Source: Candidatus Saccharimonadales bacterium | GTDB taxonomy: Bacteria; Patescibacteriota; UBA1384; 2-12-FULL-50-11 | NCBI GenBank assembly: GCA_035480235.1 | Contig: DATIHX010000005.1 | Span: forward strand, 551-64,550 | Direction of reading: 5' to 3' | Length of the DNA stretch: 64,000 nucleotides | In this document: positions 1 through 64,000 of the stretch, piece after piece | How positions within the stretch are numbered: position 1 is the first letter of the stretch | Layout: each line of letters starts with the position of its first letter | Made by a program: the position numbers and the translations under genes | The notes under the pieces: generated by a model | What the model was told of the DNA's origin: nothing | The model's database searches: none | The model's input: the letters and a program-made list of their open reading frames with translations, nothing else

Positions 1-136
1 TGGTTTTAGCGTTATTGTCATCAATTAATTGAGCGAACAAGTTGTTTAAGCTGCGGTAAACAGCCAAACGCGGCCGCTCGGCGGTGCCAGTGACGCGATG
101 GCGAATTTTGGTGTGAAGTTTTTGACGGTTTTGCAT
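1..136 (-). CDS. rplR: 50S ribosomal protein L18, N-terminal part (gene continues past the left edge)
   Basis: Own translation of minus strand from ATG 134-136: [45 protein letters not shown]; PRLxVxRS and AQxIDD are L18 hallmarks; follows rplF as in spc operon. Confidence 0.85.
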
Positions 137-141
137 TGTTT

Positions 142-684
142 TTACCCAGCCGCCTTCATGGCCTTGCCTTGTTTCATCCGGATCTGCTCACCCTGGTAGC
201 GGACGCCTTTGCCCTTGTACGGCTCTGGCGGTCGAATGGCTCGGACTTCGGCGGCAAATTGGCCGATCTCCCGTTTGTCGCGGCCAGCCACGTTAATAAC
301 GTTCTTTTCAATTTTGACGGCCAGGCCTTCGGGAATAGCCAAGCGGACGGGGTGAGTGAAGCCGAGCTGGAGAACTAATTCTTCGCCTTCAATGGCGCCG
401 CGGTAACCGATACCAACCAATTCTAATTTCTTGGTAAAACCGTCTTTGGCGCCGGTGACAGCGTTTTGCAATAACGCTCGGACAGTGCCGTGAAGAGCGC
501 GGTAGTGTTTAAGGTCGCTCACCCGGTTCACCAGTAACTGGCCGTCTTTTTCGGTGACGGTAACGCCGTGCGGCAGAGCCACTTTCAGCTCGCCTTGCGG
601 GCCTTTGACGGTTGCTTCAACCGGGCCGAGCTCAACACTGACGCCCTCTAAAATCTTAACTGGCTTGATCCCGATTCTACTCAT
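142..684 (-). CDS. rplF: 50S ribosomal protein L6
   Basis: ORF track 142..723; start moved to ATG 682-684 ([11 protein letters not shown]...) preceded by GAGGAG SD; operon position. Confidence 0.9.
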
Positions 685-790
685 CGCTTTGCTCCTCGGA
701 ATCGGGAAATATCCAATAACCAATAATTAAGTTTTAAAGATTGAATATTATTTGAATATTGATTATTGAGTATTGAAAATTTCATTATAA
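685..790. repeat. AT-rich intercistronic spacer rpsH-rplF; degenerate copy (709-785) of the 116-nt module
   Basis: Shares atatcYaataaccaataattaagttt..aaagattgaatatt...atttgaatattgattattgaRtattgaaRatttc with 1163-1278. Confidence 0.8.
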
Positions 791-1162
791 TTACCAGACC
801 TCACACAATAATTCGCCGCCAACTTTTTGTTTGCGGGCTTGGTTGCCGGTTAAAACGCCTTTGGGGGTGGTTAAAATAACCATACCGAAGCCGGTTTTTG
901 GCCGGGGAATGGCTTGGTACTTAACGTAGCGGCGGATACCGGGCTTGCTGAGGCGTTTAATGTGGTTAAACGGCATATCGGTATTTAAAACGATATCAAG
1001 TTGGGTGCCGTTTTTATCAATGGAGGCGATAAAACCTTCACTTTTCAAAACCGCCGCCATCTCTTCCACCAACTTATTAGAGCGAGCGGTAACGGTTTTT
1101 TTATCGGCCATCGAAGCGTTCCGCAAACGGGTTAAAAAGTCGCTAACGGTGTCGTTATACAT
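791..1162 (-). CDS. rpsH: 30S ribosomal protein S8
   Basis: ORF track; MYNDTVSDFLTRLRNA... typical S8 N-terminus; GGAGG SD 8 nt upstream. Confidence 0.92.
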   Translation of the reverse strand: MYNDTVSDFLTRLRNASMADKKTVTARSNKLVEEMAAVLKSEGFIASIDKNGTQLDIVLNTDMPFNHIKRLSKPGIRRYVKYQAIPRPKTGFGMVILTTPKGVLTGNQARKQKVGGELLCEVW

Positions 1163-1279
1163 ACTTCAATCCTCCGGATTGGAAGCTAATATCTAATAAC
1201 CAATAATTAAGTTTCAAAGATTGAATATTCTTTATTTGAATATTATTTGAATATTGATTATTGAATATTGAAGATTTCT
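1163..1279. repeat. AT-rich intercistronic module, copy 1 (rpsN-rpsH)
   Basis: 116 nt, 4 mismatches to 2343-2458; TGAATATT words, inverted arms, SD hairpin. Confidence 0.9.
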
Positions 1280-1459
1280 TTACCATGAGGCCTTTCTGAC
1301 ACCAGGAATCTCACCCATTTGGGCGCGCTCACGAAAACAGATCCGGCAGATACCGAACTTGCGCAAGTAACCGTGCGGCCGGCCGCACAAAGCGCACCGG
1401 TTGACGGCGCGGGTGGAAAACTTGCTGACGGCCCTGGTTGAGTATCGTTTGCTAGCCAT
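1280..1459 (-). CDS. rpsN: 30S ribosomal protein S14, short Zn-ribbon (type Z) form
   Basis: ORF track 1280..1501; conserved part MASKRY...[23 protein letters not shown]...PGVRKASW with CxxC...CxxC; start set at ATG 1457-1459. Confidence 0.85.
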
Positions 1460-1475
1460 GGTAACAGATTCAAGT

Positions 1476-2015
1476 TTAGCTCTTTTTGAAAGGAAAGCCA
1501 AGGGCCTTAAGAACGACTGCCGAGGCGGCTGGGTTAGAGTTTTTAACAGTAATTGTGACCGACAAGCCGAACGGTTTGTCCATCACGTCGTTGCCGAGTT
1601 CGGGGAAAGAGACTTGGTCTTTAAAACCGATCGTTAAGTTACCTTGTTTATCGAACTGCGTCTGCTCGATGCCGCGGAATTCCCGAATGCGGGGCAGCGT
1701 AACGTTAATCAGTCGATTTAAGAAGTCGGTCATTTTGCTACCGCGGAGCGTCACGCGCATGCCCACCAAATCGCCGGTGCGGAGTTTAAAGCCGGCGATG
1801 GCTTTGCGAGCATGGGTCATCACCGGCTTTTGGCCGGCAATTGCGGTTAACGATTGCTCGATGTAGCTAATCATTTCTTTGTTGGTTTTGTGAACGCCGA
1901 GGCCAACGTTAAGGCTAACTTTTTGGAGTTTTGGCAGAGCGTTAACATTTTTAATACTAAGCTCACTTTGCAGGGCCGCTACATTTTTCAAATAAAGTTC
2001 TTTAGTGTCGTACAT
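1476..2015 (-). CDS. rplE: 50S ribosomal protein L5
   Basis: ORF track; operon position between rplX and rpsN; L5-like sequence. Confidence 0.9.
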
Positions 2016-2341
2016 TATTTACCTTCCTTAGTAATAATCGGCTCTTTTGAGACCTTACTAATGCGTACTTTTTCTTGGCCGTTAACCCGAAACCCAACGC
2101 GCGTCGGTTTGTTACTAGCCGGGTCCAGTAACATGACGTTACTGATTTGCAGCGGCAAAGATTTGTCGATAATACCGCCCTGTGGGTTCTGTTGTGAGCG
2201 CTTGAGGTGTTTTTTAACCATATTCAGACCACTAACGATAACTTTACCGTCTTTGGCAAAAACCCGTTCAATGACGCCGGTTTTGTTGCGGTCGCGGCCG
2301 GTAATTACTAAAACTTTGTCGCCTTTTTTCAGTTTAGCCAT
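2015..2341 (-). CDS. rplX: 50S ribosomal protein L24
   Basis: ORF track 2015..2344 (first codon GTG); ATG 2339-2341 gives MAKLKKGDKVLVITGRDRNKTG, KOW motif; stop overlaps rplE start (TAATG). Confidence 0.9.
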   Translation of the reverse strand: MAKLKKGDKVLVITGRDRNKTGVIERVFAKDGKVIVSGLNMVKKHLKRSQQNPQGGIIDKSLPLQISNVMLLDPASNKPTRVGFRVNGQEKVRISKVSKEPIITKEGK

Positions 2342-2459
2342 CACTTCAATCCTCCGGATTGGAAGCTAATATCTAATAACCAATAATCAAGTTTCAAAGA
2401 TTGAATATTCTTTATTTGAATATTATTTGAATATTGATTATTAAGTATTGAAAATTTCG
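2342..2459. repeat. AT-rich intercistronic module, copy 2 (rplN-rplX)
   Basis: Ungapped alignment to 1163-1278 (offset 1180). Confidence 0.9.
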
Positions 2460-2828
2460 TCATAAGACATCCTTTGCTAAAGAAATAATTTTAGTGAAGC
2501 CTTTATCGCGCAGTTCCCGGGCGACGGGGCCAAAAATCCGGGTGCCTCGCGGCGTTCCGTCTGGGTTAATGACCACAGCGGCGTTGTCGTCGAAACGAAT
2601 GGTTGAGCCGTCAGCCCGGCGGCAGGGTTTGGTTTGGCGAACAATCACCGCTCGAACAACTTCGTGAGCTTTAACGTTAGCCCGGGGGATGGCGGTTTTA
2701 ACGGAAGCCACAACGATATCGCCGATCTCGGCGTCGTCGAAACGGCCCTGTTTGACAACCTTAATAACGCCTAGCGAACGAGCGCCAGAGTTATCGGCCA
2801 CGACCAGGCGAGTTAGAAGTTGAACCAT
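2460..2828 (-). CDS. rplN: 50S ribosomal protein L14
   Basis: ORF track 2460..2831 (first codon TTG); ATG 2826-2828 gives [16 protein letters not shown], classic L14. Confidence 0.92.
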
Positions 2829-2907
2829 CAACGATTTCCTCCGGAAATCGCAATATCCAATAACCGATAACTAAGTTTCAAGTATTGAGTATTGAGTATT
2901 GAGTATT
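2829..2907. repeat. AT-rich intercistronic spacer rpsQ-rplN with 7-nt tandem words
   Basis: agtattg x3 plus a variant at 2881-2908 facing ccaataaccgataac; SD hairpin 2832-2850. Confidence 0.85.
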
Positions 2908-3150
2908 TCATTTTGTTTTCTCAATTCGTTTCGTAATCTCCCAGCGTTTGTGACGGCTGAGCGGTTTGGTTTCAGCGATCTCAACTGTTTCGCCCATTTT
3001 GTACTCGTTATTTGGGTTTTGGGCCATAAATTTCCGGTGGCGTTGAAAGCGTTTCTTTAAGATTGGGTGAATGCGCCATAGCGATACCGCCACCACGGCC
3101 GTGTTGGTCATTTTGTCGGACACAATGATGCCGAGCTGAGTTTTACGCAT
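2908..3150 (-). CDS. rpsQ: 30S ribosomal protein S17
   Basis: ORF track; operon position, S17-like OB-fold sequence. Confidence 0.88.
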   Translation of the reverse strand: MRKTQLGIIVSDKMTNTAVVAVSLWRIHPILKKRFQRHRKFMAQNPNNEYKMGETVEIAETKPLSRHKRWEITKRIEKTK

Positions 3151-3373
3151 GAGTTTTTTCTTGAATTTGAGCGGTGACTTTTTCGTCCAAAATTGTTTTC
3201 AAGCGAGCGATGGTCTTTTTCAACTCGCCGATTTCTTTCGGGTTCTTTAGTTTGCCCAGTAATTTATCTTGGCGAAGAACCGTTAATTTCTTTTGGGCTT
3301 CTGTAATTCTACCAGAAATCTGGTTCAGCGGTAAGCCCTTGATCTCGCGCAGCTGCTCTAAACGTTTTGCCAT
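3143..3373 (-). CDS. rpmC: 50S ribosomal protein L29
   Basis: ORF track; helical 76 aa between rplP and rpsQ; overlaps rpsQ start. Confidence 0.85.
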   Translation of the reverse strand: MAKRLEQLREIKGLPLNQISGRITEAQKKLTVLRQDKLLGKLKNPKEIGELKKTIARLKTILDEKVTAQIQEKTHA

Positions 3374-3374
3374 T

Positions 3375-3788
3375 TTATCGGCTCTCCACTTTCACGAATT
3401 TGGTTTTGACAGGCAGTTTGTGAGCAGCCAAGCGCATCGCTTCGGCAGCGGTCGCTTCGTCGACGCCGGCCATCTCAAAAAGGATGGTGCCAGGTTTAAC
3501 AACAGCCACAAAGTGGTCGAGCGCGCCCTTACCGCCGCCCATGCCCACTTCAGCGGGTTTACCGGTGACGGGTTTATGCGGGAAAATTCGGACCCAAATT
3601 TTACCGCCACGTTTAATGTAGCGGGTCATCGCTCGGCGAGCGGCTTCGATCTGGCGGCTGGTGAGCCACGCCCGATCCATAGCTTTCAGGCCAAAGTCGC
3701 CAAAACTGACCGAAGCGCCGCGGGTAGCGATACCGGAAAACGTCCCCTTAGAGACTTTGCGATGTTTGAGTTTCTTGGGCAACAACAT
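3375..3788 (-). CDS. rplP: 50S ribosomal protein L16
   Basis: ORF track; [11 protein letters not shown]... and RMGGGKG-type motif (GMGGGKGA). Confidence 0.92.
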
Positions 3789-4444
3789 TATTCAGTCTCC
3801 TCGCGGTCGGTAAACAGGCCGCGGTTAATCCAGACTTTAACGCCAACAACGCCGTAGGTGGTTTGGGCGTGATAAATGCTGTAGTCGATATCGAATTTGA
3901 AGCGAGAAAGCGGGATTGAGCCGTCTTGGAATTTTTCGGTTCGGGCGATCTCGGCGCCGTTCAAGCGGCCGGAAACGATAATTTTAATCCCTTGGGCTTT
4001 GCTGGCCATCGATTTTTCGATCGACTGTTTGCAGGCGCGGCGGTACGGAATGCGGCGTTCGATCTGGTTACCGATGTTTTGAGCGACGAGTGAAGCCGAG
4101 ATTTCGGGATGGCGGTCTTCCAAAATCTCCAATCGGACGACCGGCTGGCCGGTTGGGTAGAATTTCTTTTGGAGTTGGTCTTTCAGAAGATTAATCCCCT
4201 GCCCGCCGCGGCCGATCACTAAGCCGGGTTTGCTGGTGGTAATTTTAACAGTGATTTTGCCCTGGGAACGAACAATTTCCACATCACGAACGCCAGCGTT
4301 ATTGAGCTGTTTTTTAATAAAATCGCGAATTTTGAAGTCGGTAATTAAGTAATTGCGGAACTCACTGTTGCGGGCGAACCACTTACTCTGCCAGTTGGCA
4401 GTAATGCTCATCCGGTTACTAATCGGGTTAATCTTCTGACCCAT
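3788..4444 (-). CDS. rpsC: 30S ribosomal protein S3
   Basis: ORF track; MGQKINPI..., KH-domain GRGG motif. Confidence 0.92.
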
Positions 4445-4583
4445 CAGGCAATCCTCCGGATTGAAATACTAAATTCGAAATTCGAAATCCCAAACAAATT
4501 AAAATTATTCAATGACCAAATGTTTGAAACATTGGAATTTCGGTAATTAGTTATTGTTTGGTTTTTGGGTGATTGGGATTTCA
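4445..4583. repeat. AT-rich intercistronic hairpin spacer rplV-rpsC
   Basis: aaattcg/aaatccc words 4471-4491 face tttggtttttgggtgattgggattt; 34-nt identity with 6176-6209. Confidence 0.85.
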
Positions 4584-4973
4584 TTATTTTGTTTCCTTTT
4601 TGGTGGTACGGACTTTAGCTGCTGGTTTGGCTTTAACTTTTGGGGCTTCGTCGCTGACCGTCACGTTTAAGTGAGCGATGTGTTTAAGGTAAGCGTTCGA
4701 ACGACCACGGGAGTTCGGGCGCATCCGTTTAATTTTTGGGCCTTCAGTGGCCATAATAGCGCTGATCGTCGCCTTCTCGGCGCCGAGTTCCTTCTGCTCG
4801 GCGGCGGCTTTGGCCATCAAGAGAGCTTGATGCAAATAGCGGGCCGAATCTTGGCTCATCACGGCTGTTTGATTGAGGGCAGTTTCCAAGTTTTTACCCA
4901 CTAAAAGACGGCCGACTGGGCGGAGTTTCTTAGCGGAGTGGCGCAAATAACGGAGTTTAACAGTGACTTGCAT
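4584..4973 (-). CDS. rplV: 50S ribosomal protein L22 (Lys/Ala-rich C-terminal tail)
   Basis: ORF track; operon position and L22-like core. Confidence 0.88.
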   Translation of the reverse strand: MQVTVKLRYLRHSAKKLRPVGRLLVGKNLETALNQTAVMSQDSARYLHQALLMAKAAAEQKELGAEKATISAIMATEGPKIKRMRPNSRGRSNAYLKHIAHLNVTVSDEAPKVKAKPAAKVRTTKKETK

Positions 4974-5263
4974 TACTTCTTATCTCCAACGGCTTGTTCT
5001 TTAGCCATCTTACCGCCGTGGCCTTTAAATTTGCGGGTTGGGGCGAATTCACCGAGGCGATGACCGACCATTTCTTCAACGACGGTTACTGGCAGGTGAG
5101 TTTTGCCGTTATGAACGCCAAAAGTGAAACCGACCATCTCGGGGAAGATCGTGCTGGCCCGAGACCACGTTTTCACGACGGTGCGGCTGCCGGCCGGCAG
5201 GCCTTCGATCTTCTTCAGTAATTTTGGGTCGGCCCAAGGGCCTTTTTTGAGTGATCGTGACAT
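4973..5263 (-). CDS. rpsS: 30S ribosomal protein S19
   Basis: ORF track; [10 protein letters not shown]..., [11 protein letters not shown] motif. Confidence 0.92.
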
Positions 5264-6102
5264 TACTTGCTCTTTCTCCGGGTAACAATATATTTAGTGG
5301 TTCGTTTGTTGCGGCGCGTTCGGTAACCGAGGGCTGGTTTACCCCACGGCGTTTTCGGATGTTTCAAACCGATCGAGTTAACCGCTTCACCGCCGCCGTG
5401 TGGGTGATCAATTGGGTTCATCGCTTTACCGCGAACGGTTGGCCGCCAGCCCATGTGGCGTTTCCGGCCAGCTTTGGCGATCCGGATACGGTTGTGGGTG
5501 GTGTTAGAAACCTGACCGACCGATGCCATACATTCTAACAGAACCTTCCGGATTTCTGAAGAAGCCAGCTTAATGTAAGCGTATTTGCCTTCTTTGGCGG
5601 TTAAGGTGGCGGCCGAACCAGCCGAACGAACCATCTGGCCGCCGCGGCCCGGTTGCAGCTCGACGTTATGGACTTGGTAACCAACGGGGATGTCGGCGAG
5701 CTTTAAGCGCGAGCCAAGGCCGTAGCTGCGTTTAAGTCCAGAAGTAACTTTGTCGCCCACTTTCAGGCCTTCGGGCGCTAAAATGTAGGTTTTTTGCGGC
5801 TGATCGTTAGTACTAGGGCGCTCGAGCAAGGCGATGAAAGCGCTGCGGTTTGGGTCGTATTCAAGAGCAGTGACAGTCGCTTCCCCTTCAAAGGGCAGGA
5901 ATTTAAAGTCGATCACCCGGAATAAACGCTTGGCGCCGCCGCCGCGATGGCGAACGGAAATCGAACCGCTGTCGTCGCGACCGGCGTGTTTGCGCAGTTT
6001 AATAGTTAAAGATTTTTCCGGGCGCTTTTTGGTGAGCGTGCCAAAGTCGCCGTAGGTTAAATGACGGATGGCGGGGCTAGTTGGTTTAACGGCACGGGGC
6101 AT
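5263..6102 (-). CDS. rplB: 50S ribosomal protein L2
   Basis: ORF track 5263..6105 (first codon TTG); ATG 6100-6102; [11 protein letters not shown] motif. Confidence 0.93.
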
Positions 6103-6205
6103 CAAGCAATCCTCCGGATTGAAAAACCAATTTCAAAATCCCAAATCCCAAACATATTGAAAATTTGGTAATTGATTATTGTTTGGTTTTTGGGTGATTG
6201 GGATT
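6103..6205. repeat. AT-rich intercistronic hairpin spacer rplW-rplB
   Basis: Same right arm and SD hairpin as 4445-4583. Confidence 0.85.
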
Positions 6206-6517
6206 TCATGTATTTTTTTCCTTCTTTTTGTCGTCTTTTTCGGTTAAACTCTCGAAACCGGGGATTTTTTGTTTGGGCGGCAACTGAACGTAAGCTTTAC
6301 GGATTTGAGCCCGAACACCTGGGCGGCGTTTAAAGTTAACTTTTTTGGCCGGCAAATTGACGATCCGGACCGAGAGCGGTGTGACAGCGTAGAGCTGGTG
6401 AAGCTCTTTGGTGACGGTGGTTTTGTTAGCATCTTTTTCGATCAAAAAGACATACAAACCTTTGTCGATGGCGGCGGCCGATTTCTCTGTTAAATACGGT
6501 TGGATAACACGGTTCAT
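6206..6517 (-). CDS. rplW: 50S ribosomal protein L23
   Basis: ORF track; operon position between rplD and rplB. Confidence 0.88.
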   Translation of the reverse strand: MNRVIQPYLTEKSAAAIDKGLYVFLIEKDANKTTVTKELHQLYAVTPLSVRIVNLPAKKVNFKRRPGVRAQIRKAYVQLPPKQKIPGFESLTEKDDKKKEKNT

Positions 6518-7143
6518 GCGGCCTCTTTCTTCGTTGCGGTTTTAGCTTTAGCGGCTGGTTTCGCCTGTCCTGAGCTTGTCGAAGGGGTTTTCAGTAAACC
6601 GCGCGTGGTCGCAGCAGTTTTTTCCATCACAATTTTTTGGGCCTTTGATAGATCTAAAATGGAGAGGTTTTTATCCACAACAACCGTCACGTTTGGTAGA
6701 TTGCGGCAAGCCAGAATGAGTTGCGGTTGGAACTCGCTGGTGACTAAAACGATGTTGTTGCCGGTAATTTCCAGTTTTTTCAGCAACGTTAGCGCTTGCT
6801 TGGTTTTAGCGTCGGTTAAAGCCAAGCTATCGGTGACGAGCAGCTGTTTTTGTTCGTAGAGGTGGTTCAATAATTGATTAAAGGCGGCTTTGGCCATCTT
6901 TTTCGGCAGAACTTGTTTGAAGGTTCGCTCTTTTTGCGGACCAAAAGTAATACCGCCGCCGACCCAAATTGGGCTACGCCGCGAACCGGCCCGAGCGTTA
7001 CCGGTCCCTTTTTGCTTCCAGGGTTTGCGGCCGCCACCTCGAACGTTACCGCGAGTTTTGGTGTGCGAGTTAGTCTGCCGGCTATTAGCCTCGGCGGCTA
7101 AGACGGCTTGTTTAACTAAAGAAATATTGAGTTTGGTGGCCAT
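6514..7143 (-). CDS. rplD: 50S ribosomal protein L4
   Basis: ORF track; GGGRKPWKQKGTGNAR motif. Confidence 0.92.
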   Translation of the reverse strand: MATKLNISLVKQAVLAAEANSRQTNSHTKTRGNVRGGGRKPWKQKGTGNARAGSRRSPIWVGGGITFGPQKERTFKQVLPKKMAKAAFNQLLNHLYEQKQLLVTDSLALTDAKTKQALTLLKKLEITGNNIVLVTSEFQPQLILACRNLPNVTVVVDKNLSILDLSKAQKIVMEKTAATTRGLLKTPSTSSGQAKPAAKAKTATKKEAA

Positions 7144-7145
7144 CT

Positions 7146-7721
7146 TTACGCGTTTTTGATGATAACTCGGCCGCGAGCCGGGCCAGGAATCGGGCCGCTA
7201 ATAATAATGAGGTTTTCGGCTGGTTTAACGTCAACCACTTTGGCGCCGCGAATGGTTAAATTCTCGCCGCCCATTCGGCCGCTCATTTTTTGGCCTTTTG
7301 GCACCCGTTGTGGGCGCTGAGCGCCGATCGAACCCGGACCGCGGTGATTATCGCCGCCGTGGGTCATCGGACCGCGAGAGAAGTTGTGACGCTTGATGGT
7401 ACCGGCCATACCTTTGCCTTTGGTGACGCCGGAAACTTTGACTTTTTCGCCGACGGTAAATTGGGAAACACTAACTTTTTCTTGGTCGGCTTCTAACTCG
7501 GTGGCTTCTTTCAGCCAAACGCCGCGTTTCGAACCAGTTTTTTCGGCTAATTTTTTTTGAGCCTTAACGGTTTTTCCGGGCACGGCAACGGCGAGCTGGA
7601 TTCGCTCGCCGGTTTTAATTACACTGTTAGGCTCGGCAAAAACGACCGTTGCCCCAATCAGACGACCTTTGTCGTCCCATACTTGGGTCATGCCAATTTT
7701 TTGACCGAGCAGTAGCTTCAT
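7146..7721 (-). CDS. rplC: 50S ribosomal protein L3
   Basis: ORF track; KGKGMAGTIKRHNF motif; first gene of this operon segment with its own promoter. Confidence 0.92.
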   Translation of the reverse strand: MKLLLGQKIGMTQVWDDKGRLIGATVVFAEPNSVIKTGERIQLAVAVPGKTVKAQKKLAEKTGSKRGVWLKEATELEADQEKVSVSQFTVGEKVKVSGVTKGKGMAGTIKRHNFSRGPMTHGGDNHRGPGSIGAQRPQRVPKGQKMSGRMGGENLTIRGAKVVDVKPAENLIIISGPIPGPARGRVIIKNA

Positions 7722-7775
7722 TAAATTTAATAGATAGTATGTCGCACCCCAACGTATAGCTGAACATGCTTAATT

Positions 7776-7804
7776 ATTATGCATTAATCGGGTTCAAGAG
7801 TCAA
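7776..7804 (-). promoter_or_regulatory. promoter-like TTGACT-17-CATAAT upstream of rplC
   Basis: Hexamers and spacing read on the minus strand. Confidence 0.55.
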
Positions 7805-7823
7805 GATCGGATTCGGGTCCGCC

Positions 7824-8339
7824 CTACTTTAATAACTCACCGAATTGTTTTTTAACTTTGTCGAGTTTGGGGTTGATGACAATTTGGCAGTACGGTTCGC
7901 GACTATGGTTAGAAAAGTAGTCACGATGGTAATTTTCGGCCAGGTAAAAGTGGTCAAGCGGCTGAACCTTGGTGACAACGGAATTGCCATCTTGATTGGA
8001 AGCATTAATTTCCACGATAAACTTTTCAGCTGCCGTTTTTTGCTCCTCAGTCGTGTATAAAACTAACGATCGGTACTGCGGGCCGACGTCAGCACCTTGG
8101 CGGTTAAGGGTAGTTGGGTCGTGAGTGGCGAAAAAGACGGTGAGAAGTTTTTCGTAATCAATCTCAGCGGGATCATACTCAATTTTCACCGCTTCGGCGT
8201 GATCGCCAATTGAATGATAATTTGGGTTTGGTGTTATGCCGCCAGCGTAACCAGGTTCAACACTCTTGACGCCTTTCAACATCTTAAAGATGGCTTCGGT
8301 ACACCAGAAACACCCGCCAGCAAAAACCGCTACTGCCAT
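7824..8339 (-). CDS. msrA: peptide-methionine (S)-S-oxide reductase
   Basis: ORF track; AVFAGGCFWCTE active-site motif and GYAGG. Confidence 0.88.
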   Translation of the reverse strand: MAVAVFAGGCFWCTEAIFKMLKGVKSVEPGYAGGITPNPNYHSIGDHAEAVKIEYDPAEIDYEKLLTVFFATHDPTTLNRQGADVGPQYRSLVLYTTEEQKTAAEKFIVEINASNQDGNSVVTKVQPLDHFYLAENYHRDYFSNHSREPYCQIVINPKLDKVKKQFGELLK

Positions 8340-8345
8340 GTTCGT

Positions 8346-8354
8346 ATTGTAACA
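8346..8354 (-). promoter_or_regulatory. extended -10 (TGTTACAAT) 6 nt upstream of the msrA ATG; leaderless candidate
   Basis: No SD; -10 to ATG distance fits a leaderless start. Confidence 0.45.
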
Positions 8355-8471
8355 ACAAATTGCGGTGCTACGATGAGCGTGTTAGGTGCGGAGTTCCGGA
8401 GAGCTCCCAGTTGGCAAAATGGTCCCGGCCGTCTCACCGTTTGAGGCATTCCCCGCCCGCAAGGCGGGGTC

Positions 8472-8870
8472 TTACTCGCTGGTTTTACCTTCGAATTTGT
8501 CGGTTTGGTCGGCTTCGCCTTGGGCTTTCGTGGCGTGGATCACCCGGTCGCGGTGGTTGGGCGGCGAGTAGATTGTGTAAAGCTTGAGTGGTTCAGTGGC
8601 CGAGGTATTGATCACGTTATGGCGGGTTCCGGCCGGCACGATCACCACGTCGCCGTCGCCCACTATTTGTTCCACGCCGTCCAGAACAGTTTTGCCGTCG
8701 CCTTTTTCAAAGCGGAAAAACTGATCAACGGTGTGAACCTCTTCGCCGATCTCTTCATTCGGCAATAAATTCATCAGCACTAATTGGCTGTGCTCGGCGG
8801 TGTAGAGCACCTCGCGAAAATTATTATTTTCCAGCGTCAGGTGTTCGACATTAGCTTTGTAACCCCTCAT
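8472..8870 (-). CDS. cupin-domain protein
   Basis: ORF track; 132 aa with cupin-like GxxxxHxH-type region (EEIGEEVH...) and PAGTRHN motif. Confidence 0.6.
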   Translation of the reverse strand: MRGYKANVEHLTLENNNFREVLYTAEHSQLVLMNLLPNEEIGEEVHTVDQFFRFEKGDGKTVLDGVEQIVGDGDVVIVPAGTRHNVINTSATEPLKLYTIYSPPNHRDRVIHATKAQGEADQTDKFEGKTSE

Positions 8871-8903
8871 CCCTCAACATTAGCACAAATATAACGAAGC
8901 GGG

Positions 8904-8932
8904 TGGAAATGTTCCTCAATTTCCGCTACTAT
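8904..8932 (+). promoter_or_regulatory. promoter-like TGGAAA-17-TACTAT
   Basis: Upstream of ORF 8969-9334. Confidence 0.4.
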
Positions 8933-8968
8933 ACAACCAGCGAAATTGTCGCGGAGGTACTTTTATTT

Positions 8969-9334
8969 ATGGCTATTAGTTCAAAAGACTTAGAAGTTGC
9001 TGCTGGGAATTGCCTACCGGAGCCAACTCCGGAAGCCGCGGCTGCTTTCCGAGCAGCGTTAGTTGGGAGGGGTAATCGACTCCTTGAAGGCAGTAACGCC
9101 GGTAGAACGATTGAGCTTTGTATCAGAGCGTCTGTTGCGATATCTGAAACTTCTCTCTGCCCGGAAGCAACCAACTTTTTACACATTCAGTTGCGTGGTC
9201 GAGAAAATGTTGAACTGCGATCGAAAATGCTTCAGTGGGTGGTTCAAGACGCTGAAGAACCGCCCGGCTATCGCGTTAACCTCACAGAAAATAGCCGATC
9301 GGCAGCGAGACTGCCCGACCGCGTTTCCTCCTAA
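8969..9334 (+). CDS. hypothetical protein (orphan cassette)
   Basis: ORF track 8903..9334; ATG 8969 follows GGAGG (8953-8957); promoter-like TGGAAA-17-TACTAT at 8904-8932 and hairpin terminator 9341-9364; no family recognised; start uncertain (ATG 8909 possible). Confidence 0.45.
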   Translation: MAISSKDLEVAAGNCLPEPTPEAAAAFRAALVGRGNRLLEGSNAGRTIELCIRASVAISETSLCPEATNFLHIQLRGRENVELRSKMLQWVVQDAEEPPGYRVNLTENSRSAARLPDRVSS

Positions 9335-9340
9335 TAACTT

Positions 9341-9364
9341 TCCCGCCTTTGGCGGGATTTCTTT
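9341..9364 (+). terminator. intrinsic terminator-like hairpin
   Basis: tcccgcc ttt ggcggga followed by tttcttt. Confidence 0.6.
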
Positions 9365-10643
9365 AATTGCCGCTGCGGGTATAAATTTTGGCGGCGGCCG
9401 TGAAAGCTGCAACTTGAGTAGGGGTTTGGCCTGGGAAAACTTCAACCTTGAGCGTGTTAGCATCGGTTAATTGGAGTAGGGCGGTGGCCTGTGAAACACC
9501 ATTAGTCGGCATGGTAACGGGGCCGGTTGGTGTACTCATTTGATTCCATTGTTGGCCGTTAGCGTATTGATACTGGCCGCCTTGCAACAGTTCGTACTTA
9601 ACCATGCCCGTGTCAACGCCGATGGTGGCCGGATCGGTGACTAGCGGCTTGATGATGAATTGCTTGGCATCCCCGCCGTTGTAGGCGCCCACCGAGAACC
9701 CCCAAACCGTTGGGTCGATCCAGTCTGGCGTGATTGCTAAATGACCGGCCCAGTAGCTCCCGCTTGGCGGCTTAGTTGGATCGTTATAGCCGCCGCTGCC
9801 TTTGAGAAACCACGAACCAATCAACTTACCAGCCACGTCGTAAGCATAGTAGCCGTCACGCGGTTCGGCTTGACGAGCATAGAACGGCAAAATACTGGTT
9901 TTAACAGCCGCCGAAAAGTAATCGAGCGGCGCGACAGTATGGATTTTCCAGGCTTCGCCGGCGTAGGCCGCTGGCACTAGAAGCTTCGGGTTATTTTTGG
10001 TCATATCCCAGACGGCGAAATCGAGCGACTGGCCGCCCATTTTGGCAATCGCTTGGCCAGCTTTGACCGGAATATTAATATCGGTGTTACCGTTACTGCC
10101 GTGGCCGTTTTGCTCCCAACCCTTGGGCAATTGGGCCTCGATATCCGGCGCCAAAGAAGTCGCTAAATCGAAGTAACTCATAAAGGTACAAGTGTAACTA
10201 ATTGTTACTCGGTAGTCGCCAGCCACGCCGTTGCGGGCGGCATCGTTAGCGCTGTGCGGCCGATACTCGATATCAGCCAAAGTACCGTCGGCTAGCGCCA
10301 GTACATCGCTCGAGTCTTTGACGTTATTTTTGGCCCAGTAGTATTCGTGATCAACGGGGGTGACATGGCCACCGACCGTCAAGCCGTACGGATCGATAAT
10401 ACTGATGTCGGCTGGCTTCATCGGAGCGTAGTTTAGCGCCACAGTGCCAGTGCCCGAACAGTGGTTAGCTGTGAGTTGCTTGCCGGCGGCCACCGCTACT
10501 GAATCTGTTGCGGCAACACTGGCCGGTTGAGGTGAGGTTGAAATTGTTGGGTGTTTAGCGTTTTGACGAGCAACAACAGCGACTATCCCCCCGCCCACTG
10601 CCACAACAACGATCAGCCAAACCCACCACTTTTTCCACCACAT
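9363..10643 (-). CDS. hypothetical membrane-anchored extracytoplasmic protein
   Basis: ORF track 426 aa; N-terminal hydrophobic anchor WWVWLIVVVAVGGGIVAVVA; no family recognised. Confidence 0.65.
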   Translation of the reverse strand: MWWKKWWVWLIVVVAVGGGIVAVVARQNAKHPTISTSPQPASVAATDSVAVAAGKQLTANHCSGTGTVALNYAPMKPADISIIDPYGLTVGGHVTPVDHEYYWAKNNVKDSSDVLALADGTLADIEYRPHSANDAARNGVAGDYRVTISYTCTFMSYFDLATSLAPDIEAQLPKGWEQNGHGSNGNTDINIPVKAGQAIAKMGGQSLDFAVWDMTKNNPKLLVPAAYAGEAWKIHTVAPLDYFSAAVKTSILPFYARQAEPRDGYYAYDVAGKLIGSWFLKGSGGYNDPTKPPSGSYWAGHLAITPDWIDPTVWGFSVGAYNGGDAKQFIIKPLVTDPATIGVDTGMVKYELLQGGQYQYANGQQWNQMSTPTGPVTMPTNGVSQATALLQLTDANTLKVEVFPGQTPTQVAAFTAAAKIYTRSGN

Positions 10644-10681
10644 AGTTTTATGCTGAAGGAAAGTAGAAGGCTGTCAAATAT

Positions 10682-12412
10682 TCAAAGAAATAACCGAACC
10701 GTGCGGATCTCGTCGAAACTATACTCGTTACCCAGGCGTTCACGGGCTTGGGACAAAAACATCTGACCTTCTTTGGCTTTGACGGCCAGCAGTGCCGTTT
10801 TAATCGGTTGGAAACGGTCGGTTTTTGGTTTAAATTTAGCCAAGTCAACCGCCGGCACAATTTTGCCGTCTTCAACGAGTTTTTCCAGATGGCCGATGAT
10901 GGTGCCGAATGTCATACCGCGGTGTTTGGCGATGCCGGAGGGCGTCATTTTTTGGTCGATGAGTAACTCACGAGTAATTTCTTGGGTGGGGATTTTTGGC
11001 ACAGCTTTGGCTGGTTCGGCGCCCGGTCCCCCACCGCAAGCTTTCACAAAATTGGCTTGACGTTTAATTAAAACTGTTGGGTCGAGCGATTGAAGCTGGC
11101 GAACGGCGGTCATCGAGGCTTCACGGAACTTGGCGTCCTCAGCCGAGACTTCCGGGTGAACTTCCAGCGCCCGTTCGTTAAAACCGAGTAAATAGAGGCC
11201 GTCGAGGGTCCGGACTCTGGAGAGCGCCACGTAACCTTGGCCAAATTCGAAGGCTTGGCGCAGGTCCATGACAGCGGCATCCAGCGACATCCCTTGGCTT
11301 TTGTGAACGGTAATCGCCCAGGCTAACCGGAGCGGGAATTGACTGATAGCGGCCAGGACTTTGCCGCCGTCGTCAATCGCCCATTCGGCCGGTTCAGCCA
11401 CAATCACTTTACCGCCGCGGGTTTTAATAATCGGCCAGCTATTGGCTCTGTTAAAGCCGATAATCTCGCCCAAAGTGCCGTTGACGTATTGACGCTCCTG
11501 ATGGTTCTTTGTGAACATTACTTTAGCCCCGACTTTAAGAGTTAAAGTCTCAGGCGAGAGGCAGTTGCGTTTGAGGCTATCGATCAACGGTGGCGCGCCG
11601 CGGCTATTCATAGCAAACGATTTGGAAATAGTTGTTAATTTGCCAAGTTCGGTTTCGTTGAGCTGATCAACATTAGCGTTGTGCGGGAACAATTTAGTGA
11701 CAGTGGCGGCCGGCAGGGCGGTGACAATCCGAGCCGTAAACGTGGCGCGAGCTTCGTTAGTTAATTCATTCCGGCGAATAGCGTTGAGGGCACCGAGAAA
11801 AGCCAAGTCGTCTTGACGGTGCTGCTCCAGCAAGTAACAAACGGTGGGGTCGAGCTCCTTCCAGGCCGGCGAAGCGAAGGCGAAAAGGCTGGTGACTTCG
11901 TCGCCAAAGAGGCTTTGTTCCGTTGATTCCTGAGATTGCACCGGCCGGCGAGTGACCGGTGGCAGCTGGAAGAAATCGCCGACTAAAACCACCTGCAAAC
12001 CGCCGAACGGTTGGTTGCCTTGAGTAGAACCGGGCACCTTGGAGGTGCGAACGGCCCGGCAAACCCGTTCTACCGTGGTGAAAGTTTCAGCTGAGAGCAT
12101 AGAAATTTCGTCGATAATTAAGACCTTGGTTTTTTTGATACGGTTAGCAACGCGGCTGTTGGTTACGATATTGGCCAGTTCAGATTTGGTAAGGGTACTT
12201 TTAATGCCGATACCGCTCCAGGAGTGAATGGTCAGCCCGCCGATGTGGGTGGCGGCGATGCCGGTGGAAGCGGTGATCGCCGGTTCGACACCGTTGGAAC
12301 GTAAATATTTGACGTATTCGTTAATAGTATACGTCTTGCCGCTGCCCGGTTCACCCGTTAAAAAGACGTTGTTGCCAGTTTTCAAGATTTCTAAGGCTTC
12401 TTTTTGGGTCAT
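10682..12412 (-). CDS. PIF1/RecD-like superfamily-1 DNA helicase with C-terminal helix-turn-helix
   Basis: ORF track 576 aa; Walker A GEPGSGKTY, Walker B LIIDEISM, VGDFFQLPPV and TVHKSQG motifs typical of the PIF1/RecD clade; C-terminal HTH-like segment (MTPSGIAKHRGMTFGTIIGHLEKL). Confidence 0.8.
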   Translation of the reverse strand: MTQKEALEILKTGNNVFLTGEPGSGKTYTINEYVKYLRSNGVEPAITASTGIAATHIGGLTIHSWSGIGIKSTLTKSELANIVTNSRVANRIKKTKVLIIDEISMLSAETFTTVERVCRAVRTSKVPGSTQGNQPFGGLQVVLVGDFFQLPPVTRRPVQSQESTEQSLFGDEVTSLFAFASPAWKELDPTVCYLLEQHRQDDLAFLGALNAIRRNELTNEARATFTARIVTALPAATVTKLFPHNANVDQLNETELGKLTTISKSFAMNSRGAPPLIDSLKRNCLSPETLTLKVGAKVMFTKNHQERQYVNGTLGEIIGFNRANSWPIIKTRGGKVIVAEPAEWAIDDGGKVLAAISQFPLRLAWAITVHKSQGMSLDAAVMDLRQAFEFGQGYVALSRVRTLDGLYLLGFNERALEVHPEVSAEDAKFREASMTAVRQLQSLDPTVLIKRQANFVKACGGGPGAEPAKAVPKIPTQEITRELLIDQKMTPSGIAKHRGMTFGTIIGHLEKLVEDGKIVPAVDLAKFKPKTDRFQPIKTALLAVKAKEGQMFLSQARERLGNEYSFDEIRTVRLFL

Positions 12413-12555
12413 GCATAGCCGAGCGTAGCAATAATTTCTTGTTCGGGAAACTTTCGGCTTACTGAAAATTTACGATGAGTCCTGGAATTTCATCCAAAAC
12501 TTGATTATACTTTCTTCACTGCGCAAGCAGAATTTCCTGAAGAGGCACTTTAACA

Positions 12556-13191
12556 ATGAACGAAATTAGAATTTTTCCTGCGAATGACGGTTCTCTAGGA
12601 CTTCCCTCCTCACAATCTTTGGCTGCTTTGACTCGCGAAGGTCAATTGATATTTCCAATGACTACTCACAGCCTCGAGCAATCGATCGCTACATTCGCCC
12701 TACTGCCCGATGATTTTGAACTTCGTCTGGAAAGTGGACACTTTATTTCCACGGGCAATCTCCGGCGACAACTCCGTGACGCTCAGAGGCGTGAACTGGG
12801 AAGCAACATTTTCGGCTACACTGGCAATATTCTCTATATGGATGCTGGGCCCAACGGCGACGAAAAAGCGGAAATTTGGCCATTCCTCCGCTTATCGTTT
12901 GATTACGGCGTTCAGGTGGTGGTGCAATCCATGTTTGAGCGAAATTACTATCCTTACCGAATTCAGCTGAGATCGGTGGAAGTTGAGGGCAAAACCCTCA
13001 AAATCAAACTCCAATGTTGCACTCCCTTAGGGAATTGCGAGCTAATTCTCACCACCTATCCTGATATCTACCCACATCGGATTCGCGAAGCAGTCCGTAG
13101 TTACGCTTCACCGAGCGTGACATTTGGGACACAGCAATTCACCTTTTCTCCAGATGGTAATCGGCTCAGCTGCGAGCAGGTTCCTCGATAG
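12556..13191 (+). CDS. hypothetical protein (orphan cassette)
   Basis: ORF track 211 aa; followed by clean terminator 13199-13221; weak SD; no family recognised. Confidence 0.5.
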   Translation: MNEIRIFPANDGSLGLPSSQSLAALTREGQLIFPMTTHSLEQSIATFALLPDDFELRLESGHFISTGNLRRQLRDAQRRELGSNIFGYTGNILYMDAGPNGDEKAEIWPFLRLSFDYGVQVVVQSMFERNYYPYRIQLRSVEVEGKTLKIKLQCCTPLGNCELILTTYPDIYPHRIREAVRSYASPSVTFGTQQFTFSPDGNRLSCEQVPR

Positions 13192-13198
13192 CATTTTC

Positions 13199-13221
13199 TC
13201 CGCCGCAAGGCGGATTTTTTT
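13199..13221 (+). terminator. intrinsic terminator
   Basis: tccgcc gcaa ggcgga + T7. Confidence 0.75.
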
Positions 13222-13294
13222 ATCTTTTCCTGGGTTATTACAAAAAGTCCAAGCTTTCACCTGGAACTTTTTGTGCTTAACTTGAGAGTTCTTG

Positions 13295-13630
13295 TTACGT
13301 CTTGATTTCAATATCCACACCAGCTGGCAGATCGAGGTTCATCAACGCATCCAAGGTTTTAGGATTTGGGTCTAAAACATCGATGATTCGTTTGTGAACG
13401 CGGATTTCGAACTGTTCGCGGGCGTCTTTGTGGACGAACGTCGAACGGTTAACGGTGACCAAACTCTTCTCGGTTGGCAGCGGGATCGGGCCGGCGGTGA
13501 CGGCGCCAGTTCGCTCAGCGGCTTCCATGATTTTCTTAGCGCTTCGGTCGATCACTCGGTAATCGTAGGCTTTCAGCTTGATGCGGATGATCTGTTTAGC
13601 AGTGTCACGAGCGGTTTTTGGTGTGGCCAT
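13295..13630 (-). CDS. rpsJ: 30S ribosomal protein S10
   Basis: ORF track; IRIKLKAYD...GPIPLPT motif; follows tuf. Confidence 0.92.
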
Positions 13631-13684
13631 TCAATTAGTTTTCAATTTTCAGTTATCAGTTTTCAAGTAAGGTGCAAATACTGA
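13631..13684. repeat. AT-rich spacer tuf-rpsJ with 4 x 7-nt phased words
   Basis: agttttc aattttc agttatc agttttc at 13637-13664; no SD before rpsJ. Confidence 0.75.
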
Positions 13685-14866
13685 TTACTTGATGATCTTT
13701 GTTACCACACCGGCGCCGACGGTCTTGCCGCCTTCGCGGATAGCGAAGCGGAGTTTCTCTTCCATGGCGATCGGCTGAATCAAAGTGACTTTGAAGGTGG
13801 TGGTATCGCCTGGGACGACCATTTCTTGGCCTTCCGGCAGAATAACTTCACCGGTCACGTCCGTGGTGCGGAAGTAGAACTGCGGTTTGTAACCCTTAGC
13901 AAACGGGGTGTGGCGGCCGCCTTCTTCTTTTTTAAGGATGTAGCACTCGGCTTCAAACTCGGTGTGTGGGGTAACCGAACCTGGTTTGGCCAAGACTTGG
14001 CCGCGTTCGACGTCGGCGCGCTCTAAACCACGAACTAGCAAACCAACGTTGTCGCCGGCTTGGCCTTCGTTTAAGAGTTTGCGGAACATCTCCACGCCCG
14101 TCACGACGGTTTTAGCGGTGGCTTTCAGGCCAACAACTTCCACGTCGTCGCCAACTTTAACCATACCGCGCTCGATTCGGCCGGTTACAACGGTGCCGCG
14201 GCCTTTGATAGAGAAGACATCTTCAACCGGCATCAAGAACGGTTTGTCGGTTTCGCGAACTGGGTCTGGGACGTAGGTGTCCAGGGCGTTAATGAGTTCG
14301 TGAATCGATTTCTCGGCTTCGGCGTCGCCTTCCAATGCTTTTAGGGCCGAGCCTTTGATGATCGGGGTGTCTTTGCCTGGGTAATCGTTTTTGGTTAGAA
14401 GATCGCGGACCTCTTCTTCAACGAGCTCAAGCAGCTCTGGGTCGGAAACTTGGTCGCATTTGTTCAAATAAACCACGATGTACGGCACGCCAACCTGTTT
14501 GGCCAGCAAGATGTGTTCGCGGGTTTGCGGCATCGGGCCATCTGGAGCAGAAACAACCAGGATAGCAGCGTCCATTTGGGCGGCGCCGGTAATCATGTTC
14601 TTCACGTAGTCGGCGTGGCCCGGGCAGTCGACGTGAGCGTAGTGGCGCTTGTCGGATTCGTACTCAACGTGATAGGTGGCGATGGTGATACCGCGCTGTT
14701 TTTCTTCTGGGGCGTTATCGATCTGGTCGACGGCGCGCTTTTCGGCGTGACCGTCCTTCGCCAACACGTTGGTGATGGCGGCAGTCAGGGTAGTTTTACC
14801 GTGGTCGACGTGGCCGATTGTGCCAACGTTAACGTGCGGTTTGTTGCGTTCAAATGTTGCTGCCAT
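13685..14866 (-). CDS. tuf: elongation factor Tu
   Basis: ORF track 393 aa; [18 protein letters not shown] motifs. Confidence 0.97.
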
Positions 14867-14919
14867 GAATCTCCTTTGTTATTTTTATTTCCCTATGCGG
14901 GCTTTATTTACTTGTAATT

Positions 14920-14948
14920 ATTGTAACAGAATTTGAGTTCAATTGTAA
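14920..14948 (-). promoter_or_regulatory. promoter-like TTACAA-17-TACAAT upstream of tuf
   Basis: Read on the minus strand; AAAGGAGA SD follows. Confidence 0.5.
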
Positions 14949-14987
14949 CTGGTTTGGTGCAATGGCGTCAACCCCGAGACAGGTGGG

Positions 14988-15016
14988 TTGAAATTTTAAG
15001 CTAAAAATGCGATAAT
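14988..15016 (+). promoter_or_regulatory. promoter-like TTGAAA-17-GATAAT
   Basis: Upstream of ORF 15044-15559. Confidence 0.55.
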
Positions 15017-15043
15017 TTCGCTAGATTGTTTCGGGAGGAACAA

Positions 15044-15559
15044 ATGCAACTTGAGAATCAGGTTAATAACTTCGTTCTTGGCGTTAAAAGGGTAGAAAAG
15101 GCTCTAGTGTCTCGGCAGAATCATCCGGGATCCGCCAGATCTCAAAGATATCTTTTCGTTAGCTTGTTGCGTCTCAGAAACGTCTTTATGGGAAGAAACC
15201 CTGGACCGCTGAAAATAAGAAATACGCGTTCTTTCGTTATGGCCCTAGGCATCCCGTGGGATAATTGGACACCGGAGAAAGCGAGCATCAGCATGGATGA
15301 TATTACAAGACTAACGTCCTTTGACGTACGTCTGATGACCTTTGCCAAATTTGGGAAAGAGGGAGTATTCGATATTCTGTTCAGCCAAATTGGCGCGCAG
15401 TGGCCGTCCTTTTGTAATGACTATGGCGATCTAAATGAAATTGCCAGAATGACATTTCTCTGGCGAGTTCGAGAGGCTTGCAATCTGCCGCTGATTTCGT
15501 CTGATTATGAGTGGTTACTTGAACGATTCAACGCAATCAATAATCTTGGTCCGGGGTAA
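15044..15559 (+). CDS. hypothetical protein (orphan cassette between tuf and fusA)
   Basis: ORF track 15026..15559 (TTG); ATG 15044 sits 5 nt after GGAGG; promoter TTGAAA-17-GATAAT 14988-15016; terminator 15551-15571. Confidence 0.55.
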   Translation: MQLENQVNNFVLGVKRVEKALVSRQNHPGSARSQRYLFVSLLRLRNVFMGRNPGPLKIRNTRSFVMALGIPWDNWTPEKASISMDDITRLTSFDVRLMTFAKFGKEGVFDILFSQIGAQWPSFCNDYGDLNEIARMTFLWRVREACNLPLISSDYEWLLERFNAINNLGPG

Positions 15560-15571
15560 CCCGGGCTTTTT
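15551..15571 (+). terminator. intrinsic terminator
   Basis: ccggg gtaa cccgg, then gc + T5; the stop codon lies in the loop. Confidence 0.6.
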
Positions 15572-15620
15572 AGTTCTTAGCGTTTTTGCAGATTTTACGA
15601 AGCCCGCGGAGTAAAACGGG

Positions 15621-17708
15621 TTAGGAGGCCCTAGCCGACTTCCCGATAATTGTCTCGGCAATCGAGCGCGGGACGTCTTCGTAGTGATCAAATTCCATCG
15701 TATAAGAGGAGCGGCCTTGGCTCATGCCCCGCAGATCGGTGATGTAGCCGAACATTTCGCTCAAGGGCACCATCGCATCGATAACTTTGGAGTTGCCGCG
15801 TTCGTCGGTACCCATCACTCGGCCGCGGCGGGAGTTCAAGTCACCAACAACGTTACCGAAGAATTCGTCCGGCGAGATGACTTCTACTTTCATGATCGGT
15901 TCCAAAATAACCGGCCCAGCGTTTTTAACGCCATCGCGCATCGCCATGGTGGCGGCGATTTGGAAGGCGATGTCCGAGGAGTCGACGTCGTGGTACGAAC
16001 CGTCATAAACGGTGACTTTGACGTCAACTAATGGGTAGCCGGCGATAACACCCTTGGATACGGAGTCTTTGACGCCTTTTTCCACCGACGGAATAAACTC
16101 GCGTGGGATAGTTCCGCCGAAGATTTTATTCACAAATTCAAAGCCTTTACCGCGTTCTTGCGGTTCGATCTCCAACCAAACGTGACCGTACTGGCCTCGG
16201 CCGCCGGATTGTTTGATGTATTTACCCTCTTGTTTGACGGTTTTGGTGATCGCTTCTTTGTAAGCGACCTGTGGCTGGCCCTTGGTAGCTTCAACGCCGA
16301 ATTCGCGCTTCATCCGATCGACGATAATATCCAGGTGAAGCTCGCCCATGCCCTCGATAAGAGTTTGGTTGGTGGTGTCGTCTTGGCTGAGACGCAAAGT
16401 TGGGTCTTCAGCCGCCAAACGTTGCAGAGCGGCGCCCATCTTTTCTTGGTCGGCTTTGGTTTTTGGCTCGATCGACATTTTTAGCACCGGCTCAGGAACG
16501 GAAATCCGCTCGAGAATAATCGGCGAAGATTCCACACACAGCGTGTCACCGGTCGTGGTATTTTTCAGGCCGACGGCAGCAGCGATTTCGCCGGTGTAAA
16601 CTTCTGTGACGTCTTCGCGGGAGTTAGCGTGCAGCCGAACGATCCGGCCGACGCGTTCTTTGTCGCCCTTCGAACTATTTAAAACGTACGAGCCAGCGGC
16701 CAGTTTACCAGCGTAGACGCGGAAGAAGGTTAATGAGCCGACAAACGGGTCGGTGGCAACTTTGAAGGCCAGGGCCGTAAACGGCTCGGAGTCGTCAATT
16801 TTTCGGACGATTTCTTTTTCTGGGTCTTTTGGGTCGGTGCCGACGACCGGCGGTTTTTCCAGTGGTGACGGCAAATAATCAACCACGGCGTCAAGCATCG
16901 GCTGAACGCCTTTATTTTTGAGGGCCGAGCCGGCCAGAACTGGGAAAATTTCGACGGCAATGACGGCTTTGCGAAGGGCTTTTTTCAAGTCTTCGATCGG
17001 CAGCTCTTCGCCGGCAAAGTATTTTTCGAGCAAGGCTTCGTCAGTTTCGGCGATTTGTTCGATCAGTTTATTGCGGTACTTCTCCACGTCTTCTTTCATA
17101 TCGGCCGGGACGTCTTCTTCCACCGCTTCTTTGCCGAGATCGTCAGAATGCCAAACGATCGCTTTATTTTTCAGTAAATCGACGACGCCCTTGAGGTTTT
17201 CTTCGGTGCCGATCGGTAACTGCATCACCGCGACTTTGGCACCCAAGCGGTCTTGGATGGTTTTAACGACGTATTTGAAATCGGCGCCGATGCGGTCGAG
17301 CTTATTCACAAAACAAATCCGGGGGACTTTATATTTGTCGGCTTGGCGCCAGACCGTTTCGCTTTGCGCTTCAACGCCGGCGACGCCGTCAAAAACGGTG
17401 ACCGCACCGTCGAGAACCCGTAACGACCGTTGGACTTCAATGGTAAAGTCGATGTGGCCGGGGGTGTCGATAATGTTGATGGTGTGATCGGCCCAGAAAC
17501 AAGTGGTAGCGGCGGCGGTAATGGTAATCCCCCGCTCTTTTTCCTGCTCCATCCAGTCCATCGTGGCGGCGCCTTCGTGCACTTCGCCGATTTTGTAGTT
17601 TTTGCCGGTGTAGTACAAAATCCGTTCGGAAACGGTGGTTTTACCAGCGTCGATGTGGGCAATAATACCAATATTTCTCACTCTTTCGAGTGGGTATTCA
17701 CGAGCCAT
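15621..17708 (-). CDS. fusA: elongation factor G
   Basis: ORF track 695 aa; [18 protein letters not shown] motifs. Confidence 0.97.
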
Positions 17709-17889
17709 TTTTCTTTAATAAAAAGATAATTAATGGCACTGCAATGGCTAAGGTTACTATTGCAATCACAATAGACCCGACACTAAGTCCAGCAAAAGCG
17801 ACTGACATTTGAAATAGTAATATTCCAACGAATAATTCTACAATAACGACAATACTAACTAACAACTTAAAGATTCCAGGGACTTTCAT
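17698..17889 (-). CDS. putative small two-helix membrane protein between rpsG and fusA
   Basis: ORF track 17698..17913; ATG 17887-17889 lies 1 nt after the rpsG stop, and the stop overlaps the fusA start by 11 nt; two hydrophobic stretches; AT-rich, so an open frame by chance is possible. Confidence 0.4.
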
Positions 17890-17890
17890 C

Positions 17891-18364
17891 TTAGTATCTC
17901 GCGAAGTGAGCAAAAGCCCGGTTGGCTTCGGCCATTTTGTGCAGATCTTCGCGTTTTTTCATAACAGTGCCGGTGTTATCGAGAATATTTTTCATCTCGG
18001 TATACAGCTTGGCTTCCATCGGCTGGCCTTTAGCGTTACGGCAGGCATCCAGCAGCCAGCGCATAACAAGCAAGGTTTTGCGGCTGGGGCGGACTTCCAT
18101 CGGCACTTGGTAAGTAGCACCACCAACTCGGCGGGAACGAACTTCCAATATGGGCGAGGCTTTTTCGATAATTTCACGAATCAGCTGCGGTACTTCGACG
18201 TTGCGTTCTTTGGCCAATTTTTCAGCGGCAGTGTAAACAATTGCTTGAGCGGTCGATTTCTTGCCGTCCCACATCACTTTATTGATGAGTTTACTCACGA
18301 GCGGGTCCTGAAACTTCGGCTCTAGCACTAGAGTCGGTTTTTTAAAGTTAGAACGACCACGCAT
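17891..18364 (-). CDS. rpsG: 30S ribosomal protein S7
   Basis: ORF track 157 aa; S7-like sequence, str operon position. Confidence 0.93.
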   Translation of the reverse strand: MRGRSNFKKPTLVLEPKFQDPLVSKLINKVMWDGKKSTAQAIVYTAAEKLAKERNVEVPQLIREIIEKASPILEVRSRRVGGATYQVPMEVRPSRKTLLVMRWLLDACRNAKGQPMEAKLYTEMKNILDNTGTVMKKREDLHKMAEANRAFAHFARY

Positions 18365-18459
18365 TAGACTGCGCTCCCGCTCGAATTACTGAATTTTCGA
18401 ATTACTGAATTACTGAATTGATTTAGTAATTTAGTAATTAAGTTATTTAGTAATTCCAT
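18365..18459. repeat. AT-rich spacer rpsL-rpsG built from nine phased 8-nt words
   Basis: 18383-18454: gaattact-type x5 then ttagtaat-type x4; the two halves are imperfect reverse complements. Confidence 0.85.
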
Positions 18460-18876
18460 TTACTTGCCTTTCTTAGTCCCATATTTGGAACGGCCTTGTT
18501 TGCGGTTTTCCACGCCCTCAGCGTTCAAAACGCCGCGAACGATGTGATATTTGACACCTGGCAGGTCTTTGACCCGACCGCCGCGAATAATCACCAACGA
18601 GTGCTCTTGAAGGTTATGTTTGATGCCTGGGATGTATGCCGTTACTTCTTGGCCGCTGGTCAACCGCACCCGAGCAATTTTCCGCAAGGCCGAGTTCGGC
18701 TTTTTCGGCGTCATAGTGGTGACTTTAGTGCAGACGCCACGCATAAATGGCCGACCTTTTGGGTAATCGACGGGCCGGTTCTTGAGTGTATTGATGCCCT
18801 TATGCAGCGCTGGCGACTTGGATTTCGCTTTAGTTCGAGTTCGGCTGTGCTTAATTAGCTGATTAATGGTTGGCAT
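18460..18876 (-). CDS. rpsL: 30S ribosomal protein S12
   Basis: ORF track; MPTINQLI..., [10 protein letters not shown] motif. Confidence 0.96.
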
Positions 18877-18957
18877 TAATTAGTTAATCTCCTTTAGGCC
18901 GGTCAATTGGTTGATCGTAGGCATTAGGTCTAATTCTACCGGGTTCTCGTGTTAATC

Positions 18958-21900
18958 TCAAGCCTTGGCTTCGCGGATTTGCTTTTCTTCGGCCACAGCT
19001 TCGGCAACCGTCTCTTCCGCCGGGGCTTCGGTAGCACTGACGTCAGAGTCGTGTTCGTCGTCTTTAGCGGCTTTAACGATTTCGTCGGTAGCGATGTCGT
19101 CGGGCGCTTCGCCCTCAAGCCCAGATTGGCCGAGTAATGATTCGGCGTAACCGGTACCGGCTGGGATAAGTTTACCGATAATGACGTTTTCTTTGAGTCC
19201 GCGGAGCGGATCGACAGCGCCTTTGGTGGCAGCTTCGATCAAAACGCGAGTTGTTTCTTGGAACGAAGCAGCCGAAAGGAAGCTATTGGTTTGCAGCGAA
19301 GCCCGGGTGATGCCAAGAATGATTTGGTCAAACTCAATCGGCCGCTCTCCCGCTTTTTTCATGGTTTCAACCATCCGAATGGCATCGAGTTTAGCGATGA
19401 CTTGGCCGGGCAAGAATGTTGAGTCACCACCATTAACGATCCGAACCTTCGAGAACATTGACCGAGCGATAATCTCGATGTGTTTTTCGTTGACACCGGC
19501 GCCGTGGCCAGAGTAAATGTTTTGAACTTCTTTGATGATATAGTCTTGGGTGGCTTGTAAACCTTGTAACTCGAGCGACATAGCGGGGTCGACGTGGCCT
19601 TCTGTTAGCTGCTGGCCTTTGGTAACCTTGCCGCCGTTTTCCACCCGTAACGTAACATCGCCGGCTAAGGTGTAGCTGGCTTTAACTGGCTCCAGTGAGG
19701 TGATGGTAATTTTCTTCCCCTTAATATCGACGCGGCCGCCGACCGAGGCCCGGATGGCCTTTTTGTCGGGCGCGGTGGCCACGGCTTGCTTCGGCTTGAT
19801 GATGGCTTTGTCTTTAACAGCCGGTTCGTAGTCTTCTACCAACTGATGGGTTTCGGTTTCAATTTCCGAACTTAAAATCTCTAAGTGGGTAGTGTCCTTA
19901 ACTTCATGAATAATCACCTTGCCGTCGATTTCGGCCAGGACGGCCGGGTTGTGCGGCGGGCGGGCTTCGAAGATTTCTTCAACCCGCGGCAAACCGCTGG
20001 TAACGTCGCCACCCGAGAAAACGCCGCCCATATGGAAGGTTTTCATCGTCAGTTGCGTACCCGGTTCACCGATGGCTTGAGCGGCCATGATACCGGCAGC
20101 GATGCCGATAGCGGCCATTTGACCAGTGGAGAGATCGCGGCCGTAGCAGTGGCGACAGACGCCCCACTCGGCTTGGCAGTGCAAGACCGAGCGAACTTTC
20201 ACTTCGGTGACGCCAGCTTCCAGAATACTATTGAGGTTGTCTTCGGTAATTTCTTTCTTAGCGCCCAACACAACTTTGCCATCTTTGCCTTTAATGGCTT
20301 CCAGGGTAACTCGGCCGATAAGCCGGTCGGCGTATGGCTCGCCGTATTCGGCGCTGTTGGCTTCACGAATAGTCACGCCTTCTTTAACACCGCAGTCTTC
20401 AACGGTGATCACCACGTCCTGGGAGACGTCGACTAACCGACGGGTTAAGTAACCAGCGTCGGCCGTTTTCAGCGAAGTATCAGACTTACCTTTACGCGAA
20501 CCGTGGGTGGAGATAAAGTATTCCAACACGTTGAGGCCTTCTTTGTAGTTAGAGGTAATCGGCACGTCGATAATGCCGCCCTGCGGGTTAACCACTAAGC
20601 CTTTCATACCGGCTAGCTGTACCAACTGGTTCGAAGAACCCCGAGCGCCGGACGTAACCATTGTCCAAATTGAAGAGTTTTTATCGAATGAGTTCTTCAC
20701 TTCAACTTCCATTTGGTTGCGGATCTCGCTCCATTTTTCGATGGATAGCTTCTTACGCTCGTCGTCGGTAATCAAGCCGCGGCGGTAGCGCTTGGAAATT
20801 TCATCGATAGCGTCGTCGCCGGTTTTCAGCAGCTCTTTGCGTTTTTCCGGCACGTTAATGTCGAAAATCGACATCGTCATACCGGATTTTTCCGAGAAGC
20901 GGAAACCGAGTTGCATTAAATCGTCAGCCATCTTGGCCGTGGCGGCTTTGCCGAAGAGCTTGTAGATCTCTCGCATAATTTGCTTGAGACGTTTGGTATC
21001 CAGCGCCTCGTTGACGTAACCGTAGCCATTGGGGAAAATCGCGTTAGTTAAAGCGCGACCAACAGTCGTGTCCAAGCGCTCGTCGCCAACTCGCAGGCTG
21101 ATTTTGGCTTGGGGGTGAAGATTGCCACGTTGATAGTCAACTTTAACGTCTTGGATACTGGCGTAGCTGCGGCCTTCGCCTTTGACGCCGGCTTTTTCGT
21201 TGGTTAGGTAGAAAAGACCGAAGACAATATCAAGACGAGGGGCGTTCAACGGTTCGCCGGAAGCTGGTTTGAGCAAGTTATTGGTCGAAGCCATTAAGGT
21301 TCGGGCTTCTTCTTTGGCTTTGTCGGAGAGCGGAACGTGAACGGCCATTTGGTCGCCATCAAAGTCAGCGTTATAGGCGGCGCAGACCAGCGGGTGCAGC
21401 TGGATCGCTTTCCCTTCAATCAGGATCGGCCGGAAGGCTTGAATGCCGAGCCGGTGAAGGGTCGGGGCGCGGTTCAACAGGACGTGGGCTTTCGAAGTGA
21501 CTTCTTCTAAAATCTCCCAAACTTCCGGCGTGCCGCGCTCGATTAAACGAGCGGCGTTTTTGACGTTATGAACGTATTCGTCGCGAATTAATCGGCTGAT
21601 CACAAACGGTTTGAAGAGTTCGAGAGCCATGACTTTCGGTAAGCCGCATTGATCGAGTTTCAAATTCGGGCCAACGACGATAACGGAACGGCCCGAGTAA
21701 TCAACCCGTTTACCGAGTAAGTTTTGGCGGAAACGGCCTTGTTTGCCGCGAAGCATATCGGAGAGCGAGCGCGGCTGACGGCCGGTCACCCCCTGGGTTT
21801 TTCGGGCCGAGTTATCGATTAACGAATCGACCGCTTCTTGCATCATTCGTTTTTCGTTACGGGCAATCACATCCGGCGCACTTTGGTTTAATAATCGCTT

Positions 21901-22869
21901 TAAGCGGTTATTACGGTTAATAACCCGGCGGTAGAGGTCGTTTAAGTCGCTGGAAGCGAACCGGCCACCGTCCAGTTGAACCATCGGCCGTAAATCCGGC
22001 GGCAGTACCGGCAATTTAGTAATAATGAACCACTCCGGCTTGATGCCGGCCATTTTCAAATCGGTGAGCAAGCGCAAACGCTTGGTGAGACGGCGGGCGG
22101 CGGCGGGCAAACTCAGGCGTAATTCACCACGAATCTTGCTAATTTCGGCATCGACATCGATTTTCTTCAAGAGATCCAAAATCGCCTCGGCGCCGATACC
22201 GACTTTAATAACGTTGCCGAAGCGCAACGAGATTTCTTGATATTTGCCTTCGGAAATAATTGACTTGGCTTCCAAGCTGGTTAAATCGGCCTTGGCGGCT
22301 TTGTAATTCAGCTCCAGTTGCTCAAGCCGTTCCGCGGAATCTTTCAGTAAGGTTTTGGCGGCTTTGTACTCGCTCTCCAATTGTTCCAGGGCTTGGGCCT
22401 TCAACTCATCGTTAACCGAAAGAATAATGAAGCTGGCGAAATAAATTACTTTTTCCAGTTCGCCAACCGGGACATCTAGAACGGTGGAGGCGGTGTACGG
22501 TACGCCGCGGACGTACCAAATGTGGGCGACCGGAACAGCCAAGTCGATATGACCCATTCGCTCCCGACGAACCGAGCTACGGGTGACTTCCACGCCGCAC
22601 TTGTCGCAAATTACGCCTTTGTAACGGATCCGTTTATACTTGCCGCAGTAACACTCCCAGTCTTTAGTTGGGCCGAAAATTCTTTCGTCAAACAAACCGT
22701 CACGCTCGGGTTTTTGGGTCCGGTAGTTGATAGTTTCTGGTTTGAGAACTTCACCGAAGCTCCATTTTTCAATATCTTCCGGGCTGGCAACGCGAACACG
22801 CAAGCCTTCAAGATTGAGTAAATTGAACTCCGGTTTTTCGTTCCGGACGGACATTTTTAGTTCGCTCAT
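18958..22869 (-). CDS. rpoC: DNA-directed RNA polymerase subunit beta-prime
   Basis: ORF track 1303 aa; Zn-finger CYCGKYKR...CDKCGVEV and NADFDGD catalytic motif. Confidence 0.97.
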
Positions 22870-25800
22870 TCTGTCTCCTTTACTTTTGCGCTACTAGTGG
22901 CTGCGACTTCGCTTTCTTCCTCTTCTTCAACGATCGGGACAGTGGGGATATAGGCTTCCATCATCGGTAGAGCTTCGGATTCCAGTAGCGACCGGCCGGC
23001 CTCGATTTTTTTCATCTCTTCCAGGGTCTCGATAACTTCTACATTCAAGCCCAAACTCTGGAGCTCGCGAACCAGAACAGCAAACGAAGCCGGGATTTGC
23101 GGTTTCTGAATAGTCTCACCCTTAATGATCGCTTCATAGGCTTTAGCCCGGCCGATGACGTCATCGGATTTAATCGTCAGCATCTCTTGCAGGGAGTGAG
23201 CGGCGCCGTAAGCTTCGAGCGCCCAAACTTCCATTTCGCCGAACCGTTGGCCGCCGAATTGGGCTTTTCCACCGAGCGGCTGCTGGGTGACCATCGAGTA
23301 CGGTCCGGTTGAGCGGGCGTGCATCTTGTCATCAACCAAGTGAATGAGTTTCAAAATATATTTGACGCCGATGGTGGTTTGTTCGTCGTAACCTTCGCCG
23401 GTTCGGCCGTCGCGAAGTTGAATTTTACCGTTCGTCGGCAGATTAGCTTTTTTCAACTCCTCTTCGATATTAGCCACTGGGACGCCGAAGAAAGCCGGGG
23501 TGGCAACATTGTAGCCGAGTTTGTCAGCCGCCCAGCCGAGGTGGGTTTCCAAGATTTGACCGAGATTCATCCGGGAGATAACGCCGAGCGGGTTCAAGAT
23601 GATATCAACCGGGGTGCCGTCCGGCAGAAATGGCATGTCTTCTTCCGATACGACCCGGGAGATGACGCCTTTATTACCGTGACGGCCGGCCATTTTATCA
23701 CCAACGGTAATCTTGCGCAGTTGAGCCACTGAAACCTCAATTTGCTGGTAAACGCCAGCCGGTAGCTCGTCGCCGTTTGGTTTTGAGAAGATCTTAACAC
23801 CGACAATTTTACCGCGTTCGCCGTGCGGTAAGCGCAAGGAAGTATCCTTAACGTCTTTGGCTTTTTCGCCAAAGATCGCTCGCAGGAGTTTTTCTTCGGC
23901 CGTCAATTCGGTCTCGCCGCGGGGGGTAATTTTACCGACCATAATGTCGCCGGGGCCGATTTCGGCGCCGATCCGAACAATGCCTTGTTCATCAAGGTTA
24001 GCCAGCGCTTCATCACCGACGTTTGGAATGTCTCGGGTAATCAGCTCCGGTCCGAGTTTCGTGTCACGGACTTCGGCCGAGTATTTTTCGATGTGAATTG
24101 AGGTGAACCGGTCGTCTTTAACCAGCCGCTCGGAAATAATAATGGCGTCTTCGTAGTTGTAGCCGCCCCAGCTCATATAAGCCACTGTAACGTTTTGGCC
24201 GATCGCCAGTTCACCGTTTTCAGATGCCGATGAGTCGACAATCACTTGACCGGCTTTGACTTTATCGCCCACTAAAACAGCGGGACGTTGGTTAATACAG
24301 GTCGATTGGTTGGAACGGACAAATTTCAATAAATCGTATGTCCGGTCGCCTTTTTTGCCCTTAATAACAATTCTATTACTGTCGACGGCTGTCACTAGCC
24401 CTTCTTCTTCGGCCACAATGAGCTGGCCAGAATCTTTAACGGCGCCTTCCAGGCCGGTACCGATAATTGGCGCTTGCGGGCGAACTAATGGTACCGCTTG
24501 CCGTTGCATGTTCGAACCCATCGAGGCCCGAACGGCTTCGTCGTGCTCAACAAAAGGAATTAGGGCCGTGGAGATGGAAACGGTTTGCTGCGGCGAGATG
24601 TCGATATAATCAATGTTAGTCACTGATTCGACGATTGGCTCACCCGACCGACGAGCAACAATTTTGGCTCCAGAGAGAAAGCCTTTATCGTCAATTTTAG
24701 TTGAGAACGGCGCCAGCGTGTATTTTTCTTCTTCAAAGGCGTCGAGGTATTCGACAGTAGTACTGAGTTTAGCTTTACCGTCTTTGGTTTTGTCAATTTT
24801 CCGGTACGGCGTCTCGATGAAACCGTACTCGTTGACTCGGGCAGAAGCAGCTAAATAGCCGACCAAACCGATATTCTGGCCTTCCGGGGTAGTAATCGGG
24901 CAAATCCGGCCGTAGTGCGAGCGATGAACGTCGCGAACATCAAAACCAGCGTGTTCGCGGGCGATACCACCAGGACCGGTAGCCGAGAGGGTTCGCTTGT
25001 GCTCCAATTCAGCCAGCGGATTGGTTTGGTTCATGAATTGGCTCATTTGGCTGGAGGCGAAGAATTCTTGCAGCACGGCAGCAACCGGCCGGCTGTTAAT
25101 GAGGGCGATCGGATTAACTTCGTCGGGCTCCACCACTTGGCTCATCCGGTCTTTAATAATCCGCTCCATCCGCATCAAACCGACGCGTAATCGCGACTGA
25201 ACGAGCTCACCGACCGCCCGAACGCGGCGATTCTTCAAGTGGTCAACGTCATCCGGCAAGGCGCCCGGTGTGTTATTAAGTTTAATCACCTCTTTTATGG
25301 TTTCGATAATATCTTCCACCCGCAGAACCCGATTTTTAGCGGTGTTAGGGATGTTCATTTCCAGTCGTTGGTTAATTTTGTAGCGGCCAACTCGGCCCAA
25401 ATCGTAACGTTTAGCGTTAAAGAAGACGTTTTGAACAAAAGTTTCAGCCGTTTCCGGCGTTACCAAATCGCCGGGGCGGATCCGTTTGTAGACTTCGACG
25501 ATGGCTTCTTCAAAGGTCTTAGCCGGGTCGCGGGCCAGCGTGCTCTCGATGTATTGGTGGTCCTTATTAGTATCGACGTCTTTGAAGAAATTCCGGATTT
25601 GTTTGTCGTCGTATTTGCCCAGCGCTCGCAGGAAAGTAGTCACGGGAATGCGGCGTTTACGGTCGACTTTCACCGAGACAACATCGCGTGAGTTGGTTTC
25701 AAACTCCAGCCAAGCGCCGCGATTCGGGATGATTTTGGCGCCAAACAGCCGGCGGCCGGAGATCTCCTCGGCCACAAATAAGACGCCGAACGACCGGATA

Positions 25801-26180
25801 ATTTGGGAGACGACGACGCGTTCGACGCCGTTAATAATAAATGTGCCGCGCTCGGTCATCAGCGGATAATCGCCCAAGAAGACTTCCGCGGTTTTAACTT
25901 TTTTAGTTAATTTATTGGTTAATTTAATTTGGCAGCGGAGCGGCGCTTTAAAAGTGAGATTTTTGTCTTTGGCGGTTTTTTCGTCGTATTTCGGCTTATC
26001 TAATGAATAAGCGCCCAGTTCGAGTTCAAAGAGCTTGCCGGTAAAGTCGGAAACTGGCGAAATCTCATTCAACAACTCACCGATCCCCTCTTCAAACAGC
26101 CAGTGATAACTTTTTAATTGCACCTCGATGAGGTTACTTAGGGCAGTACTCGTTTCGAGCGGACGAAAATATTTACGCAG
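22866..26180 (-). CDS. rpoB: DNA-directed RNA polymerase subunit beta (start probably CTG at 26178-26180)
   Basis: ORF track 22866..26123 (GTG). The frame stays open upstream and encodes RKYFRPLETSTALSNLIEV, conserved-looking RpoB N-terminal residues; GGGAGG SD (26186-26191) lies 5 nt before the CTG. Confidence 0.9.
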   Translation of the reverse strand: MRKYFRPLETSTALSNLIEVQLKSYHWLFEEGIGELLNEISPVSDFTGKLFELELGAYSLDKPKYDEKTAKDKNLTFKAPLRCQIKLTNKLTKKVKTAEVFLGDYPLMTERGTFIINGVERVVVSQIIRSFGVLFVAEEISGRRLFGAKIIPNRGAWLEFETNSRDVVSVKVDRKRRIPVTTFLRALGKYDDKQIRNFFKDVDTNKDHQYIESTLARDPAKTFEEAIVEVYKRIRPGDLVTPETAETFVQNVFFNAKRYDLGRVGRYKINQRLEMNIPNTAKNRVLRVEDIIETIKEVIKLNNTPGALPDDVDHLKNRRVRAVGELVQSRLRVGLMRMERIIKDRMSQVVEPDEVNPIALINSRPVAAVLQEFFASSQMSQFMNQTNPLAELEHKRTLSATGPGGIAREHAGFDVRDVHRSHYGRICPITTPEGQNIGLVGYLAASARVNEYGFIETPYRKIDKTKDGKAKLSTTVEYLDAFEEEKYTLAPFSTKIDDKGFLSGAKIVARRSGEPIVESVTNIDYIDISPQQTVSISTALIPFVEHDEAVRASMGSNMQRQAVPLVRPQAPIIGTGLEGAVKDSGQLIVAEEEGLVTAVDSNRIVIKGKKGDRTYDLLKFVRSNQSTCINQRPAVLVGDKVKAGQVIVDSSASENGELAIGQNVTVAYMSWGGYNYEDAIIISERLVKDDRFTSIHIEKYSAEVRDTKLGPELITRDIPNVGDEALANLDEQGIVRIGAEIGPGDIMVGKITPRGETELTAEEKLLRAIFGEKAKDVKDTSLRLPHGERGKIVGVKIFSKPNGDELPAGVYQQIEVSVAQLRKITVGDKMAGRHGNKGVISRVVSEEDMPFLPDGTPVDIILNPLGVISRMNLGQILETHLGWAADKLGYNVATPAFFGVPVANIEEELKKANLPTNGKIQLRDGRTGEGYDEQTTIGVKYILKLIHLVDDKMHARSTGPYSMVTQQPLGGKAQFGGQRFGEMEVWALEAYGAAHSLQEMLTIKSDDVIGRAKAYEAIIKGETIQKPQIPASFAVLVRELQSLGLNVEVIETLEEMKKIEAGRSLLESEALPMMEAYIPTVPIVEEEEESEVAATSSAKVKETE

Positions 26181-26352
26181 CTTAGCCTCCCTTGCAGTGG
26201 TTAATTTTTTTTGTAGTAATAAAGTGGGTCGTTCGGTGAGGAAAGAAGCCCGCAGCTGAACCTGAGCCTAACAGATATCTTAGCTCCGAGCGGAGCATAT
26301 AACAAGCGGCTTGTGGTCGCAATATTGCCTTTTTCCTCAACTAACTGTTACT

Positions 26353-26381
26353 AGAATAACCTTTAATCATTGACGTGTCAA
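26353..26381 (-). promoter_or_regulatory. promoter-like TTGACA-17-TATTCT for rpoB (about 165-nt leader)
   Basis: Its -35 is the right half of the palindrome TTGACGTGTCAA. Confidence 0.5.
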
Positions 26382-26398
26382 GGTTTTTTCTCTAAGCT
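26370..26398 (+). promoter_or_regulatory. promoter-like TTGACG-17-TAAGCT
   Basis: Upstream of ORF 26437-26961; back to back with the rpoB promoter. Confidence 0.5.
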
Positions 26399-26436
26399 GG
26401 CATTAGCACTTTTAAATTGCGTACCAGGAGAAGAAC

Positions 26437-26961
26437 ATGTGGTTTAGAAAAAGACTGCCGGAGCCTGTGAATACTGTGACGGCGACACCTATTCCAAATT
26501 CAGTGGCCATCCTTGTTGTTGGTCTAGATGATATATCTAGGGAAGACGTCAATTCTCTTTCGAAATCATTGGAATATGTCTCGGACGACAGAAAGTCGGG
26601 TAAGCATTGGCTTGAGAAGCAAGGCCTTTCAAAAGGCTTACGGATTATTCCTGTCCCATTGGATTGGGTTAAGTGGCGACTTTCAAGGAAGATAGGGAGA
26701 GAAGTTCGGCCAACTGACCCAGAATTAATCATTGAGGCCGAAATCGGATCATACACACCGAGAAAGAATTGTCGTCCGTGGTGGTCTGTTCGATTACGAG
26801 TTTTTTATCCTGATGGTCGGCAAAAATCTGCGACAGTTTGTAGAACTAAGGATTTTAACCAAGTATCGAGTGTGGCGTATGATTTAGCTTTGGCTGATGA
26901 TTTAGCCAGAAGTGCTGACATTCTCTTTAGAGAGGTTTCGGCAGACGCACCACCCTCATAA
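26437..26961 (+). CDS. hypothetical protein (orphan cassette)
   Basis: ORF track 174 aa; promoter TTGACG-17-TAAGCT, AGGAG SD, terminator 26964-26982; no family recognised. Confidence 0.55.
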   Translation: MWFRKRLPEPVNTVTATPIPNSVAILVVGLDDISREDVNSLSKSLEYVSDDRKSGKHWLEKQGLSKGLRIIPVPLDWVKWRLSRKIGREVRPTDPELIIEAEIGSYTPRKNCRPWWSVRLRVFYPDGRQKSATVCRTKDFNQVSSVAYDLALADDLARSADILFREVSADAPPS

Positions 26962-26963
26962 CA

Positions 26964-26982
26964 AGCCCTCCGGGGCTTTTTT
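26964..26982 (+). terminator. intrinsic terminator
   Basis: agccc tccg gggct + T-run. Confidence 0.7.
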
Positions 26983-27949
26983 AATTAAGCCTGACCTGTT
27001 CAGCCACAAAGCGGGTTAGCTGATCGATATTTTCCCTGGTGGTAGCGCTCACAAATAAAACGTTTTTGAATTGTTTTTTGAGCTCATTTAACTCTTCGGG
27101 GCTAAGGAGATCGATTTTATTAATAACCAGTTGGCGAGGTAGTTTAGCCAGTTTCGGGTCGAACATTTTTAGTTCTTTTTCGATCACCGAGCGCGAGTCG
27201 TTGATTGGCAACGTGGCGTCAACAATATGGAGAATCGCCCGGACTCGAGTGGCGTGTTTTAAAAATTCGTCGCCGAGGCCCCTGCCGTGGTGAGCGCCGG
27301 CCAGCAGACCAGGCAAATCAACCAACGTCACGGTCCGATCACCGCGGCGCATTACCCCCAGAACCGGTTGGTGGGTGGAAAATGCGTAAGCGCCGATTCG
27401 GCCTTCGACGCCAGTCAAAGCCGCCAACAACGATGACTTGCCGGCGTTTGGTTCGCCAATTAAGGCCACGTCAGCCACTAAGCGAAGCTCTAATTTGACC
27501 TTCTGGCTTTCGCCCGGCTCCCCTTCGGTAAATTCGGTCGGATGTTGGTGGGTGGAGCTGACAAAATGCGGGTTGCCGAGGCCGCCGTTGCCGCCTCTGG
27601 CGATTAAGTATGTTTCGTCGCCCCTGGTGAAATCGTGAACCATCGCCCCGGTTTGGACGTCGGTAACGACGGTGCCGACTGGTACCAGCAGCTCCAAATC
27701 GGCGCCGCCACGACCGGCCATTTTTTTACTCCGGCCGTTTTCCCCCGGCTCAGCTTGAAAAACTTTCCGGTAACGAAACGAACTTAAGGTGTCGAGGTTA
27801 TTTGTTGTTCGCAGTACAATATTACCGCCGCGACCGCCGTCACCGCCGTCCGGCCCACCTTTGGGAACGTATTTTTCCCGCCGCCAAGAAACCTTGCCGT
27901 TACCGCCGTTGCCAGCTTTAATAGTAAGTTCGACCGAGTCGATAAGCAT
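26981..27949 (-). CDS. obg: GTPase Obg (short form)
   Basis: ORF track 322 aa; Gly-rich Obg fold KAGNGGNG...GGPDGGDGGRGG and G-domain GEPNAGKSS. Confidence 0.93.
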   Translation of the reverse strand: MLIDSVELTIKAGNGGNGKVSWRREKYVPKGGPDGGDGGRGGNIVLRTTNNLDTLSSFRYRKVFQAEPGENGRSKKMAGRGGADLELLVPVGTVVTDVQTGAMVHDFTRGDETYLIARGGNGGLGNPHFVSSTHQHPTEFTEGEPGESQKVKLELRLVADVALIGEPNAGKSSLLAALTGVEGRIGAYAFSTHQPVLGVMRRGDRTVTLVDLPGLLAGAHHGRGLGDEFLKHATRVRAILHIVDATLPINDSRSVIEKELKMFDPKLAKLPRQLVINKIDLLSPEELNELKKQFKNVLFVSATTRENIDQLTRFVAEQVRLN

Positions 27950-28090
27950 AAGTCCATTATACCTTAGTAAAGGTAAAAAATTTTCAATAATTAATATTTA
28001 AGTTACAAGTAATACTTAGAGAATTAATAATTAAGTATTAGAACATTGAATATTATTTGTAACTTAGTTATTGAATATTGGTTATTTCTT
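27950..28090. repeat. AT-rich imperfect long hairpin spacer upstream of obg
   Basis: taagttacaa/ttgtaactta and aatactta/taagtatt complementary blocks; contains TATAAT 6 nt before the obg ATG. Confidence 0.75.
27956..27961 (-). promoter_or_regulatory. consensus -10 TATAAT 6 nt upstream of the obg ATG; leaderless candidate
   Basis: No SD between the -10 and ATG 27947-27949. Confidence 0.45.
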
Positions 28091-29608
28091 TTAGTTCGTT
28101 GTGCTGAATACCACTTTCAACAGCTCTTGATAGAGGACCGTTGGGTTAGCGCCGAAGGTATCGTCGTAGTTAATAGCGTAGCTAACAGTCGGTAAGAGTG
28201 ACGGCAAGCGAACCGAGTGGCCGGCCACAAAAATGCCTTTAGCCGACAAACCGTTGCTGGGCACTTGGTAGCCAAAGGTGATATCGCTGTTGGTGCCGAT
28301 GGCCGCGTAGGCGCCGCAACCGATGGCTGGGCTAACGAAATTGATACTGCCAGTGGCGATAATCCCCAACCGGGTGCCGGGCGCACAGGTGATGTTGCCG
28401 TCCAACTCGACCGAGCCGTTAACGGCGATGGTCCCACTGCCGGTAAAGGTGATGTTGCCGGGGATTCGCAAGAAACTGTTGCTCTGCAAATACCAGAGTT
28501 TGCCCTCGGGTGGCGTCGAAAAACTACTGACGGCCGGGTTGGCTGGGTCGTTGGTGCTGGAATTGAGGTTCCAGGTGCCACCGCTGAAAGTGGTACCGCT
28601 TTGGAAATTAGCGCCGCCTGGTACGGTACCGCCGGTTCGCTTAGCGAAAAGCGTATTCAGCTCCGGCTGAACATTAGCCCAATTAAACTTGGTAGCGCTC
28701 TGGTTGAGGTAATTTTGAATTTTTTGGCTGGCGTTGGCGATGTTACCGACGGTGCCGCCGATGGCGATAGCGTTGGAGACGGCGTTGAAATCGAAGCCGT
28801 CAATGGTTCCGGCAGCCGCCACGTTGCCTTGGATGTTAATGGCACCGGTGACGCCCAGCGGGATCGCCTGAAGGGTATAAATTGGGCCAGTGGTGCCGCG
28901 TTCGGTCGTATCAAATTTCACATTTTCTTTGAGGCAGAGAAAGCCGCCACCGATATCGACGGCGCCGGTGTTGGTACAAATATAAGTGTCGTTGAGGTCG
29001 TTATGGCGCGGAAAAGTGGTGACAAATTGCTGGTAACTGGCGACGGCCGTTTTGGGCAAAGTAGTAGCGCCCCCGCCGGATTTGAAGGTCAGCCGGTAAG
29101 GAAAAACAATTTTGGCGCAGACCGCAAAACAGGGAAACGGCGGAGCAAAAGCTTGAGCGGTTAACGAGCTTTGGAGTTTTTTCTCAAGCGTTGCCAGTAA
29201 ACTGCCGCCCTTTTGGTTATGTAAAGCCAGCTGGCCGCCGCCCTTGACGAAACCCTGAACGGTGATGATGTAGCCCTGCGAACGAGTATTGTCGAGATTG
29301 CTGGAATCGTAATGAGTGGTGGTGTTGACGGTGTACGGCCCAGCCGTGGTTGGCGCAAATTGGCCGGTCGCTGGGTTAAAAGTGAAAGTTTGAGTGCCAA
29401 CGTTGCCGGCGTTACCGATCCGCAGTTGATCCGGAGTTAACAGCTCTTTAGCCGGCAAATAAATGGTGAGGGTACCGGTGGTTGTGCCCCCGCCACCAGT
29501 ACCGCCGCCGATGCCGCCTACTTGGGCGGCGCTACGTTTGGGCGCTAAAGTGAAAATAACGGCGACAAGCCCGAGCGCTAAAATAATTTGCCAGAGTCGT
29601 TTGGTCAT
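28091..29608 (-). CDS. hypothetical secreted Gly/Thr/Asn-rich protein
   Basis: ORF track 505 aa; N-terminal signal/anchor LWQIILALGLVAVIFTLA then GGIGGGTGGGGTTTG; repetitive G-x-I/V segments suggest a beta-rich surface protein; overlaps upstream ORF by 4 nt. Confidence 0.65.
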   Translation of the reverse strand: MTKRLWQIILALGLVAVIFTLAPKRSAAQVGGIGGGTGGGGTTTGTLTIYLPAKELLTPDQLRIGNAGNVGTQTFTFNPATGQFAPTTAGPYTVNTTTHYDSSNLDNTRSQGYIITVQGFVKGGGQLALHNQKGGSLLATLEKKLQSSLTAQAFAPPFPCFAVCAKIVFPYRLTFKSGGGATTLPKTAVASYQQFVTTFPRHNDLNDTYICTNTGAVDIGGGFLCLKENVKFDTTERGTTGPIYTLQAIPLGVTGAINIQGNVAAAGTIDGFDFNAVSNAIAIGGTVGNIANASQKIQNYLNQSATKFNWANVQPELNTLFAKRTGGTVPGGANFQSGTTFSGGTWNLNSSTNDPANPAVSSFSTPPEGKLWYLQSNSFLRIPGNITFTGSGTIAVNGSVELDGNITCAPGTRLGIIATGSINFVSPAIGCGAYAAIGTNSDITFGYQVPSNGLSAKGIFVAGHSVRLPSLLPTVSYAINYDDTFGANPTVLYQELLKVVFSTTN

Positions 29609-29985
29609 TTATACTCCAACTGACCCTGGAGGCGGAAAAGGTTAATATTATTTTGGTTACCAGTTAAAAGGGTGGTGGCGGTTAGGGCGTTATCGGCCAG
29701 GCATGGCACGGTGTTGTCAGCTAAGGAATTTGGCAGCGGTAAACGGGTATCGCTACCGGGGCAGGTCGGGTGGGGCGGCGGCGGGTTGTTGGAAATTGGC
29801 TCGGAATAATCACTAACTCGCAAGATTACCGTGGTGCCACTCGCGCTATTATTCAACTGTGGTGAAATGAGCGTTAAGATCCGCCAGGCGGCGAAACTGC
29901 CCACCACCAGCGCCACCGCCGCAATCATCCCGTAATAAGCCAGGCGTTCCGCCCGAATATCTATTTTGAGTTTTGGCAGCCGCAT
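29605..29985 (-). CDS. hypothetical single-pass membrane protein
   Basis: ORF track 126 aa; TM segment YYGMIAAVALVVGSFAAWRIL; no SD seen. Confidence 0.5.
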   Translation of the reverse strand: MRLPKLKIDIRAERLAYYGMIAAVALVVGSFAAWRILTLISPQLNNSASGTTVILRVSDYSEPISNNPPPPHPTCPGSDTRLPLPNSLADNTVPCLADNALTATTLLTGNQNNINLFRLQGQLEYK

Positions 29986-30026
29986 TTATTCGTAATTCTT
30001 AATTCGTTATTCTTAATTCTTTGCCG
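29986..30026. repeat. AT-rich spacer with 14-nt tandem repeat
   Basis: Minus-strand sense gaattaagaataac gaattaagaattac gaataa then ATG. Confidence 0.7.
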
Positions 30027-31565
30027 CTATTTATTACTCACTGTAACACTGATGGCCGACGGTAGGAAACTGACTAAAGAAATGCCGTTCGGCAGGGTGA
30101 AATTGCCGTTCAGAATGGTCAGGATATAGGTGCCGGCCGATTTGTACGGCGAAAGGTCAAGGGTAATTTTGACGTCACCGTCCAGTAGGCTACTCAAAGC
30201 CGGGCTGGCGCCGCTGACGATCGCGCTGATACTGGTGGGGCTGGTGGCGGTAACTTGTAAATTACTGCTCAAGCCGCCGTAAACTAACTGCGGTGTGATG
30301 GTTTTGGTGGTGGCAGTGGGAGCGATAGTTAAGACGACGCTGACCGTACTGGTGCTGCCGGCGATACTAATCCCACTGGGTAAATTCAACGTCAGAGTTT
30401 GGGTTTTGTCAGTGCTTAAGCCGTCCACACTCAGGGCAACGGTAGGAATTTGGGTTAAACTCGCCAGTTGGTCAACCGGCCCGGTCACGTCCACGACGGT
30501 GGGATTAATCGCCACGGTTTGCACCCAATAACCGCTTTTCGGTTGACCGGTCAGCGTGGCGACTACCGGGACGGTTTTAATTTTGCCAGATTTGACCAGT
30601 GCCACCTTCACTTCGGCTTGATTTGGGACGATAGTGACGGTGTTGATGGCGCCGCCGTCCGGGGTTTGGGCTTGGAGGTCAATTTTTTGGTCGATGTCGG
30701 TGGTTTGGTTGTCCAGCTTCAGCGGCGCCGCCACCTGGGTGAGGGTGCTAATGACTGATTTTGGCCCGGTAATGTCCACCGTCGCCGGGGTAATGTCCGG
30801 TGTATCAGGTATTAGATTGTTGCCGGCTTTACCGCTAAAGGCGACGACCACTGGGACGGTTTTTTTGATAACTGGCTCCACGGTCACTACTACTGAGCCA
30901 GGGTCGGTTTTAATCACTTTAATACCGTTCACCTTGCTGGTGACGTTGACGGCAAGCGTGTAGGTACCTTCTTTTTGCTGGCCTAAATCGACAGCGGCCG
31001 AAAACGAATCGCCGGTCAGGCTTTGCCATTTTTCCCGGGGCGCGGAAATTAACACGTCAACGGTTTGAACGCTGCCAAAGCTAGCCGACAGACCGTCCGG
31101 CACGTTGACAGCCGCTAACTTAATCCCGTCCGGGAATGTGCCGGTGCGGGTAGTGATGCCTGTACTAACACCAACGACCAGCAGGGAAAATAACACGGCC
31201 AAGCCCCCGACGGCAGCGTTATTGAAGGCTTTAACCGGCTGGCTGCCGATTTCGTTAACGGCCGCTTTTGGCTCAAGCATCTGTTGCCAGCGGTCTTTGA
31301 ACAAAATTGGCAAGGCAACTACGAGGCCGATAATGTTGGCCTGGGCAAATAAATGTAAGCCCGGCAAAGCCACCAGCGAGCTGATGATCAAAAGCGCTAA
31401 ACCGCCGGCCAGAAATAGTAAGTAGCGCGCGCCGCGCGGTGTATTAATCGCCTGAATTACTACGTAAGCCGCTACAGCCGTGAAAATGACATCTAAAACA
31501 ATATAAAACAGGCTGCCCGTTCCAAACGAACCGATCTGCAACAGCCCGAACCAGATTTCTCGCAA
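30027..31565 (-). CDS. membrane protein with CdaA-like N-terminal TM region fused to four YbbR-like repeats (no diadenylate cyclase domain)
   Basis: ORF track 512 aa (TTG start; start uncertain). N-terminal ~100 aa resemble the three-TM region of CdaA as I recall it; the rest is repeated P..V.V.V....K.VPV......G units typical of YbbR/CdaR. Confidence 0.7.
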   Translation of the reverse strand: MREIWFGLLQIGSFGTGSLFYIVLDVIFTAVAAYVVIQAINTPRGARYLLFLAGGLALLIISSLVALPGLHLFAQANIIGLVVALPILFKDRWQQMLEPKAAVNEIGSQPVKAFNNAAVGGLAVLFSLLVVGVSTGITTRTGTFPDGIKLAAVNVPDGLSASFGSVQTVDVLISAPREKWQSLTGDSFSAAVDLGQQKEGTYTLAVNVTSKVNGIKVIKTDPGSVVVTVEPVIKKTVPVVVAFSGKAGNNLIPDTPDITPATVDITGPKSVISTLTQVAAPLKLDNQTTDIDQKIDLQAQTPDGGAINTVTIVPNQAEVKVALVKSGKIKTVPVVATLTGQPKSGYWVQTVAINPTVVDVTGPVDQLASLTQIPTVALSVDGLSTDKTQTLTLNLPSGISIAGSTSTVSVVLTIAPTATTKTITPQLVYGGLSSNLQVTATSPTSISAIVSGASPALSSLLDGDVKITLDLSPYKSAGTYILTILNGNFTLPNGISLVSFLPSAISVTVSNK

Positions 31566-31628
31566 AAGCTCGATGTCCCCTCCTTATATATTCACTCTAA
31601 CAATCTGCCGAAAAAGGGCAAGAAACTG

Positions 31629-31657
31629 TTGACTTTTTGATCCGAACACGGTATATT
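31629..31657 (+). promoter_or_regulatory. promoter-like TTGACT-17-TATATT
   Basis: Upstream of ORF 31685-31933. Confidence 0.6.
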
Positions 31658-31684
31658 TTGCCCACGACCCAGAAGGAGGGAAGT

Positions 31685-31933
31685 ATGCACGAAGAGCTTA
31701 GTATTGTTAATGGGCCTGGTTCAGTTGCCATCGGCGACGTATGTCGATTTCTTGTCATGGAAGCACCGGGAGCCGAACAAAGCGAGGTGGTGCGAATAAT
31801 GGACCTTCGTAAGGTTTCTGATGGTGTACATTTCCAGGGCATCGTCGAAACCGAGGGAGCATTAAGCGTCATTAACGTCGAAGGGGTCTATGACCCAAAA
31901 ACGTCTGCCGGCACTCTTCGGTATGAAGCCTAG
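31685..31933 (+). CDS. hypothetical small protein (orphan cassette)
   Basis: ORF track 31637..31933 (TTG); ATG 31685 after GAAGGAGGG; promoter TTGACT-17-TATATT 31629-31657; terminator 31937-31969. Confidence 0.55.
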   Translation: MHEELSIVNGPGSVAIGDVCRFLVMEAPGAEQSEVVRIMDLRKVSDGVHFQGIVETEGALSVINVEGVYDPKTSAGTLRYEA

Positions 31934-31936
31934 ACC

Positions 31937-31969
31937 AGCCCCAAGCGCAATCGCGCCGGGGCTTTTTTT
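31937..31969 (+). terminator. intrinsic terminator
   Basis: agcccc...ggggct with inner gcgc/gcgc stem + T7. Confidence 0.75.
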
Positions 31970-31993
31970 ATACAAATAGTAATTCTAAAGCGA

Positions 31994-32143
31994 GAAATAT
32001 CCTTCTTTGCCGATCCTGTTGAGCCGCCCGGCCAGCCGGGTCTCCAGCCTGCTAATCCGTAGGATAAGGCTGGAGTGGCCAGGCGAGACAAGTTCGACGA
32101 GACCGCTGGGCCGAGGAGATGTATCGGCGGGGAAGGATATTTC
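31994..32143 (+). ncRNA. candidate structured RNA / REP-like GC-rich repeat, copy A
   Basis: 21-bp closing helix (31994-32014 with 32123-32143), inner hairpins 32042-32075; second copy at 61309-61455 on the other strand with compensatory substitutions. Confidence 0.5.
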
Positions 32144-32148
32144 GAGCG

Positions 32149-33852
32149 CTATTCTTCTTTCGTCTCAACAAACGCTAAAATATCGCCTTTGTCGATTTCA
32201 ACGGTTTCACCCTCAACGGAAACACCGCACTGCTCGCCTTTTTCCACTTTGTCGGTTTCGATTTTGCCCAGTTTAAGCGAGCTGGCCTTGGCAGTACCAA
32301 TTTCCTCTTTGTCGCGATAAATAACCAAATCTAAATTCTGGCGGGCTTCGCCATCGATGACTTCGCCGCCGACAATTGCTTGGCCTTTAGCTCGGCTGAA
32401 AACAGCCAGTACTTTGAGGCGGCCAACTTCAGTTTTCACCAAGACCGGCGTGGCGATCCGTTTAATTTCGCTCTGCAAAAATTCGATAACTTCGTAAATA
32501 ATGCCGTATTCCTTAACCACGACACCCTCTTTTTCGGCCAATTCCACCATCCGTTTATTGACCAGGACGCGGAAAGCTACAATTAAAGCCTTTGAGGGCT
32601 TAGCGAGGTTGATGTCGTTTTCCGTCACCGCCCCGATACCGCCGGAGATAATTTCCACAAAAGCATCTTTGTTTTTAAGTTTGGAAATTGAGCCCTCCAG
32701 CGCCGAGAGCGAGCCGCCGACGTCGGCCTTAATAATAATCCGGTAGGTGTTGGCGTCTTCGGCCGCACCAGTTTTGGCTTTGGCGAACGTTTGGGTCATC
32801 GCCCGGGCGACTTTTTCGTTGGGCACGACTTCTAACCGATCGCCAAATTTTGGCACGTCTTTGAGGCCTTGGATCTGCACCGGCATCGCCGGGCCAGCAT
32901 GGTTGATAGTGCCACCTAAATCGTTCAAAATAGCCCGAACCCGGCCAAAAGCTTTGCCCACCACCACCACTTGGCCGGTTCGGAGCGTGCCGTTATACAT
33001 TAGTACGACCGCTAGCGGACCAACTTGTTTGTCGAGGTTGGCTTCGATGACAATGCCCTCGGGTAAAGCTTCCGCGTCAGCTTTCAGTTCCAGTAAATCA
33101 GTGGTTAGTAAAACAATTTCCAGCAGGTTGTCCACGCCGTCGCCGGTTTTGGCCGATACCGGCACCATACTGACTGGCCCGCCCCACTCCTCTGGCACCA
33201 GGCCGGCGTCGGAGAGCTGTTGTTTGACGCGATCGGGGTTAGCGCCCGGCAGATCGGCTTTATTGATGGCCACCACTATCGGCACGTTAGCGCCCTTAGC
33301 GTGTTCAATGGCTTCCAAGGTTTGGGGCTTGACGCCGTCGTCGGCGGCTACTACTAAAATAACCACGTCGGTTAAAGCCGCGCCGTGGGCCCGCAGCGCC
33401 GAAAAAGCTTCGTGGCCCGGCGTGTCCACAAAGGTAATTTTTCGTTTTGGGCCTTCTTTGGTTTTGAAATCTATTTGGTAGGCGCTGATGTGCTGGGTAA
33501 TACCGCCGGTTTCGCCGGCCGCAACGTTGGCCGAACGGATGAAGTCGAGCAAACTAGTCTTACCGTGGTCAACATGGCCCATAATGGTGACAATTGGGGC
33601 GCGTTCGGTAGCATTTTTACTGACGGTGACGGTTTTATTAACGACTTTTTGGGTTTCCGGTTCGGCGACGTAGCCAAATTCTTCCGCAATCAAAGCCGCT
33701 GTGTCGTAATCGAGCGACTGGTTAATTGTCGCCATAATGCCGCCATTAATGAGCGCCGTGATAATTCTAGTCGGGTCGTATTTCAATAAACTTGAAAGTG
33801 ACCGGACGGAAATTTCTTCCGGTAGTTGGATAACTTTCTTTTCGTCAGCCAT
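32149..33852 (-). CDS. infB: translation initiation factor IF-2 (short N-terminus)
   Basis: ORF track 32149..33855 (TTG then ATG); [18 protein letters not shown] motifs. Confidence 0.95.
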
Positions 33853-33999
33853 CAACCCGCTCCGTCTCTGAAATTTTCAAGTAGAAATAACTAAGTGGCA
33901 AATAATACTTAAAGTTTAAATATTTAAAAGATTGATTATTATTGCGAAGCAAATTGGTACGCCAGTCAATATTTGTAACTTGACTATTGGATATTAATT
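33853..33999. repeat. AT-rich spacer gyrA-infB
   Basis: Visibly AT-rich ~145 nt with local hairpin ccaatagtcaa...ttgactgg and a promoter-like TTGACT-17-CGCAAT in minus-strand sense. Confidence 0.65.
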
Positions 34000-36627
34000 T
34001 CATTTTGCCGCCTGTTCCTCATCCGCTTCCGCCACTACCGCCATCGTACTGACGCGGTCGTCGCCGTTCATCCGGATCAAGATGACGCCAGAGGCTTGGC
34101 GGGAGAGTTTCTTGACTGATCCCACCGAAATCCGAATGACTTGCCCGCTAGTAGTGGCAATCACTAGGTCGTGGGCAGCGGCGTCCAGCACTTCACCAGC
34201 GGTCAGTTTGCCAGTTTTGTCGGTGAGTTTAGCGATTCGAATACCGGAACCGCCGCGATGTTGATTGCGAAATTCTTTAATATCCACTTTTTTGCCGATG
34301 CCTTTTTCACTAAGGACGCAAACGGCTTGGGCCGATTCGGCTAGCACGGCCGTTTCGATGACTTCGTCGTTGCCTTTGAGGTTGATGCCGCGCACGCCGG
34401 CCGCCGAGCGGCCCATCGGCCGGACGTCGTTTTCGTTGTACATAATGACTTGACCGCCGCGAGTAATTTGAGCGATCTCATCGTCGCCGGAGGTTTGGCG
34501 GACCCAAATCAGTTGATCGTTTGGCCGCAAGCCAACGGCGGTAACACCGCTTTTGCGGACGTTCTCGAATAGGTCTTTAGCAACCCGTTTGACGACGCCT
34601 TTTTTGGTGGCGAAGAAGAAATATTTGAAATCGGCCGCTTTGCCGATGTTCACCATGGCGGTGACTTTTTCGTCAGGATTAATCCGGACGACGTTGGGCA
34701 ACGCGATGCCTTTACTTTGGCGGCTGGAAACCGGGATCTCAAAGGCTTTAATTTTGAAGGCCCGGCCTTTGTTGGTGAACAGCAAAATGTCGTCGTGCGT
34801 CGAGGCGAAAATCATCTCCATTACTTGATCATCTTCGCGCACCGAGGTGCCGATGACGCCCTTACCGCCGCGTGACTGGCTTTTGTAGGTGTCTGGCAGG
34901 AGCCGTTTAATGTAGTTATTAGCAGTAATTGAAATCAAAACGTCTTCTTCGGCGATCAAATCCAGGGCCGTTAGTTGACCTAAAGCCTCTGGCCGGATTT
35001 CGGTTCGGCGGGGATCGTCGTATTTCTTTTTAATTTCCAAAAGTTCGTCGGTAATGATTTTCTGGATTCGGGCGGGTTTGGCTAGGATATCTTCCAAGTC
35101 TGCGATCAGTTTCATCACCGCGTCGTACTCGTCGTAAATCCGCTGACGCTCAAGGTTGGCCAGCTGCGACAAGCGCATATCCAGAATCGCGTTGGCCTGG
35201 ATTTCGGAGAGTTTGTACTTCTCCATCAAAGCCGTTTTGGCGGCGTCGCGGTTAGCTGATTCTCGAATCAGTTTGATGATGGCGTCCAGATGATCGAGGG
35301 CAATTTTCAAGCCTTCTAAAATGTGGGCCCGGGCTTGAGCAATTTTCAGCTCGTATTCGGTTCGCCGAGTGACAACCGTGGTTCGGTGAGCCAAGAATTC
35401 CACCAAGATTTCGGTTAAATTCAAAAGTTTTGGCTGAATGCCATCGATCAGCGCCACCATATTGTAATGAATGACCGTTTGGAGCTCAGTGAGATCGTAA
35501 AGTTGGTTGAGGATTTTGCTGGACGGGGCCCCAACTTTGAGTTCAATAACCACCCGCACCGCCTCTTTACGGTCGGATTCGTCGCGAATATCGCTGATAC
35601 CTTCGATTTTTTTAACTTTGACGAGCTCGGCGATGTGGCGGATCCAGTTGGATTTATTGACTTGGTACGGCAAAGCCGTTACCAAAATAATCTCGCGTTT
35701 TTTATCTTCTTCGATTGAAGCGACGCCGCGGACAATCACTCGGCCGCGACCAGTTGAAAGCGCTTCTTTAATATCAACCTGGCTGTAGGCGACGCCGCCG
35801 GTCGGAAAGTCCGGACCGGTGATAATCTCGATTAATTCATCGATTGTTGCTTCCGGGTTTTTTTGGAGTAAGAGTAAACCGTCGATAATCTCGCCGGGAT
35901 TATGGGTGGGGATGTTAGTCGCCATGCCAACAGCGATGCCCTGCGAGCCGTTAATCAGGAGATTGGGTAAACGAGTCGGTAGAACGACCGGCTCTTGGCG
36001 GGTGCCGTCGTAGTTCTCGCGGAAATCGACGGTCTCTTTTTCAATATCGGCGAGCAGCGCGTCGGACGGCGGCGCTAGGCGGGCTTCCGTGTAACGCGGG
36101 GCGGCCGCTGAATCGCCGTCCATCGAGCCGAAGTTACCTTGGCCGTTGACGAGCGGTAAGCGTAAACTCCACCACTGGGCCATCCGGACCATTGAGTCGT
36201 AAACAGCTAATTCGCCGTGCGGATGGAAGCTACCTAAAACTTCACCGGTGATTTTAGCCGATTTCCGGTGTTTAGCGCTTGGCGTTAAGCCCATCTCGCT
36301 CATGGCGAAAAGAATCCGCCGGTGCACTGGCTTCAAGCCGTCGCGAACGTCCGGTAAGGCGCGCATCACAATAACGCTCATGGCGTAGTCGAGATAGCTC
36401 TCGGTCATCTCGTTGGTAATCGACCGCGAGCGGATCAGGCCGTTAATCGTTTTTTCTTCCGTCACTTCGTCGCTGCCGGCGGTATGATAACCGCGAGTGG
36501 TCGTTGGCTCAGCTGCAACTGACGGTTCGGTTTGGTCGTCGCCGCTCTCAACTTCTTCAACAATAGCGTCCAGCGTCTCTTCCGGCTCGGTGTTTTCTGG
36601 CTGTGGAATTACTTTGTCGTCTTCCAT
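34000..36627 (-). CDS. gyrA: DNA gyrase subunit A
   Basis: ORF track 875 aa; [22 protein letters not shown] and AAPRYTE (catalytic Tyr) motifs; acidic N-terminal extension. Confidence 0.96.
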
Positions 36628-36758
36628 TAGTTATTTAAATCCGAATATCGAATATCGAAATGCGAAACAATTTCAAAATTCAAATGTTTAAAAATTTGAG
36701 AATTAGGATTTTCGGTTTGTTTCGGATTTCGGATTTCGTGCTTCGAATTTTTCATTAT
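36628..36758. repeat. AT-rich hairpin spacer gyrB-gyrA with 7-nt CG-anchored words
   Basis: cgaatat cgaatat cgaaatg cgaaaca (36642-36669) faces cggattt cggattt cgtgctt cgaattt (36723-36750). Confidence 0.85.
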
Positions 36759-38783
<2,025 letters not shown>

Positions 38784-38798
38784 TTAGGTAAAAGTATG

Positions 38799-38826
38799 AA
38801 AAAAGCGGCCGGGAGTTCCCGACCGC
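38799..38826 (-). terminator. intrinsic terminator
   Basis: Minus-strand sense gcggtcggg aact cccggccgc + T6. Confidence 0.75.
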
Positions 38827-38835
38827 GACTGAGCA

Positions 38836-39144
38836 TTACTGTAGAAATTCTTCGATGGGCGGCAAATGCTGTCGCCAGGTTTCATCGGCAATCCTTTCTG
38901 CCTCTTTGCGGCGTACGGCCTGAATTGCTTCCATTTCATCGCCGTATTTGTTGACAAACTCACACTGCTTTTTCGTCAGTTCAATCAGTTCGTCCCGAAA
39001 ACGCTCGGCATCACGTCGTAAAGTCCCCCCCTCTGGCAAGGTCTCTATTTTGCGATTCCACTCTTCGGTCGCCTCCATCAAATTGGGGAGACGATGAATC
39101 ATGAACAATAAGGCCCATTCCTGCTCTGGTGTTCGTGCAGCCAT
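38836..39144 (-). CDS. hypothetical helical protein (orphan)
   Basis: ORF track 102 aa; GTGAGG SD; strong terminator 38799-38826; no family recognised. Confidence 0.5.
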   Translation of the reverse strand: MAARTPEQEWALLFMIHRLPNLMEATEEWNRKIETLPEGGTLRRDAERFRDELIELTKKQCEFVNKYGDEMEAIQAVRRKEAERIADETWRQHLPPIEEFLQ

Positions 39145-39199
39145 TTTCTTACCTCACTTTGTGCGTCTTCAGCGCGGGCTAAAGAATGAGGCAATAGTA

Positions 39200-40342
39200 C
39201 TAGCTTTGTTGGGTTTTGTCAATGATCTGGCGGATTTTTTGTTTAAAAACCTCTTTGTCGAATTTCATCGCGTGGGCCCGGATTTTTTGGGAATCGTATT
39301 TGGACGCGTCGAAGTTTTTGATGGCGGCGGCTAAACTTTCAACGGTTTGCTCTTGAAAGAATTCACCGGTTTCGCCCGCCACGACTGATTCCAAAGCGCC
39401 GCCTTCGGCGTAAGCGATCACCGGCCGGCCGGAGGCCATTGCCTCAAGCGGCGTGATCCCAGCGTCCTCTTTCGGTGGGAAAATAAAGGCCAGGCAGTTA
39501 GAATATAAACCGTTTAATTCTTCGTCACTAACTCGGCCAGTAAATTCTACCGTCGGACCAGCGATCTTTTTGAGCGCGTCCATTTTGGTGCCGCCGCCAA
39601 CAATTTTTAATTTAAAGCCAAGTTGGTTGGCCGCTTGAATCGCTAAGTCGGTCCGTTTGTACGGTTCTTGCCGGCCAACAATTAAAAAATAATCACTAAT
39701 TTTGGGTGAAATGCTAAAACGTTTCCCGTTGACCGGCGGCCATAAAACGTAATCGGGGTTGCGGTGGTAGTATTTCCGGGTTCGCTCGGCGATATACTCG
39801 GAATTAGCGATAATGACATCTGGCCGTTTGGCAGCTTCAAGGTCCCATTTCCGTAAATGTTTAATAATCGCCTTAACAACCGGCTGGCCGATGAGTGGAG
39901 TCGGGATCGGCGCAGAGGCGATATAACTTTCGTAATCGCTCCACATATAACGAGTTGGGGTGTGTAAGTAACAAATGTGTTTCGTAGGAGGCTTAGTAAT
40001 CACCCCCTTTGCGTAGGCCGACGAATCAGAGAGTATCAAATCAAAACCCCTCAAATCCTCGGCCGTTATACCTCGGAGTTCTCGCCTCGGCGGCTCGAAA
40101 TCGAAAGACTCGATGGCTTTGGGCATCCACAGCAGATAGTATTTAAATTTCTTCGGCATGCCTGGCCAGTTTTGCAAAAAGCTGGTGCGAACATCAACGC
40201 CTGGGAAAAACTCGTCGACGATCTTTTGGTCGGCTGTGATAGTAAAAACTGGCGCCTCCGGGAACATTTCGGTAAAAACTTTGAGAACGTACTCGCCGCC
40301 GCCCCAGGTGTTTAAAAAATCGTGAACTAACGCGACACGCAT
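39200..40342 (-). CDS. glycosyltransferase, GT4-like
   Basis: ORF track 380 aa; C-terminal EDAGITPLEAMASGRPVIA motif typical of GT-B/GT4 enzymes. Confidence 0.8.
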   Translation of the reverse strand: MRVALVHDFLNTWGGGEYVLKVFTEMFPEAPVFTITADQKIVDEFFPGVDVRTSFLQNWPGMPKKFKYYLLWMPKAIESFDFEPPRRELRGITAEDLRGFDLILSDSSAYAKGVITKPPTKHICYLHTPTRYMWSDYESYIASAPIPTPLIGQPVVKAIIKHLRKWDLEAAKRPDVIIANSEYIAERTRKYYHRNPDYVLWPPVNGKRFSISPKISDYFLIVGRQEPYKRTDLAIQAANQLGFKLKIVGGGTKMDALKKIAGPTVEFTGRVSDEELNGLYSNCLAFIFPPKEDAGITPLEAMASGRPVIAYAEGGALESVVAGETGEFFQEQTVESLAAAIKNFDASKYDSQKIRAHAMKFDKEVFKQKIRQIIDKTQQS

Positions 40343-41712
40343 TAGCTAGCCTTTTTTCCAAATAATTGCCGGAGAATAAAGATCGGTGTCGCTAAAATAA
40401 TTCTGATATCGAACCAAATCGTCCAGTGTTCGATATAATAAATATCGTATTTAACGCGCTCTGAAACCGGCGTATTGCCGCGAGCGCCGTTAATTTGGGC
40501 CCAGCCAGTCAGCCCAGTTTTGAGATGATGCCGTTTTAAATAGTCTGGCACTTCTTGAGAAAACTTTTCCACGTATTTAGGTTGCTCTGGCCGGGGGCCA
40601 ACAATACTCATCGTACCCTTCAAAACATCCCAAAGCTGCGGGATTTCGTCCAAATTAGTTTTGCGCAAAATACGACCGAGTTGGGTGATTCTAATGTCCG
40701 TTGCCTCATCAGCCGACCAATCTTGAACGTTGGGAAATCTTTTTCGCCAGTCGGCGTACATACTACGAAACTTTCCGACCATAAATTCCTGGCCGTCTTG
40801 ACCAACTCGTTTTTCTTTGTAGATAACTGGACCCGGTGACAAAATTTTTACCAGCAGCGCTATAACAAGATAGACTGGTGAAAGAATAATAATCGCTGGG
40901 ACTACCAAAACGAGATCGAGGAGTCGCTTGAAAATCCGTCGCCAACCTTCCAGCGGTGTTCGCGGGAAAAACATCACCGGCGTTCCGGCCAGCGTGACCG
41001 TCTCGACGTTGGTGGCGCGGACGCTCAAAAAAGACGGCACCGTCCCAAAATTAGCGCCGTGAAGCTCAGCCCAATTGAGGATGGCCAGGGTTTGGTTTTC
41101 CGTCAGGCTTGGTCGGTCAACAATTACCTCGTCGATCTTTTCGGTTCGGGCCAGCGCCGCCAACTTTTCCAAAGCCAGTTCGGCCGGAAAAACACCAACT
41201 ACTTTTCGGCCGTTGCGCCAGTTATTAAGATCGCGAGCAAAATGATTTTCGGCGTTGCCGTCGATGACCACTGTTTTCAAAAGACCAGCGCCACTGCGAT
41301 ATAAAATAGTAATTAAGGCACCAATAATTGTTCGGCCAAGCAGAACGATACCCGAAGTTAGTAAAATGGCGTAAATCATTAGCAGACGCGACAAAGTGGC
41401 AGTTTGGGGCGTTCGTAAAAAGTACAGCAAAATCAGTACTACGCCCCAGCCGCCGATCAACCCGACCAATAGCCGGCCCAGACCGTTCCAGCCGCGCGGT
41501 AACTCCCGAGCGTTATAAAGGCCTTGGCTAGCAAAAAACAGTAACCAGACGGGCGTGGCGATAATCGCCCAATGCCAAAAAGTGGTAAACGGCAAGTTAA
41601 ACAGCTCGCCGCCGTGCGTCCGAACGATATAGGCCAGGATGATTCCCAAGAATATCGCCACGGCGTCAACTAAAAATGAGACAAGGGCGAGGTAGAGGTT
41701 GAGAGCCTTCAT
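40342..41712 (-). CDS. polyprenyl-phosphate sugar phosphotransferase (WbaP/bacterial sugar transferase family)
   Basis: ORF track 456 aa; N-terminal TM helices; C-terminal KRLLDL...SPGPVIYKEKRVG...KFRSM...DEIPQLWDVLKGTMSIVGPRPE signature. Confidence 0.85.
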   Translation of the reverse strand: MKALNLYLALVSFLVDAVAIFLGIILAYIVRTHGGELFNLPFTTFWHWAIIATPVWLLFFASQGLYNARELPRGWNGLGRLLVGLIGGWGVVLILLYFLRTPQTATLSRLLMIYAILLTSGIVLLGRTIIGALITILYRSGAGLLKTVVIDGNAENHFARDLNNWRNGRKVVGVFPAELALEKLAALARTEKIDEVIVDRPSLTENQTLAILNWAELHGANFGTVPSFLSVRATNVETVTLAGTPVMFFPRTPLEGWRRIFKRLLDLVLVVPAIIILSPVYLVIALLVKILSPGPVIYKEKRVGQDGQEFMVGKFRSMYADWRKRFPNVQDWSADEATDIRITQLGRILRKTNLDEIPQLWDVLKGTMSIVGPRPEQPKYVEKFSQEVPDYLKRHHLKTGLTGWAQINGARGNTPVSERVKYDIYYIEHWTIWFDIRIILATPIFILRQLFGKKAS

Positions 41713-41815
41713 GAAGTATCCTTATTGTAAGGCTATCCAACCTTTTTGCCTAGAACGCAAAAACCCGCCGTTTTCAGGCTGGTTTTTGCTTCACGAACAA
41801 TTTTGAGCAGTCAGC

Positions 41816-42019
41816 TTACGCGGACTTTTTCAACATCGGTAGACCGGTTCGAGCGTTTTCCATTACTTCGTAACCAGCCGGGACGGCGTCAAGGGCGCCA
41901 TCGCGGACGTCTTGAGCAAAGAAGAAGATCATCTGCTGGCGACCGCCACGCAAGGTGACGTTGCGAGAGTGCAGGTAGTAGGTTTTGCCGGACTTTTTAG
42001 AAACTGTGCTAAATGCCAT
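41816..42019 (-). CDS. conserved-looking small hypothetical protein
   Basis: ORF track 41816..42031 (GTG inside the SD); ATG 42017-42019 after GGAGGTG gives MAFSTVSKKSGKTYYLHS...; promoter TTGACA-17-TACAAA 42092-42120. Confidence 0.55.
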   Translation of the reverse strand: MAFSTVSKKSGKTYYLHSRNVTLRGGRQQMIFFFAQDVRDGALDAVPAGYEVMENARTGLPMLKKSA

Positions 42020-42091
42020 GAATTTGTTCACCTCCTCCCCCGCAAGACTTAATTTCGTTTTCTTACACCTTATTACAGGTTGACTCTTCTA

Positions 42092-42120
42092 TTTGTAGAT
42101 ACCTGAAAGGGGGCTGTCAA
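42092..42120 (-). promoter_or_regulatory. promoter-like TTGACA-17-TACAAA
   Basis: Upstream of ORF 41816-42019. Confidence 0.5.
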
Positions 42121-42167
42121 GCTTTGTGGAAGATTTTCAGGTTTGAACCTGGAGAAATTGAAGTAAG

Positions 42168-42198
42168 AAAAAGCCCCGAGCGCGTTAGCACTCAGGGC
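42168..42198 (-). terminator. intrinsic terminator
   Basis: Minus-strand sense gccctgag...ctcggggc + T5. Confidence 0.65.
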
Positions 42199-42204
42199 GA
42201 CTAG

Positions 42205-42516
42205 TTAGTGAGATATTTCGACCCACCCCTTTCGGGTCTTGTCACTGTATTCACCGTGGGCGTTTTGCCAGTTCCGTCGTTCATTTCCGCTCTGCTGCTC
42301 TCCGGTCCAATATCCCGTGAATAGCCAGCTTAACTTCGAATCGAAAGAGTTTCGCGTGAGACCGTTGATCACAAAGTATTTTTTCGTTCGTTCTTTGCTC
42401 TCAATCCCCTCTAGCTGAAACGCCAGCTTCAGTTGTCCGTAATATCCACCACCGACAAAGAGAGCTGTCATTAGGTCAAACTTGCTTGGCCCTTCAATAA
42501 TTGTCCAGCGTGCCAT
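42205..42516 (-). CDS. hypothetical protein (orphan)
   Basis: ORF track 42205..42540; ATG 42514-42516 after GGGGGTG SD (MARWTIIEG...); promoter TTGACA-17-TATATT 42589-42617; terminator 42168-42198. Confidence 0.55.
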   Translation of the reverse strand: MARWTIIEGPSKFDLMTALFVGGGYYGQLKLAFQLEGIESKERTKKYFVINGLTRNSFDSKLSWLFTGYWTGEQQSGNERRNWQNAHGEYSDKTRKGWVEISH

Positions 42517-42588
42517 CCGGCACCCCCTAAATGTGCACATACCGATAATTCGGCGACCTGCTCATAACGAGTCAGGAATTATGGGCAA

Positions 42589-42617
42589 AATATACCATAT
42601 TTTCCTCGATTTGTCAA
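42589..42617 (-). promoter_or_regulatory. promoter-like TTGACA-17-TATATT
   Basis: Upstream of ORF 42205-42516. Confidence 0.6.
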
Positions 42618-42640
42618 CGGTTTTCAGGTAAGATTTCGGT

Positions 42641-42781
42641 ATGGAGACTTCGGGAAAATTTGAAATAAATGCCAACGTCACACCGGCTGGCGACCCAGCA
42701 CAGCAACTTACTGGCTTACAGAATTCCATTCTGTCACGCCGTGCGTTGTATGCTGGGCAGGTCCAGCCAAACGCGAAATGA
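42641..42781 (+). CDS. 46-codon upstream ORF whose first ~30 residues are a paralog of the UvrB N-terminus
   Basis: Own translation: [46 protein letters not shown]; its TGA overlaps the uvrB ATG (ATGA at 42778-42781); below the ORF-track size cutoff. Confidence 0.45.
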
Positions 42782-44772
42782 CTACCGGCAAGTTTGAAAT
42801 CAATTCGGCGGTAACACCCGCAGGAGACCAACCCCGGGCGATTGAATCGCTGGTTAACGGCGTTAACAAAGACCTTAAACATCAAGTACTCTTCGGCGTC
42901 ACCGGTTCTGGTAAAACGTTCACAGCCGCTAATATTATTCAACAGGTCCAAAAACCGACGCTGGTGATCGCTCACAATAAAACTTTGGCGGCGCAGCTAA
43001 CCAGCGAATACCGCCACTTTTTCCCCAAAAATGCGGTGGAATATTTTGTGAGTTATTACGATTACTACCAGCCGGAAGCCTATATGCCCAATTCTGATAC
43101 CTATATAGAAAAAGAGGCCCAAATTAACGACGAAATCGATCGGCTGCGCCACGCCGCCACCCAAGCGATCCTGAGCCGCCGCGACGTCATTGTTGTTGCT
43201 TCCGTTTCCTGTATTTACGGGTTAGGTTCGGCCGAAGAGTACCAAAAAGCGACGTTGGTCATTCGCAAAGGCGACAAACTTGACCGCGATATCCTGCTGG
43301 ATAAACTGGTCTTCCTGCAGTACCAACGCAACGACGTAGCGCTGGAACGCGGTAATTTCCGAGCCCGCGGCGAGATTATTGAAGTGATGCCGGCCAACAG
43401 CCAGCGAATTATTCGCATTACGTTGAACGGCGACGTCATTGAAGACATTGAGGAAATTGACCCGGTCACCAATTCGCCGCTCCAAACGCTGCGCGTCGCG
43501 GTGATTTACCCGTCGCGCCACTTCGTCACCCCACCCGACAAGATTGAAGCGGCGGCGAAGTCAATTGAAGCTGAGCTGGAAGACCGCCTCAAAGTCTTAA
43601 AAAGCCAAGGAAAGTTGCTGGAAGAAGAGCGCCTCCGCCGCCGGACCCGCTACGACCTCGAGATGATCCGCGAAGTCGGTTACTGCAACGGCATCGAGAA
43701 TTATTCACGGCATTTTGACGGCCGCGCGCCAGGTTCAACCCCCAATACTCTTATGAACTACTTCCCCGACGATTTTTTGATGATTATTGACGAATCGCAC
43801 GTCACCGTGCCGCAAATTAACGGCATGTACAACGGCGACCGGGCTCGCAAAGACGTATTAGTGGAACACGGTTTCCGCTTGCCTTCGGCTAGAGATAACC
43901 GGCCGCTAAAATTCCCCGAATTCGAAGAAAAAATTAACCAAGTTATTTACACTTCCGCCACCCCCGGCCAGTACGAAATTACCAAAACCGAAAATACCGC
44001 CGAACAGATTATCCGGCCAACCGGCTTGATTGACCCCGAGCTAATTATCGTGCCAGTCAAAGGCCAAGTGGGCGACTTAATGGAGCGCGTCCGCGGCCGA
44101 ATTGAAAAGGAAGAGCGGGTATTGGTGACAACGCTCACCAAGAAAATGGCCGAGGATTTAGCCGACTATATGCAGGAGCAAGGCATTAAAGTCCGGTACT
44201 TGCACAGCGATATTGAAACGCTTGAGCGCGTCGAGATTCTGCGCGAGCTCCGCAAAGGCACCTTTGATGTGCTAATCGGCGTTAACCTGCTCCGTGAAGG
44301 CTTGGACTTGCCCGAAGTCTCCCTCGTTGCCATTCTCGACGCCGACAAAGAAGGCTTCCTGCGCAGTGAACGGTCGCTGATTCAAACCATCGGCCGAGCC
44401 GCCCGAAACGTCCAGGGCCAAGTAATTTTATACGCCGACGTGATGACTGACAGCCTGAAAAAAGCGATCGGCGAAACCAACCGCCGCCGAGCGATCCAAG
44501 TGAAATACAACACCGAGCACGGCATTACGCCGACGTCTGTTAAAAAAGAGATTACTTCAATTATTGAGCGGGAATTGTCGAATTCCGTCGGCCTCGACAA
44601 AATCGAGAAAGAATTAGCCAAAGGTAATATTGAAGCAATGATTAAAGATAAATCTCGGCAGATGAAACTGGCCGCCCAAGAACTGCAGTTTGAATTGGCC
44701 GCTATCCTGCGCGACGAAGTGGCAAAGCTCAAAAAAATGCAAAAAGACCGCGACGAGCTAACTAACCATTGA
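42778..44772 (+). CDS. uvrB: excinuclease ABC subunit B
   Basis: ORF track 664 aa; [29 protein letters not shown] motifs. Confidence 0.97.
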
Positions 44773-44870
44773 CATCGGCCAGTATTTTCCGCAAACTTGT
44801 GGTGGCTCAACAGCCATTGCAGGTGCGTTGCCCTCCGCTTCAAAGAGGGAAAGGAGATTAATAAATTAAC

Positions 44871-45191
44871 GTGAGGCAAGACGAAGAAACGCTTGTCAAA
44901 GTGGGAAGCCGCCTCAAGGCGATGCGTACTCAGGCTTTGTCGCTGTTTGATCGCGACTTCCCTAACGAGAGTCTGATCGATGAGTTCATCGATACCCTAG
45001 AACAGTGCCACCGACTAATTCTGCGAGTTCGGGCTAATCTAAGCGATGAGGACATCGTTTCATTTGCCACAACCGTCTTCGATGACTTGCGCACCGAGCT
45101 GACTCCGGAACAAGAGCCGGACCGCTCACTCCTCCAAATCCTCGCCGATGATTGGGATGCCCCGATGGGTCTCGTCAAAGGCGCCGCCTAA
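44871..45191 (+). CDS. hypothetical acidic helical protein (orphan)
   Basis: ORF track 106 aa with GTG start; GGAGA 14 nt upstream (long spacing, start uncertain); terminator 45200-45227. Confidence 0.4.
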   Translation: MRQDEETLVKVGSRLKAMRTQALSLFDRDFPNESLIDEFIDTLEQCHRLILRVRANLSDEDIVSFATTVFDDLRTELTPEQEPDRSLLQILADDWDAPMGLVKGAA

Positions 45192-45199
45192 TGCCCTTA

Positions 45200-45227
45200 C
45201 GCCCTTGCCTCTGGCTTGGGCTTTTTT
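45200..45227 (+). terminator. intrinsic terminator
   Basis: gcccttgcc tct ggcttgggc + T7. Confidence 0.65.
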
Positions 45228-45242
45228 TGATAAGGTAAAAAG

Positions 45243-46862
45243 ATGACCCGGCACAGTAGAATTGTCATCGCCATTATTATCGCGGTGCTGGTTATTAGTT
45301 ATCTGGTAATTCGCTTCGGCCGGCCGTCGCTTAATGCCCTAACCAATCCCGCGATTCCCGCCGTTCAAGCTAAAAGCGCCAATTCGTTTATCCAATCGAT
45401 CGGCATTAATGTGCACGCCTACTGGTGGACGCCGGCCCAGAGCGCCGCTTACCTTAACGACCTGAAAGATTTGCACATTCATTATATTCGCGACGAGTTA
45501 GTGTACCCCTACGCCAGTTACCAACAAAATAACGGCTACGGCAGCGGTTGGCTGGAGCGGCTGCAACAGTTTCAACAAGCCAGTATTAGTAGCGAAGTCA
45601 TTGCCAACGAGTTGATTGTTTCACCCACTGACGTGGTCAATTACGTCAAACAAGCCAACCAGGTGCCAGGAACGATTTCGGCGGTGGAAGGCCCAAATGA
45701 AGTAGACTTTCAGTGCGCGCCAACTGGCAGCACTTTTACCGGCCAAATTTTCTACCCCTGCCCAACGACGACCTGGCAAGCCCGGACAGAAAATTACGTT
45801 ATGGCCTTAAAAAACGCTATGAAAGCCGACTCGGCGACCCGAGCGGTGGCGATTACCTCGCCCTCAATTATTGATTTGAATACCAACTCGGCGGTTTTCG
45901 CCGGCCAAGCCGATAGTGGCAACATCCATTACTACCCTTACTTACAAGCCGCCAACACTACTACAATTAGCCAACAACTTAACCAAGCCGTTCACCTTTA
46001 CAGCGCTAAACCAATAATCGTCAGCGAAGAAGGCTATCCAACCAGCGTCGGTAGCGCTGGCCGGCCGGCCAGCGAAACTATTCAAGCCGAAGTACTGCCG
46101 GCTTATCTGCTAACCAATTACGCCACTGGCGTCAAACGAACGTTTTTATATCAGTTAGTGGACGACTCAAACTTTAGCGACTTCAACGGCTTAATCTCTG
46201 ATACCAGTGGGCAAAAAAAGCCAGCTTTTACCGCTTTAAAAAATTTAACCGCTTTACTTAACGACGACGGCGCTAATTTCAGTCCGAACCAATTGCGCTA
46301 CCAGCTCAGTGGCGCAACTGACGGCATTTCTAGTTTGCTGCTCCAAAAAAGCGACGGCCGTTTTTACCTGGTTTTGTGGCAAAAAAGTTTAGCGGAAAGC
46401 CCCACGCCGTTACCCGGGCAAACGGTTAATATTAAAACTATCGGCATCCAATTCGGCGACTCAATTGACTCCGCTAGCGAATTTCAGCCGACTACCGCCG
46501 CCGCGAGCGTCCAAAATTTTAGCCAACCCACAGAGCTCGGCACTATTTCGGTTGGCAGCAGCCCCGTGGTTTTGGAAATTACACCCGGTGCCGCCAGCGC
46601 TAGCAGTACCAACTCGGGCAACGGCAGTCCGGCGTCTACCGCCAAAAAGACAGTGAAAACCCCAATCATCAAAAAGCCGATCACTAATTCAACCGGTAGT
46701 TCCGTCACAACACCTCCAACCGCCGCTCCAGCCCAACCCCCAGCCAGCCCCGACTTCGTTTTGCCGGGCGCCAAAAACCAACCAATCCAAAGTTGGTGGG
46801 AAAATATCTCGGGATTTTTCAGCCGAAGTTGGCAGTGGCTCAAGCATTTATTTACTGCTTGA
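45243..46862 (+). CDS. membrane-anchored putative glycoside hydrolase (TIM-barrel, GH5/GH39-like) with Pro/Ser/Thr-rich C-terminal region
   Basis: ORF track 539 aa; N-terminal anchor IVIAIIIAVLVISYLVI; candidate acid/base VEGPNEVDF and nucleophile VSEEGYP motifs; assignment from motif memory only. Confidence 0.55.
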   Translation: MTRHSRIVIAIIIAVLVISYLVIRFGRPSLNALTNPAIPAVQAKSANSFIQSIGINVHAYWWTPAQSAAYLNDLKDLHIHYIRDELVYPYASYQQNNGYGSGWLERLQQFQQASISSEVIANELIVSPTDVVNYVKQANQVPGTISAVEGPNEVDFQCAPTGSTFTGQIFYPCPTTTWQARTENYVMALKNAMKADSATRAVAITSPSIIDLNTNSAVFAGQADSGNIHYYPYLQAANTTTISQQLNQAVHLYSAKPIIVSEEGYPTSVGSAGRPASETIQAEVLPAYLLTNYATGVKRTFLYQLVDDSNFSDFNGLISDTSGQKKPAFTALKNLTALLNDDGANFSPNQLRYQLSGATDGISSLLLQKSDGRFYLVLWQKSLAESPTPLPGQTVNIKTIGIQFGDSIDSASEFQPTTAAASVQNFSQPTELGTISVGSSPVVLEITPGAASASSTNSGNGSPASTAKKTVKTPIIKKPITNSTGSSVTTPPTAAPAQPPASPDFVLPGAKNQPIQSWWENISGFFSRSWQWLKHLFTA

Positions 46863-46865
46863 GCC

Positions 46866-46894
46866 TTGACATGTTTTAAGAGTTACGCTAGACT
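46866..46894 (+). promoter_or_regulatory. promoter-like TTGACA-17-TAGACT
   Basis: Upstream of ORF 46935-47234. Confidence 0.6.
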
Positions 46895-46934
46895 AACGAT
46901 GTTTGATTGTACTTAAGAACTAAAGGAGGCTTTA

Positions 46935-47234
46935 ATGATTGGACCACTGGAGATTCAAACCAATTGGTTAAGTAAGCGACTTTTGGCTGCTCATCAGCGA
47001 GCCGAAACTGAGGTTGAAAGCTGCTTGGAAAGAGAGCTTTTACTAGTTGTCCTTGATGGCTTCTTGGTCCGCTCAACAATTTACGGGGTAGCCCTGCCGT
47101 CGCCGGAATTGGTCCACGACTATTCGATTCGCATGAATGTTTTGCGACAACGCTTCTCCGCCATCAATAGCATTGAGGCCCAAAAGATGGTTGAAATTAT
47201 CGACCACTTACTCAAAGCCAAGAACTTTCACTAG
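46935..47234 (+). CDS. hypothetical helical protein (orphan cassette)
   Basis: ORF track 99 aa; promoter TTGACA-17-TAGACT 46866-46894, AAAGGAGG SD, terminator 47234-47254. Confidence 0.55.
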   Translation: MIGPLEIQTNWLSKRLLAAHQRAETEVESCLERELLLVVLDGFLVRSTIYGVALPSPELVHDYSIRMNVLRQRFSAINSIEAQKMVEIIDHLLKAKNFH

Positions 47235-47254
47235 CGCCCTCGGGTGCTTTTTTT
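47234..47254 (+). terminator. intrinsic terminator
   Basis: gcgcc ctcg ggtgc + T7. Confidence 0.65.
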
Positions 47255-47255
47255 G

Positions 47256-47285
47256 TTGACACGATATTTTTTTTAGTAGTAGATA
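47256..47285 (+). promoter_or_regulatory. promoter-like TTGACA-18-TAGATA
   Basis: Upstream of ORF 47329-47511. Confidence 0.5.
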
Positions 47286-47328
47286 AGAATACGAGAGAAA
47301 GTAAAAATGGTAATTTTAAGGAGGATAA

Positions 47329-47511
47329 ATGACTGAGTTTATGAAACCTGATATGGAGCAAAGCGGAGCAGGCGTCAGTGAGAGTGAATTTGATGAGATG
47401 CGAGCTAAAGCTGGCTTACTTTCGACAGAGCAGGTTAACGAGCTGCTGGCCCAACTTCACGCTCCCGATAAAGGCGTCGATCACTGGACTAACCCTGCCT
47501 CAAACAGTTAA
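47329..47511 (+). CDS. hypothetical small acidic protein (orphan cassette)
   Basis: ORF track 60 aa; promoter TTGACA-18-TAGATA 47256-47285, TAAGGAGG SD. Confidence 0.5.
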
Positions 47512-47563
47512 TTAGTTAGAGATAACCAATGGCGGCCGAAAGCCGTTTTTGGAAGATTGCGGC

Positions 47564-47592
47564 CTGACTTTTCGGGTTTTGTTTGGTAGAAT
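47564..47592 (+). promoter_or_regulatory. promoter-like CTGACT-17-TAGAAT (TGG extended -10) 9 nt before the uvrA ATG
   Basis: No SD; near-leaderless geometry. Confidence 0.45.
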
Positions 47593-47601
47593 GGGCTTAC
47601 C

Positions 47602-50460
47602 ATGGCTTCGACAGAGCGGATTTTTATTAAAGGCGCCCGTGAACACAATCTCAAGAACATTGATCTCGAGTTGCCACGCGGTAAATTAATCGTCTTCACT
47701 GGTTTGTCCGGTTCGGGTAAATCCAGCTTAGCTTTCGACACAATTTACGCCGAAGGTCAGCGGCGTTATATGGAATCACTGTCATCGTACGCTCGGCAGT
47801 TTTTGGGCCAGATGGAAAAGCCGGATGTCGATTATATCGAGGGCTTGTCGCCGGCCATCTCCATCGACCAAAAAGCTAGTGGCCATAACCCCCGCTCGAC
47901 GGTCGGAACTGTGACCGAAATTTACGACTACTTGCGATTGCTGTTTGCCCGCATCGGCGTCCCGTACTGCCCGAACTGCGGCCGGCCAATTTCCCGCCAA
48001 AGCGTCGACCAAATGGTCGAAATAGTTACGAATTTGCCGGAAGGCAGCCGGATTACGGTTTTTGCGCCGGTGGTGCGCGGCCGAAAAGGCGAGTATCTCC
48101 AACTTTTGTATGATTTATACAAAGGCGGCTTCGGCTCGGCCCGGATTAACGGCGAAATCAAGGGCTTATCGGACCGAATCGAGCTCGATCGCTACAAAGC
48201 TCACACCATTGAAGTTTTGATCGACCGTTTGACGATCGGCTCGTCGTCAAGAACGCGGTTAACCGACGCGCTGGAAACAGCTTTAAAGCTGGCGAAACGA
48301 ACAGCCTTAGTGGTGGTACAAGGCGAGAACGGTCAGAAAGACGAGGAAATCTTAATTTCTGAAGATTTAGCTTGCCCCTACGACGGCTTTTCACTCGGCG
48401 AGATCTCGCCGCGCTCCTTTTCCTTCAACAGCCCGTATGGCGCTTGCGAAGATTGCCACGGCTTGGGCGTCAAAAAGGAATTGTCGGAAGAGCTAATTAT
48501 TCCGGACAAAAAATTATCGATTAACGAAGGGGCGGTGTTGCCGTGGACGTTTTCGCAAAATAATTACTACGGCGTTTTGCTCAAAAGCCTGGCCGAGCTG
48601 CTGGATATCGCACCCGACCAGCCACTGAAAGACGTCGATGCCAAAAAAATCGACAAATTACTGCACGGTTTCGGCGAACCGCGGCAAATTCGACTGAAAT
48701 ATTTTAGCGCCGGGCACGCCCAACATTTTACGGTCTGGTTTAACGGGTTGGTTTCGCATCTCGATCGCCGGTACAAAGAAACCGAAAGCGACTCGGTCCG
48801 GGAAGAGATCGAAAAATATATGTTGAGCAAAGAATGCCAGACTTGCCACGGCGCCCGACTAAAAATCCAAGCCTTGATTGTGAAAGTCGGCGGCAAGAAT
48901 ATCGCCGAGATCGCCCAACTCTCGATCGACAAAGCCTTCGCCTTTTTCAAGAGCCTGGATTTGAACGAGCGTGACCTGGCCATCGCCGAGAAAGTGTTGT
49001 TTGAAATTTTGAACCGGTTGGAGTTCTTGAGCAAAGTTGGTTTGAATTACCTCACTATCGACCGAACGGCCACCACGCTGGCCGGCGGCGAATCGCAGCG
49101 AATCCGGCTGGCTTCGCAAATTGGCTCAGCGCTGGTGGGTATTCTTTATGTGCTGGACGAACCGACGATCGGCCTCCATCCGACCGATAACGCCCGCTTA
49201 ATTGAGACTCTGAAGCGGCTCCGCGACCTGGGCAACACGGTGATTGTGGTTGAACACGACGAAGAAACGATGCGAGCGGCTGATTATTTGGTGGATATCG
49301 GGCCGGGTGCCGGCGAAGCCGGCGGGCAGATCGTGGCAGCGGGAGCGTACGACGAATTTATCAAAAACCCGGCCTCAATTACGGCGCCATATCTAACCGG
49401 CGTGAAGACCTTAGCCGTACCGGAGCGGCGAAAGGTTGCTAAAGGCCAAGATTTTATGACGGTTCACGGCGCCACTGCCAACAACTTAAAGAATGTAACT
49501 GTTAATTTTCCAAAATCCCGCTTAACGGTGGTGACCGGTGTTTCCGGCAGCGGTAAATCAACGCTCGTCACCGAAATTCTAAGTAAAGCCGTTGCTCAAA
49601 AAATCCATCGCGTCGCCGCCCTACCGGGGGCCCACAAAGGCATCAGTGGCACCGAAAACATCGATAAAATTATCGAGATTGACCAGTCGCCGATCGGCCG
49701 GACGCCTAGAAGTAACCCCGTCACCTACACCAAGTCGTTCGACATTATCCGCCAACTTTTTGCCGCCACGCCAGCCGCTCGGTCACGCGGCTACAAACCC
49801 GGTCGGTTCAGTTTTAACGTCCCTGGCGGCCGCTGCGAGAATTGCCAGGGCGACGGCCAGATTAAAATTGAGATGAACTTTTTACCGGATGTGTATATTA
49901 CTTGCGACGTCTGCAAAGGCACCCGCTACAACCGCGAAACGTTGGAAGTGCTATGGAAAGGTAAAAATATCTCCCAGGTTTTGAATTTAACCATCGACCA
50001 AGCGATTGAGTTCTTCGAACACGTCCCGACGCTGACCGACAAACTCACTACCCTTCAGCAAGTTGGCTTGGGCTACGTCCGGCTCGGCCAACCAGCACCG
50101 ACACTTTCTGGCGGCGAAGCCCAGCGGATTAAACTGGCGGCCGAATTATCGCGGCGCGATACCGGCAAAACCCTTTATATTTTAGACGAGCCGACGACCG
50201 GACTGCACTTTGCCGACGTCGAAAAACTGCTCGGCGTCTTGCAGCAACTGGTGACTCGCGGCAACACCATCATTATTATTGAACACAATTTAGACGTCAT
50301 TAAATCGGCCGATTATTTAATCGACCTCGGCCCCGGCGGCGGCGAAAACGGCGGCCAGATCATCGCCAAAGGTTCGCCTGAAGAAGTGGCGCTGACCAAA
50401 GCATCGCTGACTGGCCAAGCGCTCGAGCCGATGCTTTTTGGCCAGAAGAGGCGAAGCTAA
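47602..50460 (+). CDS. uvrA: excinuclease ABC subunit A
   Basis: ORF track 952 aa; two ABC ATPase modules ([23 protein letters not shown]), Zn-finger CxxC pairs. Confidence 0.97.
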
Positions 50461-50479
50461 TCACTGGAGACTGACAGTG

Positions 50480-52126
50480 ATGTCGATCAATAAAAAACTT
50501 TATCAAAATTTGCCAGCCAAGCCGGGGGTTTATCTTTTTAAAGACGAAACCGGCGTTATTTTGTACGTCGGTAAGGCCAAAAACTTAAAAAAACGAGTCA
50601 GTAGTTATTTTGCTAAAACCCACACCGATCGGCCGTGGACAACGGTGATGGTGGAATTAATTAAAAGCGTTGAAACGATCGTCGTCACCAACGAAACCGA
50701 GGCGCTGATGTTAGAATCAACGCTGATTAAGCAGCATCTGCCGCGTTTTAATATCCAATTAACTGACGACAAGTCGTATCCGTTCATCAAATTGGTGGAG
50801 AACGAAGCCGTCCCCCGCTTTACGATCGTCCGCCAACGTGAACGGACCGTCTTGCAGAAAAAAGGCGAAAAAGCCCGCTATTTCGGACCGTATCTTTCGG
50901 GTTGGGCGGCCAAAAGCGCGCTGGAATTTCTGCGATCACTGTACGGCGTTCATCTCTCTCCCACCCCGCTCAAACACAAAGACCGGCCGTGTTTGAACTG
51001 CCAGCTTGATGGTTTCACCTGCCCGCTCAACGACGAAATTAGCCCGGAAAAATATCAAGAGCGAATTAACTCGGCGATCGCTTTTCTTCAGGGCAAACGG
51101 AAAGACTTGGTGAACAATTTAGAGGTTCGGATGGAAGCGGCCGCTGGGAACGAACAGTTCGAACTAGCCGGCAAACTGCGTGATCGGCTGAAGGGCTTGC
51201 GCCAAACCTTCAGTCGCCAACAAGTGATTTCTTCTAATGATGACGATTACGACGCTATTGGTGTTTTTCAGACTAGCAGTCGGGCAGCGGTCAGCTTACT
51301 GCGAGTCCGGGAAGGCCGCGTCGTCGGCCAAGATAGCTGCTTTTTCAGTATCCTCGAGCAGAAGGAGAGCGATGTTATTCGGGAATTCTTACTCAGCCTT
51401 TACGCCACCAATAATGAACTTCCCGAGTTGGTGGTGATACCGGTAGTGATTGAAGACCAAGCCGAGATCGCCACATTACTGGGAGAAAACGCCGGTCACG
51501 TTGTCGAGTTGCGCGTCCCAGAGCGCGGAGATAAATATCAAATCGTGGAATTAGCTGTTAAGAACGCCGAAGCCAAACTGGCCGACAAACTCTTGAAATC
51601 CGGCCAGGCTCAGGGCGCCGTCGTCGCCTTGAAAGAATTATTGAAACTAGATTTTTTCCCAACCCGCATTGAGGCGGTGGATATTTCCAACCTTGGTACC
51701 AGCGAGCCGGTCGGCGCGACGGTTTGTTTCAGTAACGGTTTACCCGACAAAAACGAGTACCGTCGTTACAAAATTAAAACCGTATCTGGCCAAAACGATT
51801 TCGCGATGATCGCCGAGGTTACAAAACGGCGGTTTAGCGATACGTCCCGAAACACCCCCGATTTGTTTGTAGTTGATGGCGGCCCAGAGCAGCTGAGATC
51901 GGCCTTGAAGGGTTTAATGGACGCGCCGATGGAACCGCGAGCAATTATTTCGCTGGCTAAAAAACCGGATCGGATTTTTCGGCCTGATTTTAAGCGACCG
52001 CTCCCAACCAAACGCGGCGATAAAGGTTTACTGCTGCTCGCCCGGATTCGCGACGAAGTCCACCGTTTTGGCATCGGTTTTCAGCGTACTCGCCAACGAA
52101 AAAAGTCGCTAGCAGTAGAAGATTAG
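50480..52126 (+). CDS. uvrC: excinuclease ABC subunit C
   Basis: ORF track 50438..52126; ATG 50480 after GGAGA gives MSINKKLYQNLPAKPGVYLFKD (GIY-YIG start). Confidence 0.93.
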   Translation: MSINKKLYQNLPAKPGVYLFKDETGVILYVGKAKNLKKRVSSYFAKTHTDRPWTTVMVELIKSVETIVVTNETEALMLESTLIKQHLPRFNIQLTDDKSYPFIKLVENEAVPRFTIVRQRERTVLQKKGEKARYFGPYLSGWAAKSALEFLRSLYGVHLSPTPLKHKDRPCLNCQLDGFTCPLNDEISPEKYQERINSAIAFLQGKRKDLVNNLEVRMEAAAGNEQFELAGKLRDRLKGLRQTFSRQQVISSNDDDYDAIGVFQTSSRAAVSLLRVREGRVVGQDSCFFSILEQKESDVIREFLLSLYATNNELPELVVIPVVIEDQAEIATLLGENAGHVVELRVPERGDKYQIVELAVKNAEAKLADKLLKSGQAQGAVVALKELLKLDFFPTRIEAVDISNLGTSEPVGATVCFSNGLPDKNEYRRYKIKTVSGQNDFAMIAEVTKRRFSDTSRNTPDLFVVDGGPEQLRSALKGLMDAPMEPRAIISLAKKPDRIFRPDFKRPLPTKRGDKGLLLLARIRDEVHRFGIGFQRTRQRKKSLAVED

Positions 52127-52131
52127 AAAAA

Positions 52132-52156
52132 AGAAAAACGGGCGATTATCGCCCGT
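52132..52156 (-). terminator. intrinsic terminator for nfo, about 110 nt past its stop
   Basis: Perfect 8-bp stem acgggcga tta tcgcccgt; T-run on the minus strand. Confidence 0.7.
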
Positions 52157-52269
52157 GAAATTGGCGGAGGCCCCTACAAAGAATAAACCCCCCATAGAGT
52201 TTTCCCGGAGCCCCCTGACTGTAGAGGGTTTAGCCCCCTGAGGAACCTTAGTAACAACTGGCAGTTTTG

Positions 52270-53103
52270 TCAAATTTTTCGCCGCTTTTTCAGGATTTCC
52301 ACATTTTTCAAATCGGGACCCTGGTCGTCGAAGCCGGGCACCTCTAAATAGCCGGCGGTTTTTTCCCAGCGTGGATCGTTCATTAAAAGCTCGAAGACCT
52401 TCGTCCCCAGCTTCCCTTCGCCGATGTTTTCGTGGCGATCGCGTTTTTCGCCGACGCCGAATTTCGAGTCGTTTAAGTGCCAAGCGACGACGTTTTTGAG
52501 GCCGACTGCCACGTCGACTTGCTTCATATAGTCTTCGTAACCGCCTTCATCTTGAATTGGGTAACCGGCGGCAAAAGCGTGGCAAGTGTCAAGGCAGAAG
52601 CCAATCCGGCTTTTGTCTTTGGTGACATCGGCTAAAAATGTTAAATCTTCCAACGTGCCGCCGATCGTCGAACCGGCGGAGTTTTCAAAAATCAGCTTGG
52701 CTTCTTTTGGTGTGTTATCCAGGATGTTATTGATGGTGTCGGCAATTTGTTTTTTGTTAACTTCGATGCCGCCGTTATAGGTGCCAGGGTGAAAAATAGT
52801 GTGGACGACACCGATTTTCGGTGCTAGTTGGAGCGTTTCAATTAAAGCGGTTTTGGTTTTCTCTAAATTTTCAGCCGAAGCGCCAGCCAAATTGGTTAAA
52901 TAAATACCGTGAAAAACTACCTCTTTGAATTCTTTCGGCCAGGTTTCTAGGAAACTAGCGCAGGCTTCGTCCGACCAACCCCGGATTTTCCACTGCAACG
53001 GCGCCGACGGGAAAATTGCCAACGCCTCCGCACCAATCTCCCGGCCCTTTTTCAAAGCTGTGTCGAGGCCACCAGCGGTGGGGACGTGAGCGCCAATTAG
53101 CAT
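52270..53103 (-). CDS. nfo: endonuclease IV (AP endonuclease)
   Basis: ORF track 52270..53106 (TTG); ATG 53101-53103 overlaps the sodA stop (TGATG); LIGAHV..., DTCHAFAAGY, WHLNDSK motifs. Confidence 0.9.
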   Translation of the reverse strand: MLIGAHVPTAGGLDTALKKGREIGAEALAIFPSAPLQWKIRGWSDEACASFLETWPKEFKEVVFHGIYLTNLAGASAENLEKTKTALIETLQLAPKIGVVHTIFHPGTYNGGIEVNKKQIADTINNILDNTPKEAKLIFENSAGSTIGGTLEDLTFLADVTKDKSRIGFCLDTCHAFAAGYPIQDEGGYEDYMKQVDVAVGLKNVVAWHLNDSKFGVGEKRDRHENIGEGKLGTKVFELLMNDPRWEKTAGYLEVPGFDDQGPDLKNVEILKKRRKI

Positions 53104-53690
53104 CAATTAAACTCGTGGTTAACGAAGCTCTTTTCGATTACTCCCCAATCGAGATTATTGAAGAATGCCTCAATATAATCGGCGCGCCTGGTTTGAAAAT
53201 CTAAATAATAAGCATGTTCGTAGACATCGAGAGCCACTACGGGGGTAGCGTTCCAAATCGGGAAAGTGTTCTGAGCATCGCCAATGTAGTTCATCAACTT
53301 TTTCAGATCCCAATCATACGCCAGCCAGGCCCAGCCGCGAGCCGCCAGCGCTGTCGCTTTTATATCTGCCTGCCACTTTTCAAAGGAGCCAAAATCTTTG
53401 GCAATTTGCTCAAGCAGTTTGCCCGAAGGTTGACCGCCTTCACCGCCGAGATGGCCAAAATAAATTTCATGGTTTTTAACACCGCCAAGGGCGAAGCTTA
53501 AATCAACTTTCAGCGACCGAATATCGCTAAAGGCCTGATTAGCCGAAGCCAAATCGACCGTCGCCAACTTTCCCATAATTTCGTTAGTTTTCTTAACGTA
53601 ACCCTCGTAGAGCTTGTAGTGCTCCGTCATCGTTTGAACGCTAATGCCGTTCAATTCTTTGATGCTATCGAATTTTTTGGCCTCAATCAT
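53103..53690 (-). CDS. sodA: Fe/Mn superoxide dismutase
   Basis: ORF track 53103..53702 (TTG); ATG 53688-53690 after GGGGGTG SD; DVYEHAYY motif. Confidence 0.9.
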   Translation of the reverse strand: MIEAKKFDSIKELNGISVQTMTEHYKLYEGYVKKTNEIMGKLATVDLASANQAFSDIRSLKVDLSFALGGVKNHEIYFGHLGGEGGQPSGKLLEQIAKDFGSFEKWQADIKATALAARGWAWLAYDWDLKKLMNYIGDAQNTFPIWNATPVVALDVYEHAYYLDFQTRRADYIEAFFNNLDWGVIEKSFVNHEFN

Positions 53691-53707
53691 TTTCACCCCC
53701 AAATCTC

Positions 53708-53736
53708 TTGACTTTTGATACTATATATGGTAGAGT
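53708..53736 (+). promoter_or_regulatory. promoter-like TTGACT-17-TAGAGT
   Basis: Upstream of the 47-codon ORF. Confidence 0.55.
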
Positions 53737-53765
53737 TTGCGTATCAAAGCGCAAGGGGCGCTTGA

Positions 53766-53909
53766 ATGAAAATGAAAATTACCAAGAATATTCAAATCGC
53801 CTGGCAGAACGGCCGGATCGGTGTTGCTCTAATGGTTATTGGCATCATCGCGGCCATCGCCCCCTCACCGGGTTTCCGGATGGGGGGGCAGAAGCGGTCG
53901 CCAAGATGA
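53766..53909 (+). CDS. putative 47-aa single-TM peptide
   Basis: Own translation: MKMKITKNIQIAWQNGRIGVALMVIGIIAAIAPSPGFRMGGQKRSPR; promoter TTGACT-17-TAGAGT 53708-53736, AAGGGG SD 7 nt upstream, hairpin 53931-53953 downstream. Confidence 0.4.
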   Translation: MKMKITKNIQIAWQNGRIGVALMVIGIIAAIAPSPGFRMGGQKRSPR

Positions 53910-53930
53910 TTCGTTAGCCACGCCAACAAT

Positions 53931-53953
53931 GCCCCGGTGTAATCCGGGGCTTT
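53931..53953 (+). terminator. hairpin after the 47-codon ORF
   Basis: gccccgg tgtaat ccggggc + tttc (short T tract). Confidence 0.45.
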
Positions 53954-53957
53954 CGCC

Positions 53958-53986
53958 TTGAAAAAGTGATAATTTGGAACTATACT
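53958..53986 (+). promoter_or_regulatory. promoter-like TTGAAA-17-TATACT
   Basis: Upstream of the RuvC-like gene. Confidence 0.6.
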
Positions 53987-54007
53987 TCGACTGTTAAGGA
54001 GGGAAGT

Positions 54008-54550
54008 ATGCACCTTTCAATTGCTATTGATCCTGGCACCGTGTTCCAAGGCGTAGCTTATCGTCGTAACAATGAGATGCGTGTCAACTACGGCTCAATC
54101 GTTCTGCCAAGCGCTCAATATGCCGATCTTGAGTTATTTAAGGAGCGGATCGATTCAGAGAAATTTGGCCGAGAGTTAATCTGGCAGCTGCCAGACTGTA
54201 CCAGCGTTACCGTTTTCATCGAAAGACCTGATCGTCGACTCGCCCTAAACGATAGGCGGACAGGTGGAAACCAACAAGACTATCGGGATCTGAAAAGCGT
54301 TATAAGTTGTTGGAAGCAGTTATTTCTGTCTTATCTGATGGAAGCTTCTGTGATTGAAGTTGATTCGCTGAAGTGGCAAAAACGGCTGCTTGGCAGAGAT
54401 TGGAGCGGCAAAGACAGCGCCAAGCGTTTGTCGCTGCATTACGCTCGTCAGCGGGTTCCAACACTGTCACCCAATTCCTCTGATCACATTACAGACGCCG
54501 TATGTTTGTTAATTTACGCTGAAGGAATCTGTCGCTCTAACTCGCCTTAA
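54008..54550 (+). CDS. RuvC-like (RNase H fold) nuclease, divergent
   Basis: ORF track 53966..54550; ATG 54008 after TAAGGAGGG; IAIDPGT (Asp), VFIERP (Glu), VIEVDSLKWQKRLLG and SSDHITDAVCLLIYA align by eye with the RuvC catalytic motifs. Confidence 0.6.
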   Translation: MHLSIAIDPGTVFQGVAYRRNNEMRVNYGSIVLPSAQYADLELFKERIDSEKFGRELIWQLPDCTSVTVFIERPDRRLALNDRRTGGNQQDYRDLKSVISCWKQLFLSYLMEASVIEVDSLKWQKRLLGRDWSGKDSAKRLSLHYARQRVPTLSPNSSDHITDAVCLLIYAEGICRSNSP

Positions 54551-54564
54551 CTGGCGAGTTTTTT
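54541..54564 (+). terminator. intrinsic terminator shared by convergent genes
   Basis: ctcgcc ttaact ggcgag + T6; both stop codons lie in the loop. Confidence 0.7.
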
Positions 54565-55683
54565 AATAATCGCCGAAGCGACGCGCTGAATATCCTGTTT
54601 CTTTGTTTGGCGACCAAATGAGACTCGGATCGTTGCGGAAATTTGTTCGTTGGTTAGGCCGATTGCTGTAAGTACATGGGAATCGCCAAGCGATTTGGAG
54701 CTGCAAGCGCTGCCGGCGGAAACGGCGATCCCCTGTTGGTCGAGCTCCTTGACTAAGTCACGGTTTTTGATGCCAGGTAACGTTACCGAAAGATGATTCG
54801 GCAGCCGGTTAGTTTTTTTGGCGTTAATAAGTACGCCGGGTAGTTTTTCCAGTTCCGCTTGCAGCCAATCACGCAATTGGCCGATTTTTTTGCTATCCAA
54901 ATCGCGGTTTTTTTCGATAATTTTGGCGGCCTCGGCCAGGCCGACGATACCCGGCACATTTTCGGTGCCGCTGCGTAAACTTTGTTCTTGACCGCCGCCG
55001 TACACCAATGGAAAAATCGAAACCCCTTGGCGAACGTACAATAAGGCCACACCGCGCGGACCGTACATTTTAGTACCATTGATCGTTAGTAGGTCCGCAC
55101 CCAATTCCTGTATATCAAGTTTGATATACGACGAAGCTTGGCAGGCATCGACGTGAATAAGAGTATTCGCGTTTTTGGCTTTAACGGCTTTGGCGATATC
55201 GGCAATATTTTGGACAACACCGATTTCCGAGTTAGCTAAGTGGGTGGTAACTAAAATAGTCTCTTTGGTGACGGCTTCGGCAATTGCTGTAGCCGCCACA
55301 ACACCATTTTTATCAGGCGAAACATATGATATTTGCCAACCATCTTTTTCCAGCGCCCGGCAAGCGTTAAGAATGCTCGGATGCTCGATTGTCGTTGTGA
55401 CGATATGTTTGCCGCGGCTTTTGTTGGCCTTAGCGACACCTAATATCGCCAAGTTATTACTTTCGGTGCCGGAAGATGTGAAATAAATTTCATCGGTTTT
55501 GGCGTTCAAAAATTTTGCCAGCTCCTCACGGGCGGCGTTCAGTTCAATCCAGGCGGCGTGGCCGAAGCCGTGAGCGCTGGACGGATTACCAATTAGGGCG
55601 TCAGAAATTGCCCGAACTCGGTCGGTTACTTTCGGGTCAATTGGAGTTGAGGCGGCGTAATCGGCGTAAATTTTGGGGGTCAT
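54547..55683 (-). CDS. cysteine desulfurase (NifS/IscS class V aminotransferase)
   Basis: ORF track 378 aa; PLP-lysine region INGTKMYGPRG and C-terminal SAGSACSS active-site Cys loop. Confidence 0.88.
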   Translation of the reverse strand: MTPKIYADYAASTPIDPKVTDRVRAISDALIGNPSSAHGFGHAAWIELNAAREELAKFLNAKTDEIYFTSSGTESNNLAILGVAKANKSRGKHIVTTTIEHPSILNACRALEKDGWQISYVSPDKNGVVAATAIAEAVTKETILVTTHLANSEIGVVQNIADIAKAVKAKNANTLIHVDACQASSYIKLDIQELGADLLTINGTKMYGPRGVALLYVRQGVSIFPLVYGGGQEQSLRSGTENVPGIVGLAEAAKIIEKNRDLDSKKIGQLRDWLQAELEKLPGVLINAKKTNRLPNHLSVTLPGIKNRDLVKELDQQGIAVSAGSACSSKSLGDSHVLTAIGLTNEQISATIRVSFGRQTKKQDIQRVASAIIKKLAS

Positions 55684-55827
55684 TAGTGTGAATACTACCT
55701 CTTTCGCCCTTAAAAGTTAAGGCCCAGGGGTGGAATTATTAGTGATAATATAGTAAAATTTTGCGGTACCTTAACCTAAAGAAACCAGTGCCTTTAACGT
55801 TGTTTGGAGGGCTTGGAAGGATAAAGA

Positions 55828-56631
55828 ATGTTTGAACTATTAGCTATCGGCAGCGTCGTAGTAATGGGACTGATCGCTACGACGATGAGTAAAATTGGCA
55901 GTCAAAAAAAGCGCATCAGTGCGCTGGAATCTGAGAAGCGAAGGCAAGAAGAACTAGCAGCTAGTCTCTACGGGATTACTGGAGGGGTTTGGATTCGTCG
56001 ACCGGATGGCAACGCCCACCCAATCCAGAACTTGCTTGAACAAGAGCTAAGTGCGAGAGGCATGGCTCTATTCAACCTCCGAAGAGAACCCGCCGAAAAT
56101 CTAATCAAAAATGGTGAATGGGATTCTATGATTGCTGTAAAGCATCTAGATGTCGCTATTTTGGGGAAACTTATCACTCACCAAATAACCACCGACCGGG
56201 TTCACTATATTTCGGTCCAACATGTTCACACTAAGACCGGCGTTCGATTTCATGAGCTGGGTAAGAATCATTCAGACTATAGAATGCCTAACAGCATTTG
56301 GCTGGATGACTATGAGGCGGCTTCGCTGGATCCAGACGACGAAGAAGAGAATCTCTACTATTTCGAGCACGACGAGCATTTTGCTCTCAGGAAAGAGAAA
56401 GAAAAGATTGTTGAACCGATCTCAACTGAACAATATACAGTTGATGTTAGGTTCTACGGTTCAGATGGTTCTGTTCGAGGCGGCTACATCGGCACAAAAA
56501 TCAAAGACATAGATAGCGAACCCACCCAAACCCTCACCGCGGAACTAGTCACAGCAGTGTCAAAAAGCGTCAAAAGATCGCTTTTAGCTCACGAAAATTC
56601 CACATCTCGCTTTGAGCTTGACGGAAAGTAA
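55828..56631 (+). CDS. hypothetical membrane-anchored protein (orphan)
   Basis: ORF track 267 aa; N-terminal TM LLAIGSVVVMGLIATTM then coiled-coil-like segment; terminator 56650-56674. Confidence 0.55.
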   Translation: MFELLAIGSVVVMGLIATTMSKIGSQKKRISALESEKRRQEELAASLYGITGGVWIRRPDGNAHPIQNLLEQELSARGMALFNLRREPAENLIKNGEWDSMIAVKHLDVAILGKLITHQITTDRVHYISVQHVHTKTGVRFHELGKNHSDYRMPNSIWLDDYEAASLDPDDEEENLYYFEHDEHFALRKEKEKIVEPISTEQYTVDVRFYGSDGSVRGGYIGTKIKDIDSEPTQTLTAELVTAVSKSVKRSLLAHENSTSRFELDGK

Positions 56632-56649
56632 GACAGTTATCACCCACTT

Positions 56650-56674
56650 GCTCGGCTTAAACCGAGCTTTTTTT
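56650..56674 (+). terminator. intrinsic terminator
   Basis: gctcgg cttaaa ccgagc + T7. Confidence 0.75.
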
Positions 56675-56681
56675 AAAAATT

Positions 56682-57356
56682 TTATTCGGCGGTTAAAACA
56701 GTGACGGCAATCTTATCTTTCAGTAAATCGCGAAAACGGTGAGCGTCCATGACGCTGCCCAGGAGTTTGCCAAAATGCATCGGGATCGCAAGTTTCGGTT
56801 GAATTAATTCAGCGGCTTGAACCGCTTCTTCAACCGTCATCACGTAGGTGCCGGAGATCGGCAGAAGGGCGACGTCAATTTTCTTTAAGGTTTCCATTTC
56901 GGGCGTCACATCGGTGTCGCCAGCGTGATAAATGCGGGTCGAGCCAACCTCAACAATGAAACCAACACCACCGAGCTCTTTCGGGTGAAAAACTTCGGTT
57001 GGCGTGCGGAATTTATTGACGTTATACGCCGGAATCGCCCAATAAGTTATTTTTTCAAGTTTCACCTTGTCGGTGCCGTCGTAAAAAGCAACTTTATCGC
57101 CGAATTCGGCGAGTTCATTTTGGAAGGCGTTCGAAGCCACTATGACGGTTTTTTCGTGCGATAGTTTGCGAATGCTGTCGGGGTCGCAGTGGTCAAAATG
57201 GCCGTGCGAAACAAAAATATAATCGGCTTTTTTGTCGATGGGAGCGATTTGAAACGGGTCAAAAGCAAGTGTTAAATTCTCGTTTGGAAATTCAACCAAA
57301 AACCCATCATGGCCCAGGGCAGTGATAATTGCGCCTTCAAAAGTTGTTTGTTGCAT
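56682..57356 (-). CDS. metallo-beta-lactamase-fold hydrolase
   Basis: ORF track 224 aa; SHGHFDHCD metal-binding motif. Confidence 0.8.
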   Translation of the reverse strand: MQQTTFEGAIITALGHDGFLVEFPNENLTLAFDPFQIAPIDKKADYIFVSHGHFDHCDPDSIRKLSHEKTVIVASNAFQNELAEFGDKVAFYDGTDKVKLEKITYWAIPAYNVNKFRTPTEVFHPKELGGVGFIVEVGSTRIYHAGDTDVTPEMETLKKIDVALLPISGTYVMTVEEAVQAAELIQPKLAIPMHFGKLLGSVMDAHRFRDLLKDKIAVTVLTAE

Positions 57357-57429
57357 ACAGTCACTAAAACAAAATATTCATCACCCCACAACCGGCTAAT
57401 AATTCAGGGGCTTGAAATTTCTTAATTCC

Positions 57430-57451
57430 CGTATACGTTATAACGTATACG
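57430..57451. promoter_or_regulatory. 22-bp perfect palindrome CGTATACGTTATAACGTATACG abutting the HTH gene start
   Basis: Read directly; self-complementary; 20-bp core repeated at 57786-57805. Confidence 0.8.
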
Positions 57452-57772
57452 ATGCGTTTAGAACGTGAATATACTTACGAGGGCGGCCCAACGCTTTATA
57501 AAAAGCGTAAAAAGTTGAAGAGTATTCGTTGGGTTAAGGGCAACGAGCTTGATAAAATAACGATTTCAGAAAAATGGTACTTGGAGCTATGTCATGAGTT
57601 TCGTAACGCACGCTTGGCTAAGCGCTTAACACAAAAAGAGCTAGCCCACGATTTACTAACAACTCAGGCATGGATTTCAGATTTAGAAAACGGCAAGCAT
57701 AATCTAACTATCGGTTCGCTGTTGGGAGTTGCTTCACATTTAAGAATCAAACTAACAATCCTCGCAAAGTAG
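57452..57772 (+). CDS. XRE-family helix-turn-helix protein
   Basis: ORF track 106 aa; C-terminal LTQKELAHDLLTTQAWISDLENGKHNLTIGSLLGVA is a Cro/C1-type HTH; no SD; flanked by identical palindromes. Confidence 0.7.
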   Translation: MRLEREYTYEGGPTLYKKRKKLKSIRWVKGNELDKITISEKWYLELCHEFRNARLAKRLTQKELAHDLLTTQAWISDLENGKHNLTIGSLLGVASHLRIKLTILAK

Positions 57773-57781
57773 TGCAACTAA

Positions 57782-57809
57782 CACTGTATACGTTATAACG
57801 TATACAGTG
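57782..57809. promoter_or_regulatory. 28-bp perfect palindrome CACTGTATACGTTATAACGTATACAGTG just after the HTH gene stop
   Basis: Read directly; same 20-bp core GTATACGTTATAACGTATAC. Confidence 0.8.
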
Positions 57810-57853
57810 CACTAGGTTGATATTGACAATCACTTTCTATAAAGAAAGCGAGA

Positions 57854-58849
57854 TTAACGGCCGACGAGGAGCGCCAGTTCGACGAGGCGGCAAGAGTAGC
57901 CGTATTCGTTATCGTACCAAGCGACAACTTTGACGAGATCGCCGTCAACAACTTTGGTCAGTTTTAGATCAACAATCGCTGAGGCCGGATTGCCTTTGAA
58001 ATCCGAGGAAACAAGCTCTTCGTTGGTTACTTCCAAAATGCCTTTGTAGCGCGGGTTCTTGGCGGCTTCGGTCAGCACTTCGTTAACTTCCTCAACGGTC
58101 GTTTTTTTCTTAGTGACGAAAGTGAAATCGGAGAGTGAGACGACCGGCGTCGGAACACGAATGGATAAGCCGTCGAACAAACCTTTGAGCTCGGGGATGA
58201 CTTCGCCAGCCGAAATAGCTGCACCGGTGGTGGTAGGCACGATGTTTTCAGCGGCACCGCGAGCCCGGCGCAGATCTTTGTGCGGCCCGTCCTGGAGGTT
58301 TTGGTCAGCAGTATAGCTGTGAATCGTGGTCATCATCGCTTTTTGAACGCCGAAATGGGCAGTGATCACGGCGGCGACGGGCGTAATGCAGTTGGTGGTG
58401 CAGGAGGCGTTACTAATAACATCGCCCTCACCAATTTTATCTTCGTTGACGCTTAAAACGTGGGTCGGTACCTCGCCGCCTTTGGGCGGAGCGGAGATTA
58501 TTACATGTCGAGCACCGGCCGTAATATGGCCGCTAGCGCCGGCTTTATCGGTGAAGTGGCCGGTGCACTCCAGTACCACGTCCACGTTATGTTCGTGCCA
58601 CGGTAATTTGGTCGGGTCTTTTTCGGAGTAAACTTTAACCCTCTGGCCGGCAATTATTAAGTCGTCACCATCGGCCTTCACTTCCAGCCCGAACGTGCCG
58701 TAATTACTGTCGTGCTTTAATAAATGGGCCAGGGTTTTGACGTCAGTCAGGTCGTTAATCGCTACCAATTTAGCGTCTTTGTGGCGCTCAAAAATAATCC
58801 GGGCGCTGGTTCGGCCGATTCGGCCGAAGCCGTTAATTGCGATGTTCAT
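57854..58849 (-). CDS. gap: glyceraldehyde-3-phosphate dehydrogenase
   Basis: ORF track 57854..58945; conserved start MNIAINGFGRIGR at ATG 58847-58849; SNASCTTNC active site. Confidence 0.95.
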   Translation of the reverse strand: MNIAINGFGRIGRTSARIIFERHKDAKLVAINDLTDVKTLAHLLKHDSNYGTFGLEVKADGDDLIIAGQRVKVYSEKDPTKLPWHEHNVDVVLECTGHFTDKAGASGHITAGARHVIISAPPKGGEVPTHVLSVNEDKIGEGDVISNASCTTNCITPVAAVITAHFGVQKAMMTTIHSYTADQNLQDGPHKDLRRARGAAENIVPTTTGAAISAGEVIPELKGLFDGLSIRVPTPVVSLSDFTFVTKKKTTVEEVNEVLTEAAKNPRYKGILEVTNEELVSSDFKGNPASAIVDLKLTKVVDGDLVKVVAWYDNEYGYSCRLVELALLVGR

Positions 58850-58856
58850 TGTTACT

Positions 58857-58885
58857 AACATAACTTTTGTTATTATTTTGAGCAA
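58857..58885 (-). promoter_or_regulatory. promoter-like TTGCTC-17-TATGTT ending 7 nt before the gap ATG; leaderless candidate
   Basis: No SD before ATG 58847-58849. Confidence 0.5.
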
Positions 58886-58908
58886 GCGTCTAAATACCAA
58901 TATTCGCG

Positions 58909-58937
58909 TTGATTTAATCAAGAAAGCTGTGTATGAT
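58909..58937 (+). promoter_or_regulatory. promoter-like TTGATT-17-TATGAT
   Basis: Upstream of ORF 58979-59395. Confidence 0.6.
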
Positions 58938-58978
58938 TTGTGCATAACTTTGGGTAAGTACCCGAGTTCGGAGGCGGT

Positions 58979-59395
58979 ATGAAGTTTAGGAATTTAACAC
59001 TGGGGAACTACCAGGTGCATTTCGCACCGGGGGCCTACAAAGATAACGACTTTGACATTGTGAAGTCTGACGACCGTGACCCTGAAAAGGCTGTCCCTGT
59101 TGGTCGAGACAACTGCATGTTTCGATACTATAATGTCGTCGAAGGAGAAGTGGAGATCGAAGGGAAGTATGTTCCTTTCCGATCAGAACCGATGAATTAT
59201 TCGGCCTACTACTTCTTCGGCGGCGATGTGATTACTCCAGGAAACCCATATTGGGAAGCAGCTAAAGCCGACAATCGAAGGCTAAGCCTCAAAGAAGGCA
59301 TTCCCCAAAGGATCTGGAAGAGCCCACTCGGGACATATTGGGCGCTTGCGCCTGATGATGTCCTTATGCCGGCCCGCGAAACATTGGCAACATGA
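58979..59395 (+). CDS. hypothetical protein (orphan cassette)
   Basis: ORF track 138 aa; promoter TTGATT-17-TATGAT 58909-58937, GGAGG SD, terminator 59405-59433. Confidence 0.55.
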   Translation: MKFRNLTLGNYQVHFAPGAYKDNDFDIVKSDDRDPEKAVPVGRDNCMFRYYNVVEGEVEIEGKYVPFRSEPMNYSAYYFFGGDVITPGNPYWEAAKADNRRLSLKEGIPQRIWKSPLGTYWALAPDDVLMPARETLAT

Positions 59396-59404
59396 ACTAA
59401 CTAC

Positions 59405-59433
59405 CCCGAGCTAAAAATGCTCGGGATTTTTTT
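59405..59433 (+). terminator. intrinsic terminator
   Basis: cccgagc taaaaat gctcggg a + T7. Confidence 0.75.
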
Positions 59434-60277
59434 ATGCTTTGTTATCCGACCCGAACAGGCGGATTTTTTCGATAACAACCTCTTTTATTTCGCCGATTGT
59501 TGAGCGGAGTTCGTCGCGGGGGTCGTAGAGGTTTTTGTCACCGGCCAAGGTGGCGCGGAGCTCTTTGGTGAAGGCTAAACGCAAATCGGTATCGATATTG
59601 ATTTTGCAAACACCACGGCTAATGGCGTCGCGAATTAAATGATCCGGCGTTGACGAAGCACCGTGCAAAACCAACGGACAGCTGACGGCTTGGTTAATTT
59701 CGCTGAGGAGTTTTAAATCGAACGTTTCGTGCGGCTGGGGCTTACCATGCGAGTTGCCGATCGAGACGGCGAAAGCGTCGCAACTGGTTTCTTTGGCGAA
59801 CGAGGCCGCCCGGGCGGGGTCGGTGAAATGCCAGTGCTTGCCGTCGACGTAGTCCTCTTTGCCGCCGATGATATCTTCTTCCACTTCCACAGTAACACCG
59901 CGGTGGCGGGCGGTTTTAGCGAAGGTTTTCACAAATGGGATCCGCTCACTTTCCGGCATTTTCGAGACGTCGAGCATCACCGAGCTAAAACCAATCTTGA
60001 CAGCGTCTTCAACCAGCGGGAAATTCCGGCCGTGGTCAAAGTGAATCACTACCGGCACCGACGAATTGTCGGCCAGGGTTTTGGCGATGGCGAAAGCGAC
60101 GTCTAGGCCCATGTAGTCGATAGTTTTTTCAGTAATTTGTAAAATAACAGGCGACTTTTCGGCTTCGGCAGCTTCCACTATTCCCAGCGCCGATTCGAGG
60201 GTGGTCATATTAAAACCACCAACGGCATACCTCTCTTCGTCAGCCTTCTTTAAAATGTGTGACAGATTTACGAGCAT
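59432..60277 (-). CDS. fba: class II fructose/ketose-bisphosphate aldolase
   Basis: ORF track 59432..60304 (TTG); ATG 60275-60277 after GGGGAG; YAVGGFN, HFDHG, HGASS motifs. Confidence 0.9.
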   Translation of the reverse strand: MLVNLSHILKKADEERYAVGGFNMTTLESALGIVEAAEAEKSPVILQITEKTIDYMGLDVAFAIAKTLADNSSVPVVIHFDHGRNFPLVEDAVKIGFSSVMLDVSKMPESERIPFVKTFAKTARHRGVTVEVEEDIIGGKEDYVDGKHWHFTDPARAASFAKETSCDAFAVSIGNSHGKPQPHETFDLKLLSEINQAVSCPLVLHGASSTPDHLIRDAISRGVCKINIDTDLRLAFTKELRATLAGDKNLYDPRDELRSTIGEIKEVVIEKIRLFGSDNKA

Positions 60278-60316
60278 TTGTTCTCCCCAAATTTTGTTTG
60301 CCAAAATTTGAAATTC

Positions 60317-61288
60317 TTAACGAGCATTTTTGCGTCTCATTACTTTCTCGACTGCAGCCAGGACGTCGTCGACACCGAGTTTGTAGTGCTCCAGCAGCTC
60401 GTCTGGTTCACCAGACTCACCGAACGTATCGCGAACGCCCACAAACTCAATCGGGACTGGATGATGAGCGGCAACGACTTCGGCCACCGCGCTACCCATC
60501 CCGCCAGCCACTTGGTGTTCTTCGGCCGTGACGATCGCTCCGGTTGCTTTGGCGGATTCGATGATGGCGGTTGAGTCAATTGGTTTAATGGTGTGAAGGT
60601 TAATAACGGCGACACTGACCTTGCCGTCAAGCTGTTTGGCGGCTTTCAGAGCCGTGGCGACCATGACGCCACAAGCGAAAATCGTCACGTCGTCACCGGC
60701 GGTCAGTTTTAAGGCCTTGCCGATTTCAAACGGGGTTTTTTCGGAGGTGATAACCGATACTTTTGACCGACCGAGCCGCAAGTATGCCGGACCGATGTGA
60801 TTAGCTAAAGCCAGGGTCGCTTTGCGGGCTTCAATAGAATCGGCTGGCACAATTACGGTCATATTTGGCAAAACCCGGGTGATGGCGATGTCTTCTAAGG
60901 CTTGGTGAGTAGCGCCGTCCGGCCCGACGGTGAGGCCAGCGTGAGCGCCGACGATTTTCACATTCAAATCAGAATAGCATATGCTAACGCGAATTTGATC
61001 CCAGTTTCGCCCCGGTGAAAAAACGGCGTACGACGCCATAAACGGAATTTTGCCGCCGAGCGCTAAGCCAGCCGCAATGCCAGCCATGTTTTGCTCGGCC
61101 ACGCCGACTTCGATAAAGCGCTCCGGGTAGGCTTTGGCGAAGGCTTCAACGCGCGTGCTTTCGGTTAAATCGGCCGTTAAGGCAACAACGTTCTGATTAT
61201 TTTTGCCCAGTTCCAACAGCCCCTGGCCGAAGCCATCACGGGTGGCAACTTCGATATGTGTTTCGCTTAAGGGGGTTAAATATTTCAT
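60317..61288 (-). CDS. transketolase, C-terminal (pyrimidine-binding) subunit
   Basis: ORF track 323 aa; split-type transketolase second half (EVGVAEQNMAG motif). Confidence 0.9.
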   Translation of the reverse strand: MKYLTPLSETHIEVATRDGFGQGLLELGKNNQNVVALTADLTESTRVEAFAKAYPERFIEVGVAEQNMAGIAAGLALGGKIPFMASYAVFSPGRNWDQIRVSICYSDLNVKIVGAHAGLTVGPDGATHQALEDIAITRVLPNMTVIVPADSIEARKATLALANHIGPAYLRLGRSKVSVITSEKTPFEIGKALKLTAGDDVTIFACGVMVATALKAAKQLDGKVSVAVINLHTIKPIDSTAIIESAKATGAIVTAEEHQVAGGMGSAVAEVVAAHHPVPIEFVGVRDTFGESGEPDELLEHYKLGVDDVLAAVEKVMRRKNAR

Positions 61289-61308
61289 AATAATTCAGCT
61301 CTTCGCTC

Positions 61309-61455
61309 AAAATATGCTTTCCTGCCGACACATCTCCTCGGGCCTGCGCCCTCGTCAAACTTGTCTCGCCTGGCCACTCCAGCCTTATGCTGCGCATTAG
61401 CAGGCTGGAGACCGGCTGGCTGGCGGCTCACAGGGTCGGCAAAAAAGATATTTTT
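61309..61455 (-). ncRNA. candidate structured RNA / REP-like GC-rich repeat, copy B (between the two transketolase genes)
   Basis: Reverse complement aligns with 31994-32143 over the whole length, with compensatory changes in three helices. Confidence 0.5.
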
Positions 61456-61480
61456 CGCTCGCAAGAATGTCGTTGTTGCT

Positions 61481-62323
61481 TTATTCATGTTCACTCGTTA
61501 TTTTACCCCGGAGCGTCCGGAGTTCTTTGATGGCCAGATGGGCTTGCTCGGCGTTGGGCGGTGTCCCATGCCAGTGATAATCGTTCTCCATAAAATCAAC
61601 GCCTTTGCCGGGAATGGTATGGGCGATAATGACGGTTGGTTTTTCAAAAACCGAGCGGGCGTGGCGCAAGGCGCCGATAATTTCATCAAAATTGTGGCCG
61701 TCAATTTCTAAAACGTGCCAATTGAAAGCCCGGTATTTATCAGCCAGCGGTTCGAGCGGCATAATATTTTCGGTGAAACCGTCAATTTGAATGTTATTGC
61801 GATCAACAATCGCCGTGAGGTTATGAAGTTTGTTTTTACCGGCGAACAAAATCGCCTCCCACGTCTGGCCTTCGTCGTGTTCGCCATCAGATAAAATAGC
61901 ATATGTTCGCCACTTTTTAGCGTCCATCGCGGCCCCTAAACTCAGCCCGATCGCTTGGCTCAAGCCTTGGCCGAGCGGCCCAGAAGAGTTTTCGACGCCG
62001 GGTAACTCGCCAAAATGCGGGTGGCCTTGCAGCGGGCTGCCGAGTCGGCGGAGCGTCGCTAGCTCGGAGAGCGGGAAAAAACCGCGGTGAGCCAGCGTGG
62101 CGTACAAAACTGGACAAATGTGACCACAGGAAAGAATCAACCGGTCGCGGTCCGGCCAGTTCGGTTTCTTGGGTTCGATATTCAACACTTCAAAGTAAAG
62201 GGCGGTAAAAACGTCGGCCATTCCCAATGGCCCAGCCGAGTGACCGGAACCGGCCTTCAGCAGCATTTCGATAATCGATTGCCTAATGGCGTTAGCCGTA
62301 ATTTCTAGATTTTTAGTGGTCAT
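61481..62323 (-). CDS. transketolase, N-terminal (TPP-binding) subunit
   Basis: ORF track 280 aa; GSGHSAGPLGMAD and SDGEHDEG motifs. Confidence 0.9.
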   Translation of the reverse strand: MTTKNLEITANAIRQSIIEMLLKAGSGHSAGPLGMADVFTALYFEVLNIEPKKPNWPDRDRLILSCGHICPVLYATLAHRGFFPLSELATLRRLGSPLQGHPHFGELPGVENSSGPLGQGLSQAIGLSLGAAMDAKKWRTYAILSDGEHDEGQTWEAILFAGKNKLHNLTAIVDRNNIQIDGFTENIMPLEPLADKYRAFNWHVLEIDGHNFDEIIGALRHARSVFEKPTVIIAHTIPGKGVDFMENDYHWHGTPPNAEQAHLAIKELRTLRGKITSEHE

Positions 62324-62976
62324 GCGTGTTTCGGTTCGTTAATTAATTCCAGCAGCTGCTGGTAGGCCTCGTCTTTGTTAACGGCATCAAAAACCGCGTG
62401 GCTGACCACAAAATAATTGGCGCCGGCGAGTTTTAGTTCTGAAATAGTTTCAGTTGAGACACCGCCGTCCACCGTCACCGTCAAGCGCCGGCTGGGAATC
62501 CGTTTTAAATACGCCACTGCCGTTGGCGTAGTGTCGATCATCAACTGCGCCGAGTGGCCAGGGTGAACGCCCATTACTTGAATGTACGAGCTGGTTTCGT
62601 AAAGCGACCGGAGCTTATCGAGATCGGTGTCGGGGTTAACGGCCCAGCCGAGGAGTAAATCGAGCGACTTAGCTTTTTCTGCTAGCTGTTTGAGGTCAAA
62701 AATCGATTCAATATGAATAATTGCCCGAGTAACTTTCTTAGCTGCCAATGGCTCCAAATATTCGATAGGGTTATTAACCATCAAATGGGCTTCGGAGTAA
62801 TCTAGGTCAATAATCGGCCAAGCGTCGATTGGTAAGGTGCGGCCTTCACAAAAATTATTGTCGATCACGTCCAAATGGACCGACTTGGTAACAGCTTTGG
62901 CATATGCTAACTTTTCCGTAAATTCTTCAGCAGTAGCAGTGAGGATCGATAAAATTAGTGGGGATTTAGAAAGCAT
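62320..62976 (-). CDS. rpe: ribulose-phosphate 3-epimerase-like protein
   Basis: ORF track 62320..63030; ATG 62974-62976 (MLSKSPLILSIL) chosen; HLDVIDNNF, AHLMV, VDGGV motifs; divergent. Confidence 0.7.
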   Translation of the reverse strand: MLSKSPLILSILTATAEEFTEKLAYAKAVTKSVHLDVIDNNFCEGRTLPIDAWPIIDLDYSEAHLMVNNPIEYLEPLAAKKVTRAIIHIESIFDLKQLAEKAKSLDLLLGWAVNPDTDLDKLRSLYETSSYIQVMGVHPGHSAQLMIDTTPTAVAYLKRIPSRRLTVTVDGGVSTETISELKLAGANYFVVSHAVFDAVNKDEAYQQLLELINEPKHA

Positions 62977-63394
62977 CGGTTTGTTCAATTCGGCGTTTGT
63001 AACGATCGAGATGGGCGAATGACGTGGCAAGAAAAGTGGAAACGATCTCCCAACCCTCTTCGTTGGTCACTAAGCGAGCGGGGAGCGAAAGAATGTTAGC
63101 GTCTTCTTCTTCTCGGCCTCTTTTGGCCGCCTCGGCATTCCAAGCGGTAATGGCCCGAACGCCTTTAAAACGGTTAGCAACGATGGTCATGCCGTGACCC
63201 GAACCACAGACTAAAATACCGCGGCCGTGATGCTTGACTACTTCTTTGGCAACCCGCAGCGCGTAACCAGGGAAGTCGTCCATTTTTTCGGAAAATGTCC
63301 CAAAATCCTCAAAGGCAACGCCGCGTTCATGGAGACGCAGGTGGATATGTTCTTTCAGTTCGTACCCGGCATGATCTGAGGCGAGAAATAGCAT
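62966..63394 (-). CDS. rpiB: ribose-5-phosphate isomerase B
   Basis: ORF track 142 aa; ASDHAGYELK and CGSGHGM motifs. Confidence 0.9.
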   Translation of the reverse strand: MLFLASDHAGYELKEHIHLRLHERGVAFEDFGTFSEKMDDFPGYALRVAKEVVKHHGRGILVCGSGHGMTIVANRFKGVRAITAWNAEAAKRGREEEDANILSLPARLVTNEEGWEIVSTFLATSFAHLDRYKRRIEQTDAF

Positions 63395-63399
63395 ATGCT

Positions 63400-64000
63400 T
63401 TATTGATTAACGATATTAGTTGCGTCGCCAGTCATCATCCCTACAATGTTATCGACCGTAGTTTGAAGAATATTATGAAGCGATTCTTTACTATTAAAAG
63501 CATTGTGCGGCGTAACGATTACCCGTGGGTCGCGCATCAAAACATGATCGGCCATCGCTGTTTGGTAGTCATGAAGGTTAAAATATTTGGAAAAAAGCTG
63601 GCGTTCTTCTTTGAGGATATTTTCGTCTTCCAGTACATCTAGGCCGGCCTGGGCGACGGTGCCGTTATCCAACGCTTCAATGAGCGCGTTAATATCTACT
63701 AAACCGCCCCGAGCGGTATTAATGAGCACGGCGCCTTTTTTCATTTGTTTAAATTGTTCGGTGGAAAGCATATGCTTTGTTTCGTCACAGAGCGGAACGT
63801 GAAGGGTAATAACGTCGGACTGCTTCAGCAGCTCTGGCAAGGGCATATACTCTAAACCTGTTTTTTGGGCAACTGCCGGATTTGGTTTCGGGTCGTAGCC
63901 AACAACTTTCATTCCCAACCCTTTGGCGGCTTGGGCGACCAGCGCGCCAATCTTACCCGTGCCAACCACGCCGATGGTTTTGCCATTCAAGTCCCAACCG
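63400..64000 (-). CDS. D-isomer-specific 2-hydroxyacid dehydrogenase, C-terminal part (gene continues past the right edge)
   Basis: ORF track 63400..63990; the frame stays open to 64000 (GWDLNGKTIGVVGTGKIG Rossmann motif). Confidence 0.85.
   Translation of the reverse strand, partial: GWDLNGKTIGVVGTGKIGALVAQAAKGLGMKVVGYDPKPNPAVAQKTGLEYMPLPELLKQSDVITLHVPLCDETKHMLSTEQFKQMKKGAVLINTARGGLVDINALIEALDNGTVAQAGLDVLEDENILKEERQLFSKYFNLHDYQTAMADHVLMRDPRVIVTPHNAFNSKESLHNILQTTVDNIVGMMTGDATNIVNQ

Follow-up and report, generated by a model that had tools for sequence, protein, structure and literature searches.

The genomes of Patescibacteria are very small and tightly packed. The stretch of DNA analysed here (from here: the window) comprises 64,000 nt and corresponds to positions 102152-166151 of contig CAZWSM010000002.1 in the assembly GCA_964636455.1, which carries the NCBI label Candidatus Saccharimonadales. 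The nearest relatives of this genome are mostly labelled Candidatus Berkelbacteria. All recognisable genes in the window belong to housekeeping functions, namely ribosomal proteins, EF-Tu/G, rpoBC, obg, infB, gyrAB, uvrABC, sugar transferases and a pentose-phosphate/glycolysis operon, while no transposase, reverse transcriptase, recombinase or nuclease is encoded in it.

Two intergenic regions of the window are occupied by copies of the same element. Copy A (Z-A) lies at positions 31989-32149 on the plus strand and copy B (Z-B) at positions 61303-61459 on the minus strand, hence in opposite genomic orientation. The two copies align with 86.8% identity over 159 nt (blastn, E 2e-46) and are separated by 18 substitutions and 4 indels. 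A third copy was not found by blastn in the 64-kb window. An earlier note, prepared from the sequence alone, had proposed two full-length copies at these places, and the alignment confirmed them with slightly wider limits. A covariance model built from both copies (R1) scored copy A at 194.7 bits and copy B at 180.3 bits. The G+C content of the element is 60% compared to 50% for the window. The exact sequence of the element was recovered in the NCBI assembly and, in addition, in three independent Logan assemblies, therefore it is not an artefact of a single assembly.

Copy A starts flush against the stop codon of infB, on the strand opposite to this gene. The stop codon, TAG, is located at positions 32149-32151 on the minus strand and terminates the ORF 32149-33855 (minus strand), which encodes IF-2. 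On the other side, an orphan ORF of 82/98 amino acids is followed by a hairpin and a T-run at positions 31935-31970 on the plus strand, upstream of copy A, which read directly as GCCCCAAGCGCAATCGCGCCGGGGC followed by T7. This site was missing from the list of the terminator scan because its loop is longer than the limit of the scan. The orphan ORF has no homologues and provided no handle for finding relatives.

Copy B is located between the genes tktN and tktC, which together constitute a split transketolase, and has the same sense as the two genes. The tktN stop codon (61481-61483, minus strand) precedes copy B by 21 nt and the tktC start codon (61286-61288, minus strand) follows it after 14-15 nt, with an AAGAG run in between. 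The entire tktN-tktC spacer measures 192 nt. Neither copy A nor copy B is associated with promoter-like or terminator-like sites.

Two further observations from the window were discarded. A possible second helix-bounded element at positions 42847-43007 lies within the uvrB coding sequence, and a replication-strand logic derived from GC skew was rejected since the skew merely follows gene orientation.

A shared fold with compensatory changes

The consensus fold of copies A and B computed with RNAalifold contains 56 pairs and consists of a closing helix, P1 (alignment columns 2-26 with 135-159), a central hairpin (columns 47-96) and a 3′ hairpin (columns 100-134), with a three-way junction in its interior. 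P1 is built from two outer G-C pairs and a tandem GA/GA mismatch, followed by 21 bp. In copy A, the 5′ arm of P1 (31990-32014, plus strand; GC, the tandem GA, then 21 nt; inverted repeat I7) is predicted to pair with the 3′ arm at positions 32123-32147 on the same strand, and the helix includes three doubly compensated and three U.G pairs. According to the column-to-coordinate map, the paired arms of copy B are at positions 61435-61458 (5′ arm) and 61305-61329 (3′ arm) on the minus strand. The 21-bp part (31994-32014 with 32123-32143) is 86% Watson-Crick and pairs completely if U.G is allowed, which agrees with the closing helix of about 21 bp including G-U pairs that the earlier note described. 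The sequences gcgag and gagcg, which that note had regarded as common flanks of the two copies, are present but belong to the structure: they form the two G-C pairs and the tandem GA/GA mismatch that lengthen the helix.

The central hairpin of copy A (32035-32084, plus strand; GCC-GGUCUCCAGCCU ... AGGCUGGAG-GCC-GGC) carries the apical hairpin AUCC-GUA-GGAU. Besides 15 invariant pairs, it contains the 4-bp apical stem, in which C-G is compensated to G-C at columns 69/75. The 3′ hairpin (32088-32122, plus strand) has the apical sequence ACC-GCUG-GGC and a compensation at columns 115/122.

Altogether, five pairs differ on both sides between the copies (columns 6/155, 17/144, 26/135, 69/75 and 115/122), and two one-sided changes, from U.G to U-A and from C-G to U.G, preserve pairing. 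Substitutions that break a pair of the shared fold do not occur, and all consensus pairs are standard in both copies. The three compensatory changes that had been noticed previously are all real (columns 26/135, 6/155 and 69/75); those at columns 17/144 and 115/122 add to them. When the 3′ partners were slid by 1-3 columns, pairing in these control folds amounted to just 38-46%. Because the consensus fold was built from both copies, copy A's own minimum-energy fold was used for a separate test. Mapped onto copy B, this fold still shows double compensation at three pairs (P = 0.0016, from 100,000 simulations with random substitutions). The fold of copy A has an energy of -79.3 kcal/mol and that of copy B of -64.6 kcal/mol, corresponding to z = -5.4 and z = -2.9, respectively, against dinucleotide shuffles. 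This pattern of substitutions indicates that the single-strand fold of the element is maintained by purifying selection.

The same substitutions bear on the alternative that the element is a short protein-coding gene with the frame ARRDKFDExAGPRRCxG...YFER, for they track base-pairing and not codon positions. The frame is open in copies A and B; however, both copies have four of their six frames open, which is to be expected of G+C-rich palindromes. A start codon or ribosome-binding site common to both copies is absent, no gene has been called at this place in any assembly, and a concatenated six-frame query, used to catch spurious ORF calls on further copies of the element, had no homologue among 5.8 billion proteins. 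We therefore do not consider the coding frame credible and regard its translation as improbable in the extreme.

Each copy contains five U.G pairs and no A.C pair in the orientation used here, which supports the earlier view that both copies have the same sense. This asymmetry is suggestive, albeit not decisive with two sequences, of the stated strand being the functional sense for both. The differences between the copies are distributed unevenly, with 9 substitutions and 1 indel in the 53 columns of P1 compared to 9 substitutions and 3 indels in the 108 columns of the core, hence the closing helix diverged at roughly twice the rate of the core.

Several of these features would be expected if copies A and B were two paralogous genes for trans-acting small RNAs, processed from longer transcripts and with the conserved core as their functional surface. 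The core is better conserved than the closing helix, compensations occur in the internal hairpins as well as in the terminal helix, the strands are asymmetric (5 U.G and no A.C per copy), the z-score of the copy A fold is -5.4, and RNA-like covariation of a textbook kind occurs in a family of structured elements in relatives (family X, see below). We consider this the main rival reading. The genomic contexts of the two copies, however, speak against it. Neither copy has promoter-like or terminator-like sites, copy B is situated inside an operon, 15 nt before the tktC start, and copy A adjoins the stop codon of infB, which is on the opposite strand, and follows the hairpin and T-run of another gene.

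Occupied and empty sites, and the kind of element

At gathering thresholds, the whole window has no match in Rfam 15, and around copy A there was only noise at E values up to 10; hence, the statement that the element cannot be assigned to any known RNA family was borne out. For 6S RNA, in particular, there was no match even at E up to 10, the interior of the element is a three-way junction and the copy at the infB locus is absent in the sister species, and this candidate was rejected. Exact 20-mers from the core are absent from 185,579 GTDB species genomes and from JGI metagenomes. The exact core pattern is absent from IMG/VR as well, where two looser patterns matched unrelated DNA, none of which fitted the covariance model. 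With blastn, no match was obtained in phage and plasmid collections or in 5,426 E. coli genomes, and so none to ERIC-type repeats. The search with a covariance model from both copies, which the earlier note had suggested, gave no further homologues: model R1 detected no third copy in 83 kb of the contig, including 19 kb of extra flank. It also detected no copy in related Patescibacteria DNA amounting to ~2.1 Mb, for which 80 GTDB loci and 80 tktN-centred metagenome loci were used. An nhmmer search over all collected sequence also returned no further copy. As far as the accessible data reach, the element appears confined to a single species. A description of repeat elements or non-coding RNAs in Patescibacteria was not found in the searchable literature. 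The element is undescribed, and in kind it is most likely a structured intergenic repeat.

In seven related loci (L005, L007, L008, L012, L013, L014 and L016), the genes tktN and tktC either overlap or have no more than ~7 nt between them, and they likewise overlap or abut in further metagenome relatives. The 192-nt spacer that contains copy B is therefore an insertion. Other helix-bounded inserts of 110-190 nt with unrelated sequences are present at the tkt junction in L146, L172, L069 and L077, and the terminal repeat of the L146 insert was found again at a different locus in the genome L018. Inverted-repeat matches of such size occur about once per 13 kb over all loci, matches in coding sequences counted, so that there is no clear enrichment at the tkt junction, and the idea of a special hotspot was dropped.

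The position of copy B just upstream of tktC, between genes and highly structured, might suggest a cis-regulatory RNA for adjacent genes, such as a riboswitch, leader or attenuator. But relatives do with overlapping or abutting tktN/tktC genes, and the other copy is located downstream of infB, on the opposite strand and in an unrelated context. Together with the lack of an Rfam family even at E up to 10, this makes cis-regulation a very improbable explanation.

At the infB locus, comparison was possible with the sister species (L193), whose IF-2 is 92% identical to that of the window, and with L196 and L194 (84% each). The end of infB, ...EE-TAG, is common to all three (KEE-TAG in L193 and L196), and the element is absent there in 3/3. 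In L193 and L196 the next gene follows after ~50 nt, whereas unrelated sequence follows in L194. Model R1 detected the element nowhere else in the four infB loci L193-L196, and no copy exists in the 21.7 kb of sister-species sequence that was examined. A 5-nt ATTCT duplication around copy A was considered and rejected, since the infB end and TAG are native in the relatives.

The search for empty sites that the earlier note had proposed was thus positive for insertion at both loci, tkt and infB. Comparison with the relatives indicates that the element is inserted at two unrelated intergenic spots, one after the infB stop and one between tktN and tktC. Presence and absence at these sites suggest that the element is mobile; because only two copies are known and no homologue turned up in the collections searched, its mobility is deduced in this way and not seen. 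For the small RNA reading, an empty copy A site in a sister species with 92% IF-2 identity, no copy in the 21.7 kb examined there, the lack of an Rfam match and conservation limited to this one genome are unfavourable, and we judge it unlikely. A free-standing non-coding RNA gene is not supported, given the missing promoter and terminator, the location of copy B inside the tkt operon, the contact of copy A with the infB stop and the empty site in the sister species. From the earlier description of the element as a novel non-coding RNA or a REP/MITE-like element it can be retained that it is undescribed, has a selected fold and was inserted, but it lacks the signals of a free-standing RNA gene, and it is not a textbook MITE.

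A classical MITE would derive from a DDE transposon by deletion and would depend for its movement on a transposase binding the terminal repeats; the internal compensations would then be due to template switching or chance. The element does possess terminal inverted repeats with 21-nt arms that are 86% complementary, it is ~160 nt long, non-coding, intergenic and present in two copies, and other repeat-bounded inserts exist in related genomes. Nevertheless, target-site duplications are absent from both copies by reading of the flanks, which are TAA|AGCGAG...GAGCG|CTA for copy A and GCG|AGCGAA...GAGCG|AAG for copy B, the TAG beside copy A being the native infB stop. The terminal helix is more diverged than the core, unlike a transposase-bound terminal repeat, for which the opposite is expected, and although the repeats diverged faster they are still paired. 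Compensation also occurred in two internal hairpins. An autonomous element with matching ends, or a transposase, was not found in 83 kb of the contig, the ~2.1 Mb of related loci or the window proteins, nor was a related transposon in the loci, phages, plasmids and proteins searched. A classical MITE appears even less probable to us than the small RNA genes.

Other classes were compared in the same way. The palindromic units of REP/REPIN measure 20-40 nt and are tagged with GTAG or CGTC, unlike the element, which is ~160 nt long and has the ends AGCGAG... and ...CGAGCG. Two copies lie in 83 kb, and no Y1 transposase domain, as in RAYT, was found among the window proteins. Integron attC sites were rejected, as direct reading detected neither an RYYYAAC nor a GTTRRRY box at the ends of A or B and the neighbours are core housekeeping genes, not cassettes. 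Retrons, bridge RNAs, TnpB/IscB guide RNAs and other enzyme-linked non-coding RNAs were likewise rejected: the neighbours are infB, the orphan 82-aa ORF, tktN and tktC, and the window contains no such domains.

Among the known systems, the CREE of Neisseria are reported to be intergenic, non-coding elements of ~100-155 nt with inverted repeats around a conserved core, which are co-transcribed with neighbouring genes and whose folded transcripts can be bound, and either cleaved or protected, by RNase III (PMC2649163). The element resembles CREE in its size range, its intergenic and non-coding nature, the terminal inverted repeats around a core and the polymorphism between related genomes. The terminal repeats of CREE, 26 bp in length, are conserved, and these elements come with a TA duplication and an IHF site and number in the hundreds. 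In contrast, the element has a variable terminal helix, no duplication was seen, the known copies are two, and no similar sequence was found in the E. coli genomes, plasmids and phages searched.

ERIC sequences are co-transcribed within operons, form long RNA hairpins and exert orientation-dependent effects on mRNA stability. ERIC/IRU and the related small mobile sequences RU-1 to RU-3 of enterobacteria are characterised, in two studies, as MITE-like intergenic imperfect palindromes of 103-168 nt (PMC2759123; PMC2229807). The element differs from ERIC, a simple hairpin with conserved ends, by its three-way junction and by a core that is more conserved than the ends, and it has no similarity to any of the E. 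coli genomes.

REP, BIME and REPIN sequences are described as extragenic palindromes located after genes, often in operons, which form single-strand hairpins and for which mRNA stabilisation and transcription termination have been proposed (PMC3733652, PMC3116915). Individual REP units are 20-40 nt long and bear a tag, GTAG or CGTC, at one of their ends (PMC3733652); they are highly repeated. The element, with its 160 nt, differs by the lack of a terminal tag, the low copy number and the absence of a RAYT gene from the window. REP units are uniform within a genome and are moved by RAYT transposases. Roles as RNase III-type processing sites or exonuclease barriers have been reported for Correia elements and are known for REP and ERIC. 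Compared to CREE, ERIC and REP together, the element is distinguished by ends that are less conserved than the core, the lack of a target duplication and the very small number of copies. Another comparison is with the intervening sequences of 23S rRNA, sporadic inserts of 90-150 nt that are closed by a long helix and excised by RNase III. As generally described, these would be similar to the element, but they sit in rRNA helices whereas the element is located between protein genes.

Taking these comparisons together with the fold and the empty sites, we consider it somewhat probable that the element is a low-copy, dispersed, non-coding and structure-constrained insertion element of ~160 nt, which behaves like REP, Correia or ERIC sequences and is co-transcribed with its neighbours. 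Such an element would ride passively on the transcripts of the neighbouring genes, copy B as a sense-strand part of the tkt operon mRNA and copy A as the complement in the infB 3′ region. By analogy, the long helix of at least 21 bp may serve as a double-stranded RNA module and is a candidate for an RNase III-type processing site or an exonuclease barrier. An enzyme encoded elsewhere might recognise this fold on an intermediate of single-stranded DNA or RNA when it copies the element. A conserved core combined with a freely co-varying closing helix points to recognition of shape plus core sequence, and not of the sequence of the terminal repeats.

An insertion element would leave three points to be accounted for. 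Neither a target-site duplication nor an autonomous partner was found; conservation is lower in the closing helix than in the core, unlike what terminal repeats bound by a transposase would show; and the U.G pairs are confined to one strand, yet the copies face opposite ways relative to the transcription of their neighbours. Owing to this opposite placement, one shared role at the mRNA level would require the complement to work too. The reverse complement of copy A folds with -71 kcal/mol and z = -4.4.

Structured elements of a second family in relatives

Structured inserts of 140-190 nt occur also at the tktN|tktC junction in several of the closest relatives. One such group, here called family X, consists of undescribed structured elements of ~140 nt in the nearest relatives, modelled from the collected loci. 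Its copies are located at positions 10848-10990 and 12816-12953 of L004, 10848-10990 and 2568-2708 of L009, 6573-6713 of L006/L097, 2648-2783 of L104 and 8325-8470 of L196. Two genomes contain two family-X copies each, within about 20 kb. There is no Rfam match for this family.

Family-X copies possess a closing helix of 21-27 bp, the sequence of which is wholly different between copies, even inside one genome. The helix is followed by an inner mismatch of the GA/GA type and a three-way junction, and the conserved single-stranded motifs are CGCAG, GGCAUGG, CGAGAAUUCAAGCG, a CGCUGG hairpin loop and GCGUC. In the model-fitted alignment, 31 of the 38 pairs are changed on both sides, a count that the fitting biases towards structure. 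Pairing extends to 96% of the pair positions compared to 70% in shuffles (0/500 reach the observed value) and 32-55% in slid controls, figures that are subject to the same fitting bias.

Every family-X copy begins 3-8 nt downstream of a stop codon, at a junction of two genes that run in the same direction, namely tktN/tktC, fba/gap, an unnamed gene and trmD, and an unnamed gene and obg. On the basis of U.G counts and folding energies, the strand that folds better runs antisense to the adjacent genes at three loci and has their sense at one. When the aligned sequences are read side by side, L104's copy at the tkt junction is closer to the fba/gap copy of L004 than to the copy that L004 itself has at the tkt junction. 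Hence, copies at the same site are not simply orthologous, which implies turnover at the site.

The element and family X are alike in size, in the three-way junction, in the long closing helix with a GA/GA-type mismatch and in a 3′ hairpin with the apex CGCUGG or GCUG. Both lie in operons a few nt past stop codons, have a low copy number and come from the same bacterial clade. The 3′ hairpin of copy A matches the family-X copy of L196 in 19/21 nt (GAGRCCGCUGGGCC..GGAGA; z = 4.1, 0/300 shuffles), which is one of 28 comparisons made. The family-X covariance model R3, run with filters off, assigned copy A 13.1 bits in a full-length, same-sense alignment, at an E value of 0.56 that is at the level of noise, and did not list copy B. 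An iterated nhmmer profile of family X detected neither copy A nor copy B. The noise-level score, the miss by the profile and the single match among 28 comparisons speak against a claim of homology between the element and family X, which was not demonstrated; common ancestry of the two is possible but unproven.

We tentatively propose, while expecting rather that it will not hold, that the element and family X constitute one unrecognised superfamily in Berkelbacteria-like Patescibacteria. Its members would be characterised by a three-way junction within ~140-160 nt, a conserved core and a closing helix that is free in sequence as long as it pairs, and by their sites behind stop codons. They may be spread by an enzyme that reads the shape of single-strand DNA or RNA, or, alternatively, be kept as punctuation of operon transcripts in genomes that are nearly without intergenic space.

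Structured, covarying and low-copy insertions are located exactly between genes that are overlapping or abutting elsewhere, and neighbouring species have a second family, similarly built and better sampled. They offer an entry point to the questions of how compact genomes tolerate or use intercistronic RNA structure and of what moves elements with sequence-variable ends. Their importance would be greater if the element and family X were indeed one structure-dependent class of mobile or functional RNA in Patescibacteria.

The identical 31-nt stretch in assembly graphs

Copies A and B share a stretch of 31 nt without differences (ATAAGGCTGGAGTGGCCAGGCGAGACAAGTT), which is located at positions 32064-32094 on the plus strand in copy A and at positions 61358-61388 on the minus strand in copy B. 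It is exactly at this stretch that Logan contigs break or change from one copy to the other. In principle, crossing-over within the identical core of two copies that are inverted relative to each other could invert the 29-kb segment between them, so that the copies would be inverted recombination sites. The Logan contig L002 (SRR9179563) would be in line with such an event, as it fuses the 5′ half of copy A to the 3′ half of copy B, with the switch inside the 31-nt core, and links the orphan ORF to tktC. Yet contigs L003 and L091 end exactly at the 31-nt stretch, L092 retains the parental junction, the reciprocal junction did not turn up, recombinase genes are missing from the vicinity and the inversion would part tktN from tktC. 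We take the Logan assembly graph to be built from k-mers of this same size, 31 nt. The simplest reading of the chimeric contig L002 is therefore an artefact of the assembly graph, considering the position of the switch, the breaks in L003 and L091 and the parental L092, and recombination between the copies is a highly doubtful explanation. Such repeats break and mis-join short-read assemblies of Patescibacteria genomes, for which L002 is an example.

A second family of structured elements in the nearest relatives

The genomes of the nearest relatives contain structured elements of about 140 nt, here called family X, whose features include a three-way junction and a conserved core. Copies were located in L004 (10848-10990 and 12816-12953), L009 (10848-10990 and 2568-2708), L006 (6573-6713), L104 (2648-2783) and L196 (8325-8470). 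The closing helix differs completely from copy to copy, and covariation was found at 31 of the 38 pairs. All copies occupy intra-operon positions, with a stop codon 3-8 nt ahead of the element's start. No match to family X was found in Rfam; it is an undescribed family.

The junction between the split transketolase genes

Copy B of the element in the window lies between the split transketolase genes tktN and tktC, and this junction was compared in 142 loci of Patescibacteria (L004-L172). The spacer ranged from a 26-nt overlap of the two genes to more than 1.2 kb. Many spacers of 90-190 nt were strongly structured, with z down to about -7, and their sequences were unrelated to each other (e.g. 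L146, L172, L041, L077 and L109).

The near-perfect terminal inverted repeat GAGACTGTAGAAAAAT bounds both a 133-nt element in L146 (7924-8056) and a 181-nt element in L018 (802-982). The two genomes are distinct, and the elements do not share a locus. The pair looks like a true MITE-type family of Patescibacteria.

A hybrid contig and the region downstream of infB

In contig L002 (Logan SRR9179563), positions 1345-1505 form a hybrid in which the 5' half is supplied by copy A (window 31989-32149, plus strand) and the 3' half by copy B (window 61303-61459, minus strand). The contig joins the orphan reading frame beside copy A directly to tktC, and the switch from A to B falls within a 31-nt identical core. 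Two readings fit the hybrid: assembly at k=31 created it as an artefact, or the 29-kb segment between the oppositely oriented copies is truly inverted.

This 82/98-aa reading frame adjoins copy A on the plus strand (window 31637-31933). It had no homologue in a collection of 5.8 billion proteins, and the sister species (L193) has another gene there instead, encoded on the opposite strand. Gene content just downstream of infB is therefore variable.

RNA genes and A+T-rich repeats in the window

Neither tRNA genes nor Rfam-recognisable RNA of any kind were found in the 64 kb (window 1-64000), even though the principal clusters of ribosomal-protein, rpoBC and translation-factor genes lie there. 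Within the ribosomal-protein operon, the 22-nt A+T-rich motif AAGTTTCAAAGATTGAATATTC is found in three consecutive gaps between genes (window 729-750, 1209-1230 and 2389-2410; 3 matches versus 0 expected), at each site on the strand opposite the genes and surrounded by a local palindrome. Another two A+T-rich intergenic stretches are palindromic or repetitive: one has GAATTACTGAATT repeats and lies between the S7 gene and rpoC (window 18383-18456), the other has 58-nt arms and lies between obg and a 505-aa reading frame (window 27975-28090). The gap matching the latter holds a family-X element in the relative L196.

Follow-up and report, generated by a model that had tools for sequence, protein, structure and literature searches.

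Introduction

In lambdoid phages, the repressor gene cI carries cognate operators on both sides (OL - cI - OR), and operator and repressor can be exchanged together as a specificity module, of which close relatives have different versions (e.g. imm434 and imm21). Auxiliary operators strengthen repression by looping, as do lac O1/O2/O3 and gal OE/OI. A small gene unit placed between two 28-bp sites with an 11-6-11 layout is found in pdif modules of Acinetobacter plasmids and in IMEX.

The C proteins of R-M systems (C.Esp1396I, C.AhdI) are small XRE HTH dimers whose palindromic C-box operators diversify rapidly and lie across the promoter of the C gene itself, which is often leaderless; the C-boxes are adjacent sites, lie upstream only, and belong to genes in R-M operons. 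HipB of the E. coli hipBA operon, which relies on multiple operators for autorepression, is a dimer with four helices and one strand that bends its operator, TATCC-N8-GGATA; the example ACTATCCCCTTAAGGGGATAG reads TATCCC-cttaag-GGGATA (PMC3376134, PMC3920265). Its four operators are clustered upstream of the operon, and it works with the HipA kinase as partner. Finally, mycobacteriophage stoperators (L5 gp71-type) are repressor sites that lie in short intergenic gaps where genes end and halt RNA polymerase during elongation (PMC9283540). They are asymmetric, orientation-dependent, numerous per phage genome and bound by a monomer.

Here we describe an XRE-type HTH gene of a Candidatus Saccharimonadales genome that is bracketed by two copies of one palindrome, and compare it and its relatives with these systems.

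Results and discussion

The palindrome pair at the locus

The window, i.e. the whole 64-kb stretch of DNA that was analysed, contains the palindromic 20-mer GTATACGTTATAACGTATAC at 57431-57450 and again at 57786-57805, just where the sequence-only reading had placed its two copies. The features of the locus are the following.

56682-57356, minus strand: MBL-fold hydrolase gene (Lactamase_B_3), divergent; its 95-bp intergenic region is shared with the upstream site
57430-57451, no strand: upstream site, 22-bp perfect palindrome CGTATACGTTATAACGTATACG, whose last base directly precedes the ATG at 57452
57432-57449: 18-bp core of the upstream site, TATACG-TTATAA-CGTATA
57439-57444, plus strand: -10-like hexamer TATAAC in the middle of the palindrome, with 7 nt between it and the ATG, as read from the sequence
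57452-57772, plus strand: HTH regulator gene, 106 aa, Pfam HTH_3
57782-57809, no strand: downstream site, 28-bp perfect palindrome CACTGTATACGTTATAACGTATACAGTG, starting 9 nt past the TAG at 57770-57772; its layout CACTG-TATACG-TTATAA-CGTATA-CAGTG is the full 5-6-6-6-5 form, and the gap stop codon is 44 nt away
57854-58945, minus strand: gap (GAPDH) gene, convergent, last gene of a tkt-fba-gap cluster, with its 3' end facing the downstream site

Even with up to 3 mismatches tolerated, these two are the only matches to the 20-mer in 64 kb (shuffle expectation 0.00). The coordinates also confirm the extension of the upstream copy to 22 bp ending before the ATG and of the downstream copy to 28 bp beginning 9 nt past the stop, and the distance to the start of the divergent MBL gene (57356), previously put at about 75 bp, was measured as 73 bp. 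The upstream site is shorter than the 28-bp form because the start codon truncates it. The TATACG half-site likewise showed no regulon-like further copies in the 64-kb window beyond the pair, and a single TATATC-type site at 55111 is compatible with chance.

A chance repeat was ruled out, given the zero matches expected and a clean control in which a 321-bp pseudo-gene was slid across the window (1272 positions) and its flanks shared 13 nt or more only at the true gene. An assembly artefact was ruled out as well, since both sites, 355 bp apart, are also present in the independent Logan assembly L002.

The start of the gene and its promoter

No in-frame ATG, GTG or TTG lies upstream of 57452 because of a TGA stop at 57413-57415, and the N-terminus of the 106-aa protein lines up with its homologues in the alignment. 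As the 7 nt preceding the ATG are part of the palindrome, no SD is possible. Its absence, stressed in the sequence-only reading, is thus real but not distinctive, since about half of the window genes are without an SD under a lax criterion. The gene has a G+C content of 0.38-0.40, versus 0.47-0.58 for its neighbours.

In the syntenic group of relatives described below, the -10-like hexamer is built from the central spacer and the first bases of the right half-site. TATAAT-N7-ATG is found at the same place in L003, and L009 and L010 have TATACT there; in L016, TATAAT-N6-ATG lies downstream of the palindrome. Another window gene (start 27949) also has TATAAT-N7-ATG, which, together with the many genes without an SD, makes leaderless expression plausible in this genome. 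A consensus sigma-70 scan returned no -35/-10 pair at the upstream site, and the nearest -35-like element, TTGAAA at 57412-57417, is too far from the hexamer (21 nt). The mRNA of the HTH gene is probably leaderless or near-leaderless, with the hexamer as its putative promoter element. With the -10-like hexamer at its centre, the upstream palindrome would overlie a promoter or a leaderless 5' end, as the sequence-only reading had suggested.

The encoded protein and its family

Pfam HTH_3 matches residues 51-103 of the protein with 33.1 bits (cut-off 23), which assigns it to the XRE / Cro-CI type of HTH proteins. A word-indexed search returned a sole match, the protein itself as annotated in a Candidatus Saccharimonadales MAG. 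The exhaustive HMMER search gave 114 hits, including full-length relatives of about 105-125 aa with 30-45% identity. The family alignment shows a conserved N-terminal part (EY.Y..GGPKKYYKKR) and a conserved C-terminal HTH (R.AR....LTQ..LA..LG[ST].Q..IS.FE.G..NPT..FL.). In the AlphaFold model (pLDDT 87.8), an N-terminal beta-hairpin (strands 2-10 and 19-28) is followed by four helices.

HipB was the best PDB relative in a profile search of PDB sequences (E 8.5e-13) and came first in Foldseek too, followed by C proteins, the 434 repressor, SinR and HigA, with MBF1/EDF1 weak. None of the curated NCBIfam models reaches its cut-off with the window protein: TIGR03070 scores 43.3 (cut-off 71.65) and PRK09726 scores 20 (cut-off 79), which leaves it outside the HipB/Y4mF antitoxins. 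Its PHROG matches are to generic HTH only, and viral contigs contained neither relatives in the family search nor the 20-mer in a scan. Our literature search on HTH regulators, palindromes and leaderless promoters in CPR/Saccharibacteria found nothing relevant. The 106-aa protein is a member of an undescribed CPR family that combines an N-terminal beta-hairpin with a HipB-like XRE HTH.

The bracket is conserved across the family

We examined 14 further distinct family loci with their surrounding DNA, i.e. 15 including the window. Both flanks were assembled in 13 of the 14 (L003, L005, L007, L009, L010, L012, L015, L016, L018, L019, L020, L021, and L022), and every one of these 13 has a bracketing palindrome pair whose sequence differs from locus to locus. 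In L006 the upstream copy is present, and the contig ends a few bases into the place where the downstream copy would be expected. As for the proposed check whether relatives carry the gene-plus-palindromes unit at other loci, the 14 loci span at least 8 gene contexts.

A palindrome of locus-specific sequence is found 0-40 nt before the ATG in all 15 loci, with the site centre 9-14 nt before the ATG in loci of the syntenic type (L003, L005, L006, L007, L009, L010, and the window). On the other side, the 13 further loci whose 3' flank is assembled all have a downstream site centred 7-33 nt from the stop codon, and the two sites are spaced 354-423 bp apart with no conserved helical phase. Examples of the sites are given below.

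L003: GATATA-ttataa-TATATA, both copies
L005: TCTTATATATTA(T/A)AATATATAAGA
L007: TCTAATGTGGTATACCACATTAGA, both copies, within 36- and 30-bp perfect palindromes
L010: GTATATAGTATACTGTATAC, both copies
L015: TTATATCTTTAAAGATATAA, both copies
L020: ACCGTATGTCATATATGACATACGGTG, both copies

When aligned on their centres, all sites fit [CACYG]-TATRNN-N6-NNYATA-[CRGTG], a 5-6-6-6-5 layout of 28 bp with an AT-rich spacer. XRE genes outside the family (L011 and the antitoxin of L001) have no bracket. Because every relative examined shares the layout, each with its own palindrome, the bracket is a conserved, fast-diversifying regulatory module, neither a coincidence nor a transposon scar.

Assemblies tend to break at these palindromes, and the regulator family is under-sampled for this reason.

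Comparison with known systems

HipB is the closest solved HTH homologue, with the same four helices and a C-terminal strand region. Its operator, written as TATCCN-N6-NGGATA, has the same 18-bp TAT...ATA 6-6-6 geometry as the family sites, and in both cases several operators serve autorepression, a role that is predicted for the family. Unlike the hipBA operon, the family loci contain no toxin, the protein has an extra N-terminal beta-hairpin, and one of the putative operators lies past the stop codon instead of in an upstream cluster.

The lambdoid immunity regions share with the family a repressor gene bracketed by operators and a specificity that differs between close relatives. The family modules, however, lack phage genes, a cro-like partner and lytic promoters directed outward. 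Each side has one site instead of the triplet of lambda, and a loop would span about 355 bp versus 2.4 kb. With housekeeping flanks in conserved synteny, no relatives on viral contigs and generic PHROG matches, the window locus does not qualify as phage CI immunity.

The C proteins, structural neighbours of the window protein, resemble it as small XRE HTH proteins, with a dimeric state predicted for the family too, and in having fast-changing palindromic sites at their own promoter; in contrast to the C-boxes, the second site of the family is placed downstream of the gene, and neither R-M genes near the window locus nor tandem upstream C-boxes were found. The stoperators offer a precedent for an operator just past a stop codon acting as a roadblock (PMC9283540), whereas the family sites are symmetric, two per module and chromosomal. 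In pdif modules, the arms are conserved XerC/XerD-binding sequences common to all modules, while those of the family are module-specific and co-vary with the HTH.

Evidence for a probable operator role of the palindromes

A locus-specific inverted repeat at its own start and promoter is the arrangement of an XRE autorepressor, and the palindrome is very probably the binding site of the regulator itself. Three loci with diverged pairs indicate which positions matter. In L012, the copies read TATATC-cgatcg-GATATA and TATATC-ttatag-GATATA, with the half-sites unchanged. The L016 pair keeps its TATGGG half-sites while the spacer is 6 bp in one copy and 5 bp in the other, and the half-sites of the L019 pair are identical around the spacers atataa and ttatat. 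Since half-sites stay identical while spacers change, purifying selection acts on the putative protein-contact positions at both sites.

The half-sites also follow the protein. An S-N-Q recognition helix goes with a ..TGT. half-site in three of three proteins, and Q-x-V-I-S-[RK]-F-E goes with C at half-site position 6 (again three of three), two distant paralogues sharing TATATC. In a Mantel comparison, operator distance correlated with the distance between recognition regions (r = 0.21, p about 0.05); for the N-terminal part, the values were r = 0.13 and p = 0.13. A third copy of the L016 site, 19/22 identical, is present between grpE and comEC, where the operon begins whose last gene is the HTH gene. 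Such a copy in the comEC promoter region is as would be expected of a local transcription factor. Against the model counts that a regulator with only its own two sites in the window would be without obvious physiological output.

Taken together, paired locus-specific palindromes, conserved half-sites and the HipB 6-6-6 geometry strongly favor the proposal of the sequence-only reading that an autoregulatory operator is combined with a second operator downstream. We give a probability of roughly 0.8 to the reading that both palindromes are cognate operators of the enclosed HTH protein. The wider model, in which one of them has an auxiliary loop or roadblock role, appears likely on the same comparative grounds, though a little less so, and looping specifically falls well short of that. 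It is without positive support because the spacing of 354-423 bp shows no conserved helical phase; at such distances, absent phasing speaks neither for nor against looping.

In the mechanism that we propose, the HTH protein would be a HipB-like XRE dimer that reads the half-sites TATACG/CGTATA across the 6-bp AT-rich spacer, the outer CACTG/CAGTG flanks possibly being contacted by the basic N-terminal hairpin. The upstream site would cover the -10-like TATAAC and the start of the probably leaderless mRNA, and because of this position its occupancy is predicted to silence the gene (negative autoregulation). The divergent MBL gene may be influenced from the same site and is possibly co-regulated through it. 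The downstream site would be an auxiliary operator that may capture the repressor and pass it to the promoter site by looping the approximately 355-bp gene; alternatively, it may be a protein or hairpin roadblock that shields the gene from transcription of the convergent gap operon.

The role of the downstream copy

For the downstream copy, the sequence-only reading had offered three options: a second operator, a hairpin terminator without a T tract, and a boundary of a small mobile cassette. The first is the best supported. The gene that follows the site is convergent in five contexts and co-directional in at least two (L012, L022), and because the site centre stays within 7-33 nt of the stop codon whatever the orientation of that gene, the role of the copy is tied to the HTH gene. 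The downstream palindrome is the more perfect one in 7 loci and the upstream one in 2, with the rest equal; this is a trend only, in the pattern of a strong auxiliary operator aiding one that is constrained by the promoter.

In L009 and L010, the two imperfect copies carry the same asymmetry in direct orientation. Since a symmetric dimer does not need a shared asymmetry, this hints at duplication or gene conversion. An RNA panhandle between the 5' and 3' copies was considered as well and is disfavored, the asymmetry being direct and not inverted.

The strongest of the rival explanations takes the palindromes as RNA or DNA hairpins, with protein binding irrelevant. The downstream copy would be a bidirectional terminator lacking a U tract or a stabiliser of the mRNA 3' end, and the upstream copy an insulating terminator or a hairpin occluding translation. 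The downstream hairpin of the window indeed folds stably from either strand (-20 to -22 kcal/mol, z -3.6 to -4.3; -15 to -22 kcal/mol overall), the upstream one folds at -13.6 kcal/mol, the would-be loop bases at the centre are the most variable part of the sites, and the downstream site lies between convergent 3' ends in most contexts. Yet a terminator need not copy a site at the 5' end of the gene, and wherever both flanks are assembled the two copies of a locus match each other, although their sequence changes from locus to locus. At 57782-57809, the terminator scan makes no call: the stem is AT-rich, as hairpin stems of these sites are, and no T run follows on either strand, so that the transcript would lack a U tract. 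Rfam covariance models run over 57000-58200 gave no matches at E <= 1, which includes the palindrome hairpins. The conserved TAT...ATA 6-6-6 frame, moreover, matches a HipB-type operator, and in L016 the half-sites are retained across spacers of different length (5 vs 6). We therefore regard a hairpin as the whole explanation as unlikely. A hairpin or terminator role could coexist with operator function, for which the stable fold leaves room as an added role; what it does not explain is the identity with the upstream site.

Neighborhood and variability of the module

The order Aminotran_5...MBL(-)|HTH(+)|gap(-)-fba-tkt is fully shared by L003, L007, L009, and L010, with L005 showing the MBL|HTH part. 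MBL|HTH|gap synteny is common to six distinct loci, and none of the six syntenic relatives for which sequence covers the MBL|gap slot has it empty. An association with MBL-fold neighbors, seen in 3 of the first 4 contexts, was lost after four more contexts were sampled.

Within these conserved surroundings the module is hypervariable. Between L007 and L009, which come from the same groundwater sample, GAPDH is 93% and MBL 82% identical while the HTH protein is only 39% identical, and the operators differ (AATGTG vs TATAYA). For the window and L005, which derive from one sequencing run, the identities are 84% for MBL and 45% for HTH, with TATACG versus TATATA. At the nucleotide level, similarity is lost abruptly from the start of MBL and returns at the stop codon of gap. 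Such variability reflects either allele swapping by recombination in conserved flanks or very fast diversification.

A second rival takes the palindrome-gene-palindrome unit as a small mobile or exchangeable cassette, the palindromes being 28-bp 11-6-11 recombination sites or terminal inverted repeats; it would be Xer-dependent and pdif- or IMEX-like, with the recombinase supplied in trans. The 5-6-6-6-5 layout does equal the 11-6-11 layout of dif-like sites, by the known Xer architecture, and the module is spread over no fewer than 8 gene contexts. It is also replaced or hyper-diverged between close relatives (gap 93% vs HTH 39% identity), and in L019 it shows an insertion signature, with 35 bp of the pgk 3' end directly repeated on its two sides. 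The junctions of this duplication, however, are about 60 bp outside the palindromes, which are thus not the crossover points, and neither the window module nor the 9 other loci checked have flanking direct repeats. No recombinase gene adjoins the module in any locus. The inner arms vary between modules (TATACG, TATATC, TATGTC, TATGGG, and others) and co-vary with the HTH protein instead of being constant for a host recombinase, unlike the arms of Xer/pdif sites. A transposable element or MITE is hard to reconcile with only two repeat copies in 64 kb, no flanking direct repeats and a slot that is always occupied. Because the MBL|HTH|gap order is old, being common to those six loci, there was no recent cassette insertion at the window locus. 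We consider this explanation quite improbable, and the cassette boundary that had been suggested for the downstream copy is unsupported here, although the module still behaves as an exchangeable, hypervariable unit.

The toxin-antitoxin explanation, in which the protein is an orphan or trans-acting HipB/HigA-type antitoxin and the palindromes are TA operators left after loss or relocation of the toxin, is the least credible. HipB antitoxins are the best relatives in sequence and structure, and fast diversification of specificity is typical of TA modules; but in none of the 15 loci is there a toxin gene, HipA-type or other, next to the HTH gene, whose neighbors are housekeeping genes (the MBL hydrolase gene and gap in the window), the protein scores under the NCBIfam cut-offs for HipB and Y4mF, and TA operators are confined to the upstream side, in contrast to the copy that invariably comes after the stop codon here.

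A further argument for it is found outside the family. Among 185,579 species genomes, the only other exact copy of the 20-mer is in a Gemmatimonadaceae MAG, where its 3' end is 63 nt upstream of an operon of a Gp49-like toxin and an XRE antitoxin, and a third half-site, TAACGTATA, abuts the ATG of the toxin. That copy suggests that the 20-mer sequence can serve as an XRE operator. Homology with the TA operon was rejected in favor of convergence, as the window protein does not stand out among family members in its similarity to the Gemmatimonadaceae antitoxin, and a chance operator match is unsurprising because a palindromic 20-mer holds only about 20 bits.

Significance

An XRE/HipB-like autorepressor with palindromic operators is a well-known kind of system. 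New are the undescribed CPR family with its N-terminal hairpin domain, the invariant second site directly past the stop codon (a predicted cognate operator), the common 28-bp site grammar with locus-specific half-sites, and the hypervariability of the whole module between close relatives.

More speculatively, and on balance improbably, operator-repressor-operator may be a self-contained, horizontally exchangeable specificity cassette of Saccharibacteria, like an orphan phage immunity region. It would occupy fixed chromosomal slots (MBL|gap, RmuC, ComEC, pgk, RNase J), where diversifying selection would favor its exchange or divergence among sister strains that occur together, and the protein, by means of the sites on both sides, would be able to fold its own gene into an insulated loop. 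In that case, these modules would be a natural set of orthogonal repressor/operator pairs, with a function in strain identity or against invaders, not in ordinary metabolic regulation.

In the reading that we prefer, of two operators cognate to the enclosed protein, a second operator past the stop codon is a non-standard layout for an XRE autorepressor, and would allow looping from an auxiliary operator, or insulation by a roadblock, to be studied cleanly in genomes that are very compact. Half-site positions 4-6 set against recognition-helix residues amount to a small recognition code for HTH domains of the HipB-like kind, from which orthogonal parts could be drawn. How transcription is controlled in Saccharibacteria/CPR is essentially uncharted, and here is a concrete candidate regulator-operator system with 15 natural variants, whose hypervariability between co-occurring close relatives points to selection at the level of strains.

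Variability and possible mobility of the HTH module

The segment from the MBL-hydrolase start to the gap stop, which holds the HTH module (an HTH gene between two palindromes), is a hypervariable island. This was found when the family locus L007 (about 2919-3415) was compared with L009 and L010, and a second time when window 57357-57853 was compared with L005. Across the two comparisons the flanking proteins were 82-93% identical, the HTH proteins were 39-45% identical and the putative operators differed, and this divergence was found between populations of the same sample.

One of the 10 loci checked, L019, was alone in carrying a flanking repeat:

L019:2093-2127 and 2678-2712, 35-bp direct repeat corresponding to the pgk 3' end, on both sides of the whole palindrome-HTH-palindrome module

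Weaker similarity continues for ~15 bases beyond the 35 bp, and the arrangement has the appearance of an integration event in which the end of pgk was either duplicated or restored. Four independent metagenome contigs end inside the downstream palindrome or within its first bases (L005 at 1264, L006 at 540, L015 at 2895 and L018 at 2886). Assembly apparently fails at the repeated palindromes, and the HTH family is therefore probably under-sampled.

Gene context

The following genes were found next to the module or at junctions close to it:

Window 55828-56631, + strand, ORF of 267 aa splitting the Aminotran_5-MBL junction
Window 58979-59395, + strand, ORF of 138 aa splitting the gap-fba junction
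L020:2931-3938, - strand, reverse-transcriptase (RVT_1) gene, convergent and directly downstream of the HTH module in an RmuC context

Neither window ORF had a Pfam match, and in L003, a syntenic locus, the genes on either side of each junction adjoin directly. Several window genes (e.g. the - strand gene starting at 27949) have a TATAAT-like hexamer 6-9 nt upstream of the ATG and no SD, a sequence pattern suggestive of widespread leaderless mRNAs in this genome.

Resemblance to MBF1/EDF1

Profile positions 24-103 of the window HTH protein (57452-57772) gave weak but extended matches to eukaryotic and archaeal MBF1/EDF1 (E about 6e-7 in PDB), HTH proteins that bind the ribosome. The matches extend past the HTH into the linker; the NCBIfam aMBF1 model scored 17-38 bits, below its cut-off of 110.

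Further operator-like sites

Sites resembling the module palindromes were also found elsewhere:

Window 55111-55128, perfect 6-6-6 family-type site tcctg-TATATC-aagttt-GATATA-cgacg, within the Aminotran_5 gene (54547-55683, - strand)
L001:24-43, 20-mer identical to that of the window, upstream of a toxin/antitoxin operon in the Gemmatimonadaceae MAG JANOKE010000700.1
L001:98-106, third half-site TAACGTATA, adjoining the start codon, upstream of the same operon
L001:107-517 and 483-854, Gp49-like toxin/XRE antitoxin operon
L016:250-271, putative third operator copy AATATGGGTTTGAATCCATATT, in the grpE/comEC intergenic region

The Aminotran_5 site is of the TATATC class, as in the paralogue modules L012 and L015 of other genomes. 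It may be a chance occurrence, since ~0.3 TAT-type 6-6-6 sites are expected per window; alternatively, it could be the target of an unseen paralogue. The 20-mer and half-site of L001, from a phylum unrelated to that of the window, probably form a convergent, putative operator. At L016, the operator copy in the grpE/comEC gap suggests that the paralogue controls the operon of comEC, the competence channel, whose last gene is the L016 HTH gene itself.
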